Shown: piece after piece, positions 1 to 64,000 of the stretch
Layout: each line of letters starts with the position of its first letter
How positions within the stretch are numbered: the stretch's first letter is position 1
Assembly: GCA_963665325.3 (NCBI GenBank)
Contig: OZ224045.1
Location: forward strand, 2,336,001-2,400,000
DNA: 64,000 nt
DNA from: Alphaproteobacteria bacterium
Lineage (GTDB): Bacteria; Pseudomonadota; Alphaproteobacteria; Bin95
Direction of reading: 5' to 3'
Notes under the pieces: model-generated
Databases searched by the model: none
Seen by the model: the letters and a program-made list of their open reading frames with translations, nothing else
What the model was told of the DNA's origin: nothing
Translations under genes and position numbers: made by a program

Positions 1-478
1 GCAGCCGGCGCAGCGGCGCCTCTTCGGGCGGCGCCGCCAGCTCGCCCCGTCTCGCCTGCCACTCCCGGGTCAGCGGGAAGGCTTCCAGCCACCAGCGCCG
101 CCAGCGCTTCAGCGTCGAGGCCGGAACCCCGCACCGCCGCGCGATCGTCTGCAACCGCGCGCCGCCGGCCACAGCCAGCGCACTCACCACAAGGAACAGC
201 GCCCCGACGTAAAAGCGCCTGCCGAAGAAACGCACCGACGGCGGCTTCACGCGGCGTCGGCACACCGAACAGCACAGGCTGAAGCGCCGAACGTCGTTCC
301 GAAGATTCGCCGCCAGACCGTGCGGCTTGCGCGGGTAGCTCGCGCTGTGAAGCGCGCCGCCGCAGCGCGGGCAACCCGCCGCCCGGCACGCCTCCGCCTC
401 GGCCGCGTCGACCTGCTTCAGAAAATCCCAAACCCGGGCGTTGGAGAGATTGGAGTGCCGGAACAGCTTGTGCGACAT
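1..478 (-). CDS. Partial transposon-associated Cys-rich (Zn-ribbon)/HTH protein; runs off the window
   Basis: Absent from the ORF track because there is no stop in the window. Hand translation from ATG 478: MSHKLFRH...CPRCGGALHSASYPRKP...RFSLCCSVCRRRVKPPSVRFFGRRFY...GVPASTLKRWRRWW. Resembles, from recall, the first ORF of three-gene elements that also carry a DDE integrase and an ExeA-like ATPase. Confidence 0.7.
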   Translation of the reverse strand, partial: MSHKLFRHSNLSNARVWDFLKQVDAAEAEACRAAGCPRCGGALHSASYPRKPHGLAANLRNDVRRFSLCCSVCRRRVKPPSVRFFGRRFYVGALFLVVSALAVAGGARLQTIARRCGVPASTLKRWRRWWLEAFPLTREWQARRGELAAPPEEAPLRRL

Positions 479-625
479 TGGGGCCGTCTCAGGTTGATGT
501 CACTGTCACCGAGACAAGCCCTCCGGCGGCCTTCTTGCAAGATCGCCGGGGGGCACCCAATCCAAAACCTCGATTAATCCGAGCCGATCAGCCCCTGATC
601 GCCGCTGAAAGCCTGCGCCCGCTCA
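1..625 (-). mobile_element. End of a transposon inserted into an autotransporter gene
   Basis: Minus strand begins TGAGCGGGCG at 625 (TG...CA-type end), with short GATC-rich repeats and hairpins at 541-608. Autotransporter-like coding sequence begins abruptly at ~627. Confidence 0.55.
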
Positions 626-626
626 C

Positions 627-1487
627 CTTGAGCTTGCGGCGACGTCGGATGCGATGGCGGTGCGCACGACCTCGGAGGAGGTGCGCGGCAGCCGCGGCAG
701 CCTTGCGGCCTCGGAGGCCGACGTGACGCGGTTGCGTGTGGGCCTGGAGGGTGCGTGGCGCGGTCCGGAAACGGAAGGCGGCGGCTCGTTCGTGCCGAGC
801 GTCGAGATCGGGATGCGCCATGACGGCGGCGATGCGGAGACGGGCTTCGGCGCGGACATCGGCGCGGGCCTTGCGTGGACGGACCCGGGTCTGGGGATCG
901 AGGCGCAGCTGAGCGCGCGGGGTCTTCTGACGCATGAGGACGGGGACTTCGGCGACCGCGGGTTTGCGGGTTCGCTGGCCTGGGACCCGGAGCCTTCGTC
1001 CGACCGGGGTCCGTCGCTGACGCTGAGCCAGACGGTGGGCGGGTCCGCGACGGGTGGTGTGGACGCGCTGCTGCGCCCCGATACCGTGCGTCTGTTCGAG
1101 GCGGCCAAAGACGACGACGATGAGCTTGACCGACGGCGTTTCGAGGCGCGGCTCGGCTACGGCTGGCCTTCGTTCGGCGGTCGCTACACGACGGTACCGG
1201 CGATCGGGTTCGGGCTGACGGAGGCAACCCGGGAATACATCCACTCCTGGCGCCTGGCGGAGGCGGGGAGCGCGGGTCTGAAGCTCGGGCTCGACGTGGA
1301 GGCGGTACGGCTGGAGCGCGTGACGGGTGATGCTGCGCCGGAGCACCGGCTGGTGCTGGGGCTCGGCTGGCGGCTCGAGGGCGTGCAGGCGGTTGCGTTC
1401 GAGACCCGTCTCGAGGCCTCGCGCCACGAAGCCGCCAACGAGAACGCCGAGCACCGCATCGGCCTCACCATGACCGCGCGATGGTAG
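627..1487 (+). pseudogene. C-terminal beta-barrel remnant of an autotransporter/outer-membrane protein, 5' truncated
   Basis: Amphipathic beta-strand pattern (VTRLRVGLEG, PSVEIGMRHDGGDAETGFGADIG) and terminal W. In-frame barrel-like sequence extends upstream of ATG 654 to ~627 (LELAATSDA). No signal peptide or passenger domain. Confidence 0.75.
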
Positions 1488-1492
1488 AGGGG

Positions 1493-1521
1493 GTGCGGGA
1501 ATTGTCCGCAACGTCCCGCAC
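1493..1521 (+). terminator. Hairpin after the autotransporter stop (no U-tract)
   Basis: GTGCGGGA (1493-1500) / TCCCGCAC (1514-1521) inverted repeat. Confidence 0.3.
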
Positions 1522-1554
1522 TGTCGTGTGCGCCATGCCAGGGGGAGGATCCCG

Positions 1555-2301
1555 ATGAGGTTTGCGATAGCGTTTGCGCTCGCCGCCGCGATGGCGTGCG
1601 CGGTGGCCGCCGATGCCGGGGCGCAGACGGCGGAGCCGTCGGCCGGTGTGAAGGAGGCGGTGCGGGAGATCGTGCGCGAGTATCTGCTGGAGCACCCGGA
1701 GGTGATCGAGCAGGCGATGATCGCGCTCAACGCGAAGCGGCGGGAGGAGAAGCGTGCGCGCGAGCGGGCCGCGCTCGCGGACAACCGCGCGGCCCTGACG
1801 GAGCACCCGCTGTCGCCGGTCTCGGGGAACCCCGACGGCGGGGTCACGCTGGTCGAGTTCTTCGATTATCAGTGCGGCTACTGCAAGCGTTCGCTCGGGC
1901 CGGTGATGGATCTGCTCGAGAGCGAAGGCGGGCTTCGCATCGTGTGGAAGGAGCTGCCGGTGCTCGGGCCCGTGTCGCGGTATGCCGCGCGCGCCGCGAT
2001 GGCGGCGCACCGGCAGGGGCTGTATCTCGAATACCACACCGCCATGATGGGCGCCGCGGGCAAGCTGAGCGAAGAGCGGGCGATGGAGATCGCCGGGCAA
2101 GTCGGGCTCGATGTCGAGCGCCTTCGCCGGGACATGGCCGACCCGGCGATCGAGGCCTATCTCGACGAGACGCACCGCCTTGCCCGGGATCTCGGGATCG
2201 ACGGGACGCCGGCGTTCGTGATCGGCGAGGTGCTGGTGCCGGGGGCGGTGGGCAGCGCGCGGCTGAAGGAGCTTATCGCCGAGGCCGCGAACGCCGGCTG
2301 A
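1555..2301 (+). CDS. DsbA family (Com1/ScsC-like) thiol-disulfide oxidoreductase
   Basis: Signal peptide, VREYLLEHPEVI helix, EFFDYQCGYC active site, GTPAF cis-Pro loop. GGAGG RBS before ATG 1555. Confidence 0.9.
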   Translation: MRFAIAFALAAAMACAVAADAGAQTAEPSAGVKEAVREIVREYLLEHPEVIEQAMIALNAKRREEKRARERAALADNRAALTEHPLSPVSGNPDGGVTLVEFFDYQCGYCKRSLGPVMDLLESEGGLRIVWKELPVLGPVSRYAARAAMAAHRQGLYLEYHTAMMGAAGKLSEERAMEIAGQVGLDVERLRRDMADPAIEAYLDETHRLARDLGIDGTPAFVIGEVLVPGAVGSARLKELIAEAANAG

Positions 2302-2304
2302 GCG

Positions 2305-2367
2305 ATGGGACGCCGGAAGATCGCGCCGGACACGGCCTTGCGCCTGGAGCGCGCGCCGGGGTTGCCG
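2305..2367 (+). pseudogene. Short fragment of a HigA-type antitoxin HTH
   Basis: Translates GRRKIAPDTALRLERAPGLP, matching the HigA motif GKRxITPETALRLxxxLG. Only ~20 codons. Confidence 0.45.
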
Positions 2368-2384
2368 ATTGTCATGACAATCGG
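2365..2384. repeat. Perfect 20-bp palindrome CCGATTGTCATGACAATCGG
   Basis: Read directly; identical to its own reverse complement. Confidence 0.9.
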
Positions 2385-2693
2385 GTTGGCACAGGTTTCG
2401 TTCTCGAAAACACGGTCGGCCGATGACGGTCGCGTTCGGCGGGGGCAAGGGAGTTGTCGATATCGAGGAGCTTGCGGGTGAGGCGGTCGATACGGTCGCG
2501 AAGTTCTTTTGCGCAGAGATCGGGCGGAGCTTGTTCTGCTCGACCGGTCGGGGGCAGCGGAAGGGGCCCGTGCGTGGACGGATATGCGCGGGAAGGGAGG
2601 AGCGGCACGGTCTTCGCGTTGACGGCCGGGGAGGGTCGGACCGAAATTGCCGTTTGGATTGTCCGGGCGATGACGGCCGGGGTTGGAACGGGT

Positions 2694-2918
2694 TCAGCGG
2701 ATGGAGACGAAGTCGTCTGTGCTGAGTCCGACCTGGCGGACGATCTGGTGAAGGAGATAGGGAGGCAGATCGCCGGAGCCGTGAACGGGAACGGTGGTGG
2801 CGCGGCCGTCGGGGTGACGGAACCGCTTGTGGGAGCCGCGCTAGCGAACCTCGCGGAAGCCGAGCGCGGTGAGGATCGCGATGACCTCGCTAGGCCCCAG
2901 CGTCGGGGTGCTGGCCAT
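2694..2918 (-). pseudogene. hicA: HicA mRNA-interferase toxin with an in-frame TAG at codon 26
   Basis: MASTPTLGPSEVIAILTALGFREVR*RGSHKRFRHPDGRATTVPVHGSGDLPPYLLHQIVRQVGLSTDDFVSIR*. GSH catalytic motif and TVPVH present; stop at 2841-2843. Confidence 0.85.
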
Positions 2919-2923
2919 GGCGG

Positions 2924-3130
2924 TCAGACGTGGACGGTGTGGGTACCGACGAATTCGGTTTGCGGTTCGCTGTCCTCGTCCTTGAGGATGAGCGTGATGA
3001 CCTCGATCAGGTGGTCGTGGAGCTGGTCGAGGGTGTCGGCGTGGGTATGGGCGCCGGGGAGCGCGGGGACATGGCCGACATATTGCCCGGTGACGGCGCA
3101 CCGTTCGATGATGGCGGTGAAAGTGCGCAT
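2924..3130 (-). CDS. hicB: HicB family antitoxin (short, no DNA-binding domain)
   Basis: MRTFTAIIERCAVTGQYVGHVPALPGAHTHADTLDQLHDHLIEVITLIL; 68 aa, directly upstream of hicA. Confidence 0.85.
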   Translation of the reverse strand: MRTFTAIIERCAVTGQYVGHVPALPGAHTHADTLDQLHDHLIEVITLILKDEDSEPQTEFVGTHTVHV

Positions 3131-3209
3131 GCGGCGCGTTCCTTTCGTTGCAGGGTCGAGTGTACGAGTTGCTCGAATTCGCGCAAGGGTATCGGGTGAG
3201 CGGGCAAGC

Positions 3210-3375
3210 GTGGACGGGCCGGAGGCCGCGGAGAAGCTGGAGGCGAGGATTGCGGAGTTGGAGGCAATGAGGGCCAGCGCTGCGGCGATGTACGAGGAAG
3301 AGACCGGGGAGGTGTGGGCGGCCGGGTGAGTCCCATGTGTCGGCGGACCGTTTGAAGGCAGCGCTTCCAACCGCG
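3210..3375 (+). pseudogene. Possible degraded fragment of a plasmid/ICE leading-region gene (DUF2493/SLOG-like N-terminal part)
   Basis: LEAMRASAAAMYEEETGEVW, then frameshifted GESHVSADRLKAA. Loosely resembles, from recall, MRDAAAxLYExxTGSAWRPxxGSxVxxxxLTAA. Confidence 0.25.
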
Positions 3376-3501
3376 CAATCGATGTGGTTTCCGGGGCGGG
3401 ACCTGTCAACGGACGAATGCTCGGGCCGGTTACTGGATGTTGGACAGCGTCGCCGGGCCAGGTTTATGAAATACTTCGCAGGTACTCGGGAGAAAACGGT
3501 G

Positions 3502-3780
3502 ATGGCGTCAAGGCGGGATCTGGTGATTCGAGTGCGGGAGAAGCTCGATATTACGAACGTGGCGGCTCAGCGGGTCGTGACCGCAGTGGTCGAAGCGCAG
3601 ACGGAACTGCTGGTGGAACGGGAGAGATTACAGGTCAGGGGATTGGGATCGTTCCAGGTGATCGATCATCCCGAAAGACGGGCCCAAAATCCGCATACGC
3701 GTGAGCCGGTCGTGGTCCCGGCCGGCAAGCGGGTGAAGTTCAACGCCTCGAACTCTTTGAGACGTGCGCTCTCCCCATAG
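3502..3780 (+). CDS. HU/IHF family DNA-binding protein (divergent, element-borne)
   Basis: 92 aa; LQVRGLGSFQV...RRAQNPHTREPVVVPAGKRVKFNAS signature. Confidence 0.9.
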   Translation: MASRRDLVIRVREKLDITNVAAQRVVTAVVEAQTELLVERERLQVRGLGSFQVIDHPERRAQNPHTREPVVVPAGKRVKFNASNSLRRALSP

Positions 3781-4027
3781 GGATCGGGAGGGGCTCGGGC
3801 CGGGAGGTCGGCTGCAAGGAACTTTTCGTCGATTCGAGGAGCGCCAGGACGTTCGGGCGTATACGCATTTTCGGCTTGCCCGGTTCGTCGCCCGCGGAAA
3901 GCTCTATGGCATCCAGCAGCCGGGATAGCTGGTGGGCGGCCCTGAGCCGTGCGTAGGGGTGAGAGCTTTCCGTTTCTTCGCGGAGCTCGGTCGCCTTCGC
4001 CAGCAGGGCGGGTTTGAGGTCTTCGGA

Positions 4028-4351
4028 TTGCTCGCAGTGTTCTGCATCCTGAGCTGGCGCGTGTTCTGGTTGACGATGCTCAATCGGACCGAGCCAGACC
4101 TCGAACCGGCTCTCGTGCTGACTGAAATCGAAATCGAGGTGTTCGATCACCTGATCCCGGATCCTGCCGCCGATCCTTCGCCGGCCAGGACGCTCTCGCT
4201 CTATCTCATCAAGATCGCCAAGCTCGGCGGCTATCTCGCCCGGGCCAAGAATCCGCCCCCAGGCAACATCGTCATGTGGCGAGGTCTCTCCCGGTTGAAC
4301 GACATCGCACTTGGTGCCGCCTTGCAAATCAATAATGCAGGTAACTGAAAG
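4028..4351 (+). mobile_element. IS4 family (IS50/Tn5-like) transposase C-terminal remnant with right end
   Basis: LAVFCILSWRVFWLTMLNR...IAKLGGYLARAKNPPPGNIVMWRGL dimerisation domain; ends GGTAACTGAAAG. Confidence 0.85.
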
Positions 4352-4368
4352 CCTCGCCGGATGCATAC

Positions 4369-4430
4369 CCAGCGCTTGAGCATATAGTCCATGGCCTTGG
4401 CGACGGGGGAATGGCGCGACAGCCCGGCGC
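4369..4430 (-). mobile_element. IS66 family transposase (TnpC) micro-fragment
   Basis: AGLSRHSPVAKAMDYMLKRW motif. Confidence 0.7.
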
Positions 4431-4560
4431 TTGGAAGCTGAGCGCGGTCGAGGAGGGCGAGGCGGGGAGCCGTCAAAGCGGCGAGTGCGGTAAATGGGGG
4501 AAGCGAATTCGGCCGGGACGGAGGAGGTCGACCGCGAGAGGCGAACAGGTGTGGACAGGA

Positions 4561-5568
4561 TCAGTCGCTGTTGTTCTGGTCTATCCAGGAAAGGAACTGA
4601 TCTTGTTCGTCAGCCGATGCATTCGACCAAAGGCGTTTCATGCGATCGAGTTTGGTGGGGGGCGCGGCGCCGGGGTCTGAATTGAGGACGGTGGATAGCC
4701 TTTGCGGGGGCGTGTCGCTTTCACGGATGCTTGCTAGAACCTGACGTTGATCGGCTTCAGGCATACCGGAGAGACGGTATAGGTCTCCCTCGCGCTGCGC
4801 GATCGGGGTGTCCGCGAGCGCGTCCTGCAGTTCGGGCAGGATATTCGCGGCGATACGGACGGCGCGTTGTATGGTGCGGGCAGACCAGGGTGTGGAATGC
4901 GTGGTGTCGTCGACGAAGCTGGGCGAGCGCGACTGGTCGTGGAGATCATGTCGCAATGTTTGCGGGTTGGTTTCGGCGGCGGCGTCAGGACCAAGTCGCA
5001 ATGTTTGCGGGTTGGTGCTGTCGAGATATGCTTGGCTTCGACGATCGCCGCCGTGGCGGGTGTCGGGATGAATCCTCTCGTAGAGTTCCTTTCGGCGTTC
5101 GAGAGACCGGGCGCGATCCAACGCTGTCAACTCGGCGCGCATCAGATTCTCGTCGAGTTCGATCAGGCGGATTTCGTCTGGGGTGAATTCGTCGAGGACA
5201 AGGGCTTCGATCCGGGGCCATTTGAGCTCGCGGGCGGCAGCCAGCCGGTGGGCTCCGGCGACCAGCGCGAAGCCCCCGAGGTCGGGGCCGTCATAGACGC
5301 CGGATTCAGGGTTGAGCTCGCGATTGTGGCGGACGAGTACAGGCGACTGGAGACCGCTGGCCTTCATCGATAGGACGAGCTGTTTTACGGTCGTTTCGTC
5401 GATCGAACGAAAGCGGTCGATGATTGCAATATCTTCTACTTCGATGGGATAGGTTTGGCGCTGATATGAGAGGTCTTCGGATGGCGAAGGGGTAGCGCTG
5501 GCGTTTGAGACGGCGCGGCCGCGGGATTGGCGGACGGCGCCGGTGAGTGAGGAAGGCTTGTTGTTCAT
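4561..5568 (-). CDS. parB: ParB/Spo0J N-terminal domain protein
   Basis: GLQSPVLVR, LVAGAHRLAA, ELDENLMRAEL, HGGDRRS and a likely HTH (WSARTIQRAVRI). AGGAG RBS; downstream of parA. Confidence 0.8.
   Translation of the reverse strand: MNNKPSSLTGAVRQSRGRAVSNASATPSPSEDLSYQRQTYPIEVEDIAIIDRFRSIDETTVKQLVLSMKASGLQSPVLVRHNRELNPESGVYDGPDLGGFALVAGAHRLAAARELKWPRIEALVLDEFTPDEIRLIELDENLMRAELTALDRARSLERRKELYERIHPDTRHGGDRRSQAYLDSTNPQTLRLGPDAAAETNPQTLRHDLHDQSRSPSFVDDTTHSTPWSARTIQRAVRIAANILPELQDALADTPIAQREGDLYRLSGMPEADQRQVLASIRESDTPPQRLSTVLNSDPGAAPPTKLDRMKRLWSNASADEQDQFLSWIDQNNSD
4950..5016. repeat. Two exact 22-bp direct repeats inside parB, each with a CGCAA-N3-TTGCG palindrome
   Basis: GTCGCAATGTTTGCGGGTTGGT at 4950-4971 and 4995-5016; encodes TNPQTLR twice. 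Confidence 0.9.
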
Positions 5569-5580
5569 GCTTAGTTCTCC

Positions 5581-6243
5581 TCAGGCTGCGCTGGGTCGGG
5601 CCGGGGTAACGTATGGGTCTGGCAAGGAGATGATGGCGGCCTCCAGCGCGTGGACCTCCGCCGCGGCCTTGCCGTGAGGGTCGAACTCGGTGACTGCTCG
5701 ACCGGAATTGATGGAACGGGTAAATGCGGACCGTTGGGCGATTGACACCGGCGCGACCGGAAGGCCTTCGGCGGCGATGATTTCCCGGGCTTCTAGCGGA
5801 AGCTTTCGCGCGGTGGGAGGGACCGCGTTGAGCACGACGAGTGGTGTCGTGTTTGTGAGCTTGGCGATGTCGGCGCTTGCGCGTATGGCGACAATGTCGA
5901 ACATGGCCGGACGGCACGGGATGAGCACAAGGTCGGCGAGGCGGGCCGCCACAAGGGCGCCGCCGTCAGCGTGGGCGGCCGTGTCAATGATGACCAGAGT
6001 TGCGTGCCTGCGCTGGGCGCGTTCGATTTCCTGAGGCAGACGCACCGGGGGAGAGGATCGGACCTCGGGGTCGGCGTTTGCCCGTAAGTCTCCCCAGATT
6101 GTTGCGGAAGCCTGGGGGTCGGTATCAAGCAGGATCGTCTTGCGACCTGCGGCCGCGGCAGCAACCGAGAGGTTGACGGCGAGGGTAGTCTTTCCGGCGC
6201 CGCCTTTCTGACTGACAATGGCGATGATGTTGATTTCGTTCAT
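5581..6243 (-). CDS. parA: ParA family partition ATPase (short, type Ib/ParF-like)
   Basis: Deviant Walker A KGGAGKTT, DTDPQAS, IIDT. 220 aa with no N-terminal HTH; ATGA overlap with the repC stop. Confidence 0.9.
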   Translation of the reverse strand: MNEINIIAIVSQKGGAGKTTLAVNLSVAAAAAGRKTILLDTDPQASATIWGDLRANADPEVRSSPPVRLPQEIERAQRRHATLVIIDTAAHADGGALVAARLADLVLIPCRPAMFDIVAIRASADIAKLTNTTPLVVLNAVPPTARKLPLEAREIIAAEGLPVAPVSIAQRSAFTRSINSGRAVTEFDPHGKAAAEVHALEAAIISLPDPYVTPARPSAA

Positions 6244-8252
6244 TGGGTAACTCCGGAGACGGGCGGGTTGCTGGAAGGGCGAGCGGCGTGCTTACCGTTT
6301 GCAGCCACGGTGTTGTCGGGTGCGCCGGGTCGGCGCGCGGGGTGGGCGTCGGATGGAATGGTAGAGGGGTCGAGGGCGATCCCCAGGGCCTCCAGCATGG
6401 CGGACGCTGCACGCTCCAGATTGAGAGCATGCTTGCTGGTGCTGGAGATGATTTCGGCGAAGAACTGGCTTGGAGCTTTGCGACAGAGGCCGTGCGAAGC
6501 GCCGGCCGTCACGATGAGCAAGGCGGAAGTTGCCGCGGGTTCTCCAACGGTTGCGCAGGCAGAATGCCATGCGGTGCTTAGAGATGGTTGGCCATTACCG
6601 TGGAAGCCCGCTGTGGACGATAGAATTTGGCGGACGGCGGCCGCGACCTGCGATGGGTCGAGAGGTCTGGGAAAAGGCAGGCTGACTGAATCCGCATAAT
6701 CACCGGAAAGCGTGAGCAGGGCATATTGTTGCTCCAGCGACGGTAGATCGGGGCGAAGACCGGGTTCGGTTCGTCGGGAAGTGGGAGGGCTGGCTTTACG
6801 GGGCGGAGCGATATGCAGAGGTGTGTCGGACTGTGCTGTGGGTAGAAGGGCGTCCCCGTCTTGGCGTTCGCATATGTCGGGGGAGGCCCGGTCGACAACT
6901 CCCCAGAGGGATCTGGCGAGGTTGAGTTGGCCGAGACGGGCCTTGTCGATCATGCCTCGGAGGTAGCCGCCGGGAGATCGGATTTCGCTGGCGTCGAGGC
7001 GCGACGCGATGATGATTATCGCGAGGGCGGCGCCGTCGCGGGTCAGGGCATTGCAGGCTTCGCGCCAGGCGTCGGGGGATATTCCCATGGTGCTTCGGGC
7101 GCGGTTTGCGGCTTCCAGAAGGTCGCTGTTCCCGGGAGGACGGGTTATCGGCAGATGGCAGGCAATGCGAGGGCTCAGGCTATCCAGGACAAGCCATTTG
7201 GGCGGCGCTTGCGGTGAGGAAGACGAGGCGGGGTCGGGGTGACTACATATCCCGCTTTCCGGGGTTGGGCGGGCGGCGGATTCCGGGTCCAGTCGGGGTG
7301 TTTCGGAAAGAGTCGCCGCTACAACATTGTTGATTCGGGAGTGATTTGTATTTGTAATTGACCCTTCCCCGCTTAGGGGGGTGGGTACCCTTCCGAATTC
7401 GTTGTCGGACGCATCCTGACGATGCGGGGAGACGGGGTTGTCGTCAGGTCGCTGGTCGCATTCGGATGTGAATAACGCGTCTACATTTCTCTGGATGCGC
7501 TCGGCAATGGGTTCGAGGGCCTGGAGGGTTTGCAGGTCGGCCTTGTTCAGGCGGGAGCCGGACGGAAGCGCTGTAACGTCGTCGAGCAGCGAGCTGACGA
7601 TAGGGTGAACGATGCGGTCGTTTGACGTTAGCGCGTGGATGCGGTTGAGGGTCAGGCGGCGGATCGCCGAGATACGGTGGCGGAGGCGGATTCTCTCGTT
7701 ACGGAGTTCTTGTATCTGCTTGGCCGCGTTCTCGATGGTCGGGAGGAGGGCTGCCAGGGGTGAGAGGTCGACACCGTAGGAATGGATCAGGCGGCCGGTA
7801 GCCTTGTCGCGCTTGTAGAAGCGTCGGCAGCTTGCGCTGTCGTGCCAATAAATGAGGCCATGACAAGCCAACTCATACTCGATGCGGTCGAGACATTTTG
7901 GGGAGATGGAGAGGTCGTTGCAGGCGCACCACTTGGGGAGGCCCGCGACCGGGCGGGACCCGGGTTGCCAGTCGGGCTTGCGGGTTTGGTCAAAGTGCCA
8001 TTGCAGGACCTTGAGTTGATCTCCGGTCAGGCCGAAGTGTTCGGCTATCGGAGGACGCTTGAGCAAGCGCAGCGACGCCCGGAAATCGAAATCGTCAGGC
8101 ATGCCGGCCCAGGCGTGAGCCGCTAAACGGGCCGCCTCGTGCTCGGGCTTTGGAATCCTTCCCCCTGTCGGGTTCGGGCTGGAGCGGGGTCCGGTCGAGG
8201 ATGCCGGATTGATGGTTCTGTTGTGCTGCATGAGTTTTGGCGCCTGGCGCAT
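6240..8252 (-). CDS. repC: RepC-type plasmid replication initiator, extended (670 aa)
   Basis: N-domain: DW..GSRPV, GLIYWHDSASCRRF, YGVDLSPL. C-domain: MGISPDAWREAC...IRSPGGYLRGMIDKARLGQLNL. A second degenerate C-domain follows (LSTAWHSAC...APSQFFAEIIS...LNLER). Confidence 0.85.
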   Translation of the reverse strand: MRQAPKLMQHNRTINPASSTGPRSSPNPTGGRIPKPEHEAARLAAHAWAGMPDDFDFRASLRLLKRPPIAEHFGLTGDQLKVLQWHFDQTRKPDWQPGSRPVAGLPKWCACNDLSISPKCLDRIEYELACHGLIYWHDSASCRRFYKRDKATGRLIHSYGVDLSPLAALLPTIENAAKQIQELRNERIRLRHRISAIRRLTLNRIHALTSNDRIVHPIVSSLLDDVTALPSGSRLNKADLQTLQALEPIAERIQRNVDALFTSECDQRPDDNPVSPHRQDASDNEFGRVPTPLSGEGSITNTNHSRINNVVAATLSETPRLDPESAARPTPESGICSHPDPASSSSPQAPPKWLVLDSLSPRIACHLPITRPPGNSDLLEAANRARSTMGISPDAWREACNALTRDGAALAIIIIASRLDASEIRSPGGYLRGMIDKARLGQLNLARSLWGVVDRASPDICERQDGDALLPTAQSDTPLHIAPPRKASPPTSRRTEPGLRPDLPSLEQQYALLTLSGDYADSVSLPFPRPLDPSQVAAAVRQILSSTAGFHGNGQPSLSTAWHSACATVGEPAATSALLIVTAGASHGLCRKAPSQFFAEIISSTSKHALNLERAASAMLEALGIALDPSTIPSDAHPARRPGAPDNTVAANGKHAARPSSNPPVSGVTQ
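7279..7362. other. Putative intragenic replication origin (oriV) in repC
   Basis: AT-rich run ACAACATTGTTGATTC...GATTTGTATTTGTAATTG, with three GANTC sites (7279, 7310, 7332) in the inter-domain linker. Confidence 0.45.
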
Positions 8253-8291
8253 TCATGCTCGATCACAGCTCCCATTTTTTTTCAAACTGGC

Positions 8292-8321
8292 TTGACTAAG
8301 GCCAAGCAAGTCCGTTACCTT
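8292..8321 (+). promoter_or_regulatory. sigma70-like promoter antisense to the repC leader
   Basis: TTGACT at 8292-8297, then 17-18 bp, then TTACCT/TACCTT. Same position as ctRNA promoters upstream of repC. Confidence 0.55.
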
Positions 8322-8325
8322 CCGC

Positions 8326-8444
8326 GATAGTGAGGTCGCAGGAGGTCTTTGTCCCTCTATTGGGGATTGGGGCCGATGGTTGAGCCTAGTCCGTTTGACG
8401 GACATAAGGCGGGGAGCTTTGCAAGAGGGCTCCCCGCTTTTTTT
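8326..8444 (+). ncRNA. Putative counter-transcribed RNA (ctRNA) controlling repC
   Basis: Lies between the antisense promoter and a strong intrinsic terminator, immediately upstream of repC. 5' end estimated. Confidence 0.55.
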
Positions 8445-8450
8445 ATGTCC
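8400..8450 (+). terminator. Rho-independent terminator
   Basis: GCGGGGAGC...GCTCCCCGC stem followed by TTTTTTT; extendable by GGACATA/TATGTCC. Confidence 0.8.
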
Positions 8451-8504
8451 TTGAACGGGTGAGATTTTGCCGGACTTGTCTCCTACCCGCGCGTGTGCCT
8501 ATAC

Positions 8505-8786
8505 TCACCGAACTGTGGTGGTGTAGTCGCGCTCGAAATCGCCCATCGCGCAGTTGTGCACATGGACATGTGCGCCCGCCTCGACCGGTTCGCTAGCAAA
8601 CCCGATGATCTGGTCGTACTTGCGGACCGGTTCGCCGACGGATATCGGCCGCGTCGCGATCTTGTGGCCGGCCGGCACGACATCCACCGCGGTGACGTCC
8701 TCGCCGGGAATCTCAATTCCAGAGAGGATATCGACGCGCGCGACGACCACATTGTCTTCGGGTGCAAGGCGGATGGAGAGGGTCAT
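8505..8786 (-). pseudogene. UxaA/altronate dehydratase N-terminal SAF domain, probably truncated
   Basis: IRLAPEDNVVVA...PAGHKIA...GEPVRKYDQIIG...HVHVHNC. Continues into the linker (GDFERDY) and then stops. No catalytic-domain gene follows. Confidence 0.7.
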
Positions 8787-8801
8787 GGGCTATGGGTCCT
8801 T

Positions 8802-10133
8802 CTAGGCGGCGAGCAGGTTGTGGAGTTCGCCGGCGCGGCCGGGCGCATCGAAGTCCCAGGCGAGCGCACTCAGAGCCTCGGCCGCATCGCCGAGCGCCGG
8901 CTCGGCGAGCGCGTGGAACTTGGCGTCGAGGTCGGCGCGCGAGAGGGGATTGCCGGGATTGCCGCGCGCAAGCAATGTTTCGCGCCGGTCTGCGCCGCCG
9001 TCCAGCCACTGAACCTCCAGCACAGCGGAGCGAGTGTCCCGGCCGGGTTCGGCGACCGGCTCGACGCGGGTAAGCATGGCTCGCAGCCCGGAATCGGCCA
9101 GCGTCTCGGCGGTAAAGTCTCCTTCCACCGCCGGGCGGCCGGCAAGGCCCAGCGCCGTGCAGAAAGCCAGGCTGAATTTGCCTTCGAGCGGGGTTTGCGG
9201 ATCCGCCTTGCCGGCGAGCCGGATTGCGGCCGGGTTGACACGAACTTCGACGCGCACCGCTTCGCGGCCGGACGCCTCCGGCGCCAGCGCGCGCGCGGCG
9301 TCGATGACAGGATGGGTCAGGAGGCAGGCGGCATAGGGCTTGACCGTATTGCGCAACAACTCCCAGCCATCGTCGAAATCGACCGCGTCGATGGTCGCCG
9401 CTCCATCCTGCACAAGTGCGCTCCCGAGCCCGTCTTCGGTTTCGAGCAGCGTCTCGGACGCTTCGAAGCCGGCGGCCGCCAGTTCGGCTGCCAACACGCC
9501 GTTCATCGCCGCCTTGCCGGCATGGAAGGGCTTGGCGTGGGTGCCGAAAGAGCCGGTCAGGCCGCCGGCCTGCGTGGCGGCGGCGCCGAGCGCGCGGGCG
9601 ATACCGTCCTCGTCGAGTTTCAGCAGCACCGAGGCGGCAACCGCGGCGCCGAGCGCGCCGAAAATGCCGGTCGAATGCCAGCCGCGAAGATTTGCCACCC
9701 CGCCGATGCCGTTGCCGAGGCGCGCGCCCGATTCGAAGCCGGCGATGAACGCGGCCATCATCTCCCGGCCTTCGGCTCCGGCCTGCTGTCCCACGGCCAG
9801 GGTCGCCGACCAGACCGGCGCGGAAAGATGCGCCGTCGCGCCGACATGGGTGTCGTCATAGTCGAGGCAGTGGGCGAAGGTGCCGTTCACCAGGGCGGCG
9901 CCGGCGGCGCAGGTCGTGCCGCCAAGCGCGATGCGCGCCCTGCCTGCGGCCTGCCAACTCTCGACGACGCGCCGCACGGCCTTGCCGCCCGGCTCGCCGC
10001 GCGCGCCGAGCGTGACCCCCAACGTATCCAGCAGGCACGCCCTGGCGGCTTCCAGAACCTCGGGAGGCCAGTTTCGTCCGGGTGCCGCAGCCGCCCACGA
10101 CGCCACGCGCCGGATCGTGTCGTTTCCGCCCAT
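8802..10133 (-). CDS. MmgE/PrpD family protein
   Basis: NGTFAHCLDYDDTH, GWHSTG, KPFHAG, KPYAACLLTH. Confidence 0.9.
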   Translation of the reverse strand: MGGNDTIRRVASWAAAAPGRNWPPEVLEAARACLLDTLGVTLGARGEPGGKAVRRVVESWQAAGRARIALGGTTCAAGAALVNGTFAHCLDYDDTHVGATAHLSAPVWSATLAVGQQAGAEGREMMAAFIAGFESGARLGNGIGGVANLRGWHSTGIFGALGAAVAASVLLKLDEDGIARALGAAATQAGGLTGSFGTHAKPFHAGKAAMNGVLAAELAAAGFEASETLLETEDGLGSALVQDGAATIDAVDFDDGWELLRNTVKPYAACLLTHPVIDAARALAPEASGREAVRVEVRVNPAAIRLAGKADPQTPLEGKFSLAFCTALGLAGRPAVEGDFTAETLADSGLRAMLTRVEPVAEPGRDTRSAVLEVQWLDGGADRRETLLARGNPGNPLSRADLDAKFHALAEPALGDAAEALSALAWDFDAPGRAGELHNLLAA

Positions 10134-10173
10134 GTCAATGTCGTCCTTCCTCGCGCGCCGGCGTCTTCGCCGG

Positions 10174-10653
10174 TCACGGTTTTCCGCAGGCGCCCCAGAC
10201 CTCGTCCTTCCTGAGCCAGCCTCTATAGCCTTCGACGGACACTTCGCACCAGCCTTCCCGGCGTTCGAGCACCGAGAGCAACACGCCCGGCCGCAGCAGG
10301 GCCAGCCCGCTGGCGTCGGATCCGGGCGAGCGGCGCAGCCGCCTCGTCGAGCCCGTGACGATGGCGCGCGACCAGTCCGTCAACAGATGCGCGCTCATCC
10401 AGCCCGTCTCTCCTGAAGGGTCCTCGACCTGCCGCCAGTCAAAGTGCTCCCCGACGATCCGCACCGGCAAGCCCCGCTGCCGGTATTGCCAGCGCACCGC
10501 ATAGGTCGTGCTGGGCCCGACCCGAAGGTTGCCCTCAGTCGCGCGTATCGCGGCGTACCGCGGCAAGGGTTGGCCGGTGAGCCGGTCGCCGGCCGACGCC
10601 GCTACGCTCCAGAGGCACAGGACCGCTGCAACGCCGCTGCGAACGAATGTCAT
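10174..10653 (-). CDS. Secreted tandem SH3b-domain protein
   Basis: Signal peptide; TGQPLPRY...NLRVGP...RGLPV...WRQVEDPSGETGWM. Start reassigned to ATG 10653. Confidence 0.85.
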   Translation of the reverse strand: MTFVRSGVAAVLCLWSVAASAGDRLTGQPLPRYAAIRATEGNLRVGPSTTYAVRWQYRQRGLPVRIVGEHFDWRQVEDPSGETGWMSAHLLTDWSRAIVTGSTRRLRRSPGSDASGLALLRPGVLLSVLERREGWCEVSVEGYRGWLRKDEVWGACGKP

Positions 10654-11861
10654 CGCCGGGCCTCCGGCCAGATGACGAGCGCCAGCGCCAGCATTGCCAG
10701 CCCTTCGATCGAGATGACGGTCACGGCCATGTGGGCGCCCAGCCATTCGGCAAGCAGGCCGAGATGCAGGAAGCCGATCGGCGCGGTGCCGATGCAGATC
10801 GTCAGCATGCCCATGGCGCGATTGCGCATTTCCGGGCGGGCGCCGAGAAAGGTCAGGGTCGATTGCATGGTCGCGAAACAGGCGCCTCCGATGCCGGCCG
10901 CAACCAGAATTGTGCCAGAAAGCAGGAACCAGGGCGAGGCTGCGAACACGATGGCGGCCGCCATATACGACGCCACGCCAAGGAAGTAGATGCGGCGGAA
11001 CCAGACCGCGCGGGCGAACCAGGCGATGCCGAGCGCACCGAGCAATGCCCCCAGCCCTTCGGCGCTCTGCAGCACGCCGACCGGGAACGCCGACAGTTCG
11101 AGACTGTCCTTCCCGATCACCGGCACCATCGAGGTCATCGGGAAGCCCCAGATGTTGTAGATGACGGTGACGGCCAGCGTGGCGACCAGCGGGCGGCTGG
11201 CACGGACGTAGCGGAAACCGTCCCGAATGGCCGTGAGCAGGCCAGCAGGCGTCGCGCCCGCTCGCGCTCCGTCCTCGATGTGCACGCGCGCCATCAGGAG
11301 CAGCGAGAGCAGATTGAGGACCGCGCCGGCGAAGAATGCCCCGGAAATGCCGATACCTTCCAGCAGCGCCCCGCCCGCGAGGGGCCCGAGCATCCGGGTG
11401 GCGTTGTTGGTGGCGGTGTCGAACCCCATCGCCTGGGCGACGCGGGCGTCGCCTGCAATGTCCCCGAGCATGGTGCGCCGAAGCGGCATTTCGCCGGCCC
11501 AGATCACGCCGTTGAGGACGGCGCCCACGGCGACATGCCAGAGCGCCAGCTCGCCGAAGGCAGCCAGGAGGCCCAGTACCGTCGAACTGGCGGTGAGCAC
11601 GCACAGGCCTACCATCACCAGAATCCGGCGATCGAACCGCTCGGCCAGGGAGCCCGCGAGCGCGCCGAACAGCATGAGCGGAAAGAACCGCAGCACGAAC
11701 ATGAGCGTCACGTCGAACGCCGAGCCTGTGCGGTCGTAAACCCACACACCGACCGCCAGAATTTCCAGCCAGCGGTTCACATTTGAGAGCGCGCCGGAGA
11801 CCCACACGCGGCGGAACGCAACATTGCCGATAAGTGCGAAGGGACTTATTGTCTTTGTCAT
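10650..11861 (-). CDS. MFS transporter
   Basis: ~12 hydrophobic segments; GSLAERFDRR motif A. Confidence 0.9.
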   Translation of the reverse strand: MTKTISPFALIGNVAFRRVWVSGALSNVNRWLEILAVGVWVYDRTGSAFDVTLMFVLRFFPLMLFGALAGSLAERFDRRILVMVGLCVLTASSTVLGLLAAFGELALWHVAVGAVLNGVIWAGEMPLRRTMLGDIAGDARVAQAMGFDTATNNATRMLGPLAGGALLEGIGISGAFFAGAVLNLLSLLLMARVHIEDGARAGATPAGLLTAIRDGFRYVRASRPLVATLAVTVIYNIWGFPMTSMVPVIGKDSLELSAFPVGVLQSAEGLGALLGALGIAWFARAVWFRRIYFLGVASYMAAAIVFAASPWFLLSGTILVAAGIGGACFATMQSTLTFLGARPEMRNRAMGMLTICIGTAPIGFLHLGLLAEWLGAHMAVTVISIEGLAMLALALVIWPEARR

Positions 11862-11958
11862 AGACTATGCAAACCCCACCCGCGTCCGGGGCGCAATCCC
11901 GAAAGCCGGCCCGGCCACCGGATTTCTGCGCTCCCTGCCTTTATCGGGAATGTCCGAT

Positions 11959-13176
11959 ATGCTTTACGCGCTTCACGAGATGCAGCGCATAGCCTGGGCG
12001 CCCGCCCGCATGATGGCCGAGGCCGGCCGACAGGCGGCGTCCAACCCGCTCCTGCCGATGGCTTGGCATCCCGCCGGGCGCGCGGTCGGGGCATTCTGCG
12101 AGTTGTTCGAGCGTGTCAGCCGCAAGCACGGTAAGCCGGAATTCGGCATCCGGCATGTTTCGAGTGGCGGCCGGACGCTGGCCGTGCGGGAAAGGGTCGT
12201 TGCTTCCACACCTTTCTGCGACCTACTGCATTTCGAGCGCGAAGGGCGGACCGGCGACCCGGTCGTGCTGGTGGTGGCGCCGCTTTCCGGCCATTTCGCC
12301 ACCCTGCTTCGCGACACGGTGCGCGGCCTGCTCGCAGAACATGACGTCTATATCACCGACTGGCAGGACGCCCGGCAGGTGCCGGCCAGCCGCGGCCCAT
12401 TCTCGCTCGACGACTATATCGACATGCTGCTGGACTTTCTCGCGCGGCTCGGATCGGAAGTCCATCTCGTTGCCGTCTGCCAGCCTTCCGTGCCGGCGCT
12501 GGCGGTGACGGCGCTGCTAGCCGCCGCAGGCAAGCCCGCGCCCCGTTCGCTCGTGCTAATGGGCGGGCCGATCGACACCCGCGTCGGCGTCACGAAGGTT
12601 AACGAATTCGCCAAGGCGCATAGTCGCCGCTGGTTCGATCAAATGCTGATCCAGACCGTGCCGCCGCCTTATCCGGGCTTCGGCCGGCGGGTCTATCCGG
12701 GCTTCATGCAGCTCTCGGGCTTCATGGGGATGAACCTCGACCGCCATGTCGGCGCGCATCTGCGCATGTTCGAGCATCTCGTTGCCGGAGACGGCGAGAG
12801 CGCCGGGGCTCATCGTCGCTTCTACGACGAATATCTTGCGGTGATGGATATGCCGGCGGAATACTTCCTGGAGACGGTGGAACGGGTTTTCCAGGAACAC
12901 CACCTGCCGCGCGGCCTGTTTACGCATCGCGGCGCGCCGGTCGATACGGCGGCGATACGCGACACCGCGCTGATGACCGTCGAGGGCGAACGCGACGATA
13001 TTTCGGGCGTCGGCCAGACGGAGGCCGCCCACCGCCTCTGCCCGAACGTGCCGCCGGAACGCCGCCGCCACCGGCTGCAGGCCGGGGTCGGTCACTACGG
13101 CATCTTCAACGGTCGGCGATGGCGGCAGGAGATCCTGCCGGACGTTGCCGATTTCATTCGCGCCGCGCGGGCGTAA
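11959..13176 (+). CDS. phaZ: Intracellular polyhydroxybutyrate depolymerase
   Basis: VAPLSGHFATLLR, AVCQP catalytic Cys, EGERDDI, GHYGIF. Confidence 0.9.
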   Translation: MLYALHEMQRIAWAPARMMAEAGRQAASNPLLPMAWHPAGRAVGAFCELFERVSRKHGKPEFGIRHVSSGGRTLAVRERVVASTPFCDLLHFEREGRTGDPVVLVVAPLSGHFATLLRDTVRGLLAEHDVYITDWQDARQVPASRGPFSLDDYIDMLLDFLARLGSEVHLVAVCQPSVPALAVTALLAAAGKPAPRSLVLMGGPIDTRVGVTKVNEFAKAHSRRWFDQMLIQTVPPPYPGFGRRVYPGFMQLSGFMGMNLDRHVGAHLRMFEHLVAGDGESAGAHRRFYDEYLAVMDMPAEYFLETVERVFQEHHLPRGLFTHRGAPVDTAAIRDTALMTVEGERDDISGVGQTEAAHRLCPNVPPERRRHRLQAGVGHYGIFNGRRWRQEILPDVADFIRAARA

Positions 13177-13191
13177 GGAGCCGGGAATCCG

Positions 13192-14115
13192 ATGAACGAT
13201 ATGGCACGCTCGGGCGAACCGCGGGGCGTCGCGGTCGCAACCCTCACCCCGATGACCGCCGGGCTGGAACCGGACTTCGAGCGGTTCGCGGCGCATTGCC
13301 GCCGGATGTTGGACCGGGGCGCGAACCTGCTGGCGGTCCTCGGCACAACGGGCGAGGCGAATTCGCTCGGGGTCGATGAGAAGCTGCGCCTTCTGGATGC
13401 GCTCGGCGAATCGGATATTCCCGGCGAAACCCTGCTGCCCGGCACCGGCACTTGTTCCATCGCCGACACGGTGATCCTGACGCGGAAGGCGCTTGAGATC
13501 GGCTCGGTCGGCGTCGTCATGCTGCCGCCTTTTTACTACAAGGGCGTGTCGGATGAGGGCCTGCACGCGGCCTATGAGGAAGTCATCCAGCGCGTCGGCG
13601 ACTCGCGCCTCCGGATCTACTTTTACAACTTCCCCTTCAATTCCGGCGTGCCAATTTCGCACGAGCTGATCGAGGGCCTGCTTGCGGCCTATCCGGGCAC
13701 GGTCGCCGGCATCAAGGACAGCTCCGGTGACCTCGACAACATGCTGGCGATGTGCCGGCGATTCCCGGGCTTCGGGGTCTTTGCGGGCTCGGAGCAGTTC
13801 CTGCTGCCGGTGCTGAAGGAGGGCGGGGCAGGCTGCATTTCGGCCACGGCCAATGTCACCATAGGCCTGTGCGCGGAGGTCCTGGCGGCTGCGAAGGCGG
13901 GCAGCGACGCCGGTGCATTGCAGGAGCGGCTGTCCGCCTGGCGCCTGGCGATCCAGTCGCAGCCGCTGATCCCCGCGCTCAAGGCGATCGTCGCTCGGAG
14001 CACCGGCGACGAGGAGTGGCTCCCGCTCCGGCCGCCGCTTACGGCCTTGGACGAGGCGTCGGGGGCCGCGCTGGACGGTGCGCTGGATGCGGCCGGCTTC
14101 GCGCCGGCGGCCTGA
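13192..14115 (+). CDS. Dihydrodipicolinate synthase family aldolase/lyase
   Basis: GTTGE, YFYNFP, GIKDSSG. Confidence 0.9.
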   Translation: MNDMARSGEPRGVAVATLTPMTAGLEPDFERFAAHCRRMLDRGANLLAVLGTTGEANSLGVDEKLRLLDALGESDIPGETLLPGTGTCSIADTVILTRKALEIGSVGVVMLPPFYYKGVSDEGLHAAYEEVIQRVGDSRLRIYFYNFPFNSGVPISHELIEGLLAAYPGTVAGIKDSSGDLDNMLAMCRRFPGFGVFAGSEQFLLPVLKEGGAGCISATANVTIGLCAEVLAAAKAGSDAGALQERLSAWRLAIQSQPLIPALKAIVARSTGDEEWLPLRPPLTALDEASGAALDGALDAAGFAPAA

Positions 14116-14200
14116 GAGACGGCTTCCGGGGGCCGTCTGCGGCCTTGCCGTCATGCGACAATTTGTGCTAACAGGAGGGCCGCTTCCTGCGGAGGTGCGT

Positions 14201-15148
14201 GTGCCCATTAAGGCCCTGCTGCTTTGTATCGCGGCTGTGGCGGCCATGTTGCCGGGGCCGGTGCGGGCCGACGGCGCCTATCCGGACCGCACTGTGGAAT
14301 GGGTTGTCCCGTTCGGGCCGGGCGGCGGGTCCGACCGCTGGGCGCGCATCATGTCTTCGGCGGCGATCGACGCTTTCGGCCAAGCCTGGCATGTGCGCAA
14401 CCGGGGCGGCGAGGAAGGCCGGCTGGGCTGGCGCTACATGCTCGGCAAGCCTCCCGACGGCTATACCATCCTGCAGGGCAGCATGACGCCCGCCGTTGCG
14501 GCGCTGCGCGATCCGGCGTCCGGTTTCCGCCCGCAAGATGTGAAAATCGCGGCATTCATCTCGTCGATCAAGACCCATCTGATTGCCATGCCAGACTCCG
14601 GTTTCGACAGTTGGGACAGGTTGACGGCTCGCCCGCCAACCAGCAAGCGCCCGCGAATCGGGGGAACGCCGGCCGTGCTGCTCGCTGCCGCCACCGGCCT
14701 GGACAGGCTCGGCGTCTCCGCCACGCTCCATACATTTTCCGGTACGGGCGAGGCGGTGTCGGCGCTTCTTTCCGGGGAGGTTGACATGGCGGCAGTCAGC
14801 ACCTCGACGGTGTTTTCCCTTGCCGGCCGGGCGTCTCCCGTCATCAATATCGGCGCGCGCGACAATACGCCGGCGATCAAGGAGAAGATCGGCGACGTGC
14901 CCTGGATCGGATCGCTCGGAGCGGTAGGCATAGGGGTTCCGCGCTGGGTTGGAGTACACCCGGACACGCCCGACGAGGTCGTGGACCGGATTTCCGAAGG
15001 CGTGGGCAAGGTGTTGGCCGACAAGTCGGTCATCAAGCTGATGACCAAGCTCGGCGAGGAAATCCACTATCTGCCGCGCGATGCCGCTGCCGCCGCCTAC
15101 AGCGAACTGCTTGAGCGCATGAAGGAACTCTTGGGCCGGATGCCATAG
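14201..15148 (+). CDS. Tripartite tricarboxylate transporter substrate-binding protein (Bug/TctC)
   Basis: YPDRTVEWVVPFGPGGGSD, PPDGYTI, HPDTPDEVV. Start uncertain (14153/14195/14201). Confidence 0.85.
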   Translation: MPIKALLLCIAAVAAMLPGPVRADGAYPDRTVEWVVPFGPGGGSDRWARIMSSAAIDAFGQAWHVRNRGGEEGRLGWRYMLGKPPDGYTILQGSMTPAVAALRDPASGFRPQDVKIAAFISSIKTHLIAMPDSGFDSWDRLTARPPTSKRPRIGGTPAVLLAAATGLDRLGVSATLHTFSGTGEAVSALLSGEVDMAAVSTSTVFSLAGRASPVINIGARDNTPAIKEKIGDVPWIGSLGAVGIGVPRWVGVHPDTPDEVVDRISEGVGKVLADKSVIKLMTKLGEEIHYLPRDAAAAAYSELLERMKELLGRMP

Positions 15149-15208
15149 GCCGATGATAGCGCGTTCGCGCTATGGCAGGGCCATCGGGTTTCGGTTAGCA
15201 TCCGGGCG

Positions 15209-15643
15209 ATGACTGAGAAGGTAGAAGTGCCGCTTGCCGCCGATCTCGGTGAGTTGTCCCGTTTGGCGGAGGCCGTGGAGGATTTCGGCGGAGCGAACGA
15301 CCTGCCGCCCGGTGCGGTGTTCAAGCTCAATCTTTGCTTCGATGAACTGATCACCAACGCAATTTCCTATGGCTTCGACACTCTGGACCAGGCGGCCCTC
15401 TCCGTGGAGCTGGCGGTCAGGGACGGCGAGGTGCTGGCGGTGATCCGCGACAACGGCCGGCCTTTCGATCCGTTTACCGAGGCGCCGGATGCCGATACCA
15501 CCCTGCGTGTGGAGGACCGGCCCGTTGGCGGCCTGGGCGTCCTGCTCGTGCGCGAATCGATGGACGATTTCTCCTATGAGCGGCTCGACGATTTCAATGT
15601 GGTTACGTTGCGCCTGAAGCTGGACCGGGCGGAGTCTCCGTGA
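15209..15643 (+). CDS. RsbW-like anti-sigma factor / HATPase_c_2 protein
   Basis: DELITNAISYG, DNGRPFDP, RPVGGLG. Confidence 0.85.
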   Translation: MTEKVEVPLAADLGELSRLAEAVEDFGGANDLPPGAVFKLNLCFDELITNAISYGFDTLDQAALSVELAVRDGEVLAVIRDNGRPFDPFTEAPDADTTLRVEDRPVGGLGVLLVRESMDDFSYERLDDFNVVTLRLKLDRAESP

Positions 15644-16485
15644 CGGAGGAAGCCCGCCGCTCCTTCTTTGATGAGTCGGCCGGTCGCGCGCCCGGACGCG
15701 GCAGGCTTGCCGGCCGGCGGCTCCTGGTCGTGGGCGGTGGCCAGCGCGAGATCGACGACGCCGACCCGCCGGTGGGAAACGGGCGCGCCGCGACGATTCT
15801 CTACGCCCGCGAGGGAGCCCGTGTCGCCTGTGCGGACGTTTCCGGCACGGCGGCCATGGCGACGGTGGCTGCGGTCGCGGAAGAAGGAGGTGAGGCATTT
15901 GCGATCGATGCGGACGTGGCGGACCCGTCGGCGGTCGAGGACATGGTGGCGCGCGCCGCGGACTGGCTGGGCGGCCTGGACGGGCTGCTGCTGAATGTGG
16001 GCGTCAGCGGCCCACCGCTGGGTCTGGCCGGCGAGACCCCGGATGAGTGGGATCGCGTGATGGCGATAAATCTGCGCAGCCACATGCTGACCTGCCGCGC
16101 GGCCTTGCCGGTATTGGCCGACGGGTCCAGCATCGTGTTCGTCGCGTCGATCTCGGGTATGCGCCCCAATAGCCGCAAACCGTCTTACGACACATCGAAG
16201 ACGGCGCTACAGGGGCTCTGCGGCCATGTTGCACAGGAAGGCCATGAGCAGGGGATTCGTGCCAATATCGTGGCCCCCGGCCTGATGGATACCGCGCTCG
16301 GCCGCGACGCCAGCCGCCGGCGCCCCGCCCGGAACGACGGACCGCTGCCCTTCGGCCGCCAAGGGACGGGCTGGGAGACCGCCTACGCGACCCTGTTCCT
16401 GATGTCGCACGAAAGTGCCTATATCACCGCGCAGACCCTGGTCGTCGATGGCGGTCTGATCGATCTTTGGTGGCGGGCGGGCTGA
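15640..16485 (+). CDS. SDR family oxidoreductase
   Basis: Rossmann GNGRA, YDTSK catalytic motif, NIVAPG, VDGG. Confidence 0.9.
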   Translation: MTEEARRSFFDESAGRAPGRGRLAGRRLLVVGGGQREIDDADPPVGNGRAATILYAREGARVACADVSGTAAMATVAAVAEEGGEAFAIDADVADPSAVEDMVARAADWLGGLDGLLLNVGVSGPPLGLAGETPDEWDRVMAINLRSHMLTCRAALPVLADGSSIVFVASISGMRPNSRKPSYDTSKTALQGLCGHVAQEGHEQGIRANIVAPGLMDTALGRDASRRRPARNDGPLPFGRQGTGWETAYATLFLMSHESAYITAQTLVVDGGLIDLWWRAG

Positions 16486-16562
16486 CGGCTGAAGGCGCTG
16501 GAGCGCCGGGACGGCGTTTTCTATAAGGGACGGGCGGACGGTGGGGCGCGGAAGACGGAAAG

Positions 16563-17831
16563 ATGCTGGACCTGAGGTGGATAAGGGAAAGCCCGGAAGC
16601 GCTCGACCGTGCGCTGGAGCGCCGGGGGGAGCTTCCCGTAGCGGCGCAGGTCGGCGCGCTCGATGCCGAGCGACGCGGCTGCCAGACCCGGTTCCAGGAA
16701 TGCCGCCAGCGCCGCAACGCACTCTCGCGCGAGATCGGCAAGGCCAAGGCGGCGGGCGAGCCGGCGGACGCGTTGATTGCGGAAGTCTCGCAGCTCAAGG
16801 AGGCGGAACGGGAAGCGGAAGAGGCCGAGCGCAAGGCGGCGGCCGAACTGGATGCATTGATTGCCGGTCTTCCGAACCCCCCCGGCGACGATGTGCCGGA
16901 CGGTGCCGACGAGGGAGACAATGTGGAATTACGCCGGACTGGCGAGCCGACCGAATTCGCTTTCGAGCCGAGAGAGCACACCGAACTCGGCGAGGCTCTC
17001 GGCTTGATGGATTTCGAGCGCGCAACCTATCTGTCCGGGGCGCGTTTCGTCGTCCTGCGCGGCGCCCTGGCTCGCTTGGAACGCGCGCTTGCCCAGTTCA
17101 TGCTGGATACGCACACGGAGGAGTTCGGCTACGAGGAAGTGTCGCCGCCGACGCTAGTGCGAAGCCCGGCGCTGTTCGGCACGGGCCAGCTTCCCAAGTT
17201 CGAGCATGACCTGTTCAAGACCGATACGGGACACTGGTTGATTCCGACGGCCGAGGTGCCCCTGACCAATATGGCGGCGGGCCTTATTCTGGCCGAGGAG
17301 GAGTTGCCGCTGCGTTTTACTGCCTTCACGCCTTGCTATCGTTCGGAAGCCGGGTCGGCCGGGCGCGATACGCGCGGCATGATCCGTCAGCACCAGTTTC
17401 AGAAGGTCGAGATCGTGTCGATAGTGCATCCCGACGACTCGGCCGAGGAGCATGAGCGTATGACGCTGGCGGCGGAAGCGATCCTGGAGCGTCTGGGTCT
17501 TCCGTATCGTCGCGTGCTGCTCTGCGCGGGCGACATGGGCGCCGCCGCACGCAAGACCTACGATCTGGAAGTCTGGCTGCCGGGGCAGGGCGCCTACCGC
17601 GAAATCTCGAGCTGCTCAAATTGCGGCGACTACCAGGCTCGGCGGATGAATGCCCGCTTCCGGCCGGCCGGAAGCAAGGGCACGCGCTTCGTGCATACGC
17701 TGAACGGATCCGGCCTGGCAGTCGGCCGGACGCTGATCGCCATGCTCGAAAATGGCCAGCAGCAGGACGGGACCATTGTGTTGCCGCCGGCGATTCGCCC
17801 CTACATGCGCGGGTGCGAGCGCCTTGAATAG
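16563..17831 (+). CDS. serS: Seryl-tRNA synthetase
   Basis: [49 protein letters not shown]. Confidence 0.98.
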
Positions 17832-18534
17832 AAAACGCCCAAGCTCCGCGCTGCGCGGGGGGGAAGGCGCGCCGGCGACGCCCGGGGCCACGCGCGCGCG
17901 GCTGCTGATGATGCTGCGCCGGTCGGGGGTGATCGACGCGGATGTGCTTGGGGCCATCGAACGCACGCCGCGGGACGCCTTTGTTCCGGCGATATTCAGG
18001 GACCGGGCGTATGAAGACACGGCATTGCCCATCGGCAGCGGCCAGACCATAAGCCGCCCGAGTGTCGTCGCCTTCATGACGGCCATGCTCGCGCCGGGCC
18101 CGCGCATGCGGGTGCTGGAAATCGGCACCGGGTCGGGCTACCAGGCGGCTGTGCTTACCCGGCTTTGTCGCAGGGTTTACACCATCGAGCGGCACGGCTC
18201 TCTCCTGTTGGAGGCGGAGGCGCGGTTCGAACGGTTGGGGTTGACCAACATCACCACACGACGCGGCGACGGCGTGCGCGGTTGGCCCCGGGCGGGCCAG
18301 TTCGATCGCATTCTGGTTACAGCGGCAGCTGACGATGTGCCGAACGCGCTTGTTGAGCAACTCGCCGAGGGCGGGCGGATGCTGGTCCCGATCCGGGAGT
18401 ATGATGGCGTCCAGCGGCTGGTTTGCCTGTCCCGAACCGAGCATGGCGTCGAAGTCGAGGCCTTGCGCGAGACGTCGTTCGTGCCGCTGGTCGGTGCCTA
18501 TGACGAGACGGCGCCGCAGGAGGCCGCGCAATGA
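17824..18534 (+). CDS. pcm: Protein-L-isoaspartate O-methyltransferase
   Basis: [42 protein letters not shown]. Start uncertain. Confidence 0.92.
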
Positions 18535-19664
18535 GGCGGGCGGGCCCCCTTCTTGCCGCCTTGCTGGTTTGCGCCTGCGGCTGGGTGGAGGTCGGCGATC
18601 CCGGGAAGACGAGCCGTTCACCCCAGGCCCCGGAACCCCGAAAGGCCGTTTCGGAGGACACCCGGATCCTGGTGCGGAAGGGAGACAGCGTCTATCTCAT
18701 TTCCCGGCGCCACGGCATTGCGATGCGCGACATCATCGAGCGCAACGGGCTTACCGCGCCTTACCATCTTCGGGAGGGGCAAATGCTGATTTTGCCGGCT
18801 TCCCGCAAACATGTCGTGGTGTCGGGCGATTCGCTATGGTCAATCTCGCACCGATACCACGTGCCGATGGCAGCACTGGTGCGCGCCAACGGGTTGAAGA
18901 GGCCGTTTACCATCTACCCCGGCACGACGCTTCGCATCCCCAGACCGACGGAACCGGCGCCGGCAGACGCCCCCGAGACAACGGTAGCAGCGACGTCCGG
19001 CCCGGCGAAGCCTCCGAAAAAGCCGTCCCGACCCTCGCTTGCCCGGGGGACGCCGCCCGTCCCCAGCCTGTCGCCGGCCGCTCTGGCCAAAGCGCCGCCG
19101 CCCAGCGGTTCCGGCACTGTCAAGTCCGACGCCGGCGTGCCCAAGCCGCGGCAGCCCCCAGCGTCAACTTCGGCTTCGGTGCCCGCGTCCCGTCCGTCGG
19201 CGGCAGAGAAACCTGCCCCGCGAACCGTGGCCGAGCCGCCGTCGGCGCCGGTCCGGACGGCCTTGAAGCCGTTGCCGCCCCGCGCCGGACGGTTCTTGCG
19301 CCCCGTAACGGGACCTGTCGTTGCCCGTTTCGGGCCGCAGCCGGACGGCCTGCACAATGACGGGATCAACATAGCGGCGCCGCGCGGCGCCGCCGTGCAT
19401 TCGGTTGAGGCAGGAAGGGTCGCCTATTCCGGCAATGAGCTTCCCGGTTACGGCAACCTGCTGCTCGTCAGGCATCGGGGAGGCTGGGTCTCCGCCTACG
19501 CCCACAACGATCGGCTGCTGGTCGGGCGGGGCGACGAGGTCCAGCGTGGCCAGAGAATCGCGCTCGTGGGCAGCAGCGGCAGGGTGACGACCCCGCAGCT
19601 CCATTTCGAACTGAGGCGCCAGGGACGGGCCGTCGATCCATCCCCGCATCTCGACGGCGGCTAG
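18531..19664 (+). CDS. nlpD: NlpD-like LysM/M23 lipoprotein
   Basis: Lipobox-like Cys, two LysM domains, Pro-rich linker, NDGINI...YAHN...PQLHFELR; follows pcm. Confidence 0.85.
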   Translation: MRRAGPLLAALLVCACGWVEVGDPGKTSRSPQAPEPRKAVSEDTRILVRKGDSVYLISRRHGIAMRDIIERNGLTAPYHLREGQMLILPASRKHVVVSGDSLWSISHRYHVPMAALVRANGLKRPFTIYPGTTLRIPRPTEPAPADAPETTVAATSGPAKPPKKPSRPSLARGTPPVPSLSPAALAKAPPPSGSGTVKSDAGVPKPRQPPASTSASVPASRPSAAEKPAPRTVAEPPSAPVRTALKPLPPRAGRFLRPVTGPVVARFGPQPDGLHNDGINIAAPRGAAVHSVEAGRVAYSGNELPGYGNLLLVRHRGGWVSAYAHNDRLLVGRGDEVQRGQRIALVGSSGRVTTPQLHFELRRQGRAVDPSPHLDGG

Positions 19665-19677
19665 GGCCGCGCGGGCT

Positions 19678-20826
19678 TCAATTCCCGACAAGGAAGTCGC
19701 GAATGGCGAGCGCTTCCTCGAGCCCGGACAATTCGCGGTCGGCGTCCAGAGGCAGGGCCCGAGAAGACAGGCGCACCACGACCACTTCGGCGCGACGGTC
19801 CACATAGAGGTTCTGTCCATGGATGCCGATGCCGAAGATCAGGGGATTTTCGCCGCGCAACACGTAACACTGCGAACGGTAGTGCATCGCCCGTCCGGGA
19901 AAGAATGGGGCGAAGTCGCCCGCATCCCAGGCCTCCGGGTCTCCGGCCCGTTCGATATCGTCGATCCAGCACTGCGGCAGCACCTGCCGACCGTTCCGGG
20001 AGCCGTTTTCGACGATCAATTGCCCGATGCGGGCAAGGTCGCGGGCCGCAACGCACATTCCGCCCGCGGCCCTGGGCGCGCCCAGCCGGTCCACGGTGAT
20101 GTAAGCCGGGCGTTCGGTCCCGGCGGGCGCCCATAACAGGCGGCCCATCAGGTCCGCATAGCGCTCGCCGGCCGCCCGCTCGATGACCCAGGCCAGAAGG
20201 TCGGAATTTGTGGAGACATAGTGGAAGCGCTGACCGTGCCGACCGTCCGCCTCGGTCAATCGGGCATAAAAGGAGCGCAGGTCAGACGGCGGCTCGGCCG
20301 GGTCCACCGGATTCCAGCCGGTGGCCTGACGGTAGGCGACAATTGGCCCGCTCGTGGCGAGATAGTCTTCGTCGAACAGGATGCCCACGCGCATGTCAAG
20401 CAGGTGCCGCACCGTTGCGCCGCGATAAACCGTTTCCGCTACCTCGGGCACATAGTCCGCGACGGGCGCTTCGACATCGAGACGCCCTGTCTCCGCCAAG
20501 ATGCCAGCCAGCAGGCCCAGCACGGATTTTGAGACAGACATCAGGATATGCGGTGTCGTGGCAATTATGCCCTCGCCATAGCGCTCCGCCACGACCCTGC
20601 CACGGTGCAGGACTAGCAAGGCATCGCAGTCTTCAGCCATCCCGTCGAAGCCGGGTACCGGCACCGGAGCTTCGGGCAGGGGACGCACGGCGGCGGGATC
20701 GTGGGGAATTTCCGCCGAGGGAATCAGTTCCCGCACATGCCGGAAGGCCCAGCGACTGAAGGGAGCTGTCCGCCAGTTCGCGAGAGTAACCTGTTCATCG
20801 GCCGGGGGCGGGAAACGGTCGATCAT
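19678..20826 (-). CDS. Serine hydrolase, beta-lactamase fold (NylB/6-aminohexanoate-dimer hydrolase-like)
   Basis: HILMSVSKS (SxxK), FHYVSTNSD, GIHGQ. Start at ATG 20826 with GAGGAG RBS. Confidence 0.88.
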   Translation of the reverse strand: MIDRFPPPADEQVTLANWRTAPFSRWAFRHVRELIPSAEIPHDPAAVRPLPEAPVPVPGFDGMAEDCDALLVLHRGRVVAERYGEGIIATTPHILMSVSKSVLGLLAGILAETGRLDVEAPVADYVPEVAETVYRGATVRHLLDMRVGILFDEDYLATSGPIVAYRQATGWNPVDPAEPPSDLRSFYARLTEADGRHGQRFHYVSTNSDLLAWVIERAAGERYADLMGRLLWAPAGTERPAYITVDRLGAPRAAGGMCVAARDLARIGQLIVENGSRNGRQVLPQCWIDDIERAGDPEAWDAGDFAPFFPGRAMHYRSQCYVLRGENPLIFGIGIHGQNLYVDRRAEVVVVRLSSRALPLDADRELSGLEEALAIRDFLVGN

Positions 20827-20854
20827 ATTTTCTCTCCTCTGTCGGCGGCTGCCA

Positions 20855-22171
20855 TCAAACGGGGAGGCGCACGCGCACGCCGAGGCCGCCCTCGGGCGAA
20901 TCGCCCAGATATATGTCGCCACCGTGGCTCTGAACCACATCGCGCGCGATGGAAAGGCCGAGCCCGATACCGCCGGTTTTTCCCCCATGCGAGCGGTCCC
21001 GGCGGTAGAAGGGACGAAACACCTTTTCCCGGTCGGCCGCCGGCACGCCCGGTCCGTCGTCGTCGATTCCGATCTCAAACCATTCGCCCTGTTGCCGGCA
21101 GACGATCCAGACTTGGCCGGCATAACGCATTGCATTGTCGATCAGATTGACGAGGCAGCGCCTGATGGCCGTCGCCTGCACCGGAATTCTTGGCGCGCTT
21201 ACGATGCGAAGGTCGATGGATGCGCCGGCCCGGCGCGCGCCGGTCACGACGTCCTCGACCAATTCGCCGAGATCGGTTTCCACGGCTGCTTCGCCGCCTT
21301 CGCCGCGGGCGAACGCCAGATAGGCTTCCAGCATCGCTTCCATTTCGGCGATGTCGGCATGCAACTCGCGGGCGTCGTCGTTCTCCGGCAGCAGGGCCAG
21401 CGCCACTTTCATGCGCGAGAGGGGGGTGCGGAGGTCGTGGGAGACGCCGGCCAGCATCTCTGTGCGCTGTGTGATCTGGCGCCGGATACGCTCCCGCATC
21501 CGCCGGAACGCGACGGTCGCGCGTCGGACTTCCGTTGCTCCCGCCAGTTTCGGGTCCTTGGCCTCCCGACCCTTGCCATAGGCGTCAGCCGCCTCCGCAA
21601 GACGCCTGATGGGCCGGATCTGGTTTCGCATGAACAGCCCGGCGACGGCGAACAGAATCATCGAGGTTCCCACCATCCAGAGCGCCCAGAAGGTGGTGGT
21701 CGAACTGAACAGCCGCCTGCGCGGCGTCACGACATTCAGCACGCTGTCCTTGAGCTGCACCCTGATAAGGATTTCGTCCTCATAGGCCGCCGTGTCGAAC
21801 TGGAAGGGGCGCCTTACGCGATGGGTCAGCTCGCGGGCGAGTAGCCGGTCCAGGCCGGCCGTCGGCTCGGGCTGCGGGCGGTTCGGAAGAATGGCGCCCG
21901 GCGCGATGGTTGCGCGAAGGTCCGTGCGCTCGGCAAGCAGTTTCAGAAGCGCGCCCTGCGCGTCGTCGCCTGGGAACTGGTCCATCGCGTCGATGATCAG
22001 ACCTATCTCGCCCGCCACTCCCGCCGCCAGGCGCTTCATGATGATGTGCCAGTGCCGCTCGTAGAAGATCCATGTCGAGACGATCTGCAACAAGATCAGC
22101 GGCATCACGATGATGAGCAGGGAGCGCGCAAACAGGGTGCGCGGCAGGAAACGGTCCAGACGGCCTGCCAT
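20855..22171 (-). CDS. EnvZ-like sensor histidine kinase
   Basis: Two TM segments, HAMP, SHDLRTPL, NLIDNA, DDGPG, GLGL. Confidence 0.92.
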   Translation of the reverse strand: MAGRLDRFLPRTLFARSLLIIVMPLILLQIVSTWIFYERHWHIIMKRLAAGVAGEIGLIIDAMDQFPGDDAQGALLKLLAERTDLRATIAPGAILPNRPQPEPTAGLDRLLARELTHRVRRPFQFDTAAYEDEILIRVQLKDSVLNVVTPRRRLFSSTTTFWALWMVGTSMILFAVAGLFMRNQIRPIRRLAEAADAYGKGREAKDPKLAGATEVRRATVAFRRMRERIRRQITQRTEMLAGVSHDLRTPLSRMKVALALLPENDDARELHADIAEMEAMLEAYLAFARGEGGEAAVETDLGELVEDVVTGARRAGASIDLRIVSAPRIPVQATAIRRCLVNLIDNAMRYAGQVWIVCRQQGEWFEIGIDDDGPGVPAADREKVFRPFYRRDRSHGGKTGGIGLGLSIARDVVQSHGGDIYLGDSPEGGLGVRVRLPV

Positions 22172-22872
22172 CAGTCGGGTCGGAGCGCGTAACCGCGCCC
22201 CCAGACCGTGACGAGGTAACGGGGATGCTTCGGATCGGGCTCCAGCTTCCGGCGCAACCGCGCGACCTGTACGTCCACGGCCCGTCCGGAACCGACGCTC
22301 ATGACCGCCAGCTCCTCGCGCGACACGGTATTGCCGCCCCTGAGGGAAAGGGCGCTCAGCAGCAGCGCCTCTGCCGGGGCGAGCGGGCGAACGGTCCCAT
22401 CCTCATGTTCCAGCGTGTCGCGTCCGGCGCTCCAGGCCAGCGGACCGAAGCGAAGCGTCTCGCGGCGTGCGCTCCCGCGGCGGCGCAGGATCGTGCGGAT
22501 GCGCAGCACCAGTTCGCGCGGCTCGAAGGGCTTGACCATATAGTCTTCCGCGCCCGCCTCCAGGCCGCGCACGCGGTCCTCGGGCTCGACCATTGCCGTC
22601 AGCAGCAATATCGGCGTCGAATTCCCCGCTTCCGTCAGCGCTGCACTGAGTTCCAGGCCGGACTCTCCCGGCAGCATGATGTCCAGCACGACCAGGTCGA
22701 ACGCAACGCCCGCCATCGCGCGCCGGGCCGCCTCTGTTTCTTCCATTGCCGTGACGCGAAAGCCGGAGGTCGAGAGATAGCGCTTCAGAAGCGCGCGCAA
22801 CCGTTCGTCGTCATCCACCAGGAGGATGTGAGGCAGGTCTTGCGAATGGGAAGGCGAAATCGCTTCACGCAT
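22171..22872 (-). CDS. OmpR family response regulator
   Basis: ILLVDDD, LDIMLPG, KPF, VDVQVARLRRK...TVWGRGY. Confidence 0.92.
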   Translation of the reverse strand: MREAISPSHSQDLPHILLVDDDERLRALLKRYLSTSGFRVTAMEETEAARRAMAGVAFDLVVLDIMLPGESGLELSAALTEAGNSTPILLLTAMVEPEDRVRGLEAGAEDYMVKPFEPRELVLRIRTILRRRGSARRETLRFGPLAWSAGRDTLEHEDGTVRPLAPAEALLLSALSLRGGNTVSREELAVMSVGSGRAVDVQVARLRRKLEPDPKHPRYLVTVWGRGYALRPD

Positions 22873-22948
22873 GTGTAGAAATCCGCCATAAGCTGCAACG
22901 CTGCGTTCCGGTATCATATCGTGCCCGAAGAATGAGGAGAAATGCGCG

Positions 22949-23830
22949 ATGGCGGTGGACCTGCTCCCCTATGACGACCGCGACGGCTACATCTGGCTGG
23001 ACGGCGCGCTGGTACCGTGGCGCGACGCCAGGTTGCATGTCCTGAGCCACGCCCTGCACTACGCCAGCGCGGTCTTCGAGGGCGAACGCGTCTATGACGG
23101 GCACATCTTCCGTTCGCGCGCCCACACTGAACGCCTTCACAACTCCGCCCGGCTCATGGGATTCGAGATACCATACTCGGTCGATGCGCTGGAAAGCGCC
23201 AAACGCGAAGTGCTGCAGGCGAACGACCTCAAGGACGCCTATGTTCGCCCGGTGGCATGGCGCGGCGCGGAGATGATGGGTGTGTCGGCGCAGGATGCCA
23301 CGATCCATGTCGCGATCGCGGCCTGGTTCTGGGGCGCTTATTTCGGCGATGGCACGGAGATGTCCGGTATCCGCATGAAAACCGGCCGCTATCGCCGGCC
23401 CGGCCCTGAATGCGGACCGGTGCAGGCCAAGGCGACCGGCCACTACCTGATCTGCACGCTCAACAAGCATGAGGTCGAGGCCGCGGGCTACCACGATGCC
23501 CTGTTCCTCGACACCCATGGCTTCGTCGCAGAGGGCTCCGGCGCCAATATCTTCCTCGTTCAGGAAGGCAAGCTGCATACGCCGACGCCGGACAGCTTCC
23601 TCAATGGCCTCACCCGCCAGGCGGTGATCGGCCTGGCCGAGAAGCGACAGATCCCGGTGATCGAGCGGTCGATCCTGCCGGAAGAGTTCTCCAGGACATC
23701 CGAAGTGTTCGTGACCGGCACCGCCGCCGAGGTGACGCCGGTCGCCGAGATCGACGACTACCGCTTCACGCCGGGCAACATTACCCGCACGCTGATGGAC
23801 GATTTCCGCGCCATCACATCGACCGGATAA
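22949..23830 (+). CDS. ilvE: Branched-chain amino acid aminotransferase
   Basis: HALHYASAVFEG, AKATGHY, EGSGANIF, LNGLTR, TGTAAEVTP. Confidence 0.92.
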   Translation: MAVDLLPYDDRDGYIWLDGALVPWRDARLHVLSHALHYASAVFEGERVYDGHIFRSRAHTERLHNSARLMGFEIPYSVDALESAKREVLQANDLKDAYVRPVAWRGAEMMGVSAQDATIHVAIAAWFWGAYFGDGTEMSGIRMKTGRYRRPGPECGPVQAKATGHYLICTLNKHEVEAAGYHDALFLDTHGFVAEGSGANIFLVQEGKLHTPTPDSFLNGLTRQAVIGLAEKRQIPVIERSILPEEFSRTSEVFVTGTAAEVTPVAEIDDYRFTPGNITRTLMDDFRAITSTG

Positions 23831-23853
23831 CGCAAGCAAGAGGACTCTCAATC

Positions 23854-25056
<1,203 letters not shown>

Positions 25057-25177
25057 CCTTACGGGCAGCCGCGTATCCGCGCTTGCGTGACGCCAGAGCC
25101 TTTGGGACAGGCGGCGGCCCCCGCGGCCGTCCGGGGCGCGCGGGCCCTGCCGTCCCGTTGGCGCCCGGGGGGAGGCC

Positions 25178-26503
25178 ATGACCGCAACCCGCCAGCTCCG
25201 GTTAGGGGCGTTCATGCGCCCGGTGAGCATCCATACGGCATGGTGGCGTTATCCGGGCAGCGTGCCCGACGCCAACTTCAACCTAGGCCATCTGGTCGCG
25301 TTCGCCAGGACGCTCGAACGGGGATGCTTCGATGCGTTCTTCATGGCCGACCACCTTGCGGTGCTCAACATGCCGATGGATGCGCTCAAGCGCAGCGCTA
25401 CTGTCACCTCGTTCGATCCGCTCACGCTCCTGCCGGCGCTGGCGATGGTCACCGAACGCCTCGGCCTCATCGCTACCGCATCGACCACGTTCGAACCGCC
25501 CTATACGGTTGCCCGGCGGTTCGCCTCGCTCGATCACATCAGCAACGGGCGCGCGGGCTGGAACCTCGTCACCACCTCGAATCCGGATGCTGCGCTCAAC
25601 TTCGGCCAGACCGGGCAGATGGCGCACGCCGAGCGTTACCGCCGGGCGCGCGAGTATTTCGATGTAGTGACCGGCCTGTGGGACAGCTGGGCCGACGACG
25701 CTTTCACGCACGATGTCGAGACGGGGCAATTCTTCGATCCCGGCCGGCTCCACACCCTCGACCATCGCGGCGAGTTCTTCTCTGTGCGCGGACCGCTGAA
25801 CATAGCCCGCCCGGTGCAGGGCTGGCCGCTCATCGTACAAGCCGGCGCGTCGGAGGCCGGCCGGCAGCTTGCGGCCGAAACCGCGGAAATGGTGTTTACC
25901 GGACAAGGCACGCTGGCCGACGGTCAACGCTTCTACGCCGATGTGAAGGGGAGGATGGAACGTATCGGACGCGACCCCGATCACATGAAGATCCTGCCCG
26001 GGGTTCTGGTCGTCATCGGGGACAGCGTCGAGGAGGCGCGCGAAAAGCGGGCGCATCTCGACAGCCTGGTCAACGACGACAGCGCGATCGCGAGCCTGTC
26101 CATTGCCCTCGGACACGACGCTTCGACCTTCGATCTGGACGGACCGCTGCCCGAGGTACCCGAAAGTAACGCGAGCAAGAGCGGTCGGGAACGGGCCATT
26201 GCGCTTGCAGAGCGCGAAGGGCTGACCGTCCGCGAGCTCGCGCGCCGTCTCGGGGGCTATTCGGGGCTCGCCATGGTAGGCACTCCGGCCACCATTGCCG
26301 ACGAGATGCAGCACTGGCTCGAGGCCCGAGGGAGCGACGGCTTTAATGTCATGTTCCCCTACCTGCCCGACGGCCTGGACGCCTTTGTCGACCGGGTCGT
26401 GCCCGAGCTGCAGCGCCGGGGACTCTATCGACGAACGTATGAGGGGGCCACGCTGCGCGAGAATCTGGGCGTGCCGCGCCCGCCCAATCGGTTCTTCCGG
26501 TAG
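25178..26503 (+). CDS. NtaA/DszA/SnaA-type flavin-dependent monooxygenase (LLM class)
   Basis: FDAFFMAD, ARRFASLDHISNGRAGWNLVT, QAGAS, VPELQRRG. Confidence 0.9.
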   Translation: MTATRQLRLGAFMRPVSIHTAWWRYPGSVPDANFNLGHLVAFARTLERGCFDAFFMADHLAVLNMPMDALKRSATVTSFDPLTLLPALAMVTERLGLIATASTTFEPPYTVARRFASLDHISNGRAGWNLVTTSNPDAALNFGQTGQMAHAERYRRAREYFDVVTGLWDSWADDAFTHDVETGQFFDPGRLHTLDHRGEFFSVRGPLNIARPVQGWPLIVQAGASEAGRQLAAETAEMVFTGQGTLADGQRFYADVKGRMERIGRDPDHMKILPGVLVVIGDSVEEAREKRAHLDSLVNDDSAIASLSIALGHDASTFDLDGPLPEVPESNASKSGRERAIALAEREGLTVRELARRLGGYSGLAMVGTPATIADEMQHWLEARGSDGFNVMFPYLPDGLDAFVDRVVPELQRRGLYRRTYEGATLRENLGVPRPPNRFFR

Positions 26504-26533
26504 AGTTTCGCCACAACCGCCGGACGCTGCTGC

Positions 26534-27712
26534 ATGATCGTACCGAAAATCCGCCCGGACGAGCCGTCCTGCATCGCCGCGGCGCGAGCGCTCGGCGAGA
26601 CCATCCGGGCGCACGCCGACGCCATCGAGCGCGACCGGCGCCTGCCCGATGCGCTCATGGACCGCCTTCACAGGGCCCGGCTCGCCCGGATGCTCCTGCC
26701 TCGCTCGGTCGGGGGCGACGAGATCGCGCCGAGCGTCTATCTCGACACAGTGATCGAGCTCGCGCGCCATGACGGCTCGGTCGGCTGGAATATCTTCGTG
26801 GCCAACAGCTCCGCGCTCCTCGCCGCGTTTCTTCCGCTCGATGCTGCGCGGGAAATCTATGCTTGTCCCGATGCCCTGATGGCCTGGGGACCGCCCAATC
26901 CGTGCCAGGCCCGCGCTATCGAGGGCGGCTATCGGGTCGACGGCCAGTGGAGCTTCGCCTCGGGCTGCCGTCATGCCACCTGGATGGGCGCGCACTGCCA
27001 GGTGTTGGCATCCGACGGATCGCTGCGCCGCAACAGCGCCGGTCTACCCGTGATTCGCAGCCTGCTGTTCCCCGCCAGGGAGGCGCAACTGCTCGATGAC
27101 TGGAACCCCATCGGACTGCGAGGGACCGGGTCGGAAAGTTACCGTGTCGAGGATGTGTTCGTGCCTGAGCGATTCAGCGCCACGCGCGAGGAACCGGACC
27201 GGCGCCGGGAACCCGGTCCCCTCTACGCCTTTACCCAGCAAAGCCTCTATGCGGTCGGCGTGGCCGGGGTCGCGCTCGGCCTAGCCGATGCCATGCTCGA
27301 TGCGTTCATGGAGCTCGCTCGCGAGAAGACGCCGCGCGGCTTGGTGCGCCATGCCGAGAACCCCGGGGTCCAGGGAGAGGTCTCGCGCAGCCTCGCGCGC
27401 ATCGGATCGGCCCGGGCGTGGCTGGTGGAGATCGTCGATGCCGTTTATGACGGCGCGCGGGACATTGCCTGTATCGACGTGCCCACCCGGGCCCGCGTCA
27501 GGCTCGCCTGCAGCCATGCCATCCAGGGTGCGGTGGAAACGGCCTCGACCCTCTACCGGCTCGCCGGCGTCGATGCCATCTTCCCCGGCAGCGCATTCGA
27601 GCGGCGCTTTCGCGATATCCACACGCTGTCCCAGCAGATCCAGTCGCGCCCGCAGCATTTCGAGGCCACTGGCCACGTTCTTCTCGGCGGCACACCCGAG
27701 GTGTTCTACTAG
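26534..27712 (+). CDS. Acyl-CoA-dehydrogenase-fold flavin monooxygenase (HsaA/IacA-like hydroxylase)
   Basis: WSFASGC, WNPIGLRGTGS, FERRFRDIH. Confidence 0.85.
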   Translation: MIVPKIRPDEPSCIAAARALGETIRAHADAIERDRRLPDALMDRLHRARLARMLLPRSVGGDEIAPSVYLDTVIELARHDGSVGWNIFVANSSALLAAFLPLDAAREIYACPDALMAWGPPNPCQARAIEGGYRVDGQWSFASGCRHATWMGAHCQVLASDGSLRRNSAGLPVIRSLLFPAREAQLLDDWNPIGLRGTGSESYRVEDVFVPERFSATREEPDRRREPGPLYAFTQQSLYAVGVAGVALGLADAMLDAFMELAREKTPRGLVRHAENPGVQGEVSRSLARIGSARAWLVEIVDAVYDGARDIACIDVPTRARVRLACSHAIQGAVETASTLYRLAGVDAIFPGSAFERRFRDIHTLSQQIQSRPQHFEATGHVLLGGTPEVFY

Positions 27713-27762
27713 TTTTCGGTCCCGACAGGCGTTGTCCGGCGCCGGTTCGGCCTCCGGCCGAA

Positions 27763-28515
27763 TCAGCGCCGGAGCCGCTCGGCGGCGGCGCGCAAGCGGC
27801 GTTGCGCGTCGTCGCCGTGCCAGATTTCGACCTGCCGTGCGACGCGGGCCGACATCTGGTCCCTGAGGTCGGCGCAGAACTTTCCGAGCCGCATCCGCTT
27901 CGATTCGGCAAACGCGGCGGGCGCGAGGTCGCACAGGGAGAGCAGCTTCTCCCACGCCATGTCTTCGATATCCTCCTTCAGCCCCGTCTCGTGGACGATG
28001 CCGAGGGCGCGCCCTTCCTCGGCGTGGATGAGCTTGCCGGTATAGATCAGGTCGGAGGCGGCGAAGTCTCCCGCGACGAACCGCAATAGCTGGTCGCCGA
28101 AGTAGGGATTGGGCACGCCCAGCAATATCTCCGGCTTGCCGATGAGGGTGCGTCCGGTCGCGGCATAGCGGTAGTCGCAGGCGAGGAACAGGGCCAGCCC
28201 GGCGCCGACGGCATGGCCCTTTATCGCCCCCACGACCGGCACGGGCGATTCCAGCAGGGCCATGATGAGCCGCCCCAGTTCGAGAAACATCTCCCGCATC
28301 GCGTCGCGCGGCTGCCCTAACCCCCAGTCCAGATCGAAGCCGTTGGAGAAGAACTTTTCGCCACCGCAAAGCATTGCACCGCGCAGGGCGCGGCCGGACT
28401 CCTCGACTGCGTTTGCGAGGTCGTGGATGACCGGAGTCGTCAGGGTGTTGGCGTCGCCGGCGGCGAGTCGAATCCGCACGCAGCCGTCCCGGCGGTCACA
28501 GGAAATGTCGGGCAT
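27763..28515 (-). CDS. Enoyl-CoA hydratase/isomerase family
   Basis: FFSNGFDL, GHAVGAG, PEILLG. Confidence 0.88.
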   Translation of the reverse strand: MPDISCDRRDGCVRIRLAAGDANTLTTPVIHDLANAVEESGRALRGAMLCGGEKFFSNGFDLDWGLGQPRDAMREMFLELGRLIMALLESPVPVVGAIKGHAVGAGLALFLACDYRYAATGRTLIGKPEILLGVPNPYFGDQLLRFVAGDFAASDLIYTGKLIHAEEGRALGIVHETGLKEDIEDMAWEKLLSLCDLAPAAFAESKRMRLGKFCADLRDQMSARVARQVEIWHGDDAQRRLRAAAERLRR

Positions 28516-28539
28516 GGCAGGTCTCCCGCCGGGTCCGCC

Positions 28540-29835
28540 CTAATGCATCCAAGCCGGGACCCCGCCGGGCTTCTGGGCGGCGCGTTCGGCCACCAGCGCC
28601 CGAAGTTCGCGGTCTCGCCCGGCCTGCTTGGCGGCGGCGATCAGGAGCTGCATGAAGACATCGCGCTGGGCGTGGCTGCCGCCCAGGCGGAACAGTTCGT
28701 AGCGGACCGGCTCCAACAGCTCGAAGCAGCGTTCCGGCTCCCCGGCGCCGAAGGCCGCGATGGCTTCGCAGAGCGGTCGTCCGACATCGTCATATACGGC
28801 GTCGGCCGTCGCCTCTCCGCTGCGCCCGGACATGGCGTCGAGATGCTTCCTCACGCTGTCGTGGTCGCCGGCCATGGCGAGTGTCGCCATGTAATGTGCG
28901 TCGAAGAAGGGGAAGATGCCGTCCGCGAAACGCCCGGCAGCGTGCCCGGCCAGTTCCTCCCAGCGCCCGCCAGCATCGACGCCCCGGAAATGCAGCCGGA
29001 GCAGCATCGAGGCCGCATTGGCGATGTCGAGCACATCGTCGCTTGCATTGTCGGCCCTGAAGCGGTTGTCATAGAGGTCGAGCACCGCATCGACCTCGTC
29101 CAGCGCCAGGTGGAACAGCCCCTGGTGCCACCACAGATGGTGGCGGAAATTGTGGACCTTGTTTTCCCAATGGGCCTCGTTTTCGCGGACCCAGGCAATG
29201 CCCTCGGGCGCGCGGTCCTGCATTTCCATGACATGGGTGACGGAGTGGACCGACCACGCATCGGAGGGGTCTATCGTCACCGCCCGGCGGCCGAACTCCT
29301 CGGCCCGCGCATAGTCGCCGACCTCCTCCAGCCCGAAGGCGCGCATGCCCAGCACATAGCCGTAGCCAGGCACGCTCTCGTCCCAGGCCGGCAGCACGCG
29401 CGCGACGCTGTCCCGGTGCTGGGCGAGCGAGCCGTGATAGAAGTGCAGGTAATGCGCGAGGCGAATGGCGAGAATGTCGCGCGGATGGTCCAGAAGGATT
29501 TCCTCGAAACGCCGAACGGCCCCGGCCGTGTCGCCCGCGGCCCAGCGCGAGAGGGCGTCGGCATGGGCGTGTTCGCGCGCCGTAACCGCAAGCCCGCTCG
29601 CCTGCTCGCCGGACTTCGCCGCTCGGGGCCGAAGGGCGCCCACGCCCATCAGCAGGAAGAAATAGCCCCTGAGAGCTTGGGCCATCGGCATTTCGGCGTC
29701 GGCATCGAACGCGGCCTTGAGCAACGGCCCTGCCTCCCGTCCGAAGGCCAGGAAATCGTCCAGCGCCGCATCCAGCGCGGCCGCCGCTTCGTCGCTGGCT
29801 GCGGTCAGTTCCAGACCGCGCTTGTCGTGAGCCAA
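28540..29835 (-). CDS. TTC38-like tetratricopeptide repeat protein
   Basis: AFGLEE, DAWSVHSVTHVMEM, HLWWH, LGGSHAQRD. Confidence 0.88.
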   Translation of the reverse strand: MAHDKRGLELTAASDEAAAALDAALDDFLAFGREAGPLLKAAFDADAEMPMAQALRGYFFLLMGVGALRPRAAKSGEQASGLAVTAREHAHADALSRWAAGDTAGAVRRFEEILLDHPRDILAIRLAHYLHFYHGSLAQHRDSVARVLPAWDESVPGYGYVLGMRAFGLEEVGDYARAEEFGRRAVTIDPSDAWSVHSVTHVMEMQDRAPEGIAWVRENEAHWENKVHNFRHHLWWHQGLFHLALDEVDAVLDLYDNRFRADNASDDVLDIANAASMLLRLHFRGVDAGGRWEELAGHAAGRFADGIFPFFDAHYMATLAMAGDHDSVRKHLDAMSGRSGEATADAVYDDVGRPLCEAIAAFGAGEPERCFELLEPVRYELFRLGGSHAQRDVFMQLLIAAAKQAGRDRELRALVAERAAQKPGGVPAWMH

Positions 29836-29984
29836 AGTCAGCCTCCCGGAAGGTCCTTACTAATCGGCGGTCCGAGGGCAGGCTTGCCGTCGATCCGCCC
29901 AGTTGCAACTGAGCGTAGAACGGATTTGAAGGACGCGCCAAGATGGGTTCGGGCCGCTGCGAGGAAACCGGGGAAGAATACAGG

Positions 29985-30887
29985 ATGGAGAAACGCTGGG
30001 AGATACCGGAACCGGCGGATGTGCTCGAAGTCTCGACACGGGACGGAAGCATCGTCCATGTCCGCCGGCATGGCGCCCCGGACGGGCCGCGCCTGCTCGT
30101 GACCCACGGGAACGGTATGGCCGCGGATGCTTATTTCCCGTTCTGGGGCGGGCTGACGGACCGGTTCGAAGTCTTCGTCCACGACCTCCGCAACCACGGG
30201 TGGAACCGGGTGGGGCGTCTCGAAGATCATCGAATCGCCAATTTGATCGATGATGGCGGCAGGGTGGTGGAGGCGATCGAGAGGGAATTCTCGCGCAAGC
30301 CGCTCGTCGGCCTGTTCCATTCCCTGTCGGGATTGCTCGGTCTTCGGCAATCGATCGCGGGAGTCATTCGGTTCGACGCAATCGTGGCGTTCGACCTGCC
30401 GGTCGTGCCGCCGGGGCAATCCCGCGACGATATCGAAGGGGTCGGGACGCACCTGGCGCGGATGGCGCGCAAGCGGCGCAACGGCTATCCATCGTATGAG
30501 AGCTTTGTGCGGCGGCTGGCCAGGATGCCGGTGTTCAACCGGCTGCAGGCGAGAGACCTCGACCTCATCGCTCAAACGACGCTCAAAGGCCGCGCAGAAG
30601 GAGGCGTTGAGCTCAGGTGCCCGCCGGAATACGAAGCGCAGATGTTCGAGGAATACTACTCCTGGTCGAGCGGGACAGAGGCGAGGGACGCGCCCTGCCC
30701 GGTGAAGGCGATCTCGGCGGACCCAACAATTACCGGAACCTACCTTCCGGGAGAGAGGATGGAGGAGCTGGTTCACGTGGACTACGACTTCGTCCCGGAA
30801 ACTTCCCATCTGCACCAGATAGAAGCACCGAACCGGTGCCGCCGGGCGATGCTGGAGTTTCTCGACGAAATCGGTTTTCAGGGATGA
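29985..30887 (+). CDS. Alpha/beta hydrolase
   Basis: THGNG oxyanion loop, DLRNHG, GLFHSLSG nucleophile elbow, C-terminal TSH. Confidence 0.8.
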   Translation: MEKRWEIPEPADVLEVSTRDGSIVHVRRHGAPDGPRLLVTHGNGMAADAYFPFWGGLTDRFEVFVHDLRNHGWNRVGRLEDHRIANLIDDGGRVVEAIEREFSRKPLVGLFHSLSGLLGLRQSIAGVIRFDAIVAFDLPVVPPGQSRDDIEGVGTHLARMARKRRNGYPSYESFVRRLARMPVFNRLQARDLDLIAQTTLKGRAEGGVELRCPPEYEAQMFEEYYSWSSGTEARDAPCPVKAISADPTITGTYLPGERMEELVHVDYDFVPETSHLHQIEAPNRCRRAMLEFLDEIGFQG

Positions 30888-32911
30888 ACGGCGGTTCCTG
30901 CGGTCCTGGCGAATTCGTGCCCCGAATAGCAGGCCGCCGCGATGAGGCCCGGGGCGAGGCAATCGCCGACCCGCGTCACCGACAGAAGGCCGGCGTCCGG
31001 CCAGTCCTCCTTGCGGGCGGTCAGGTCTTCCCATAGCCGGTCATTCGGCAGGCGTGAGGTGACCGCGATCAGCGTGCCGCAATCGATGTGCCGTGCTTTG
31101 CCGGAATAGAAGCATTCGATCTGAAGCCTGTCGGCCGATAGCCCGGCAAGCCGCTGCAGCGGAACGATCTCGACCCCAAGCTCGATCTGCCGCTTTTGAA
31201 TGCGGTCTTGTTCCAGCGTGTTTTCCGACCACGGAGCGACAATGGGCGCCGGCGTCAGGAAAATTGTCTCGTGCCCGGCTCCCGCCACGAGCTCGGCCAG
31301 AACGCTTGCGATGTAGAACCTGTCGTCATCAAAGACGACAACGGGGCCCGGCGCCATTATCGCCCCGGTCCCGCCGGTCATCAGGTCGTCCGGGGTCAGC
31401 ACCCGCTTGCCGGCCAGGAACGGCAAAGGCGTCCTGTGTTCCCGGCCGACCCCGTCCGCGCGCCAGGACGCGCCGGTTGCCAGAACGACATGGGGAATCC
31501 CGTAGTCGAGGATGTCGGCGGCCGTCAGCTGGCTTTCGAGATACATCCGGACGTTCGGCAATTGTCGAAGCTGACCGAGTCGCCAGTCCCGCACGCGCGT
31601 CCAGGCCGCGAGGCCCGGAAGGCGGCTCTCGCGCGATACGCGGCCTCCCCATTCGGTCCCCGCCTCGGCGAGCGTGACCTCCGCGCCGCGCCGGGCGAGC
31701 GCGAGCCCGGCCTCCAGGCCCGCCGGGCCGCCGCCCACGACCAGATAGGGACCCTTGTCTTCGATCGCAGGGATGATTTCCGGGTGCCAGCCGCGCCGCC
31801 ATTCCTCGCCCATTGCCGGGTTCTGCGTGCAGCGTATCGGGACCCTCGTCCGGTCTCCCGCAACGCAGATATTGCAGCCGATGCATTCCCGGATGTCGTC
31901 GATGCGCCCGTCGCGAATCTTGTTGGGAAGAAACGGATCGGCAATCGAAGGCCGCGCAGCGCCGATGAAATCCAGCATGCCGCTTCCGATGACGCGCGCC
32001 ATGGTGTCGGGCGATGTATAGCGGCCCACGCCGACAACGGGTTTACTCGTCATGGATTTCACGAAGCTTATGTACGGCTCCTGAAACCCTTCCTCCGAAA
32101 ATCGCGATGTTTGGCTGTCGTTGGCCCAGTCGGCCAGGTTGACGTCCCAGAGATCGGGTTCCTCGGCGAGAGCCGCCACGATGTCGCGGCCTTCGCCGTC
32201 ATGCCTTATGCCATCGCCTCCCAACAGTTCGTCGACGGCCAGCCGGACTGCGATCCCGCATTTGTCGCCAACAGCTTCTTTCGTGTCAGCCAGAACCTCT
32301 CGAAAGAGGCGCAACCGGTTCTCGAACGAGCCGCCATATTCGTCGGTGCGATGGTTGTAGCGCTTCACCAGGAAGTGCTGAAGGAGCGTCAGATCGTGGC
32401 CGGCATAGACATAGGCGATGTCGAAGCCGATATCCCTTGCCAGCAGCGCCGCCTCCCGGTGCCAGCGGCGGAAGTCGGCGATGTCGGCCTTGTCCATGGC
32501 GCGCGCCTGCAAGGGGTCGTCGCTGTCCACGACGACGGCGGACGGCGCTATTGGCGGAACCCGGCTGTAGCGATTGTTGGAATGCAGCCCGTTATGGACG
32601 AGTTCGACAGCAGCAAGGCTCCCATGGGCGTGGATGGCGTCCACGGTCAGCCTCAAGGCCGACACGCCGGCCTCGTCCCATAGCCGCGCCTGGTTGGAGG
32701 GCGAGACGTCGGAAGTGGGATGGATTTCCGTCTCCTGGGTGGAGACAACGCCCCATCCGCCCTCGGCCTTGATGCCGCGGAGCGCGGCTTCGGACTGCGG
32801 GTAGCGATGGCCCATGCCGGTGCAGTGCGGCACCTGGTAGAAGCGGTTGGGCGCGGTAACCGGCCCGATGCGGACAGGCTCGAACAGGATGTCGTATCGG
32901 GGGTCCCGCAT
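30878..32911 (-). CDS. Trimethylamine/histamine dehydrogenase family Fe-S flavoprotein
   Basis: FYQVPHC (FMN-linking Cys), CIGCNIC-x11-C 4Fe-4S motif, GEEWRRGWHPE, GGGPAG. Confidence 0.88.
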   Translation of the reverse strand: MRDPRYDILFEPVRIGPVTAPNRFYQVPHCTGMGHRYPQSEAALRGIKAEGGWGVVSTQETEIHPTSDVSPSNQARLWDEAGVSALRLTVDAIHAHGSLAAVELVHNGLHSNNRYSRVPPIAPSAVVVDSDDPLQARAMDKADIADFRRWHREAALLARDIGFDIAYVYAGHDLTLLQHFLVKRYNHRTDEYGGSFENRLRLFREVLADTKEAVGDKCGIAVRLAVDELLGGDGIRHDGEGRDIVAALAEEPDLWDVNLADWANDSQTSRFSEEGFQEPYISFVKSMTSKPVVGVGRYTSPDTMARVIGSGMLDFIGAARPSIADPFLPNKIRDGRIDDIRECIGCNICVAGDRTRVPIRCTQNPAMGEEWRRGWHPEIIPAIEDKGPYLVVGGGPAGLEAGLALARRGAEVTLAEAGTEWGGRVSRESRLPGLAAWTRVRDWRLGQLRQLPNVRMYLESQLTAADILDYGIPHVVLATGASWRADGVGREHRTPLPFLAGKRVLTPDDLMTGGTGAIMAPGPVVVFDDDRFYIASVLAELVAGAGHETIFLTPAPIVAPWSENTLEQDRIQKRQIELGVEIVPLQRLAGLSADRLQIECFYSGKARHIDCGTLIAVTSRLPNDRLWEDLTARKEDWPDAGLLSVTRVGDCLAPGLIAAACYSGHEFARTAGTAVHP

Positions 32912-32949
32912 GTGCGATGCCCTTTCCGGTATGCCGCCCGTGTCCCGGC

Positions 32950-34002
32950 CTATCGGAATTGGGGCGCGATTTCTGCCGTGAAGCGCGACATCTGGTCCTT
33001 GACCTCTTCATGCGGCTTCAGGCCGTAGTTGAAGTAGAGCACGACCTCGTCGATGCCGGCTGCCTCCACCAGCTTGAGGTCGTCGCCAATCTGCGAAGGA
33101 GGCCCGATCAGCACCGAGCGGTTGGTGAGCTTGTCGGGCGACATTTCGCGCAGCAGTCGACAGATCTCGACAAAATAGCGGTAGCTCGGCGGCGCGGTCG
33201 CCGGGTCGCCCGGGAAGGCCGCCACCAGCGCGTCCTGGAAATAGCGCACCAGCGCCTCGCGGCCGCGCAGGTCCTCCTCCGGCGTATCGGCGATATGGAT
33301 GAAATAGGAGCAGACCGCCCGGCGCGGCGGGCGGGCATGTTCGTCTTCGCAGGTCCGGCGATAGATTTCGACCGCCTCCGCGAGCGAGCCGTAAACCATG
33401 GCGGCGGCGAAGGGCGCATAGACGACATGCCAGTCGCGCCGCGCGGCCAGTTCCATGCTGGGGCGGGAGAAACAGGCCACATGCGGCCTCAGCGGGCGTT
33501 GCGCCGGCTTCGGGCGCACGTCCACATTCTCGAAGCGCCAGAACCGTCCGTCATGGGAGAACGGGCCGGCTTCGGTCCAGGCGCGCCAGACGATGTCGAG
33601 CCCTTCGGCGAACGCCTCGGCCGAGTCCTCGAACGGGGCGCCGAAGGGGCTGTATTCAAGCCGGTCGTAGCCGCGCCCGGCGGCGAAATCGACCCGGCCG
33701 CCGGAGAGCAGGTCGAGCGTCGCCCAGTCTTCCGCCACCTGCAACGGATGGTGGACCGGCAGCAGAACGACCGCAGGCGCGAGCCGGATGCGCGAGGTGG
33801 CGCCGGCAAGCTGCGCCAGCAGCATGTGGGGGGAGGCGTTGACGCCCAGCAGGTTGAAATGATGCTCGCCGATCCAGGCGGAATCGAGGCCCACGGCTTC
33901 GGCGTGGAGCGCCTGTTCGAATATTTCCCGGATGAACGTCTCAGCCGAGCGCGTATTGCCGGGATAGCGGTTGTCGGAAAGGGTGAAGTAGCCGAATTTC
34001 AC
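32950..34002 (-). CDS. Luciferase-like (LLM class) flavin monooxygenase
   Basis: WIGEHHF, HPLQVAEDWATLDLLSGGR. Confidence 0.9.
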   Translation of the reverse strand: MKFGYFTLSDNRYPGNTRSAETFIREIFEQALHAEAVGLDSAWIGEHHFNLLGVNASPHMLLAQLAGATSRIRLAPAVVLLPVHHPLQVAEDWATLDLLSGGRVDFAAGRGYDRLEYSPFGAPFEDSAEAFAEGLDIVWRAWTEAGPFSHDGRFWRFENVDVRPKPAQRPLRPHVACFSRPSMELAARRDWHVVYAPFAAAMVYGSLAEAVEIYRRTCEDEHARPPRRAVCSYFIHIADTPEEDLRGREALVRYFQDALVAAFPGDPATAPPSYRYFVEICRLLREMSPDKLTNRSVLIGPPSQIGDDLKLVEAAGIDEVVLYFNYGLKPHEEVKDQMSRFTAEIAPQFR

Positions 34003-34008
34003 GGGAGG

Positions 34009-34908
34009 TCACGAAGGGCCGGTACGGGCCCGAATGAACGCTGTCGCTTCATCGATGCCGTCTTTCGCGCGGTCGAGCAGGCGGTCGAACCAGTGCCAGA
34101 CATGGATCATCTCGTCCGCCACGGAGAGCCGCACCTCAACGCCCGCGCGCCGGGCCGCCTCCGCCAGCGAAACCGAATCGTCCAGCAGCACTTCCTCGCT
34201 GCCGACCTGCACGAGCAGCGGCGGCAGGCCCTCGAGATCGGCATAAAGCGGCGAAGCCCAAGGGTGGCGGCGGTCCGTATCGGCGCCGAGATAGACGCTG
34301 GTCCAGCGTTCGATCTGGTTCTGCTTTACCATCGGGTCAGAGTCGGCCTTGGTCGCGTAGGAGCCGGCCTCCAACGTCATGTCCGTCCAGGGAGAGATGC
34401 AAAGGCCGCCGGCCGGCATGGCGAGCCCGTCATCGCGCGCCTTGACCAGCGTGGCGACGGTCAGGCCGCCGCCGGCCGAGTCGCCGCCGATAACCGCGCA
34501 GGCCGGGTCGATGCCGCTCTCCAGAAGGCCCTGCCAGGCGGCCGCGCCGTCCTCCACGGCGGCGGGGAAGGGATGCTCGGGCGCCAGTCGATAGTCCGCC
34601 GAGAAGGCGTGAACGCCAGCGCCCGCCGCCAGCGCCGCGACCATATGCCGATGCGAGCGCGTCGAGCCGAGCACGTAGCCGCCGCCGTGGAAGTAGAGCA
34701 GCGCCCGGGCCGCGTCGGCGCCCTCGGGCCGCAGCCACTCGCCGGGAACGCCGCCGAGCGAGCCCAGCTCGCAGGCAACGCCGTCCGGCAGCGGGAATAT
34801 CTCCACCGCGCGGTCGTATTCCTCGCGGAGATCGGCGATGGCGGCAGTCGCGCCGTCAGGCCGTTCGGCAAGTCTTAGCCTGAGTGCCGCGATCGAACGG
34901 TCTTTCAT
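34009..34908 (-). CDS. Esterase/lipase, HSL family
   Basis: HGGG, DYRLAPEHPFP, GDSAGG. Confidence 0.92.
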   Translation of the reverse strand: MKDRSIAALRLRLAERPDGATAAIADLREEYDRAVEIFPLPDGVACELGSLGGVPGEWLRPEGADAARALLYFHGGGYVLGSTRSHRHMVAALAAGAGVHAFSADYRLAPEHPFPAAVEDGAAAWQGLLESGIDPACAVIGGDSAGGGLTVATLVKARDDGLAMPAGGLCISPWTDMTLEAGSYATKADSDPMVKQNQIERWTSVYLGADTDRRHPWASPLYADLEGLPPLLVQVGSEEVLLDDSVSLAEAARRAGVEVRLSVADEMIHVWHWFDRLLDRAKDGIDEATAFIRARTGPS

Positions 34909-34929
34909 GGGATAGCTCCCTTCGGCCTG

Positions 34930-35187
34930 TCAGCCGCCTTCCAGCTTCGGGATGAAGAACACCTCGCCGCCCGACGGCACAGGCTGGAAATACGCGGTCT
35001 CGTGCATCATGCCGTCGATGGCGACGGTGGTTTCCTCCACCAGGCGCTCGCCCAGGCCGGGGAAGCGCTCATTCATTGCGCGGATGACATCGCGCAGGAG
35101 TTTCGCCTCGACCTCGAATTCGCGCACGCCTCCGGTGAAGGCGCGCGCGAACCCTTCGGTGAACCGGACCTGGACGGTCGGGCCCAC
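34930..35187 (-). CDS. MoaD/ThiS family sulfur-carrier protein
   Basis: Ubiquitin-like size; VAIDG; C-terminal FIPKLEGG. Start approximate. Confidence 0.85.
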   Translation of the reverse strand: MGPTVQVRFTEGFARAFTGGVREFEVEAKLLRDVIRAMNERFPGLGERLVEETTVAIDGMMHETAYFQPVPSGGEVFFIPKLEGG

Positions 35188-35203
35188 CGGGCCCGCTCCG
35201 GCC

Positions 35204-37486
35204 TCAGTCGTCCCCGTCCGCCCCGTTTGCATCGATGGCGGCGAGCAGTTTGGGCGGCGACATAGGCAGTTCGTGCATCCGCGTCCCGACCGCCCCGTCG
35301 ATGGCGTTGGCGATCGCGGCCATGGGCGGGCAGATATTCACCTCGCCCACGCCCTTGACGCCGTAGGGATGGCTCGGATTGGGGACTTCGACGAGCACCG
35401 CATCGATCATCGGCAGGTCGGACGCCACCGGCACCCGGTAATCAAGGAAGCCGGCATTCTCCAGCCGGCCCTTGTCGTCGTAGATATATTCCTCGTTGAG
35501 CGCCCAGCCGATGCCCTGCACCACGCCGCCCTGGATTTGGCCCTCGACATAGGACGGGTGGATCGCGCGGCCGACATCCTGGGCGGCGATGAAGCGCAGA
35601 ATCTGGACATGGCCGGTCTCGGGATCGACCTCGATATCGCAGAACTGGCTGGAGAAGCCGGGCGCCTGGGCGCCGGCATTGGTGGTGCCGGCCGCGCCGA
35701 TGGGGCCGCCCGTCAGCCCGCGCTTGGCCGCAAGCTCGCCGATGGTGAGCGGCTCGAAATCGCCGACATTGGCGCCTGCGGGATGCGCGGCGCCGTCCCG
35801 CCATTCCACGGCATCGACATCCACATCCCAGATCATCGCAGCGCGCTGGCGCAAATCGTCGATTACCTTGTTGCACGCTTGGTGGACGGCGATGCCGGTC
35901 GCGAAGGTCACGCGGCTGCCGCCGGTGACATGCGTGTAGCCGACCGAAGCCGTGTCCGAGACGACGCAGCGCACATTCTCGTAATCGACGCCGAAGGTCT
36001 CCGCCGCCATCAGCGCCATGCTGGCGCGCGACCCGCCGACATCGACACTGCCGCTGCCGACGATCACCGTGCCGTCATCGTTCACATGGACGGTGGCGCT
36101 CGATTCGCCGCCGCCATTGAACCAGAACCCGGAAGCGACGCCCCGGCCCTGGTTCGGCCCGATGGGCGTCTTGTAGTCCGGGTGGTCCATGAGCGCTTCG
36201 AGCGTCTCGACATAACCGTCATGGCTGAGCTTCGGCCCGTAGACCATCTGCGTGCCCTGGCGCGCCGCGTTCTTCAGGCGGAACGCCACCGGGTCCATCC
36301 CGACCTTCTTCGCCAGCATGTCGAGCACGCTCTCGACGCCGAAAGCCGAAATCGGCGAGCCGGGTGCGCGGTAGGCCGCCGCCTTCGGGCGGTTGCACAC
36401 AACATCGTAGCCGACCGTACGCGCGTTCTCGATGTCATAGGGGGCGAAGGCGCACATGCAGGCGTTCATCACCGGAGAGCCGGGGAAGGCGCCCGCCTGG
36501 AAGTTGAAGGTAGCGTCGGCGGCGGTGATCTTGCCGTCGTTCGTGACGCCGATCTTGACGGTCATGGACGCGCCGGAAGTCGGGCCGGTCGCCTTGAACA
36601 CCTCCTCGCGCGTCATCTGCATGCGCACCGGCTGGCTGCATTTCCGCGACAGGGCCGCGGCCAGCGGTTCCAGATAGACGATGGTCTTGCCGCCGAAGCC
36701 GCCGCCGATCTCCAGCGCCGTCGCGCGGATATTGCCGGGGCTGATGCCGAGCAGCTTGGCGGTCATGGCGCGGACCACGAAATGGCCCTGGCTCGACGAC
36801 CAGACTTCGCCATGCCCGTCGGCGTCGAAACGCGCCATGCAGGCATGCGTCTCGATATAGCCCTGGTGAACGGCTGCGGTCTTGAAGCTCTCCTCGACGA
36901 TATGGTCGGCCTTCGCAAAGCCGGCCTCGAGGTCGCCGATGCCGAACTCCAGCCGCTTCGAAATGTTGGAGGCCGTATCGGGCGCAGGCTCGACGCCGCG
37001 GGTAATCATGTCCTCGAACAGAAGTGGGGCGCCCGGCTTCATCGCCTCGTCGACATCGATCACATGCGCCAGCACCTCGTAGTCCACCTCGATGAGCGAG
37101 ACGGCTTCCTCGGCGACGGCCGCGCTCGCTGCGGCGACGGCGGCGACGGCGTGCCCCTCATAGAGCGCCTTCTCGCGCGCCATGACGTTGCGGGTGATGT
37201 GCCAGAAGTTCTGCGCGACCCGCTCCGGGCCGAGATAGGCGAAGTCATGGTCCGGGAGATCGGCGGAGGTGATCACGGCCTTGACGCCCGGCAGGGCCTC
37301 GGCCTTCGAGGTGTCGATGCTCCGGATGCGCGCATGGGCGTGCGGGCTGCGCAGCACCTTGCCGATCAGCTCGCCGGGGAGCCGATAATCGGCGCCGTAC
37401 TGGGCGCGGCCGGTGACTTTCGGCACGCCGTCCGGACGGACAGGGCGGGTGCCAACCCACTTGAACTCTTTCGTTTCGGCGCTCAT
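35204..37486 (-). CDS. Xanthine dehydrogenase/aldehyde oxidoreductase family molybdopterin-binding subunit
   Basis: KVTGRAQYGAD, HQGYIE, GGGFGGK, AYRAPG, GQIQGG, KGVGE. Confidence 0.92.
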   Translation of the reverse strand: MSAETKEFKWVGTRPVRPDGVPKVTGRAQYGADYRLPGELIGKVLRSPHAHARIRSIDTSKAEALPGVKAVITSADLPDHDFAYLGPERVAQNFWHITRNVMAREKALYEGHAVAAVAAASAAVAEEAVSLIEVDYEVLAHVIDVDEAMKPGAPLLFEDMITRGVEPAPDTASNISKRLEFGIGDLEAGFAKADHIVEESFKTAAVHQGYIETHACMARFDADGHGEVWSSSQGHFVVRAMTAKLLGISPGNIRATALEIGGGFGGKTIVYLEPLAAALSRKCSQPVRMQMTREEVFKATGPTSGASMTVKIGVTNDGKITAADATFNFQAGAFPGSPVMNACMCAFAPYDIENARTVGYDVVCNRPKAAAYRAPGSPISAFGVESVLDMLAKKVGMDPVAFRLKNAARQGTQMVYGPKLSHDGYVETLEALMDHPDYKTPIGPNQGRGVASGFWFNGGGESSATVHVNDDGTVIVGSGSVDVGGSRASMALMAAETFGVDYENVRCVVSDTASVGYTHVTGGSRVTFATGIAVHQACNKVIDDLRQRAAMIWDVDVDAVEWRDGAAHPAGANVGDFEPLTIGELAAKRGLTGGPIGAAGTTNAGAQAPGFSSQFCDIEVDPETGHVQILRFIAAQDVGRAIHPSYVEGQIQGGVVQGIGWALNEEYIYDDKGRLENAGFLDYRVPVASDLPMIDAVLVEVPNPSHPYGVKGVGEVNICPPMAAIANAIDGAVGTRMHELPMSPPKLLAAIDANGADGDD

Positions 37487-37650
37487 CCACAGGGTCTCCA
37501 GAATCGGGGCGGAACGATCGCGCCTATGCAAGCCCATCCCGCGCCCGCGCGCAAGTGCGGGTGCCCGGCCGCGGCCATAGGGACTTGCCCCGGCCGGCGG
37601 TTTCGGCAAGCTGGCGCGAGGTTGCGAATTTCTTGCATGACGGGAGGCAG

Positions 37651-38505
37651 GTGCGCTTGCAGATCGTTCCGTTGGATGCCGCGCTCGGCGCGGAGGTGTG
37701 CAAGCTCGGCGCTTCGCTTGCCGTGAGCGCGGCGGACGCCGATACGCTGCGCCGGGCGCTCGACGAGCATTTGGTGCTCGTAGCCCGTAACCAGCGGCTG
37801 GACGATCCGGCGCTGATAGCCTTTTCGCGCCTCTTCGGCGAGCTCGATCCGCCGGGGCCGAATCCCTATGGAGCCCCCTTCCTGCCCGAGTTCCCGGAAA
37901 TCAACGTCATCTCCAATGTGGTCGAGAGCGGCCGCCCCATCGGCAATCTGGGCGCGGGCGAAGCGGTCTGGCATGCGGACATGACCTACGTCGAGAAGCC
38001 GCCCAAGGCCGCCCTGCTCCATGCGCTGGAAGTACCCGACGGGCAGGGCGATACATATTTCGCCAACCAGTTCGCGGCATGGGATGCCCTTCCCGATGAA
38101 TTCAAGGCCCGGATCGAGCACCTGCGTTGCGTCCATGACAGCGCGCACAACAGTGCCGGCATGTTGCGGCGGGGCTACCGGGATACCGACGATGTTCGCG
38201 AGACGCCGGGCGCGCGCCAGCCGCTTGTGCGCACCGACCCGGCAACGGGCGGCCGCGCGCTGTTCCTCGGTCGGCGACCGCATGCCTGGGTTGTCGGGCT
38301 GGAGGTGGAGGAGAGCGACGCGCTGCTGGACCGACTCTGGGCCCATGCTTGCGCCTCGCGCTTCGTCTGGCGCCATCGCTGGCGGGCAGGCGACCTGCTG
38401 GTGTGGAACAATCTGGGCGTGCTGCACCGCCGCGACGCCTTCGACCCCGCTGTCCGGCGCATCATGCACCGCACCCAGATCAAGGGCGACCGGGAGATTG
38501 TGTGA
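37651..38505 (+). CDS. TauD/TfdA family Fe(II)/2OG dioxygenase
   Basis: WHAD, WNNLGVLHRR, RIMHRT. Confidence 0.9.
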   Translation: MRLQIVPLDAALGAEVCKLGASLAVSAADADTLRRALDEHLVLVARNQRLDDPALIAFSRLFGELDPPGPNPYGAPFLPEFPEINVISNVVESGRPIGNLGAGEAVWHADMTYVEKPPKAALLHALEVPDGQGDTYFANQFAAWDALPDEFKARIEHLRCVHDSAHNSAGMLRRGYRDTDDVRETPGARQPLVRTDPATGGRALFLGRRPHAWVVGLEVEESDALLDRLWAHACASRFVWRHRWRAGDLLVWNNLGVLHRRDAFDPAVRRIMHRTQIKGDREIV

Positions 38506-38526
38506 GGCTGCGATGGGCCGGGCGCC

Positions 38527-39219
38527 TTGAAACGGTTCTACGAGCAGGCGGAGGGTGTGGCGCTCGATTCCGGAGGTTATGGCGTAGCGCTGGACGGGCG
38601 CCGGGTGCGCACGCCGGCGGGCCGTCCGCTCATGTTGCCGACCCAGCAGCTGGCAACTGCGGTTGCGGGGGAATGGGCCGTCCAGGGCGAGACGGTGCAA
38701 CCCCGGACCATGGCGATGATGACGCTGGCGGCAACTGCGCTCGACCGTGTCGCCCCTCGTGCCGCGGAGGTCGCCGCCGAGGTCGCGCACTACGGGGAGA
38801 CCGACCTGCTTTGTTACTGCGATGCGGCCGGCAGGGAACTTGCCCGGCGCCAGAGCGCGGCGTGGCAGCCGGTGCTCGACTGGCTGGCCACTGCCCACGG
38901 GGTGCGTCTCAAGCCGGTCGAGGGCGTGATGCCGGCTGCGCAGGACGGGCCCGCGCTCGAAGCGCTCCGGCGCGCGGTGGACGCGTATGAGCCGTTCCGC
39001 CTGACGGCGCTCCATGCCGCCGTTACCGCCACCGGCTCGGCGGCATTGGGCATGGCGCTGCTCGACGGGCGGCTGAATGCCTGCCAGACATGGCGCTGTG
39101 CGCGCATCGACGACGCTTGGCAGGCGGAGCATTGGGGTGAAGACGACGAAGCGCGCAAACGAGGCGAAGCGTTGCGGGACGAACTCGCCGCTGCGGAGCG
39201 CTTCGCCGCGCTGCTCTAG
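38527..39219 (+). CDS. ATP12 family F1-ATPase assembly chaperone
   Basis: KRFY, LDGRRVRTP, ETDLLCY, WGEDDEA. Confidence 0.9.
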   Translation: MKRFYEQAEGVALDSGGYGVALDGRRVRTPAGRPLMLPTQQLATAVAGEWAVQGETVQPRTMAMMTLAATALDRVAPRAAEVAAEVAHYGETDLLCYCDAAGRELARRQSAAWQPVLDWLATAHGVRLKPVEGVMPAAQDGPALEALRRAVDAYEPFRLTALHAAVTATGSAALGMALLDGRLNACQTWRCARIDDAWQAEHWGEDDEARKRGEALRDELAAAERFAALL

Positions 39220-39237
39220 ACAAGGAGACCCGAGGCC

Positions 39238-40770
39238 ATGAGCGACATCGTTGACATGCTGGAAGCCAAACGCGCCCAGGCCCGTCTCGGCGGCGGCGAG
39301 CGGCGCATCGACGCGCAGCACCGGCGCGGCAAGTTGACGGCGCGCGAGCGCCTGGAGGTGCTGCTCGACGAAGGCTCATTCGAGGAATACGACATGTTCG
39401 TCGAGCATCGCTGCGCCGATTTCGGCATGGAGGCGCAGCGCGTGCCCGGCGACGGCGTGGTCACCGGCCACGGCACCGTCAACGGGCGGCTGGTCTTCTT
39501 TTTCAGCCAGGATTTCACCGTGTTTGGCGGCTCGCTCTCGGAGACCCATGCGGAGAAGATCTGCAAGGTGATGGACCGGGCCATGAAGGTGGGCGCGCCG
39601 GTCGTCGGCCTGAACGACTCCGGCGGTGCGCGCATCCAGGAAGGCGTCGCCTCGCTCGGCGGCTACGCCGAGGTGTTCCAGCGCAATGTGCTGGCTTCAG
39701 GCGTGGTGCCGCAGGTCTCGGTCATCATGGGGCCTTGCGCGGGCGGCGCGGTCTATTCCCCGGCGATGACCGACTTCATCTTCATGGTGGAGGACACCTC
39801 CTTCATGTATGTCACCGGCCCGGACGTGGTGCGCACCGTGACCCACGAGACGGTGAGCCATGAAGAGCTGGGCGGCGCGCGCACCCACGCCCGGCGGTCC
39901 GGAGTGGCCGACCTCGCGCTCGACAACGATATCGAGGCGCTGTTGCAGGTGCGGCGGTTCCTCGGCTTCCTGCCGTCCTCCAACCGCGAGGCGCCCCCGT
40001 TTAGGCCGACGGAAGACCCGATCGAGCGCCAGGAGCCGTCGCTCGACAGCCTGGTGCCCGACAATCCGAACAAGCCCTATGACATCAAGGAGCTGATCCG
40101 CAAGACGGCGGATGAGGGCGTCTTCTTCGAGCTCCAGCCGGACTGGGCGGGCAATATCGTCATTGGCTTCGCCCGCTATGGCGGCCAGCCGGTGGGCGTC
40201 GTCGCCAACCAGCCGATGGTGCTGGCGGGTTGCCTCGATATCGACAGCGCCAGAAAAGCGGGGCGTTTCGTGCGTTTCTGCGACGCCTTCAACCTGCCGA
40301 TCGTCACCTTCGTCGATGTGCCGGGCTTCCTGCCTGGCACCGTCCAGGAATACGGAGGCATCATCAAGCATGGCGCCAAGCTGCTGTTCGCCTATGCCGA
40401 AGCGACGGTGCCGAAGGTGACGCTGATTACACGCAAGGCCTATGGCGGGGCCTATGACGTGATGAGCTCCAAGCATCTGCGCGGCGATGTGAACTATGCC
40501 TGGCCGCAGGCCGAAATCGCCGTGATGGGTGCGAAGGGCGCGGTCGAGATCATCTTCCGCCAGGACATTGGCGACGAGGAAAAGATCGCCGGCCGGACGG
40601 CGGAATATGCGGAGAAATTCGCCAACCCCTTCATCGCCTCTGCGCGCGGCTATATCGACGACGTGATCCGGCCGCGCAACACCCGCTTCCGCATTTGCCG
40701 GTCGCTGGAGGTGCTGCGCAACAAGCGGTTGGAAAATCCCTGGAAGAAGCACGACAATATCCCGCTCTAG
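39238..40770 (+). CDS. pccB: Propionyl-CoA carboxylase beta subunit
   Basis: [35 protein letters not shown]. Confidence 0.93.
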
Positions 40771-40793
40771 GGCGCGCGGGAGGGGCAGCAGCG

Positions 40794-42335
40794 ATGCAAT
40801 TCGAGACCTTCGACTGGATCGCGCACAATGCCGCGCGGCGGCCGGAAAAGACCGCGCTGGTCGATCTCGCGAGCGGTCGCGACATCGACTACGCACAGAT
40901 GGACCGGCGGGTCGGGAGTCTGGCGGGCTTCCTACGAGGCCGTCTAGGAATCGAGCCCGGCGACCGCGTGGCCCTGCTGGCGGAGAATTCGAGCGACTAT
41001 CTGGAGATTCAATTCGCCTGCTTCCGCATCGGCGCGGTGTTCGTGCCGCTCAACTGGCGGCTCACCGTGCCGGAACTGTCATATATCGTGGGCGACGCCG
41101 CGCCGAAGGCGATGATCCACGACCGCGGCTTTGCTGAAGCGGTTGCGGCCGTGCAGGCGGAAGCCGGCTTCGAGCACCGGCTGGAAACCGCCGCCGACGG
41201 CAGTCCGTCGGACTATGAGGCGGCGATAGGGGATGGGCCCTACGAGGCGGAGATGGTCCGCCAGGAGATGTCGGACCTCTCGACCATCATGTACACCTCC
41301 GGTACCACCGGCCTGCCCAAGGGCGCGCGCATCACCCACGGCATGACCTTCGTGAACACGGTGAATGTCGGGCTCCCGCACCGGATTTCCGCCGATTCGG
41401 TCACGCTCACCGTGCTGCCGCTGTTCCATACCGGCGGGCTCAACGCCTATGCCAATCCCGTGCTGCACGCGGGCGGCACGGTGCTGGTCGCCCGGCGCTT
41501 CGACCCGGAGGAATGCCTCCGGTTGCTCGCCGACCCGGCGGCCGGCGTCACCAACTTCCTCGGCGTGCCGGCCAACTTCCAGTTCATGGCGCAGCTTCCG
41601 GACTTCGAGAAGGCCGATTTCAGCCATGTTTCGGTGTTCGGCGTCGGCGCCGCCCCCACGCCGCATGCGCTGATCGAGGTCTGGGCGGCAAGGGGCGGGC
41701 CGCTCGCCCAGGCCTACGGCATGACCGAGACCGCACCGGTGGTGATGGCGCTCGACCCGGTGGACGCGACCCGCAAGATCGGCTCGGCCGGCAAGCCGGT
41801 GCTCTATACCCGCACGCGGGTGATAACCGAGGACGGCCGCCCGGCCGCGCCGGGAGAAAGGGGCGAACTCCAGGTGGCCGGGCCGAACGTGACGCCCGGC
41901 TACTGGAACAAGGCGAAGGAAACGGCGGAGTCCTTCAACGGCGAATGGCTGAAGACGGGCGACGCAGTCTGGGTCGACGACGAGGGCTACTACTACATCG
42001 TGGACCGCTGGAAGGACATGTACATCTCCGGCGGCGAGAACGTCTATCCGGCGGAGGTCGAGAATGTGCTCTACCGGCTGGACGGCATAGCGGAAGCCGC
42101 CGTGATCGGCATTCCGGACGAGCGCTGGGGCGAAGTCGGCTGCGCGGTGGTCGTTTGCCGCGAGGGCGAGGCCCTCGAGCCGCAGTCGATTCTCGATCAC
42201 TGCGCCGGCCAACTCGCCCGTTTCAAGCAGCCACGCCGCATTCTGTTCACCAACGCGCTCCCCCGCAACGCCACCGGCAAGGTGCTCAAACACGAACTCC
42301 ACCGCATGTTGGGGGAGGGGGAGTTGGGGGAATAG
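40794..42335 (+). CDS. Long-chain acyl-CoA synthetase
   Basis: YTSGTTGLPKG, YGMTE, TGD, SGGENVYPAE. Confidence 0.92.
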   Translation: MQFETFDWIAHNAARRPEKTALVDLASGRDIDYAQMDRRVGSLAGFLRGRLGIEPGDRVALLAENSSDYLEIQFACFRIGAVFVPLNWRLTVPELSYIVGDAAPKAMIHDRGFAEAVAAVQAEAGFEHRLETAADGSPSDYEAAIGDGPYEAEMVRQEMSDLSTIMYTSGTTGLPKGARITHGMTFVNTVNVGLPHRISADSVTLTVLPLFHTGGLNAYANPVLHAGGTVLVARRFDPEECLRLLADPAAGVTNFLGVPANFQFMAQLPDFEKADFSHVSVFGVGAAPTPHALIEVWAARGGPLAQAYGMTETAPVVMALDPVDATRKIGSAGKPVLYTRTRVITEDGRPAAPGERGELQVAGPNVTPGYWNKAKETAESFNGEWLKTGDAVWVDDEGYYYIVDRWKDMYISGGENVYPAEVENVLYRLDGIAEAAVIGIPDERWGEVGCAVVVCREGEALEPQSILDHCAGQLARFKQPRRILFTNALPRNATGKVLKHELHRMLGEGELGE

Positions 42336-42342
42336 AAGCCGG

Positions 42343-43290
42343 TCATCCCTTCGGCGCCTTTTCCTGCACTGCTGCATCCCATTTGAATTTCGACGCCCGT
42401 GCGAGCCGTTCGACGTCCACCACTCCGGTAAGGCGCCGCCCGCCCACGATCCACGTCGGATATCGCCGGATGTCCTGAACCGTGCAGGCGGCCGTGAGGG
42501 GGCCGTTCGGTCCCGAGGGAGCGCATTCGGTATAGGGCAGGCGCTTGGCGGAGGCGGTGAACAGGGCCTTCTGCTCCTGGCAGGCGCGGCACCAGTAGGC
42601 GCCGTAGAAACGTGCGCCGCTATCCTGCAAGTGGGTTGCAAGCGCCTCTAGATAGGGGTCCTCCGGACCGGCGGCGGAGTCGAAGAGGCCGCTGAAATGC
42701 AGATGGAGGCCGAGCACCAGGACAAGGGCGGCGCTGACCGGATACAGCAGGGTGCTGCGCCACTCCCGCGCCGGCGTCGCGGAAGGGCGGCGCAGGACCG
42801 CGAGCAGGAACAGCAGGTTCATGAGCGCGAATGAGGCAAGGCAGTATTCGCAGACCGCCTCGATCTCGAAGACGGACACCAGGGTCAGGAACCAGCTCAC
42901 GCCAAAGCCGACACAGGCGACGAGAAACAACGCGCCCCATGCCGACGGCCGGGAGCGCAGGCGCCACGCCAGACCGGCCAGGAGCGCATAGGTAAGCAGC
43001 CCCCACAGTGCCATCGGCAGGCCGAACAGGGTGGACCATCGGCTCGACTGCACGATGTCGCAGTCCGAATCCACTCCGCAATAAGCCGGGTGTTCGCCGA
43101 ACCAGGCAACCAGCGTCAGGTAGCCGGTGAGCAGGACACCGAGCCCCGCCAGGCCGAGGAGCCAATTGTCGAGGGAGCGGATCGGGTGCGCCGTCGCTCG
43201 GGAGCCGCCCGGGGCCCGCTTCGGGGCAGGAGCGCTCTCAGCGCGGCCGCGACGGACGCTGGAGCTTGGTCGTTTACGCTTCCTGGGCAT
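42343..43290 (-). CDS. VKOR-thioredoxin fusion disulfide-forming enzyme
   Basis: VKOR Cys pair (CGVDSDC), CEYC, five TM segments, then YGAYWCRAC, a second Cys pair and YPTW. Confidence 0.9.
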   Translation of the reverse strand: MPRKRKRPSSSVRRGRAESAPAPKRAPGGSRATAHPIRSLDNWLLGLAGLGVLLTGYLTLVAWFGEHPAYCGVDSDCDIVQSSRWSTLFGLPMALWGLLTYALLAGLAWRLRSRPSAWGALFLVACVGFGVSWFLTLVSVFEIEAVCEYCLASFALMNLLFLLAVLRRPSATPAREWRSTLLYPVSAALVLVLGLHLHFSGLFDSAAGPEDPYLEALATHLQDSGARFYGAYWCRACQEQKALFTASAKRLPYTECAPSGPNGPLTAACTVQDIRRYPTWIVGGRRLTGVVDVERLARASKFKWDAAVQEKAPKG

Positions 43291-43390
43291 CGTTCACGCA
43301 TCCCGCCTGTCGGTTCGGCCCGCCTCTTGAGGCGACGGCGCTGTGGCACGGTATATTACGAAACCGCCTGTATTGGATCGGGGGTCAACC

Positions 43391-44422
43391 TTACGGATCG
43401 GCAAGGTCGTCAGCGCGCGCTGCCCGGCCCCGTTCAGCCGGTTCCGGGCGCCGGCGGCCGCCGCCTCCTTCCGCAAGCTTCCGTTCGCGCCAGTAGACGT
43501 AGATGCCGGAGCCGGCGATGAGCGTGCAGCCGAGCAGGACCCAGAGATCGGGGAGGTGGTCGAACACGAGCCAGCCGAGTGCGATGGCGGAGGGGAGCGC
43601 CACATATTCGAAGGGCGCGAGCGTGGCCGCGTCGGCCAGCCTGTAGGCCTGGGTCAGCGCATAGGCGATGAAGCCGGAGAGGCCGCCGAGCAGCACGAAG
43701 ACCAGCCAGTGCTCCAGCGTCGGCCAGACCCACGCGCGGAACAGGAAAAGCCAGCTCTTGTTCTCCACGCCCTCGGCAAAGCGCCCGTCTCCGGCGACGA
43801 TGAAGAAGCCCAGGCTGACCGCGATGAACATGCCCTGGATATAGATCGCCATTGCCGAGGCCGGCGCGCTTGCACGGAGCTTCCGCGTGAGGATCTGCAT
43901 GGTGGCGTAGGCGAGCGCGGCCACCATGGGCAGCAGCAGGGTCAGCCTGTCGGGAGCGTGTTCGAGCTCCTCGGCTCCGGGGCGAAGCATGACCAGCACG
44001 CCGGCGAACCCGACCGCGACGGCGGAGAACCGCCGGATGCCGACCTTCTCGCCGAGGAAGGGGATGGAAAGCAGCGTGATGAGCAGCGGGGCGACGAAAA
44101 AGAGCGCCGTTACGTCGGCCAGCGGCACCGACGCCAGCGCGCCGAAGAACGCAAGGTTTGCGACAACCATGCAGAGCCCGCGCGCGATATGGGCGGCGGG
44201 ACGCCCGGTGCGGAGCGCCTTCAGCCCGCCTTCGAATTGCAGCACGACGAGGCTGAACAGCAGCGCCACCGCCGCGCGCACGAACACGATCTCGTGCAGC
44301 GGGTAACGGTCCGAGAACACCTTGACGATGGAGTCGTTGACGGTGATGACGACCATCCCGAGGCATATGAAGGCGATGCCCAGGCGGGGATCGTTCGCCG
44401 GTCGAAACGAACTGCTTGCCAT
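43391..44422 (-). CDS. DMT/EamA family transporter
   Basis: ~10 TM segments; FLGEKVG, LAPFEY. Confidence 0.9.
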   Translation of the reverse strand: MASSSFRPANDPRLGIAFICLGMVVITVNDSIVKVFSDRYPLHEIVFVRAAVALLFSLVVLQFEGGLKALRTGRPAAHIARGLCMVVANLAFFGALASVPLADVTALFFVAPLLITLLSIPFLGEKVGIRRFSAVAVGFAGVLVMLRPGAEELEHAPDRLTLLLPMVAALAYATMQILTRKLRASAPASAMAIYIQGMFIAVSLGFFIVAGDGRFAEGVENKSWLFLFRAWVWPTLEHWLVFVLLGGLSGFIAYALTQAYRLADAATLAPFEYVALPSAIALGWLVFDHLPDLWVLLGCTLIAGSGIYVYWRERKLAEGGGGRRRPEPAERGRAARADDLADP

Positions 44423-44583
44423 CTGCGGGAGAGCCCTTGAAACCCCGGACGGAACGGCGCCGCCCGGTTGCCGGAATCATAGGGACATCCCGCCGCCCGC
44501 GACAACGGGGAAATGCGTCGGCGCGAGAGTGGCGAACGCCTTTCGCGCCGGGAGGCCGCCGGCGTCGGGAAGCGCCGCCCGCC

Positions 44584-45942
44584 TCAGTGCCGCCAGTTCC
44601 CGGTTCGGGCGTAGTCGAGGCCCAGATGGTCGCGCAGCGTCGGGCCGGTGTAGTCCTTGCGGTAGAGGCCGCGCTTCTGCAGTTCCGGCACGACATGCTC
44701 GATGAGGTCCTCGAACGAGCCGTGGAAGTGCGTCGCGCCGATGACGAAGCCGTCCGAACCGCGCTCGACGAAGAACTCCTCCATCCGGTCCGCAACCTCC
44801 TTCGGCCCGCCGACCCACGGGTCCTTCAGCAGCCCGCGGCCGGTGGCGGTCATGAAATCGCGCACCGTCGGGTTGGGATTGCCGGTCACCTGCACGGCGC
44901 GGTCGCGCATCGACTGCATGCCGGTCAGGCCCTCCATTTCCTCGTCGCTGAACGGCTCGTCCATGCCCTTCTTCGCGAAGTCGTAATTGAGCGCTTCCGA
45001 GAGCAGCGAGAGCTGGTCGGTCTCGTTCGGCAGCGTGTCGTAGAGCGCGCGCTTGTCCTCGGCCTCCATCAGGCTCTCGCCGACCATCGGGTAGAACAGG
45101 CTCGCGATCTTCATGCTATCCGGGTCCCGCCCGTGGGCCGCGCAATCGTCCTTGAGCGCCTTGTAGGCGGGCTTCGCCGCTTCGAGGCTCGGATAGGCCA
45201 CGAAGATCAGTTCGCCCCAGCGCGCCGCGAATTGCCGACCGCGCCCGGATTGACCGGCCTGGATGACCACCGGATGGCCCTGGGCCGAACGCGGAACGGT
45301 GAACGGCCCGCGGGACTTGAAGAACTCGCCCTCATGGTCGAGCCGGTGAACCTTGTCCGGATCGGCGAAGACGTTGTTCTCCCGGTCGAGCACCAGCGCG
45401 TCGTCGTCCCAGGCGTCCCAATGGCCGTGCACCACCTCCATGAACTCGTCGGCGCGGTCGTAGCGCAGGTCGTGCGCAGTCACGCCGTCGCGTCCCATGT
45501 TGAGCGCCTCGTTCTCGTTGACCGAGGTGACGACATTCCAGGCGGCGCGGCCGTTGGACATGAGGTCGAGGGTCGAGAACATGCGCGCGACATGGAACGG
45601 GTCGTAATAGGTCGTCGAGCAGGTGGCCCCGAGGCCGAGCCGCTCCGTCGCCATGCCCATCGCCATCAGGGTGACGATGGGGTCCATCTTCACGCAGCGT
45701 ATGCCGTGCTCGACCGTGTGCGCATGGTCCTTGCCGAACATGTCCGGCATGGCAAGCCGGTCGTCGAAGAAGCCGATATCGAACTTGCCGTGCTCCAGCA
45801 GGCGGGCGAGGTCGCGATAATAGTCGGCCGACATGAAGTCCAGCCGCGCGTCCGGATGGCGCCAGGCGGCGGGCAGGGTCGAACAATTCTGCGCCTGGAG
45901 GAAGGCGACCAGGGTGATCTGGCGGTCGGGTTTTCGGCTCAT
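44584..45942 (-). CDS. NtaA/DszA/SnaA-type flavin monooxygenase (LLM class)
   Basis: AWRHP, LDLMSNGRAAWNVVTS, QAGQSGRG, VPELQKRG. Confidence 0.9.
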   Translation of the reverse strand: MSRKPDRQITLVAFLQAQNCSTLPAAWRHPDARLDFMSADYYRDLARLLEHGKFDIGFFDDRLAMPDMFGKDHAHTVEHGIRCVKMDPIVTLMAMGMATERLGLGATCSTTYYDPFHVARMFSTLDLMSNGRAAWNVVTSVNENEALNMGRDGVTAHDLRYDRADEFMEVVHGHWDAWDDDALVLDRENNVFADPDKVHRLDHEGEFFKSRGPFTVPRSAQGHPVVIQAGQSGRGRQFAARWGELIFVAYPSLEAAKPAYKALKDDCAAHGRDPDSMKIASLFYPMVGESLMEAEDKRALYDTLPNETDQLSLLSEALNYDFAKKGMDEPFSDEEMEGLTGMQSMRDRAVQVTGNPNPTVRDFMTATGRGLLKDPWVGGPKEVADRMEEFFVERGSDGFVIGATHFHGSFEDLIEHVVPELQKRGLYRKDYTGPTLRDHLGLDYARTGNWRH

Positions 45943-45973
45943 ATTTGCGGCTTCTGTCTCCGGTTTTCGCCTT

Positions 45974-47242
45974 TCAGCCTGCCGCCATTCGCGAACGCCG
46001 TCCAGCCGCTTCCGCGCCGAAGAGAGCGCGACGCCAGAGGAATGCGATCAGCGCCGTGCCGGCGAGGCCCGCAACCGCATAGCTCATCACCGTTGTCCGG
46101 TAGCCGACCATCTCGATCAGGACGCCGCCGAGCGGCAGGCCGACGGCCATGCCATAGACCATGAGCATCCGCACCCCCATCACCATCCCCCTGAGCCGCG
46201 GATTGCTGCGACGGAGCAGGAACACGGTAAGGCCGATCATCGCCAGGCCCTGAACAACCCCCACAGCGGCCAGCACCGCCATGGCGGCCCATTTCTCCGT
46301 CATCTGCGAGAAGACCATGAGCAGCAGGTACCAGACGGCCACGCCCGCGAATACGGCGCCGACCGGGGACCGGCGCGGGCCGCCGCCCACGGCCATGGCG
46401 AGGGAGCCAACGAAGGCGCCGGCGGCGTAGCTGGCGAGAAGGTCCGAGAGGCCGACCGCATCCAGTCCGTAAACCTCCCGCGCGGCATAGGGCATCAGCC
46501 CGCTGGAGACGGGGAAGCCGCAGAAATTGACCAGGAAGGCCAGCCACATGGCCGCCATCAGCGCGGGCGTGCGCCGGATATGCCGGAAGCCGACCCTTAG
46601 CTCCGCCAGCATGGACAGGCCCCTGCCGCCCGGGCGCGCGCGCCGCCCGCCAACGCCGAAGCTAAGCGCGAAGGCCGCAAGATAGAAGGCGCTGACGACC
46701 AGGTAGGCGGGGCCGATGCCGAGCGACTCGAGCAGCCTCGCCCCGATCAGCACGCCCCCGATGCGCGCCAGGTCCTGCGCCATCCGCGAGAACCCCATAG
46801 CGTTCACGAGCAGCCGGTCGGCCATCGTGTCGCCGACCAGGGCATTGCGCATCACAAGGTCGGATGGGCGGACCAGTCCGGCGAGCGCGGCGATGGCGAA
46901 CACCGAAGCCGGGTCGAGCCTGTCCGCGAGGCCGAGTCCGGCGAGGCAGCCTGCCAGCAGCAGGTAGAAGGCGCGCATGGCCGCGATCATGGTGCGCCGG
47001 CCGAGCCGGTCGGCGAGCGAGCCCATCGCCGGGGCCAGCAGCGTGCCGAGGAACTGGAGCGCGGCGAACGCGGTCTGGAGCATCACCGATCCGGTCGCAA
47101 CGAGCACAAACCAGTTGAGGATCAGCGTCTCCATCTCGAAAGCGAGCGAAGTGGCGAGGTCGCCCGGCCACTGGAACCGGAAGCTGCGCACGGCGAACGG
47201 CGCGAAGACGCGGCGCAGCGGGGAGGAGCGCTCAACCTGCAT
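45974..47242 (-). CDS. MFS transporter
   Basis: GSLADRLGRR; ~12 TM segments. Start reassigned. Confidence 0.88.
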   Translation of the reverse strand: MQVERSSPLRRVFAPFAVRSFRFQWPGDLATSLAFEMETLILNWFVLVATGSVMLQTAFAALQFLGTLLAPAMGSLADRLGRRTMIAAMRAFYLLLAGCLAGLGLADRLDPASVFAIAALAGLVRPSDLVMRNALVGDTMADRLLVNAMGFSRMAQDLARIGGVLIGARLLESLGIGPAYLVVSAFYLAAFALSFGVGGRRARPGGRGLSMLAELRVGFRHIRRTPALMAAMWLAFLVNFCGFPVSSGLMPYAAREVYGLDAVGLSDLLASYAAGAFVGSLAMAVGGGPRRSPVGAVFAGVAVWYLLLMVFSQMTEKWAAMAVLAAVGVVQGLAMIGLTVFLLRRSNPRLRGMVMGVRMLMVYGMAVGLPLGGVLIEMVGYRTTVMSYAVAGLAGTALIAFLWRRALFGAEAAGRRSRMAAG

Positions 47243-47318
47243 GTCGGAAATCGGTCTTACTCCGGCCCGGCGCGGCCCCTGGCTTTCAACTCGCGGCGCC
47301 ATGCTACCTTGCGTGTCC

Positions 47319-48413
47319 ATGACAGACGAGAACGACCGCCTTGTCGATGCGATAACCGCCATCCTGCCGCCATTGCTGAATGCGCTGGACGGCCTCGAAT
47401 TCGCAGCCCGCAATCTCCATCCGGAGGGACTGGAGCGGTTGTGGTCGATTCTCGCGCCGCTCGACGCCGCTCTCCGCAGCGCCCGCCCGGCATTGGAGGA
47501 AGCCGCCTGGCCCGAACGACTCGACGGCCCGAAGCAGGCGTTGTCGGGAAGTGCCGACACGGCGCTCGACGCGCTGGCGCGCATGGAGGTGGCGGGCGGC
47601 ACCGGAGACATGCAGGAGGCGCTTCGGGGCACGCGCGCCCGGGCCCCGGCGCTGGAATATCTCTACCCGCTCTCGCCCATGCTGCCGCCGGTCAGCAAGT
47701 TCTTCCTGGAACCTTCGGCCCGCGGCGACGAGGAGCGTCTGGAGCGTCTCGCCCGGCCCTCCCGGCTGGAAGCGGGCGTCACGCATTTCGGCAACGGCCG
47801 CGGCGAGCGCGGCGGCTGGTCGCTGTTCGTGCCGGAGGACCTTGACCCCGATACGCCTGCGCCGCTCGCGGTGGCGCTGCACGGCGGCGGCGGGCACGGG
47901 CGGCTGTTCCTCTGGAGCTGGATTCGCGCCGCGCGCACGGCGGGCGCGATTCTGGCCGCGCCGACCTCGACCGCCCGGACCTGGGCGCTGATGGGCGACG
48001 ACCCCGATACGCCCCGCCTGCAGGAGATCGTGGCGGAAATCCGTGAGCGGCATACGGTCGACCCGGCGCGGTTGCTGCTGACCGGCATGAGCGACGGCGC
48101 CACTTTCGGCTATGTCTCCGCTCTGCCGTCGGACGGCCCCTGGACGCATCTGGCGCCCTTCTCCGGCACGTTCCATCCCATGCTGCTCGAGTTCGTCAGC
48201 GCCGACCGGCTCAGCGGCCTGCCGATCTATCTGGCGCACGGAGCGCTCGACTGGATGTTCCCGGTCGGCATCGCGCGCGCCGCCCGCGATGCGTTCTCGG
48301 CGCGGGGTGCGGCCGTCGTCTACCGCGAACTCCCGGACCTGGCCCACGCCTTCCCGACCGAGGAATGCGCCGCCGTGCTCGCCTGGCTGAAGGAAACGCC
48401 GGCAGCCGGCTAA
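47319..48413 (+). CDS. Phospholipase/carboxylesterase family hydrolase
   Basis: ALHGGGG, GMSDG, HGALD, AHAFP. Confidence 0.85.
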   Translation: MTDENDRLVDAITAILPPLLNALDGLEFAARNLHPEGLERLWSILAPLDAALRSARPALEEAAWPERLDGPKQALSGSADTALDALARMEVAGGTGDMQEALRGTRARAPALEYLYPLSPMLPPVSKFFLEPSARGDEERLERLARPSRLEAGVTHFGNGRGERGGWSLFVPEDLDPDTPAPLAVALHGGGGHGRLFLWSWIRAARTAGAILAAPTSTARTWALMGDDPDTPRLQEIVAEIRERHTVDPARLLLTGMSDGATFGYVSALPSDGPWTHLAPFSGTFHPMLLEFVSADRLSGLPIYLAHGALDWMFPVGIARAARDAFSARGAAVVYRELPDLAHAFPTEECAAVLAWLKETPAAG

Positions 48414-48424
48414 GGTGCCGGGAT

Positions 48425-48482
48425 TGTCATGAAGTGTCATGTTTTGTCATGCGGCCCGCCGGAAATGTCATGTTTTGTCATG
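48425..48482. repeat. Five phased TGTCATG heptamers
   Basis: Starts at 48425, 48435, 48445, 48466, 48476 (spacings 10, 10, 21, 10). Confidence 0.92.
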
Positions 48483-48569
48483 GTCCGCCGCGCCTCCGGT
48501 CCCGTTGCTGCCCATCCGTATCCCGCATGCCGTTCCTCCATCGCGTTTCGTTCCACTCCGTTCCCGCCG

Positions 48570-48661
48570 CCGCGCCGAACGCGGCGAGCATTGCAGATGG
48601 CGGCGTTGACGCCGCCCGCGCCGAACGCGGCGAACATTGCAGATGGCGGCGTTGACGCCGC
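48570..48661. repeat. 46-bp tandem duplication (1 mismatch)
   Basis: CCGCGCCGAACGCGGCGA(G/A)CATTGCAGATGGCGGCGTTGACGCCGC at 48570 and 48616. Confidence 0.92.
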
Positions 48662-48887
48662 CGCCGGCTCCCTCGCGTGGCGGGACCCTGTTTCGCGCGT
48701 ATCGCGCCCCCGCGCCCGCCCGTCGGCGCGCGTTAGCGCCGGCGCGGTTCGCGCGCCTGATTGCGCCCGCGAGCGGGAGACCCCGAAATCAGGGCGCACG
48801 TCTCCCGTCCGTTTCTCGAGGGTCTTTTCGCGCCGGCGCGAACCGGGACGGAGAGCGGCTCCCGGGAGGCCGCTTCCTTCCTCCCGC

Positions 48888-48917
48888 CTTATATGGGCGC
48901 GGCATTTCGGGAGTCAA
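48888..48917 (-). promoter_or_regulatory. Putative promoter reading into the structured element
   Basis: Minus strand TTGACT (48917-48912), 17 bp, ATATAA(G), with an AT-rich tract upstream. Confidence 0.5.
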
Positions 48918-49089
48918 CCTGATTTAGGAATATTATTCGAAAAAACGAACAAACAGGTTTGCCGACCCGATTTCGCTGTCGAACCGGCAATCCGCGCGGC
49001 AATGGGATTTTCGCCCGATTGGGATTATGTATCGGCGGGGCAGGCGCACCGCGCCGCCTCGATGGAACGTAAGGAAGCGGGAAACCGGC

Positions 49090-50088
49090 ATGACCGAATC
49101 AGCAAGTGCGCCGGCTTCGGACAACGCGCGCCTCGGCGTGTTCCACTACATGCAGCCTTCGGCGGCCTCGTCGCTTTACCGGAACGGCAAGGTGCTGACC
49201 CGGCGCGACCGGGACGGCAGCGACAGCGGCCGCCTCGGCGTCGATCTGGAAGAGCGGGAAATGCCGATCCTCGACGCGCGCGGGCTTGCGCCGGCCGGGC
49301 AGCCCACGCTTGCCGCCAACGGCTTCGAGCTGGAGCAGCGCCCGATGGCCGACCCCGGCCTCGACTTTCTCGACCACGACGCCGTGGTGCGGGCCTACTA
49401 CCCGGAGTGCGCAGAGATCGTGCGGGCGGCGACGGGGGCGGCGACCGCTGCGGCCTTCGACCACAATATCCGCTCCGCCACCGGCAAGTCCGGCCAGCAG
49501 CGCATCGCCGGCGGCCAGCAGGTGCAGGGGCCGGCCCATCTGGTGCATGGCGACTACACGCTGACCAGCGCGCCGCAGCGCCTCCGCGACCTCGCCCGCC
49601 TTCCGTCCCTGAACGACACCTACCGCACCGCGCTTCCCGAGGGCGCGACGCTGCTGGACGCCGACGCGGTGGAAGAGGCGGTGGAGAGCGGGCGCTTCGC
49701 GATCATCAATGTGTGGCGCAATATCGCCCGCGAGCCGGTGGCGACCCGGCCGCTTGCGCTCTGCGACGCCGCGAGCGTGCGCCCGGAGGAGCTGGTCGTC
49801 TTCGAAATCCATTACGGCGACCGGGTCGGCGAGAACTATTTCGCCAAGCACGACCCCCGCCACCGCTGGGTTTACTGGTCCGCCATGACCCGCGACGAGG
49901 CGCTGCTCATCAAGCAGTGGGACTCGGCGGGCGGGCTGGCCCGCTCGGAAGGCGCCAGGGCCGATGCCGAGAGCGCTGACGGTCCCTGCACCTTCAGCTT
50001 CCACAGCGCCTTCGAGGACCCCGCAACCCCGCCCGACGCCCCCGACCGTTGGAGCATAGAAGTCCGCTGCGCCGTGCTTTACGGGTGA
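49090..50088 (+). CDS. CmcJ/NvfI (AsaB-like) family Fe/2OG oxidoreductase
   Basis: FDHNIR, VHGDYT (HxD), INVWR, PLALCDA, FHSAF, RWSIEVR. Confidence 0.85.
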   Translation: MTESASAPASDNARLGVFHYMQPSAASSLYRNGKVLTRRDRDGSDSGRLGVDLEEREMPILDARGLAPAGQPTLAANGFELEQRPMADPGLDFLDHDAVVRAYYPECAEIVRAATGAATAAAFDHNIRSATGKSGQQRIAGGQQVQGPAHLVHGDYTLTSAPQRLRDLARLPSLNDTYRTALPEGATLLDADAVEEAVESGRFAIINVWRNIAREPVATRPLALCDAASVRPEELVVFEIHYGDRVGENYFAKHDPRHRWVYWSAMTRDEALLIKQWDSAGGLARSEGARADAESADGPCTFSFHSAFEDPATPPDAPDRWSIEVRCAVLYG

Positions 50089-50182
50089 CAGCGCGGCGCG
50101 GCCGCCGGTATGTCGGGAGGATTCCCGCCGGAAGCGGCGGCATGGCGGGCCGGATGACGTTGGAACGGGAACCGTCCTTCCC

Positions 50183-51442
50183 TCAGGCTTCCCAGAGCAT
50201 CCTGACGGGCATCGCAAATAGCCGGGGGCCCGTTCGCTGAATGCGCCCGCCATCGTGCAGGACGATCCCGCAGGCGAACCTGTCGCCCACGGTCTCCTTC
50301 AGGCGTCGCAGCCCCCTGAAATCCCGGGGATGCGCCGTCGCTCCCGCTTTGACTTCGATCCCTACAACGGCGCCCGGCGAACGCTCCAGGACCAGATCGA
50401 CCTCCATGCCGTCCTTGTTGCGATAGTGCGTGACGGTCGTCATTTCATCCGAGAGAGCGATGGCCTTGGCGATCTCTCCATGTACGAAATTCTCAAGAAG
50501 CGGTCCCAGCTTCTGTCGGTCCCGCACGATATCCGCGGCTTCCGTTCGCAGGAGCGCCGCGAGCAGACCGGAATCCAGGAACTGGAGCTTCGGCGTTCTG
50601 ACCAGCCGCTTCAGCCGGCTGTTGTGCCAGGCGCGAACGCGGCGGATCAGAAACATGTGCTCCAGCAGCACCAGCCAGCGATCCACGGTCTTGCCGTCGA
50701 CGCCGAGGCGGGCACCAAGACCGGACATGTTGAGCAACTGGCCTGCCGATACCGCCGCGTGGTCGATCAGGCGGGCCATTTCGTCTCGTTTCCCGACAGG
50801 CGCGATATCCGGCACATCGCGCTCGGCGAGAGCCCGCGCATAGGCCCGCAGCCAGGAACGCCGGCGGGACGCAGCGGCGCGGGCGAGCGCCGCCGGATAG
50901 CCGCCGGTAACGACCCGTTCGATCAAGTCGGTCGATGGACCGGTCTCAACGACTGCTGGAAAGTCGCCGGCAAAGGCCCGGTCGAGGAAGCGCGACGGAG
51001 CGGCACCGGCGATCTCGGCTTGGGAGAACGGCAGGAGCTCGATGGTCTCGACGCGCCCGGCCAGGGAATCCGGGGAAATCGCGCCCCTGAACAGATCGAC
51101 GGAGCCGGTGATCAGATACCGCCCGGGATCGGGATGCTCGTCGACTTCCTTCTTGAGCGCCAGGATCAGGTTCGGAGCGCGCTGGATTTCATCAATCGCC
51201 GCGTTTTGCAGGCCCCGGACGAAGCCGACAGGATCGTCCAGAGCGAACCGCCTGGACTGCTCGTCGTCCAGAGAGACGAAGGCGCGGCCGTCGCCATCGG
51301 CGATGCGCCGGGCAAGCGTCGTCTTGCCGGACTGGCGGGGCCCCACGATGGCGACGATGCGGGTATCCGTCAGCGCCAGGCGAACGGGCCCCTCGGCGTG
51401 TCGCGCCACAAAGGTCTCGGTGGGGTTCGTCCGGTTTGGCAC
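50183..51442 (-). CDS. AAA_14 ATPase with DUF4143 (C-terminal PD-(D/E)xK-like) domain
   Basis: GPRQSGKTT, IDEIQR, SLAGR, TPKLQFLDSGL, EVDLVLE...GIEVK. Confidence 0.9.
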   Translation of the reverse strand: MPNRTNPTETFVARHAEGPVRLALTDTRIVAIVGPRQSGKTTLARRIADGDGRAFVSLDDEQSRRFALDDPVGFVRGLQNAAIDEIQRAPNLILALKKEVDEHPDPGRYLITGSVDLFRGAISPDSLAGRVETIELLPFSQAEIAGAAPSRFLDRAFAGDFPAVVETGPSTDLIERVVTGGYPAALARAAASRRRSWLRAYARALAERDVPDIAPVGKRDEMARLIDHAAVSAGQLLNMSGLGARLGVDGKTVDRWLVLLEHMFLIRRVRAWHNSRLKRLVRTPKLQFLDSGLLAALLRTEAADIVRDRQKLGPLLENFVHGEIAKAIALSDEMTTVTHYRNKDGMEVDLVLERSPGAVVGIEVKAGATAHPRDFRGLRRLKETVGDRFACGIVLHDGGRIQRTGPRLFAMPVRMLWEA

Positions 51443-51541
51443 AGGTGTCCGTCCGAATCGGAATCATGATCCGTCCAATCCGGAATATAACACCGCGCGG
51501 TCCGGTAGTCACTTTCGAATCCCGTGCGTGATTGTGCGCCG

Positions 51542-51771
51542 GGCCGCTCGCGCTCTGCGACGCCGCCAGCGCGCGCCCGGAGGCGCTGCTCATCAAGCAG
51601 TGGGACCCGGCGGGCGGGCTGGCCCGCTCGGAAGGCGCCAGAGCCGATGCCGAGAGTGCGGACGGTCCCTGCACCTTCAGCTTCCACAGCGCCTTCGAGG
51701 CCCCCGCAACCCCGCCCGACGCCCCCGACCGCTGGAGCATAGAAGTCCGCTGCGCCGTGCTTTACGGGTGA
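51542..51771 (+). pseudogene. Duplicated, internally deleted 3' fragment of the CmcJ-family gene
   Basis: PLALCDAAS.RPE fused directly to ALLIKQWD...CAVLYG*. Confidence 0.9.
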
Positions 51772-51838
51772 CGAGGGGTGGCGCAAGCGGAGAATGGGCA
51801 GTCCGGTGCTCTAACTTCGCGGCTTGGAGACTATGGCC

Positions 51839-52045
51839 ATGCTCGACATCAAGCCCCGTTATCTGGTTGATGATACCGGCCGAAAAACCGGCGCAATATT
51901 GTCAATGAAGGATTACCGGGCGCTGATGCAACGCTTGGAAGACTTGGAGGACACTCTGGAACTGGAACGCGCGGTCGAGACGGCGACCGGATTTCGTGAC
52001 TATGGGGAGATCCTAAAGGACGTGCGGACGCATCTTGACGGATAA
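51839..52045 (+). CDS. Type II antitoxin (partner of the RelE-family toxin)
   Basis: YLVDDTGRKTGAILSMKDY...LEDLED; overlaps the toxin start. Confidence 0.75.
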   Translation: MLDIKPRYLVDDTGRKTGAILSMKDYRALMQRLEDLEDTLELERAVETATGFRDYGEILKDVRTHLDG

Positions 52046-52307
52046 CGGTGCTTACACCGTAGCTTTGGAGCGGAGAGCCGAACGTGAGTTGCGGGGTTTG
52101 TCCGACTCGGCTGTCCGTCGAATCGACGTTGCGCTGCGCAGTTTGGCCGATAATCCCAGACCGGTCGGTGCGGTCAGGCTGCAGGGCCGAACGGGACCGG
52201 GATGGCGGGTTCGGGTAGGCGAATACCGCGTTCTTTTTCGGGTCGATGACGACCTTCGGCGGGTCGAGGATTACCGCGTCCGACACCGGCGGGAAGCCTA
52301 TCGATGA
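52035..52307 (+). CDS. RelE/ParE family toxin
   Basis: AERELRGL...LADNPRP...WRVRVGEYRVLF...HRREAYR. Confidence 0.88.
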   Translation: MTDNGAYTVALERRAERELRGLSDSAVRRIDVALRSLADNPRPVGAVRLQGRTGPGWRVRVGEYRVLFRVDDDLRRVEDYRVRHRREAYR

Positions 52308-52421
52308 AGCCTGTTGGCAGTGTCGCCAATCTGGCGCTCGCCTGCCCATGCGTCAGTAGTGCCCGATTTGCGACGCGCGCCGAAAACGCTACGCTCCCGG
52401 CGAGCCGGGAGGTTTAGGACG

Positions 52422-53588
52422 ATGCCGTTCGATCTGGTCGAAGAACATGTGATGCTGCGCGACCTGGTGGCGAAGTTCGTGGACAACGAGCTGATGCCGC
52501 TGGAGAAGGCCGTGATGGCGCGCGAAGCGGCGGGCGGGGAAATCCGGCTGACCGACGAGGAACTCAGCCCCCTGCTCGACAAGTGCAGGGAACTCGGCCT
52601 CTGGGCGCTCGACGCGCCGGAGGAGGTTGGCGGCATGAACCTGCCGGCCGTGGCGCTGGTCGGCGTCAACGAGGAGCTCGGCCGCACGATCACGCCCTTC
52701 GTCTTCCCGCCCGACTCGCCCAACCTCCACATGATGCTGGCTGTCGCCGACGAGCGCCAGAAGCGGCTCTACATGAAGCCCTATGCAAGCGGCGAGGCGC
52801 ATTCCGCCATCGCGATCTCCGAGCCCGGCGCGGGCGGCGACCCGGCCGGCATGACCACCCGCGCAGTCAAGGACGGCGACCACTGGGTCATCGACGGGCG
52901 CAAGATCTGGATCAGCCGCGTGCCTTACGCCGATTTCACCATCGTCATGGCGCTGACCGACCCGGAGAAGCGCGCGCGCGGCGGCATCACCGCCTTCATC
53001 GTCGAGAAGGACACGCCCGGCTTCATCGTCGAGCGTGAAATCCCGATGCTCGGTGGCGCGCGCACCTATGAGGTCGTGTTCGAGAACTGCCGCGTGCATG
53101 AGCGCCAGGTGCTGGGGCAGGTCGGCAACGGCTTTGGCCCTATGCAGCTTCGGCTGACCGTGCGCCGGCTCCAGATGGGCTCGTGGTGCGTGGGCATGGC
53201 GCGGCGTGCGCTCAAAATGCTCTGCGAACATGCGAGCCAGCGCGTGACCTTCGGTGAACGGCTCGCCGACCGCCAGGCGATCCAGTGGTGGATTGCCGAC
53301 GGCGCGACCAAGGTTCACGCCTGCTCGCTGATGGTCATGGACGCGGCCGTGAAACAGGACCGCGGCGAGGACGTGCGCACCGAAGCGTCGATGATAAAGG
53401 TCTATGCCACCGAGATGGCGACGGAGATCGTGGACCGCGCCCAACAGGCGTTCGGCGCGATGGGCGTCACCAGGGAATTGCCGCTCCAGCTGATGGCCCA
53501 GAAGGTGAGGCTCATGCGCGTCTATGAGGGCCCGAGCGAGGTCCACCGCATGGTCATCGCGCGCCGCATGCTGCGCGCTCACGGATAG
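52422..53588 (+). CDS. Acyl-CoA dehydrogenase
   Basis: AISEPGAGGD, GRKIWIS, RVTFG...QAIQ, RVYEGPSEV. Confidence 0.92.
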   Translation: MPFDLVEEHVMLRDLVAKFVDNELMPLEKAVMAREAAGGEIRLTDEELSPLLDKCRELGLWALDAPEEVGGMNLPAVALVGVNEELGRTITPFVFPPDSPNLHMMLAVADERQKRLYMKPYASGEAHSAIAISEPGAGGDPAGMTTRAVKDGDHWVIDGRKIWISRVPYADFTIVMALTDPEKRARGGITAFIVEKDTPGFIVEREIPMLGGARTYEVVFENCRVHERQVLGQVGNGFGPMQLRLTVRRLQMGSWCVGMARRALKMLCEHASQRVTFGERLADRQAIQWWIADGATKVHACSLMVMDAAVKQDRGEDVRTEASMIKVYATEMATEIVDRAQQAFGAMGVTRELPLQLMAQKVRLMRVYEGPSEVHRMVIARRMLRAHG

Positions 53589-53604
53589 GAAAGGCCACCC
53601 CGAA

Positions 53605-54546
53605 ATGCCCGACAGTGCCCGCTCCATTGCCGAACTGGGCCGACGCATGCCGGTCAACCCGGCAAGCCCGGCTGAAGCCCGCGCCCGCTATTTCAACACC
53701 GCCAATGCCTTCGACATGAAGCTGCCGCCCGTGCCGGACGCGGTCTTCACCGAGGAGCCGGCGCTCGCGCTCGCCCCCGACGCGCCCACGGGGTTCACCG
53801 CCTGCGACATCTCGGCGGAACTGGCCTCCGCCTTTCCCGCAACGACGCCGCTCGTGCTGGCCCGCTATGCCCGCATCCGGACGGGCGAGACTCTGACCGC
53901 GGACTTCAACGCGACCGGCGTGCTGGCCTATGTCATCCGTGGCGCCGGCAGCGTTGAGAGCGGCGGGGAGGTGCTGCGCTGGACGTCGGGCGATCTGCTG
54001 CTGTTGCCCGGCGGCGAGGCGCATCCCTGGTCGGCGGAAGAGGACGCCGTACTCTGGCTCGTCACCAACGAGCCGCAGCTGGCCTTCGACCACGCCCGCG
54101 CGCCGGCGCCGGGCATGGCGCCGACCGACCCGGTGCACTACCCCGCTGCCGAGATTGCGGAACAGGTGGAGCTGCTGATGCGCACCGGCCGGGGCGAGGA
54201 GATCCCGGGCTCCGCGCTCATCTTCTCCGCCGAGCGCCAGGAAGCGACGCGCAATGCATTGCCAACGCTTACCTGCGCCATGAATGCGCTGGAGTCCGGC
54301 CAGAGCCAGCGCCCGCACCGCCACAACTCGGTCGCCGTCAGCCTCGTCGTTCAGGGCGAGGGCTGCTACTCGGTCGTGGACGGGCGGCGCAAGGACTGGG
54401 CGCCCTGGGCGACAACCATCACCCCGCCGGTCTCCTCGCATTCCCACCACAATCAAGGGCCGGAACGCGCCATGTTCCTGATCGTGCAGGACGGCGGCAT
54501 CTTCTACCACGCACGCGCCATGGGGTTCGAGTTCACCGATGCTTGA
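53605..54546 (+). CDS. Bicupin, gentisate 1,2-dioxygenase-like
   Basis: QRPHRHNS...TPPVSSHSHHN...VQDG metal-binding cupin. Confidence 0.75.
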   Translation: MPDSARSIAELGRRMPVNPASPAEARARYFNTANAFDMKLPPVPDAVFTEEPALALAPDAPTGFTACDISAELASAFPATTPLVLARYARIRTGETLTADFNATGVLAYVIRGAGSVESGGEVLRWTSGDLLLLPGGEAHPWSAEEDAVLWLVTNEPQLAFDHARAPAPGMAPTDPVHYPAAEIAEQVELLMRTGRGEEIPGSALIFSAERQEATRNALPTLTCAMNALESGQSQRPHRHNSVAVSLVVQGEGCYSVVDGRRKDWAPWATTITPPVSSHSHHNQGPERAMFLIVQDGGIFYHARAMGFEFTDA

Positions 54547-55402
54547 GATACGCCCGCTTGCGCCGGAGATCGGCGCGGAAGTCACCGGCTTCGACATGGG
54601 CAAGCCGCTGACCGACAGCCTGTTTGAGGAAATCCACGCCGCCTGGATGCGCCATAAGGTGCTGGTGTTTCCCGGCCAGCCGGTTTCTGACGAGGCGCTG
54701 CTGGACTTCGGGCGGCGCTTCGGCGAGTTGGAAGTGTTCCACCAGGACATCATCCGCTCGAAGAGCCTGCCGGAGATCTTCCGCGTCTCCAATGTCGATG
54801 AGGACGGGAAGCTGATGGCGCCGGACGACCCGGTCCAGCACCAGATTTCGCTCGCCCGGCGCTGGCATACGGACAGCAGCTACCGCGAGAAGCCGTCGGT
54901 GGGCTCGCTGCTGCACGGCGTTGAGGTGACGGAGGAGGGCGGCGTGACCATGTTCGCGAACATGGCGGCCGTGCTGCGCGCGCTGCCGGACGACCTGCGC
55001 CGCGAGGTTGAGGGCCGCCGGGCGCGGCACGATTTCGAGAACCTCCACCGGCTGAAGCCGCTCAAGCCGCTGACGGACGAAGAGCGCGCGCGCATGCCGC
55101 CCGTCTGGCAGCCCCTGGTCCGCCGCCATCCGGAGACGGGCGAGGCTTCGCTCTATATCAGCCCGATCTACAACGACGCGGTGGAAGGCATGGACCCGGA
55201 AGGCGCGGCGGCGCTGGTCGAGCGGCTGGAGGCGGTCATCGACGACGAGCGCTTCATTTACCGTCACCGCTGGCGGCAGCACGATGTGCTGCTGTGGGAC
55301 AACCGCTGCACGACCCACCGGGTCACGCCCTACAACCCGGCCCACCGCCGGATCATGCATCGCACCACCATAGCCGGCCGGGAGCGCGTCGAAGCGGCTT
55401 GA
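54539..55402 (+). CDS. TauD/TfdA family dioxygenase
   Basis: WHTDSSY, HPETG, WDNRCTTH, RIMHRTT. Confidence 0.92.
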   Translation: MLEIRPLAPEIGAEVTGFDMGKPLTDSLFEEIHAAWMRHKVLVFPGQPVSDEALLDFGRRFGELEVFHQDIIRSKSLPEIFRVSNVDEDGKLMAPDDPVQHQISLARRWHTDSSYREKPSVGSLLHGVEVTEEGGVTMFANMAAVLRALPDDLRREVEGRRARHDFENLHRLKPLKPLTDEERARMPPVWQPLVRRHPETGEASLYISPIYNDAVEGMDPEGAAALVERLEAVIDDERFIYRHRWRQHDVLLWDNRCTTHRVTPYNPAHRRIMHRTTIAGRERVEAA

Positions 55403-55462
55403 CGAGCGCCGCTGCGAGACGCCATATCGACAGGTGCCAGGCGAGCGCAGGAGGGCGGCATC

Positions 55463-55882
55463 GTGGCTCCGACACGCAGGGACGTGATGAGGCTCGGCGG
55501 CGTTGCCGCTGCCGTAGCGCTGTTCCCCGCGGTCGCGGTCGCGGACTCGAACGGCATTTCGCAGGCCATCGCAGCGTTCACGAAGGGCGCAATGGCGCTG
55601 GAAGCCGGCCTGTCGCTGGAAGTGCCGGAGATTGCCGACAATGGCGGCGCGGTGCCGGTGCGGGTAGCCGCCGCGGGTGCGAGGCGCATTGCGCTGTTCA
55701 CCGATGGGAATCCGTATCCCGGTGTGGTCGTCTTCGAATTCGGAAGGTTCACACCGCCCGCAGCCACGATCCGTATCCGGCTGGCCAGGAGCCAGAGCGT
55801 CATCGCGGTGGCGGAGCTGGTAGACGGCACATTTCGCAAGGCCTCCCGTGCGGTCGCGGTGACGGTCGGCGGCTGCGCGTGA
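55463..55882 (+). CDS. soxY: Sulfur carrier protein SoxY
   Basis: Tat signal TRRDVM, PEIADNG, NPYP, IRLARSQ, C-terminal VTVGGCA. Confidence 0.88.
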   Translation: MAPTRRDVMRLGGVAAAVALFPAVAVADSNGISQAIAAFTKGAMALEAGLSLEVPEIADNGGAVPVRVAAAGARRIALFTDGNPYPGVVVFEFGRFTPPAATIRIRLARSQSVIAVAELVDGTFRKASRAVAVTVGGCA

Positions 55883-55892
55883 GGGGCGGAAC

Positions 55893-56219
55893 ATGGCGAC
55901 ACCCAAGCCGCGCATAAGGCTTCCGAAATCGGTCGAGGCGGGCGTTCCCTTTACGGTCAGGACCCGGATCACCCATCCGATGCACACCGGCCTGCGCCGC
56001 GACCGCGACGGTGAGCTGATACCCCGCCGGATCGTCAACAGATTCACGGTGCGCTACAACGACGAGGAGGCGTTCTCCGCCGCCCTGGAACCGGCGGTTT
56101 CGACCGATCCCTATATCCAGTTCGAGCTGTCCTTACCGGAGTCGGGCGTTCTGGAATTCGAGTGGGAAGACGATGACGGCTCGATCTACAGCCTTCGCAG
56201 GGAAATCTCCGTCGGTTAG
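55893..56219 (+). CDS. soxZ: Sulfur carrier protein SoxZ
   Basis: HPMHTGLRRD..GELIPR, AVSTDPY, WEDDDG. Confidence 0.9.
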   Translation: MATPKPRIRLPKSVEAGVPFTVRTRITHPMHTGLRRDRDGELIPRRIVNRFTVRYNDEEAFSAALEPAVSTDPYIQFELSLPESGVLEFEWEDDDGSIYSLRREISVG

Positions 56220-56922
56220 GGCCGCTGTCGGACTGTTGGCGGCTGCCTTGCTGGCGCTTCTTCCGGCTCTCGGCGCATGGGGCAGCGATGCGGAGCGCGG
56301 CAAGGCGCTCTTCAAACAGTGCAAGCGATGCCATCAGGCGGGTAGCGGCGCGGAACACCGGATCGGGCCGCACCTGAACGATGTCTTCGGACGCGCGGCC
56401 GGCTCGCTCGGTGATTTCCGCTATTCCCCGGCGATGAAGGCGGCCGGGACCGGCGGCCTGATCTGGACCGGGGCAACGCTCGACGCATTCCTGTCCGACC
56501 CGCGGGCACTGGTGCCGCGCTCGCGCATGAGTTTTGCCGGCATGCGGGAGAAAGGCGACAGGGCGGATTTGTTGGCATGGCTACGCGGGTTTTCCGGCGC
56601 CGTGTCTGAACTCCCCCCCGCCGAGCCGACCGCCACGGCCGAGGAATACGGCCTCGACCCGCGTCTTCTCTCCATCGAAGGCGATCCCGAATACGGGGCC
56701 TATCTCGCCGGCGAATGCACGACCTGCCACAGGGAAGGCGGCTCCGGCGAGGGTATCCCTTCGATAACCGGATGGCCGTCCGACGACTTCGTGATAGCCT
56801 TGCAGGCTTACAAGCGCGGAAAGCGGGAGCATCCCGCCATGCAGCTTGTTGCCGGCCGCCTGTCGGATGAGGAGATAGCGGCACTGGCTGCGCATTTCCG
56901 CGATGCGGGAGACCAACCATGA
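56173..56922 (+). CDS. soxE: Diheme cytochrome c (SoxE-like)
   Basis: CKRCH and CTTCH heme motifs; signal peptide. True start may be ~56233-56236. Confidence 0.8.
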   Translation: MTARSTAFAGKSPSVRAAVGLLAAALLALLPALGAWGSDAERGKALFKQCKRCHQAGSGAEHRIGPHLNDVFGRAAGSLGDFRYSPAMKAAGTGGLIWTGATLDAFLSDPRALVPRSRMSFAGMREKGDRADLLAWLRGFSGAVSELPPAEPTATAEEYGLDPRLLSIEGDPEYGAYLAGECTTCHREGGSGEGIPSITGWPSDDFVIALQAYKRGKREHPAMQLVAGRLSDEEIAALAAHFRDAGDQP

Positions 56923-56939
56923 ACCGAAGGGAAGGCGTT

Positions 56940-58226
56940 ATGAACCAGCAAAACGGAAACAACGGCCTCAGCCGGCGCCGCTTCCTTGCGACCACGGTCG
57001 CGGCCTCGGCGGCGCTGTCGGCGCCGGCAGCGCTTGGCCAGGGACGGCCCCGCGTTGTGGTCGTGGGCGGCGGCGCGGGCGGCGCCACGGCGGCGCGCTA
57101 TATCGCCAGGGACTCGAAAGGCGCGGTGGATGTCACGCTCGTCGAGCCGACCCGCGCCTATTACAGCTGCTTCTTCTCGAACCTCTATATCGGCGGCTTC
57201 CGGGAATACGCGTCGATCGGGCACAGCTACGGCGCGCTTGCGGCGAGCCACGGGATCAATGTCGTGCACGACTGGGCGGTCTCCATCGACCGCGACAAAC
57301 GCAGCGTGGGGCTCGCGGGCGGCGGCAGCCTTTCCTACGACCGCCTCGTGCTGTCGCCGGGTATAGACTTCAAGCCGGGGTCCGTGCCGGGATGGGACCT
57401 GTCGCAGCAGAACCGCATGCCGCACGCCTACAAGGCCGGCTCGCAAACTCAGCTTCTCAGGGCGCAGGTCGAGGCCATGCCGGAGGGCGGCGTCTATTGC
57501 ATGGTCGCGCCGCCCAATCCCTTCCGTTGCCCGCCGGGCCCCTATGAGCGTATCTCGATGGTTGCCCATGTCCTGAAGCAGGCCAATCCGACGGCCAAGA
57601 TCCTGATCGTCGATCCCAAGGCGAAGTTCTCCAAGCAGGGGCTGTTCGAGGACGGCTGGCAACGCCACTACGCCGGCATGATCGAGCGAATCGGCCCGGA
57701 TTTCGGAGGCGACAAGGTCGAAGTGCGGCCCGGGGCGATGGAGGTCGTGATCGACGGCGAGGCCACGAAGGTGGATGCCTGCAATGTCATCCCTGCGCAG
57801 CAGGCCGGGCGCATTGCGGCGGTCGCCGGCATCACCAACGATGCGGGCTGGGCGCCGGTCGTCGCGCACACCATGCAGAGCCGCGCGGACGAGAATATCC
57901 ATGTGCTGGGCGACGCCTCGCAACAGGGCGACATGCCGAAATCGGGCTTCTCTGCCAACAGCCAGGCGAAGGTCTGCGCCATGGCCGTGCGCGGGGCGCT
58001 CACCGGATCGAAGGTGTTTGCGGCGCGCTTTTCCAACACCTGCTGGTCGCTGATCGGCACCGATGACGGCGTCAAGGTCGGCGCATCCTACGAGGCGACC
58101 GACGAGAAGATCGCCAAGACCGACGGCTTTATCTCCAAAACCGGAGAAACCGCCGAGGTCCGCAAGGCGACCTACAAGGAGTCGCTCGACTGGTATGCCG
58201 CCATTTCCGGGGACATGTTCGGCTGA
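56940..58226 (+). CDS. soxF: Flavocytochrome c sulfide dehydrogenase flavoprotein (SoxF/FccB)
   Basis: Tat SRRRFL, GGGAGG, SCFFSN, RCPPGPYER, MPKSGFSANSQ, NTCWS. Confidence 0.92.
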   Translation: MNQQNGNNGLSRRRFLATTVAASAALSAPAALGQGRPRVVVVGGGAGGATAARYIARDSKGAVDVTLVEPTRAYYSCFFSNLYIGGFREYASIGHSYGALAASHGINVVHDWAVSIDRDKRSVGLAGGGSLSYDRLVLSPGIDFKPGSVPGWDLSQQNRMPHAYKAGSQTQLLRAQVEAMPEGGVYCMVAPPNPFRCPPGPYERISMVAHVLKQANPTAKILIVDPKAKFSKQGLFEDGWQRHYAGMIERIGPDFGGDKVEVRPGAMEVVIDGEATKVDACNVIPAQQAGRIAAVAGITNDAGWAPVVAHTMQSRADENIHVLGDASQQGDMPKSGFSANSQAKVCAMAVRGALTGSKVFAARFSNTCWSLIGTDDGVKVGASYEATDEKIAKTDGFISKTGETAEVRKATYKESLDWYAAISGDMFG

Positions 58227-58242
58227 TCCCGGGGAGATAGCT

Positions 58243-59271
58243 TTACCAACGTTCGGCGAGGACCGCCCCGGCGGCCTTCGCCGAAGCCGCCATGGCGGCG
58301 AGCGCAAGCAGGGCGGCGAGGCTGGCCGTCGAGACGCCGGAAAGCCCGGCGCCGACCGTGCAGCCGCCCGCCAGCACGCCGCCCGCGCCCATCATCACCG
58401 CGCCGGCAAGATAACGGCCGGTCTGCCGGGGGCTCTCGAGGCTCTCCCAGCGAAACTGGCCGCCCGCAAGCGCCGCGGCCAGACTGCCGGCGATGACGCC
58501 CGCCGCAAGGCCCGTGCCGAAGCCGGCCGGTATGGAGGTTGCCGCCACGGCCCAGAACAGGGTGTCGGCCGTCGGTCCCGTGAACCCCATGGACTGGAGC
58601 GGAATTGGGTCGAAATCGTCCAGCAGCAGGAATCCCGTGCCGACCCAGCCGAGTGGCACCAGCAGCCCGATCGCGCCCGCCATCGCCATATGCGAGGCCG
58701 GCGCGCCGGATCGGAGCGCGAAGAGTGCCGCGGCAAGCGCCAGGCCGAGCGGCCACACCTCTCCGCCGGGCAGGGCCGTGAGCGCGGGCACCCCGCCGCC
58801 ATAGACGGTGGCGGCGCCGAGCGCCTCGCGCAGCGGCGCCAGCACGCCCTTCATCGCCGCATGGGCCGTCACCGCAAAGACGACCAGGACAAGCAGGGCG
58901 CGCAAATTGCCGCTGCCCGTGAGCACGGTCAGACGCGAGACGCAGCCTCCGGCCAGCACCATCCCCGTCCCAAAGAGAGCGCCGCCGACGACCGCGGACA
59001 CCACCGGAACGTCCGGCGCGAGAAACCGGTGCGCCTCGAAGGAAACCAGGCCGCCCGCCACCGCCAGACGGGTTCCCGCTATTGCCACAGCCAGCGCCAT
59101 CGCCCAGGCGCCCAGTGCCGGCAGGCAGTCGCGCCACCGGCCGACCAGGCTCCGGCGCAGGCAAAAGGCGCTGCGCTGCGCCAGCGCGCCATAGACGCCG
59201 CCCAGCGCCAGGCCCAGCATGACGGACGCGGCGAGCGGCGTCGTTTCCTCGAATCCCAGCGTCTCGAACAT
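58243..59271 (-). CDS. YeeE/YedE family sulfur-compound transporter (SoxT-like)
   Basis: AFCLRR, GMVLAGGC, GGVLAGGCTVGAG; multi-TM. Confidence 0.9.
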   Translation of the reverse strand: MFETLGFEETTPLAASVMLGLALGGVYGALAQRSAFCLRRSLVGRWRDCLPALGAWAMALAVAIAGTRLAVAGGLVSFEAHRFLAPDVPVVSAVVGGALFGTGMVLAGGCVSRLTVLTGSGNLRALLVLVVFAVTAHAAMKGVLAPLREALGAATVYGGGVPALTALPGGEVWPLGLALAAALFALRSGAPASHMAMAGAIGLLVPLGWVGTGFLLLDDFDPIPLQSMGFTGPTADTLFWAVAATSIPAGFGTGLAAGVIAGSLAAALAGGQFRWESLESPRQTGRYLAGAVMMGAGGVLAGGCTVGAGLSGVSTASLAALLALAAMAASAKAAGAVLAERW

Positions 59272-59405
59272 TGGGGGAAACCGCCTCCTCCCGTTCGCGT
59301 TGCAAGGCTCAGCGCATCGTTAGCGCCTCGCGCACGGCGATATAGCGCGCGCTCCCGAAAACGACAGCGCCGCCGGGGCGGCCTCCGTTCAGGTCGAACG
59401 CCGCG

Positions 59406-61139
59406 CTAATCGTCGGCGTAGCCGTTCTCCACCATCCAGTCGCGCATGATGAATTTCTGCGGCTTGCCGGTCACGGTCATCGGCAGTTCGTCGACGATGC
59501 GCACATGCTTCGGCACCTTGTAGTGCGCGATCCGGCCGGAGCAGAATGCGATCACGTCCTCGGGCCCCAGTGCCGCGCCTTCGCGGGCAACGACCCAGGC
59601 GCAGACCTGCTCGCCGAACCTCCTGTCCGGGATGCCGAACACCTGCGCCTCCCGGATATCGGGATGGCGGAAGAGATAGTCCTCGATCTCGCGCGGATAG
59701 ACGTTCTCGCCCCCGCGGATGATCATGTCCTTCACCCGCCCGACGATGCAGCAGAAGCCTTCCTCGTCGAGCGTCGCCAGGTCGCCGGAATGCATCCATC
59801 CGTCGATAATGCTCTCTCGGGTCCGCTCGTCGTCGTTCCAGTAGCCGCGCATCACCGAGTAGCCGCGCGTGCACAGCTCTCCGGACTCGCCGACAGGGAC
59901 AACGGCTCCGTCGGCATCGACGATTTTCACCTCCAGATGCGGGTGGACGCGCCCGACCGTCGTCACACGCTTTTCGAGCGGATCGTCGACAAGGCTCTGG
60001 AACGACACGGGAGAGGTCTCCGTCATGCCATAGCAAATTGTGACTTCCGACATGTTCATTTCGTCGATCACCCGCTGCATCACCTCGATAGGGCAACTCG
60101 CGCCCGCCATGACGCCCGTTCTGAGCGAGGACAGGTCGTATCCGCCGCGCGCCGCCTCCTCGAGCATGGCGACGAACATGGTCGGCACGCCGTAAAGCGC
60201 CGTGCAGCGGGCCTTCGATACCGCATACAGCGTCTCCGTCGCATCGAAGCCTTCGCCCGGAAACACCATCGCCGCGCCCTGCGTCACGCAGCCCAGCACC
60301 CCCATCACCATGCCGAAGCAATGATAGAGCGGCACCGGAATGCACAGCGCGTCCCGCTCGGTCAGCCGGATCCGGCCGGTGACGAAACGCGCATTGTTGA
60401 CGATGTTGTTGTGGGTGAGCGTGGCGCCCTTGGGCGATCCGGTAGTGCCGGAAGTGAACTGGATATTGATCGGGTCGTCCGGGCTGAGGCTCGCGGTCAT
60501 GGCGTCCAGCCGCGACATCTCCGCCGGCCCTCCGAGACCGACCGCATCGTCGAAGCGGAATATCCCCGGCCCGGGGTCATCGCTCATCGCGATCACGGTT
60601 TCCAAGTGGGGCAATCTCGACGATTCGAGCTTGCCCGGCTCGCAGCCTTCGAGCTCGGGCGCGAGTTCGCGCAGCATGTCGATATACCGGGACGACTTGA
60701 AGACTTCGGCCGTGACGAGAGCTCTGCATTCGACCGCATTCAATGCGTATTCGAGCTCGACCGGGCGGTAGGCGGGATTGATGTTGACGAGGATCGCGCC
60801 GAACCGTGCAGTCGCGAACTGTGTCAGGATCCACTCCAGCCGATTGGGGGACCAGATGCCGACGCGGTCGCCTTTCCCGAGGCCGAGCGCAAGCAGCCCG
60901 GCGGCGAGTGCATCCACCGCGCGGTCCAACTCTTCGTAGCTCAGCGTCCTGCCTTCTTTCGGCAGCACCACCGCATTGCGCGCGCCGTGGCGGGAAACCG
61001 TGTCGCGGAGCGCGTCGGGGATGGTCGTATGTCTGAGCGGCGGCGCCTGCTCGCCGACGACATGGGACAGGCCGCCCTTCGGCGCGCCGGGGTCGGGCAC
61101 CGCAATGCGAGCGGCCGGGCCTTGGGTGAGAGTCGACAT
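59406..61139 (-). CDS. AMP-binding acyl-CoA synthetase
   Basis: FTSGTTGSPKG, YGMTETSP, RGGENVYPRE. Confidence 0.92.
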   Translation of the reverse strand: MSTLTQGPAARIAVPDPGAPKGGLSHVVGEQAPPLRHTTIPDALRDTVSRHGARNAVVLPKEGRTLSYEELDRAVDALAAGLLALGLGKGDRVGIWSPNRLEWILTQFATARFGAILVNINPAYRPVELEYALNAVECRALVTAEVFKSSRYIDMLRELAPELEGCEPGKLESSRLPHLETVIAMSDDPGPGIFRFDDAVGLGGPAEMSRLDAMTASLSPDDPINIQFTSGTTGSPKGATLTHNNIVNNARFVTGRIRLTERDALCIPVPLYHCFGMVMGVLGCVTQGAAMVFPGEGFDATETLYAVSKARCTALYGVPTMFVAMLEEAARGGYDLSSLRTGVMAGASCPIEVMQRVIDEMNMSEVTICYGMTETSPVSFQSLVDDPLEKRVTTVGRVHPHLEVKIVDADGAVVPVGESGELCTRGYSVMRGYWNDDERTRESIIDGWMHSGDLATLDEEGFCCIVGRVKDMIIRGGENVYPREIEDYLFRHPDIREAQVFGIPDRRFGEQVCAWVVAREGAALGPEDVIAFCSGRIAHYKVPKHVRIVDELPMTVTGKPQKFIMRDWMVENGYADD

Positions 61140-61313
61140 CGGGGCTCCTCCTCTGCAGGGCGCCGGCCGTTCGGCAAGGAATAGCTCCAGTATGGAGTTC
61201 CGCCTTTTTCTTCGCCAGCCCGCCGGCGATGCGGGCTGTTTCCGGCCGGCCGTGACCGCGAGCGGAAATTCGGGCTAGGTTGGCCCCGCCGCTTGCATAA
61301 CCGGAGGAACGGC

Positions 61314-62102
61314 GTGACCGACAAATTGCTTTTCGATGTCCGCGACAGAATCGCGACCATCACCTTCAACAACCCGGACAGGCTGAACGCCTTCACGCAC
61401 GAGATGCTGACGGGATATCTGGACCGGCTGGAGGAATGCCGGACGCGCGAGGATATCTGGGCGGTGATCGTCACCGCCGCCGGGCGCGGTTTCTGCGCCG
61501 GCGGGGATACGCGGCAGATGGGCAGCGACACGCCGCCGACGCCGCTGGAGATCAAGTCGGGCCTCTGGGATCTCATCCAGAAGCTCTCGCTCAAGATTCA
61601 AGAAATCGACAAGCCGGTGATCGCGGCGGTCAACGGCGTGGCCGTCGGGGCCGGGATGGACATGAGCCTGCACGCGGACCTGCGCTTCGCCGCCGAGAGC
61701 GCGCGCTTCGCGGAGACCTATGTGCGCGTCGGCCTGGTGCCCGGCAATGGCGGGGCCTGGTTCCTGCCGCGCATCGTCGGCGTGCCGAAGGCGCTGGAAT
61801 TGCTCTGGAGCGCCGATTTCCTGACCGCCCAGCAGGCGCAGGAGATCGGCCTCGTCAACAAGGTGTTCCCGGACGACGAGCTGCAGGCCGGCACCCGCGC
61901 CTATGTCGAGAAGCTGGTGAACTCCTCGCCGATATCCATCCGCCTCATCAAGCGGGCCATGTATGCCGGCCTCGACATGGACCTGCGCAGCGCCCTCGAC
62001 ATGGTGTCGTCCCACATGGTGCTGGCGCGCTCCAGCGAGGACCACAAGGAGGCCATCGCCGCCTGGCAGGAAAAGCGGGCCGGGAACTACAACAACCGCT
62101 GA
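61314..62102 (+). CDS. Enoyl-CoA hydratase/isomerase family
   Basis: FCAGGD, AAVNGVAVGAG, GLVPG. GTG start with GGAGG RBS. Confidence 0.9.
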   Translation: MTDKLLFDVRDRIATITFNNPDRLNAFTHEMLTGYLDRLEECRTREDIWAVIVTAAGRGFCAGGDTRQMGSDTPPTPLEIKSGLWDLIQKLSLKIQEIDKPVIAAVNGVAVGAGMDMSLHADLRFAAESARFAETYVRVGLVPGNGGAWFLPRIVGVPKALELLWSADFLTAQQAQEIGLVNKVFPDDELQAGTRAYVEKLVNSSPISIRLIKRAMYAGLDMDLRSALDMVSSHMVLARSSEDHKEAIAAWQEKRAGNYNNR

Positions 62103-62115
62103 CGCGCCGGGCGCT

Positions 62116-63006
62116 CTACATCGTTGCGTCTTCGCCCGACTGTGCAGCGAAGATCGATGTGTAGCCGCCCGACCAGTCCGGCGGAATCGGGCAGGAACGG
62201 GGATCGTGGCGTGCGATGCGCGCCGGCCGCCCCCGGACCACCTCGCCCGTGTGGCAGGACGGGTCGGGATGCGGCGTGTAGGGCCGGGCGTCTGCGGCGG
62301 CGAAGGCGTTGAGCAGCAACGGTCGTCCGGCGTCGGTCCGGCTGGGGCGGGAATAGTGGAGCGTGCGGCAATTGTGGATCGAGACCGCGCCGCGCCGGCA
62401 GGTGGGGATCTCGGCATCGCCCGTGGCCAGCCCGGTGGCGTCTTCGCTCCGCAGGTGGCCCGCCCAGTTCCCGTCCGCGCCGTAGAGGTCGTAGAGCGGC
62501 CCCCTGTGGCTGCCGGGCATCATCGACATGGGGCCGTTTTCCGGGCCGGTATCGGACAGATAGGTGCCGATGGTCAGATGGTCGTAGTTGGTGTGAGGGT
62601 AGAACTGGATGTCCTGATGCCATCTGACCTCGTCGCCGCCCTCGAACCATTTGAAATTCAGCTTGGAATGGTGGAAGACGACATCGGGTCCCAGCAGGTC
62701 GGCCGCAATGTCGGCCAGCACTTCCTGCACAAAGGCCCAATAGGTCTCGTCCTGTTCGTCGGGGCGCTTGAGGCGGCGCACGCGGGGCTTGTCCGGTCCG
62801 TGTTCGGGAGCGAGGTCGAAGACATGCCCCGATTCCCGCTCGGAGCGGCTCGCGTCCACCATGCGCCCGGTGACCGCCAGCAGCCGGTCGACCCACGCCT
62901 CGGGTACTGCCCCCTCGACGAGGGCGAAACCCTTTTCGAAATAGTCGATGCGGGCCTGCTGCGGCAGGACGCGCGGCGGTTCGGCCAGAATGCGCTCCGG
63001 CGTCAT
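62116..63006 (-). CDS. Phytanoyl-CoA dioxygenase family protein
   Basis: SKLNFK, WHQD, PGSH, HNCRTLH, RPLL. Confidence 0.9.
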   Translation of the reverse strand: MTPERILAEPPRVLPQQARIDYFEKGFALVEGAVPEAWVDRLLAVTGRMVDASRSERESGHVFDLAPEHGPDKPRVRRLKRPDEQDETYWAFVQEVLADIAADLLGPDVVFHHSKLNFKWFEGGDEVRWHQDIQFYPHTNYDHLTIGTYLSDTGPENGPMSMMPGSHRGPLYDLYGADGNWAGHLRSEDATGLATGDAEIPTCRRGAVSIHNCRTLHYSRPSRTDAGRPLLLNAFAAADARPYTPHPDPSCHTGEVVRGRPARIARHDPRSCPIPPDWSGGYTSIFAAQSGEDATM

Positions 63007-63080
63007 GGGTCGGACCTCCGAGGATGCGTTTCGCCGAGTCTTGCAGCAGAGGACGCTCTGCCGCAAGCGGGCAACCCCGC

Positions 63081-63437
63081 ATGAACGATCTCTGGTTCCG
63101 CATTCTGCTCTTCGTCTTCTCGCCGCGCTGCTATGTGCTGCTGGCGGCGCTGGGCCTCGGTTTCCTGTTCGGCCTCCTCATGCTGTCGATCCCCGGCGCC
63201 GTCGTCTCCGATGCCGTGACGGTCCTGTTCTTCGGCGAGCGTGCGCCCGAAGCGGCCCGCTGGCCGGCAGCTATCGCCGTGAGCTGGCTGGCCCCGTGGT
63301 GCATCCCGCTGCTCTACTGGAGCCGGCGTCCCGTCCGCCGTTGGCCGCGCTGGGGACGATGGGTGTTCGGCATTGCCGCAGCGGTCGCATGGACCGTTGC
63401 CGTGGCGCTGGCGGTGGAGCTCTGGCGCCGCTTGTGA
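63081..63437 (+). CDS. Hypothetical membrane protein
   Basis: 118 aa with ~3 hydrophobic segments; fills the gap between flanking genes. Confidence 0.6.
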   Translation: MNDLWFRILLFVFSPRCYVLLAALGLGFLFGLLMLSIPGAVVSDAVTVLFFGERAPEAARWPAAIAVSWLAPWCIPLLYWSRRPVRRWPRWGRWVFGIAAAVAWTVAVALAVELWRRL

Positions 63438-63444
63438 GCCCCGC

Positions 63445-64000
63445 TCAGCGGATTGGAGAGAACGGGGTCGGCTCCAGGAGCTGGTTCGTCTGCTGCTTGA
63501 GGCTCTGGAACGGCTGGTGGCGCAGACGGAAGGCGCCCCATTCCGGGTCCTTTTCCATTCCGGCGCGCCGGCGCTCGCGGTCGCCTATGCTCTCATAGGC
63601 CCACATGAAGACAGCCTGGTTGATCGGGCCGACCTCGGTGGTCGCGAACAGCAGCATCTGACCCAGATGGCGGCGCTGGACCGCCAGGCCGACATCGCGG
63701 TAGGCGTCGAGCCAGGCGCCGGCCTTGCCGGGATGCATGTCGTAGGTGCGGTGGTCCACGATCATGCCGGTGCCAGGAAGGGTGCGCTTGAACGGCAGGT
63801 CGGCCTCGCTCTGCACCGGCGAGAAGGCGCTCGGGCGGAGAAATTTGCTTTCCTGGTATTTCAACGCTCCCAGTCCCCGGCCTTCCTTCAGGAATTCCTG
63901 CCACCCGGGGTCTTTCGCCCGCGCGGCCTGGCCGGCGTCGCGGGCATCAATGTCGTCATAGCCGCGCAGGAAGACGAAGCGGTTGACGGGGCCGATGACG
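63445..64000 (-). CDS. Tandem NIPSNAP family protein (5' end outside the window)
   Basis: VDHRTY...TEVGPINQAVFMWAYES. The upstream frame stays open with a second repeat (VIGPVNRFVFLRGY...DPGWQEF). Confidence 0.85.
   Translation of the reverse strand, partial: VIGPVNRFVFLRGYDDIDARDAGQAARAKDPGWQEFLKEGRGLGALKYQESKFLRPSAFSPVQSEADLPFKRTLPGTGMIVDHRTYDMHPGKAGAWLDAYRDVGLAVQRRHLGQMLLFATTEVGPINQAVFMWAYESIGDRERRRAGMEKDPEWGAFRLRHQPFQSLKQQTNQLLEPTPFSPIR

Follow-up and report, generated by a model that had tools for sequence, protein, structure and literature searches.

Organization of the repC-parA-parB locus

The window, i.e. the whole stretch of 64,000 nucleotides analysed here, contained three intact, co-oriented open reading frames on its minus strand (positions 4561-8252), as the initial annotation had described. 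The first, repC (6240-8252), was recognized from its reading frame and from Pfam and NCBIfam profiles as the gene of a RepC-family initiator of 670 aa. It overlapped by four nucleotides (ATGA) with parA (5581-6243), encoding a short ParA-type partition ATPase of 220 aa, and 12 nt separated the parA stop codon from the start of parB (4561-5568), whose product of 335 aa was of the ParB_N type. The chromosomal setting claimed in the same annotation was borne out by the right flank, which carried prpD, MFS, PHB depolymerase and serS genes. The gene order was found again in all three close loci from genome contigs (L007-L009) and at the two other repC copies of the same genome (hereafter G000).

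RepC matched both Pfam domains of its family well above their cut-offs, RP-C (PF03428) with 66.8 bits (cut-off 24.4) and RP-C_C (PF11800) with 91.6 bits (cut-off 32.6), and by possession of the two domains it belongs to the RepC (RP-C) family. The score against the NCBIfam equivalog RepABC_RepC (NF040974) was 147.3, slightly below the cut-off of 150, while the paralogue carried by C3, which harbors a 45-kb sibling copy described below, exceeded it (160.8 bits). RP-C occupied residues 69-203 and RP-C_C residues 360-453, followed by a C-terminal extension of approximately 215 aa. Relatives of the protein begin at the position of M8 (window position 8231); they were detected in ten of 16 genomes of the same genus and in none of 24 genomes outside it.

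ParA was a clear Walker-type ATPase, scoring 59.5 bits with CbiA and 169.2 with the NCBIfam profile ParA_partition (cut-off 180). ParB displayed the HGGDRRS motif noted earlier, but its ParB_N match was weak (20.3 bits, cut-off 26.3) and it scored under the curated Pfam and TIGRFAM cut-offs; a full-length match (E = 5e-49) assigned it to PHROG 3264, 'ParB-like partition protein', a type occurring in Mu-like phages of alphaproteobacteria. Assignment to the partition proteins of repABC replicons was rejected in both cases, with 34 bits for ParA against the RepA profile TIGR03453 (cut-off 348) and 33 bits for ParB against the RepB profile TIGR03454 (cut-off 201.5). The initial description of a distinct module, in which the order is reversed, ParA is short and ParB is phage-like, was correct. 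A search for parS revealed none; the one strong repeat was a local duplication within parB, absent from 46 other loci.

Candidate origin and repC leader

The G+C content of repC, 63 % for the gene, dropped to 49-50 % at positions 7278-7412, in the linker between the two domains. The lowest-GC window of 90 nt lay at nt 795-885 of repC in all 14 loci scanned (12 of them distinct), and the conserved dip extended across these 14 loci from nt ~795 to ~975. As the oriV of Rhizobium etli p42d is described as sitting inside repC (PMC3155836), this composition suggests a candidate oriV.

The leader of repC (8253-8509, minus strand) displayed conserved hairpins and a TTGA(C/A) box. It was 88 % identical between G000 and its same-genus relative G016, while synonymous sites of the flanking genes differed by 33-36 %. 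On the opposite strand, antisense to repC, a GC-rich hairpin followed by seven T (8395-8455) resembled an intrinsic terminator and could represent the 3' end of a counter-transcribed RNA (ctRNA). When 12 loci were aligned, GC-rich hairpin and T-rich run fell on identical columns in every one of them, and 14 of the 36 consensus pairs had one or more double changes. A simple fold scan returned this terminator-like hairpin as best match in six of the 12 loci (window, C3, G011, G006, G001 and G016, the latter weakly with -6.2 kcal/mol) and a neighbouring weaker hairpin in the other six; the hairpins, main or neighbouring, were located 142-237 nt upstream of repC. An Rfam search of the leader for ctRNA gave no match at E <= 10, and the candidate is proposed from composition and structure. 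Together, the A+T-rich dip and the conserved leader with its antisense terminator-like hairpin suggest replication control similar to that of repABC, and provide testable ctRNA and origin candidates beyond the classic repABC setting.

Insertion site

The reading frame adjoining repC (8505-8786, minus strand) was the 5' fragment of a gene for a sugar-acid dehydratase of the UxaA family. It comprised codons 1-89, four element-derived codons and a stop, and its match was confined to residues 1-89. All 15 same-genus genomes examined were counted as having an intact gene: the homologous frame was 510-861 aa long in 14 of them, and in the fifteenth (G015) it stopped at 244 aa where its short contig ended; an intact uxaA of 505 aa was read from L029. 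No remaining part of uxaA was found in G000. When intact uxaA was aligned with the junction of G000 and the two junctions of G016, a recombination core emerged, TCGAGCGCGACTAC (minus-strand reading; 8523-8536), which is shared with attB. The junction suspected near 8450-8520 is real and is placed here at ~8523-8536.

Element DNA runs leftwards from ~8522, beginning with a terminal inverted-repeat arm, CTGTGGTGGTGT (plus strand; 8510-8521), whose complementary arm was found at the left junction of G016. This arm was present in ten of 12 aligned loci, the extracts of C3 and G001 ending short of it, and flanked a sibling of ~157 kb at both ends. The module begins ~270 bp from the recombination junction. 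The window copy retained its right junction within uxaA and lacked the left one, while the C3 sibling, G016 and the 157-kb sibling possessed both, as expected for site-specific insertion of an integrative conjugative element (ICE). Synonymous sites of G000 and G016 had diverged further inside the module (dS 0.69-0.89) than outside it, in the flanks (0.43-0.48), and the uxaA site common to both may go back to a single old insertion or to two separate events.

Decay of the window copy

Beyond parB, a remnant of a Tn5-family IS (4029-4351; Pfam Dimer_Tnp_Tn5, 77 % nucleotide matches on C4 and C5) stood in place of most of a recombinase gene, of which the last ~94 codons were preserved (3749-4030, minus strand). 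They matched residues 621-714 of the large serine recombinase from the C3 sibling with 72 % identity; this protein of 716 aa bears Resolvase and Recombinase domains, and the siblings encode full-length enzymes of this kind. Next to it lay a gene for an HU-like DNA-binding protein (3475-3780, plus strand; Pfam Bac_DNA_binding), an element gene 77 % identical to the HU gene adjoining the recombinase in the C3 sibling. A further element segment (2602-3198) displayed 95 % nucleotide identity to C3:604440-605037; the ~10 kb separating it from HU in the 45-kb sibling were missing from the window. No type IV secretion (T4SS) or mating-pair genes were left in the window copy, and its pilus/T4SS half, its second att site and the remainder of uxaA were lacking from the genome. 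What is left is a truncated remnant, most probably the stranded end piece of a decayed ICE: with the recombinase lost and these parts gone, an intact repC-parA-parB was left stranded in the chromosome.

Sibling elements

The sibling of 44.9 kb on C3 was inserted in a CoA-transferase gene, both halves of which were kept, and displayed a palindromic attP. Among 16 other genomes of the genus, 15 gave orthologous hits to the target gene (87-94 % identical), the open frames being 422-519 aa long. The ~157-kb sibling of the same genome had the same gene order, with terminal arms CCACCACAG and CTGTGGTGG, and carried an IncI/Dot-Icm-like conjugation system together with type IVb pilus genes. The two copies shared a common plan, with PilN at one end and recombinase, ParB(s), ParA and RepC at the opposite end, and their att arms were inverted repeats. 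In one sibling a DnaA_N-type protein took the place of RepC.

Two siblings of G000, of 157 kb and 92 kb, carried mating-pair genes, as did G016 and G012. In the G016 genome, homologues of PilN, PilQ, PilS, TraI, DotB/TraJ, IcmT/TraK, DotI, DotG/TraO and TraQ adjoined the remaining half of uxaA. Assignment to MPF_I calls for at least four of the type-specific TraIKLMNPQRWY (Guglielmini et al. 2011), and G016 displayed TraI (PF16932), TraK/IcmT (57.4 bits, cut-off 40), TraM/DotI and TraQ, in addition to TraO/DotG and TraJ/DotB; this classification holds for the family as opposed to the window copy. No relaxase, coupling protein or oriT was recognized when the reading frames of the siblings and of G016 were scanned with Pfam and NCBIfam, several large frames (601-1440 aa) remaining unassigned, so that the label 'conjugative' is carried by the mating-pair genes. 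Every copy examined showed rearrangement or IS insertion. Being multi-copy, rearranged and riddled with IS, the family is one source of the large inversions (one relative has an inversion of 720 kb) and of the gene loss in these genomes.

Interpretation

The initial annotation had left the choice between an integrated plasmid or ICE and a new replicon class. The former was supported by the split target with its att-type junction, the serine recombinase remnant, and the siblings, which keep both ends and carry conjugation genes of IncI-like type. With a probability of roughly 0.8, we place repC-parA-parB at one end of an ICE, as its module for replication and partition (maintenance). The family occurs in one alphaproteobacterial genus and inserts into protein-coding genes by means of a large serine recombinase; it is characterized by inverted-repeat att arms, an MPF_I conjugation system, a type IVb pilus and the terminal arrangement recombinase-ParB(s)-ParA-RepC. 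Upon excision, RepC would initiate theta replication of the circle from the A+T-rich origin within repC, and a counter-transcribed RNA originating in the conserved leader would restrain it; the short ParA and the ParB-like protein would segregate the circle until transfer or re-integration. Possible marks of function are the constant position of the A+T dip, the conserved leader with its hairpin and the dN/dS ratios given below. The window copy would no longer be capable of this cycle.

A broader proposition is that the genus, of uncultured type, hosts MPF_I ICEs of 45 to more than 150 kb with interchangeable theta-replicon initiators, either RepC with an internal origin and ctRNA-like control or a DnaA_N type, each combined with short ParA and Mu-type ParB. 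The stranded copy, intact at the same site in at least two species, may then be under selection because it excludes other elements, acts in incompatibility or provides an auxiliary origin; as a whole, this appears rather unlikely.

Unlikely as well is a retained or domesticated module that serves the host or its resident elements, either by keeping out incoming related ICEs through RepC/ParB incompatibility or by offering an additional origin or site of partition. This reading accommodates the three intact ORFs at one chromosomal site in G000 and G016, the presence of a 93 %-identical RepC of 670 aa on a 5.4-Mb contig, the leader conserved beyond the synonymous sites of its flanks, and the report that RepC of p42d acts as an incompatibility factor (PMC3155836). 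The dN/dS ratios between G000 and G016 (RepC 0.30, ParA 0.15, ParB 0.23) also fit it, although they average over the mobile period and so do not demonstrate present selection. However, decay beyond parB took different courses in G000 and G016, as ordinary erosion predicts, and three other family members in G000 retained modules of their own.

It is very improbable that the module is a plasmid of a new replicon class that became integrated and has no relation to conjugative elements. Order and partners were indeed unlike repABC, the top plasmid matches of RepC in PLSDB were merely 26-30 % identical with none of 296 records covering 80 % of the protein, and ParB had three plasmid matches, all weak. 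Nevertheless, every delimited copy lay inside an integrated element, and the serine-recombinase att arm that bounds the module was common to siblings with T4BSS and pilus genes. Where contig size was informative, close relatives were located either on contigs measuring 297 kb to 5.6 Mb or on long ones belonging to near-complete genomes, and no plasmid-sized closed record was found among them; the remaining relatives were on MAG contigs of 2-25 kb, too short to tell their location. Moreover, repC near short parA and parB is already known from plasmids such as pACMV2 (see below). A chimeric join of module and chromosome at ~8450-8540, for which no supporting observation was found, is effectively refuted, since the junction sequence was identical in G016, an independent single-contig genome, and was crossed with no differences by two short-read contigs, X1 (4401-8686) and X3 (7579-8679), from two public runs of one study, which may be the source of the assembly and thus do not provide independent support.

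Comparison with known systems

With repABC replicons such as p42d, the module shared an initiator with both RepC domains, an A+T-rich segment in mid-repC where p42d has its oriV, and an antisense terminator-like element just upstream of repC, at the position of the repABC ctRNA (PMC3155836). It did not display the operon order repA-repB-repC with RepA- and RepB-type proteins: repC came first instead of last, ParA had 220 aa against ~400 for RepA, and a phage-type ParB_N protein replaced RepB. RepC carried its ~215-aa C-terminal extension, the leader lacked an Rfam ctRNA match, and the module belongs to an integrating element instead of a free plasmid or chromid.

Among plasmids, a comparable arrangement is that of Acidiphilium multivorum pACMV2, in which a ParA-like ATPase of 219 aa and a ParB are encoded within ~1 kb downstream of repC and in the same orientation; RepC and ParA were 30 % and 36 % identical to the window proteins. 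The plasmid differs by an intervening toxin-antitoxin pair, a small ParB (113 aa) and its nature as a free conjugative plasmid. Its linked parA and parB contradict the earlier statement that repC-only replicons lack linked par genes.

ICEs with co-localized replication and partition genes have already been described, the survey concerned reporting theta-type replication proteins in 15 MPF_T ICEs and one MPF_G ICE (Cury et al. 2017, PMC5587801). As in SXT/R391 and in MPF_T and MPF_G ICEs, replication and partition genes were located together near one edge, where they presumably stabilize the excised form (PMC5587801, PMC5812530). Unlike the surveyed ICEs, the present elements combine MPF_I-like conjugation genes, insertion into coding genes by a large serine recombinase, and a RepC-type initiator. 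The sibling and G016 copies resembled IncI1 plasmid R64 and the Dot-Icm system in their TraI, TraJ/DotB, TraK/IcmT, TraM/DotI, TraO/DotG and TraQ homologues and in the type IVb pilus genes PilN, PilQ, PilS and PilV-like; they differ in being chromosomal, integrated and alphaproteobacterial.

An apparent plasmid replicon within a chromosome is thereby explained as ordinary ICE biology. The case also indicates that integrating conjugative elements can be maintained by a replicon whose initiator is of the RepC type, as otherwise known from repABC plasmids and chromids. The less common traits of the family are its IncI/Dot-Icm-like conjugation genes, which earlier surveys found to be rare in chromosomes, its insertion into metabolic genes by a serine recombinase, and the modular initiator.

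Gene content of the module

On sequence comparison, the module was best classed as the maintenance end of a decayed ICE, one of a family with MPF_I-like transfer genes and a serine recombinase. It was composed of repC (6240-8252, 670 aa), parA (5581-6243, 220 aa) and parB (4561-5568, 335 aa), all on the minus strand, and the ORF coordinates bore out the ATGA overlap between repC and parA described in the initial annotation and put a gap of 12 nt between parA and parB. The assignment of RepC was likewise sustained by HMM search, with domains RP-C (aa 69-203) and RP-C_C (aa 360-453) both far over Pfam cut-offs; the protein scored 3 bits under the NCBI repABC-RepC equivalog cut-off. Its C-terminal extension (~215 aa) may be a degenerate second RP-C_C copy, as weakly suggested by a pairwise score of 51 (28 +/- 5 in 500 shuffles) and by hhalign (81% probability, over 15 columns only).

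ParA was of the short form (NF041546, 169 bits for a cut-off of 180), and profile search excluded the RepA type. ParB was a ParB_N protein displaying an HGGDRRS motif and scoring below the curated ParB cut-offs. PHROG 3264 ('ParB-like partition protein') matched it over its whole length (E = 5e-49), and its relatives came from alphaproteobacterial Mu-like phages, with 11 phage records, plasmids accounting for three records only. The module departed from repABC operons in order, RepA and RepB. The initiator thus belongs to the RepC family by its domains, whereas the module as a whole is not a repABC operon.

The search for parS singled out one striking repeat, of 28 nt and present twice at 4944-5016 (93% identical, with a small palindrome inside), which proved to be a local 45-nt tandem duplication within parB that repeats the peptide TNPQTLR. 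None of the 46 other loci compared had this duplication, including the ParB gene of G016, another genome holding a related element, and it was rejected as a centromere because its palindrome was absent from the same 46 loci.

Insertion junction and target gene

Ordinary chromosome extended to the right of the module (prpD, an MFS transporter, a PHB depolymerase, a DHDPS-family gene, TctC and serS), and G+C content was 61-63% at 3-9 kb of the window versus 66-71% in the flanks. Between prpD and repC, a 93-codon ORF (8505-8786) contained the first 89 codons of a UxaA-family dehydratase gene (uxaA). The homologous frame measured 510-861 aa in 14 out of 15 same-genus genomes, the fifteenth ending at a contig end, and an intact uxaA of 505 aa was read in one same-genus genome. 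In G000, the genome of the window, tblastn and genome searches recovered codons 1-89 only and did not find the other ~415.

The junction was defined by aligning the intact uxaA, the window junction and both junctions of G016. Gene identity stopped at a 14-bp core (8523-8536), followed by the arm ACACCACCACAG, the reverse complement of which was found at the opposite element end in G016. This core-plus-arm layout is as expected for the att site of a serine recombinase. Mis-assembly at this point is very unlikely since, as the initial annotation had proposed to verify, the junction was spanned with zero differences by contigs from two public runs of one study, possibly the assembly's own source. 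Two further runs contained exact pieces of the module, none of which, among the pieces listed, spanned the junction; all four runs were compared as contigs only.

State of the window copy

Leftward from parB, a unique stretch of ~210 bp was followed by a remnant of a Tn5-family IS (4029-4351), the last ~94 codons of a serine recombinase (3749-4030, 72% identical to a sibling element on contig C3) and an HU gene (3475-3780). Next came a 597-bp piece (2602-3198), whose 95%-identical counterpart in the C3 sibling is situated 10 kb further along, and beyond it a paralogous fragment of a giant adhesin gene (626-1528). The window copy is therefore a ~6-kb stump, from which recombinase, second att site and transfer genes are all gone and whose excision would be impossible.

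The fragment at 626-1528 displayed 94% nucleotide identity to the 3' end of a Calx-beta/SRCR/cadherin-like giant surface protein gene located 11 kb upstream (C1:2324402-2325304) and was truncated by the IS that ends at 625; further, diverged copies occurred elsewhere in G000. Window positions 1-625, continuing upstream into contig C1 (locus L003:16241-20000), formed the terminal part of a transposon of ~4.4 kb, whose products are an HTH_23 protein, an rve transposase (491 aa) and an AAA_22 ATPase (277 aa). All five contigs contained copies of it, over 25 in total at 99.8-100% identity, and several of these broke ICE genes. A low-G+C patch in the same locus (L003:2-3028, C1:2316002-2319028) encoded a ThiF-JAB fusion, a family E prokaryotic E2 and an SDH-type ClpP-like protease, and looks like a ubiquitin-like conjugation (defence-type) system.

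Sibling elements

In G000 (5.58 Mb, five contigs, with the window at C1:2336001-2400000), repC-parA-parB stood at three loci, and at one further locus parA-parB was paired with another initiator. The C3 sibling was a clean 44.9-kb insertion (580737-625626) inside a CoA-transferase gene, both halves of which were kept; orthologous matches (87-94% identical, open frames of 422-519 aa) were present in 15 of the 16 other same-genus genomes. Its ends restored a palindromic attP. It encoded, in order, a PilN-like secretin; two IS copies; Gp49, SSB, PAPS reductase, a Strawberry-notch fragment and RadC; a 789-aa ParB_N protein, DUF7146-Toprim, a YAcAr protein and HU; a 716-aa large serine recombinase and an HTH protein; and finally ParBs, ParA and RepC.

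The same gene order was displayed by a ~157-kb sibling (C1 ~1970230-2126890, terminal arms CCACCACAG/CTGTGGTGG), which additionally encoded PilQ, TraI, TraJ/DotB, DotI, a TrbI/DotG-like protein and a ~1000-aa ATPase-like protein. Between its repC and parA (L023:4429-9081, C1:2119429-2124081) were two extra RP-C_C-only ORFs (303 and 673 aa), together with a Phd/PIN toxin-antitoxin pair and an AAA_33 kinase-like gene. A third large sibling (C3:~455000-547200, locus L027 and beyond) was a mirror image with a 654-aa DnaA_N-domain protein in the place of RepC, and the initiator module therefore appears exchangeable. This sibling was inserted in an isocitrate/isopropylmalate dehydrogenase-family gene, and its DnaA_N protein was followed by ParA, ParB, DUF5131, a serine recombinase and a full T4BSS/pilus set.

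In G016, the missing 3' part of uxaA was inverted and stood 720 kb away from the end that bears repC, directly adjoining PilN, PilQ, PilS and PilV-like genes and homologues of TraI, DotB/TraJ, IcmT/TraK, DotI, DotG/TraO and TraQ; judged by this arrangement, a large inversion split the element. By the published criterion of four or more type-specific genes (PMC3158045), the transfer and pilus genes of G016 were of MPF_I type. The label 'conjugative' is well supported by these genes and is not complete, since relaxase and coupling protein were not recognised in the gene sets of the elements. Chromosomal MPF_I systems are reported as rare in Guglielmini et al. 2011 (PMC3158045).

In genome G012 (C1:2315908-2436000, loci L048-L054), a second element containing PilN, T4BSS, serine recombinase, ParB and ParA genes directly followed the three parB genes of a RepC-type element. 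Homology also broke at the extreme 3' end of parB in G000 and G016, a hint that the stretch downstream of parB is a hot spot of rearrangement or insertion. Only the element copies (C3:580737-625626, C1:~2085000-2127000 and window ~3000-8500) showed GC skew, of +0.1 to +0.29 on the strand opposite to repC, chromosomal flanks being near 0. In the C3 copy the skew followed the att-defined boundaries, and it may be a trace of unidirectional replication or transfer.

Distribution

Among 5.8 billion proteins, a word-indexed search found no more than 19 RepC matches, of which 11 were close: identity was 93% for one, 59% for another and 38-40% for the remaining nine. Where contig size was informative, these close matches came from contigs of 297 kb to 5.6 Mb. 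By whole-genome search, 10 of the 16 same-genus genomes contained relatives, against none of 24 outside the genus. In PLSDB, RepC reached at best 26-30% identity, along about two thirds of its length. The repC-parA-parB order singled out in the initial annotation recurred in all three close loci retrieved from genome contigs, often with two to four tandem ParB paralogues. Literature searches on RepC, ICE and serine recombinase, and on MPFI, ICE and Alphaproteobacteria, yielded nothing relevant by title or abstract, and the family may nonetheless have been described already.

Proposed replication control

The lowest-G+C 90-nt window was situated at nt 795-885 of repC in all 14 loci scanned (12 distinct). 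This A+T-rich stretch lies within the linker between the two domains (G+C 40-53% versus 63-69% for the whole gene) and corresponds to 7278-7412 in the window. For p42d, the origin is reported within an A+T-rich central part of repC, replication being abolished by silent G+C-raising changes and RepC being cis-acting (PMC3155836). The origin of the present elements is predicted within the A+T-rich core of repC.

The repC leader (from att arm to repC, ~270 bp) was 88% identical between G000 and G016, exceeding the identity of synonymous sites in flanking genes (pS 0.33-0.36). A 12-locus alignment displayed a common layout on its antisense strand: two hairpins came first, next a GC-rich hairpin with a T-rich run behind it, and last a TTGA(C/A) box. 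The GC-rich hairpin and its run occupied identical columns in all 12 loci; the best match of a simple fold scan was this hairpin in six loci and a weaker neighbouring hairpin in the other six. At least one double change was found in 14 out of 36 consensus pairs. An Rfam scan of 3500-9000 (E <= 10) detected no ctRNA family and five chance-level matches only. A counter-transcribed RNA ending at the GC-rich hairpin and T-rich run, a putative terminator, would control repC, as in repABC, while ParA and the ParB-like protein would segregate the excised circle; replication and partition of excised ICEs are described as established in other families (PMC5812530; PMC5587801). A (CTTG)n(GCGAA)n microsatellite was present in two leaders (L026:~5430-5480, the C3 copy of G000, and L021 from genome G001), whereas the ten remaining loci of the alignment had none.

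Selection and history

Between G000 and G016, dN/dS was 0.30 for RepC, 0.15 for ParA and 0.23 for ParB, and 0.09-0.23 for five flanking genes; dS was higher in the module (0.69-0.89) than in the flanks (0.43-0.48). Given dN/dS values of 0.15-0.30, the module proteins have evidently been under purifying selection, a statement covering the past, mobile phase included. A minority reading is that the stranded module was retained for a host-level role, for which RepC-mediated incompatibility would be one candidate, the RepC of p42d being an incompatibility factor. The differing sequences left of parB in G000 and G016 indicate that both copies decayed independently; insertion at the uxaA site of both genomes was either one old event or two by related elements.

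Comparison with known systems

Rep and Par modules in ICEs are already known, and the window locus itself is a remnant. Theta-type replication proteins are reported by Cury et al. 2017 (PMC5587801) for 16 out of 200 ICEs, none of them in that account an MPF_I element. The repABC replicon p42d resembles the module in its A+T-rich mid-repC segment and differs from it in repABC order, RepA and RepB. The initial premise that repC-only replicons lack linked par genes was too strong, because plasmids such as pACMV2 carry repC with nearby short parA/parB; pACMV2 is in this respect like the module, and is itself a plasmid.
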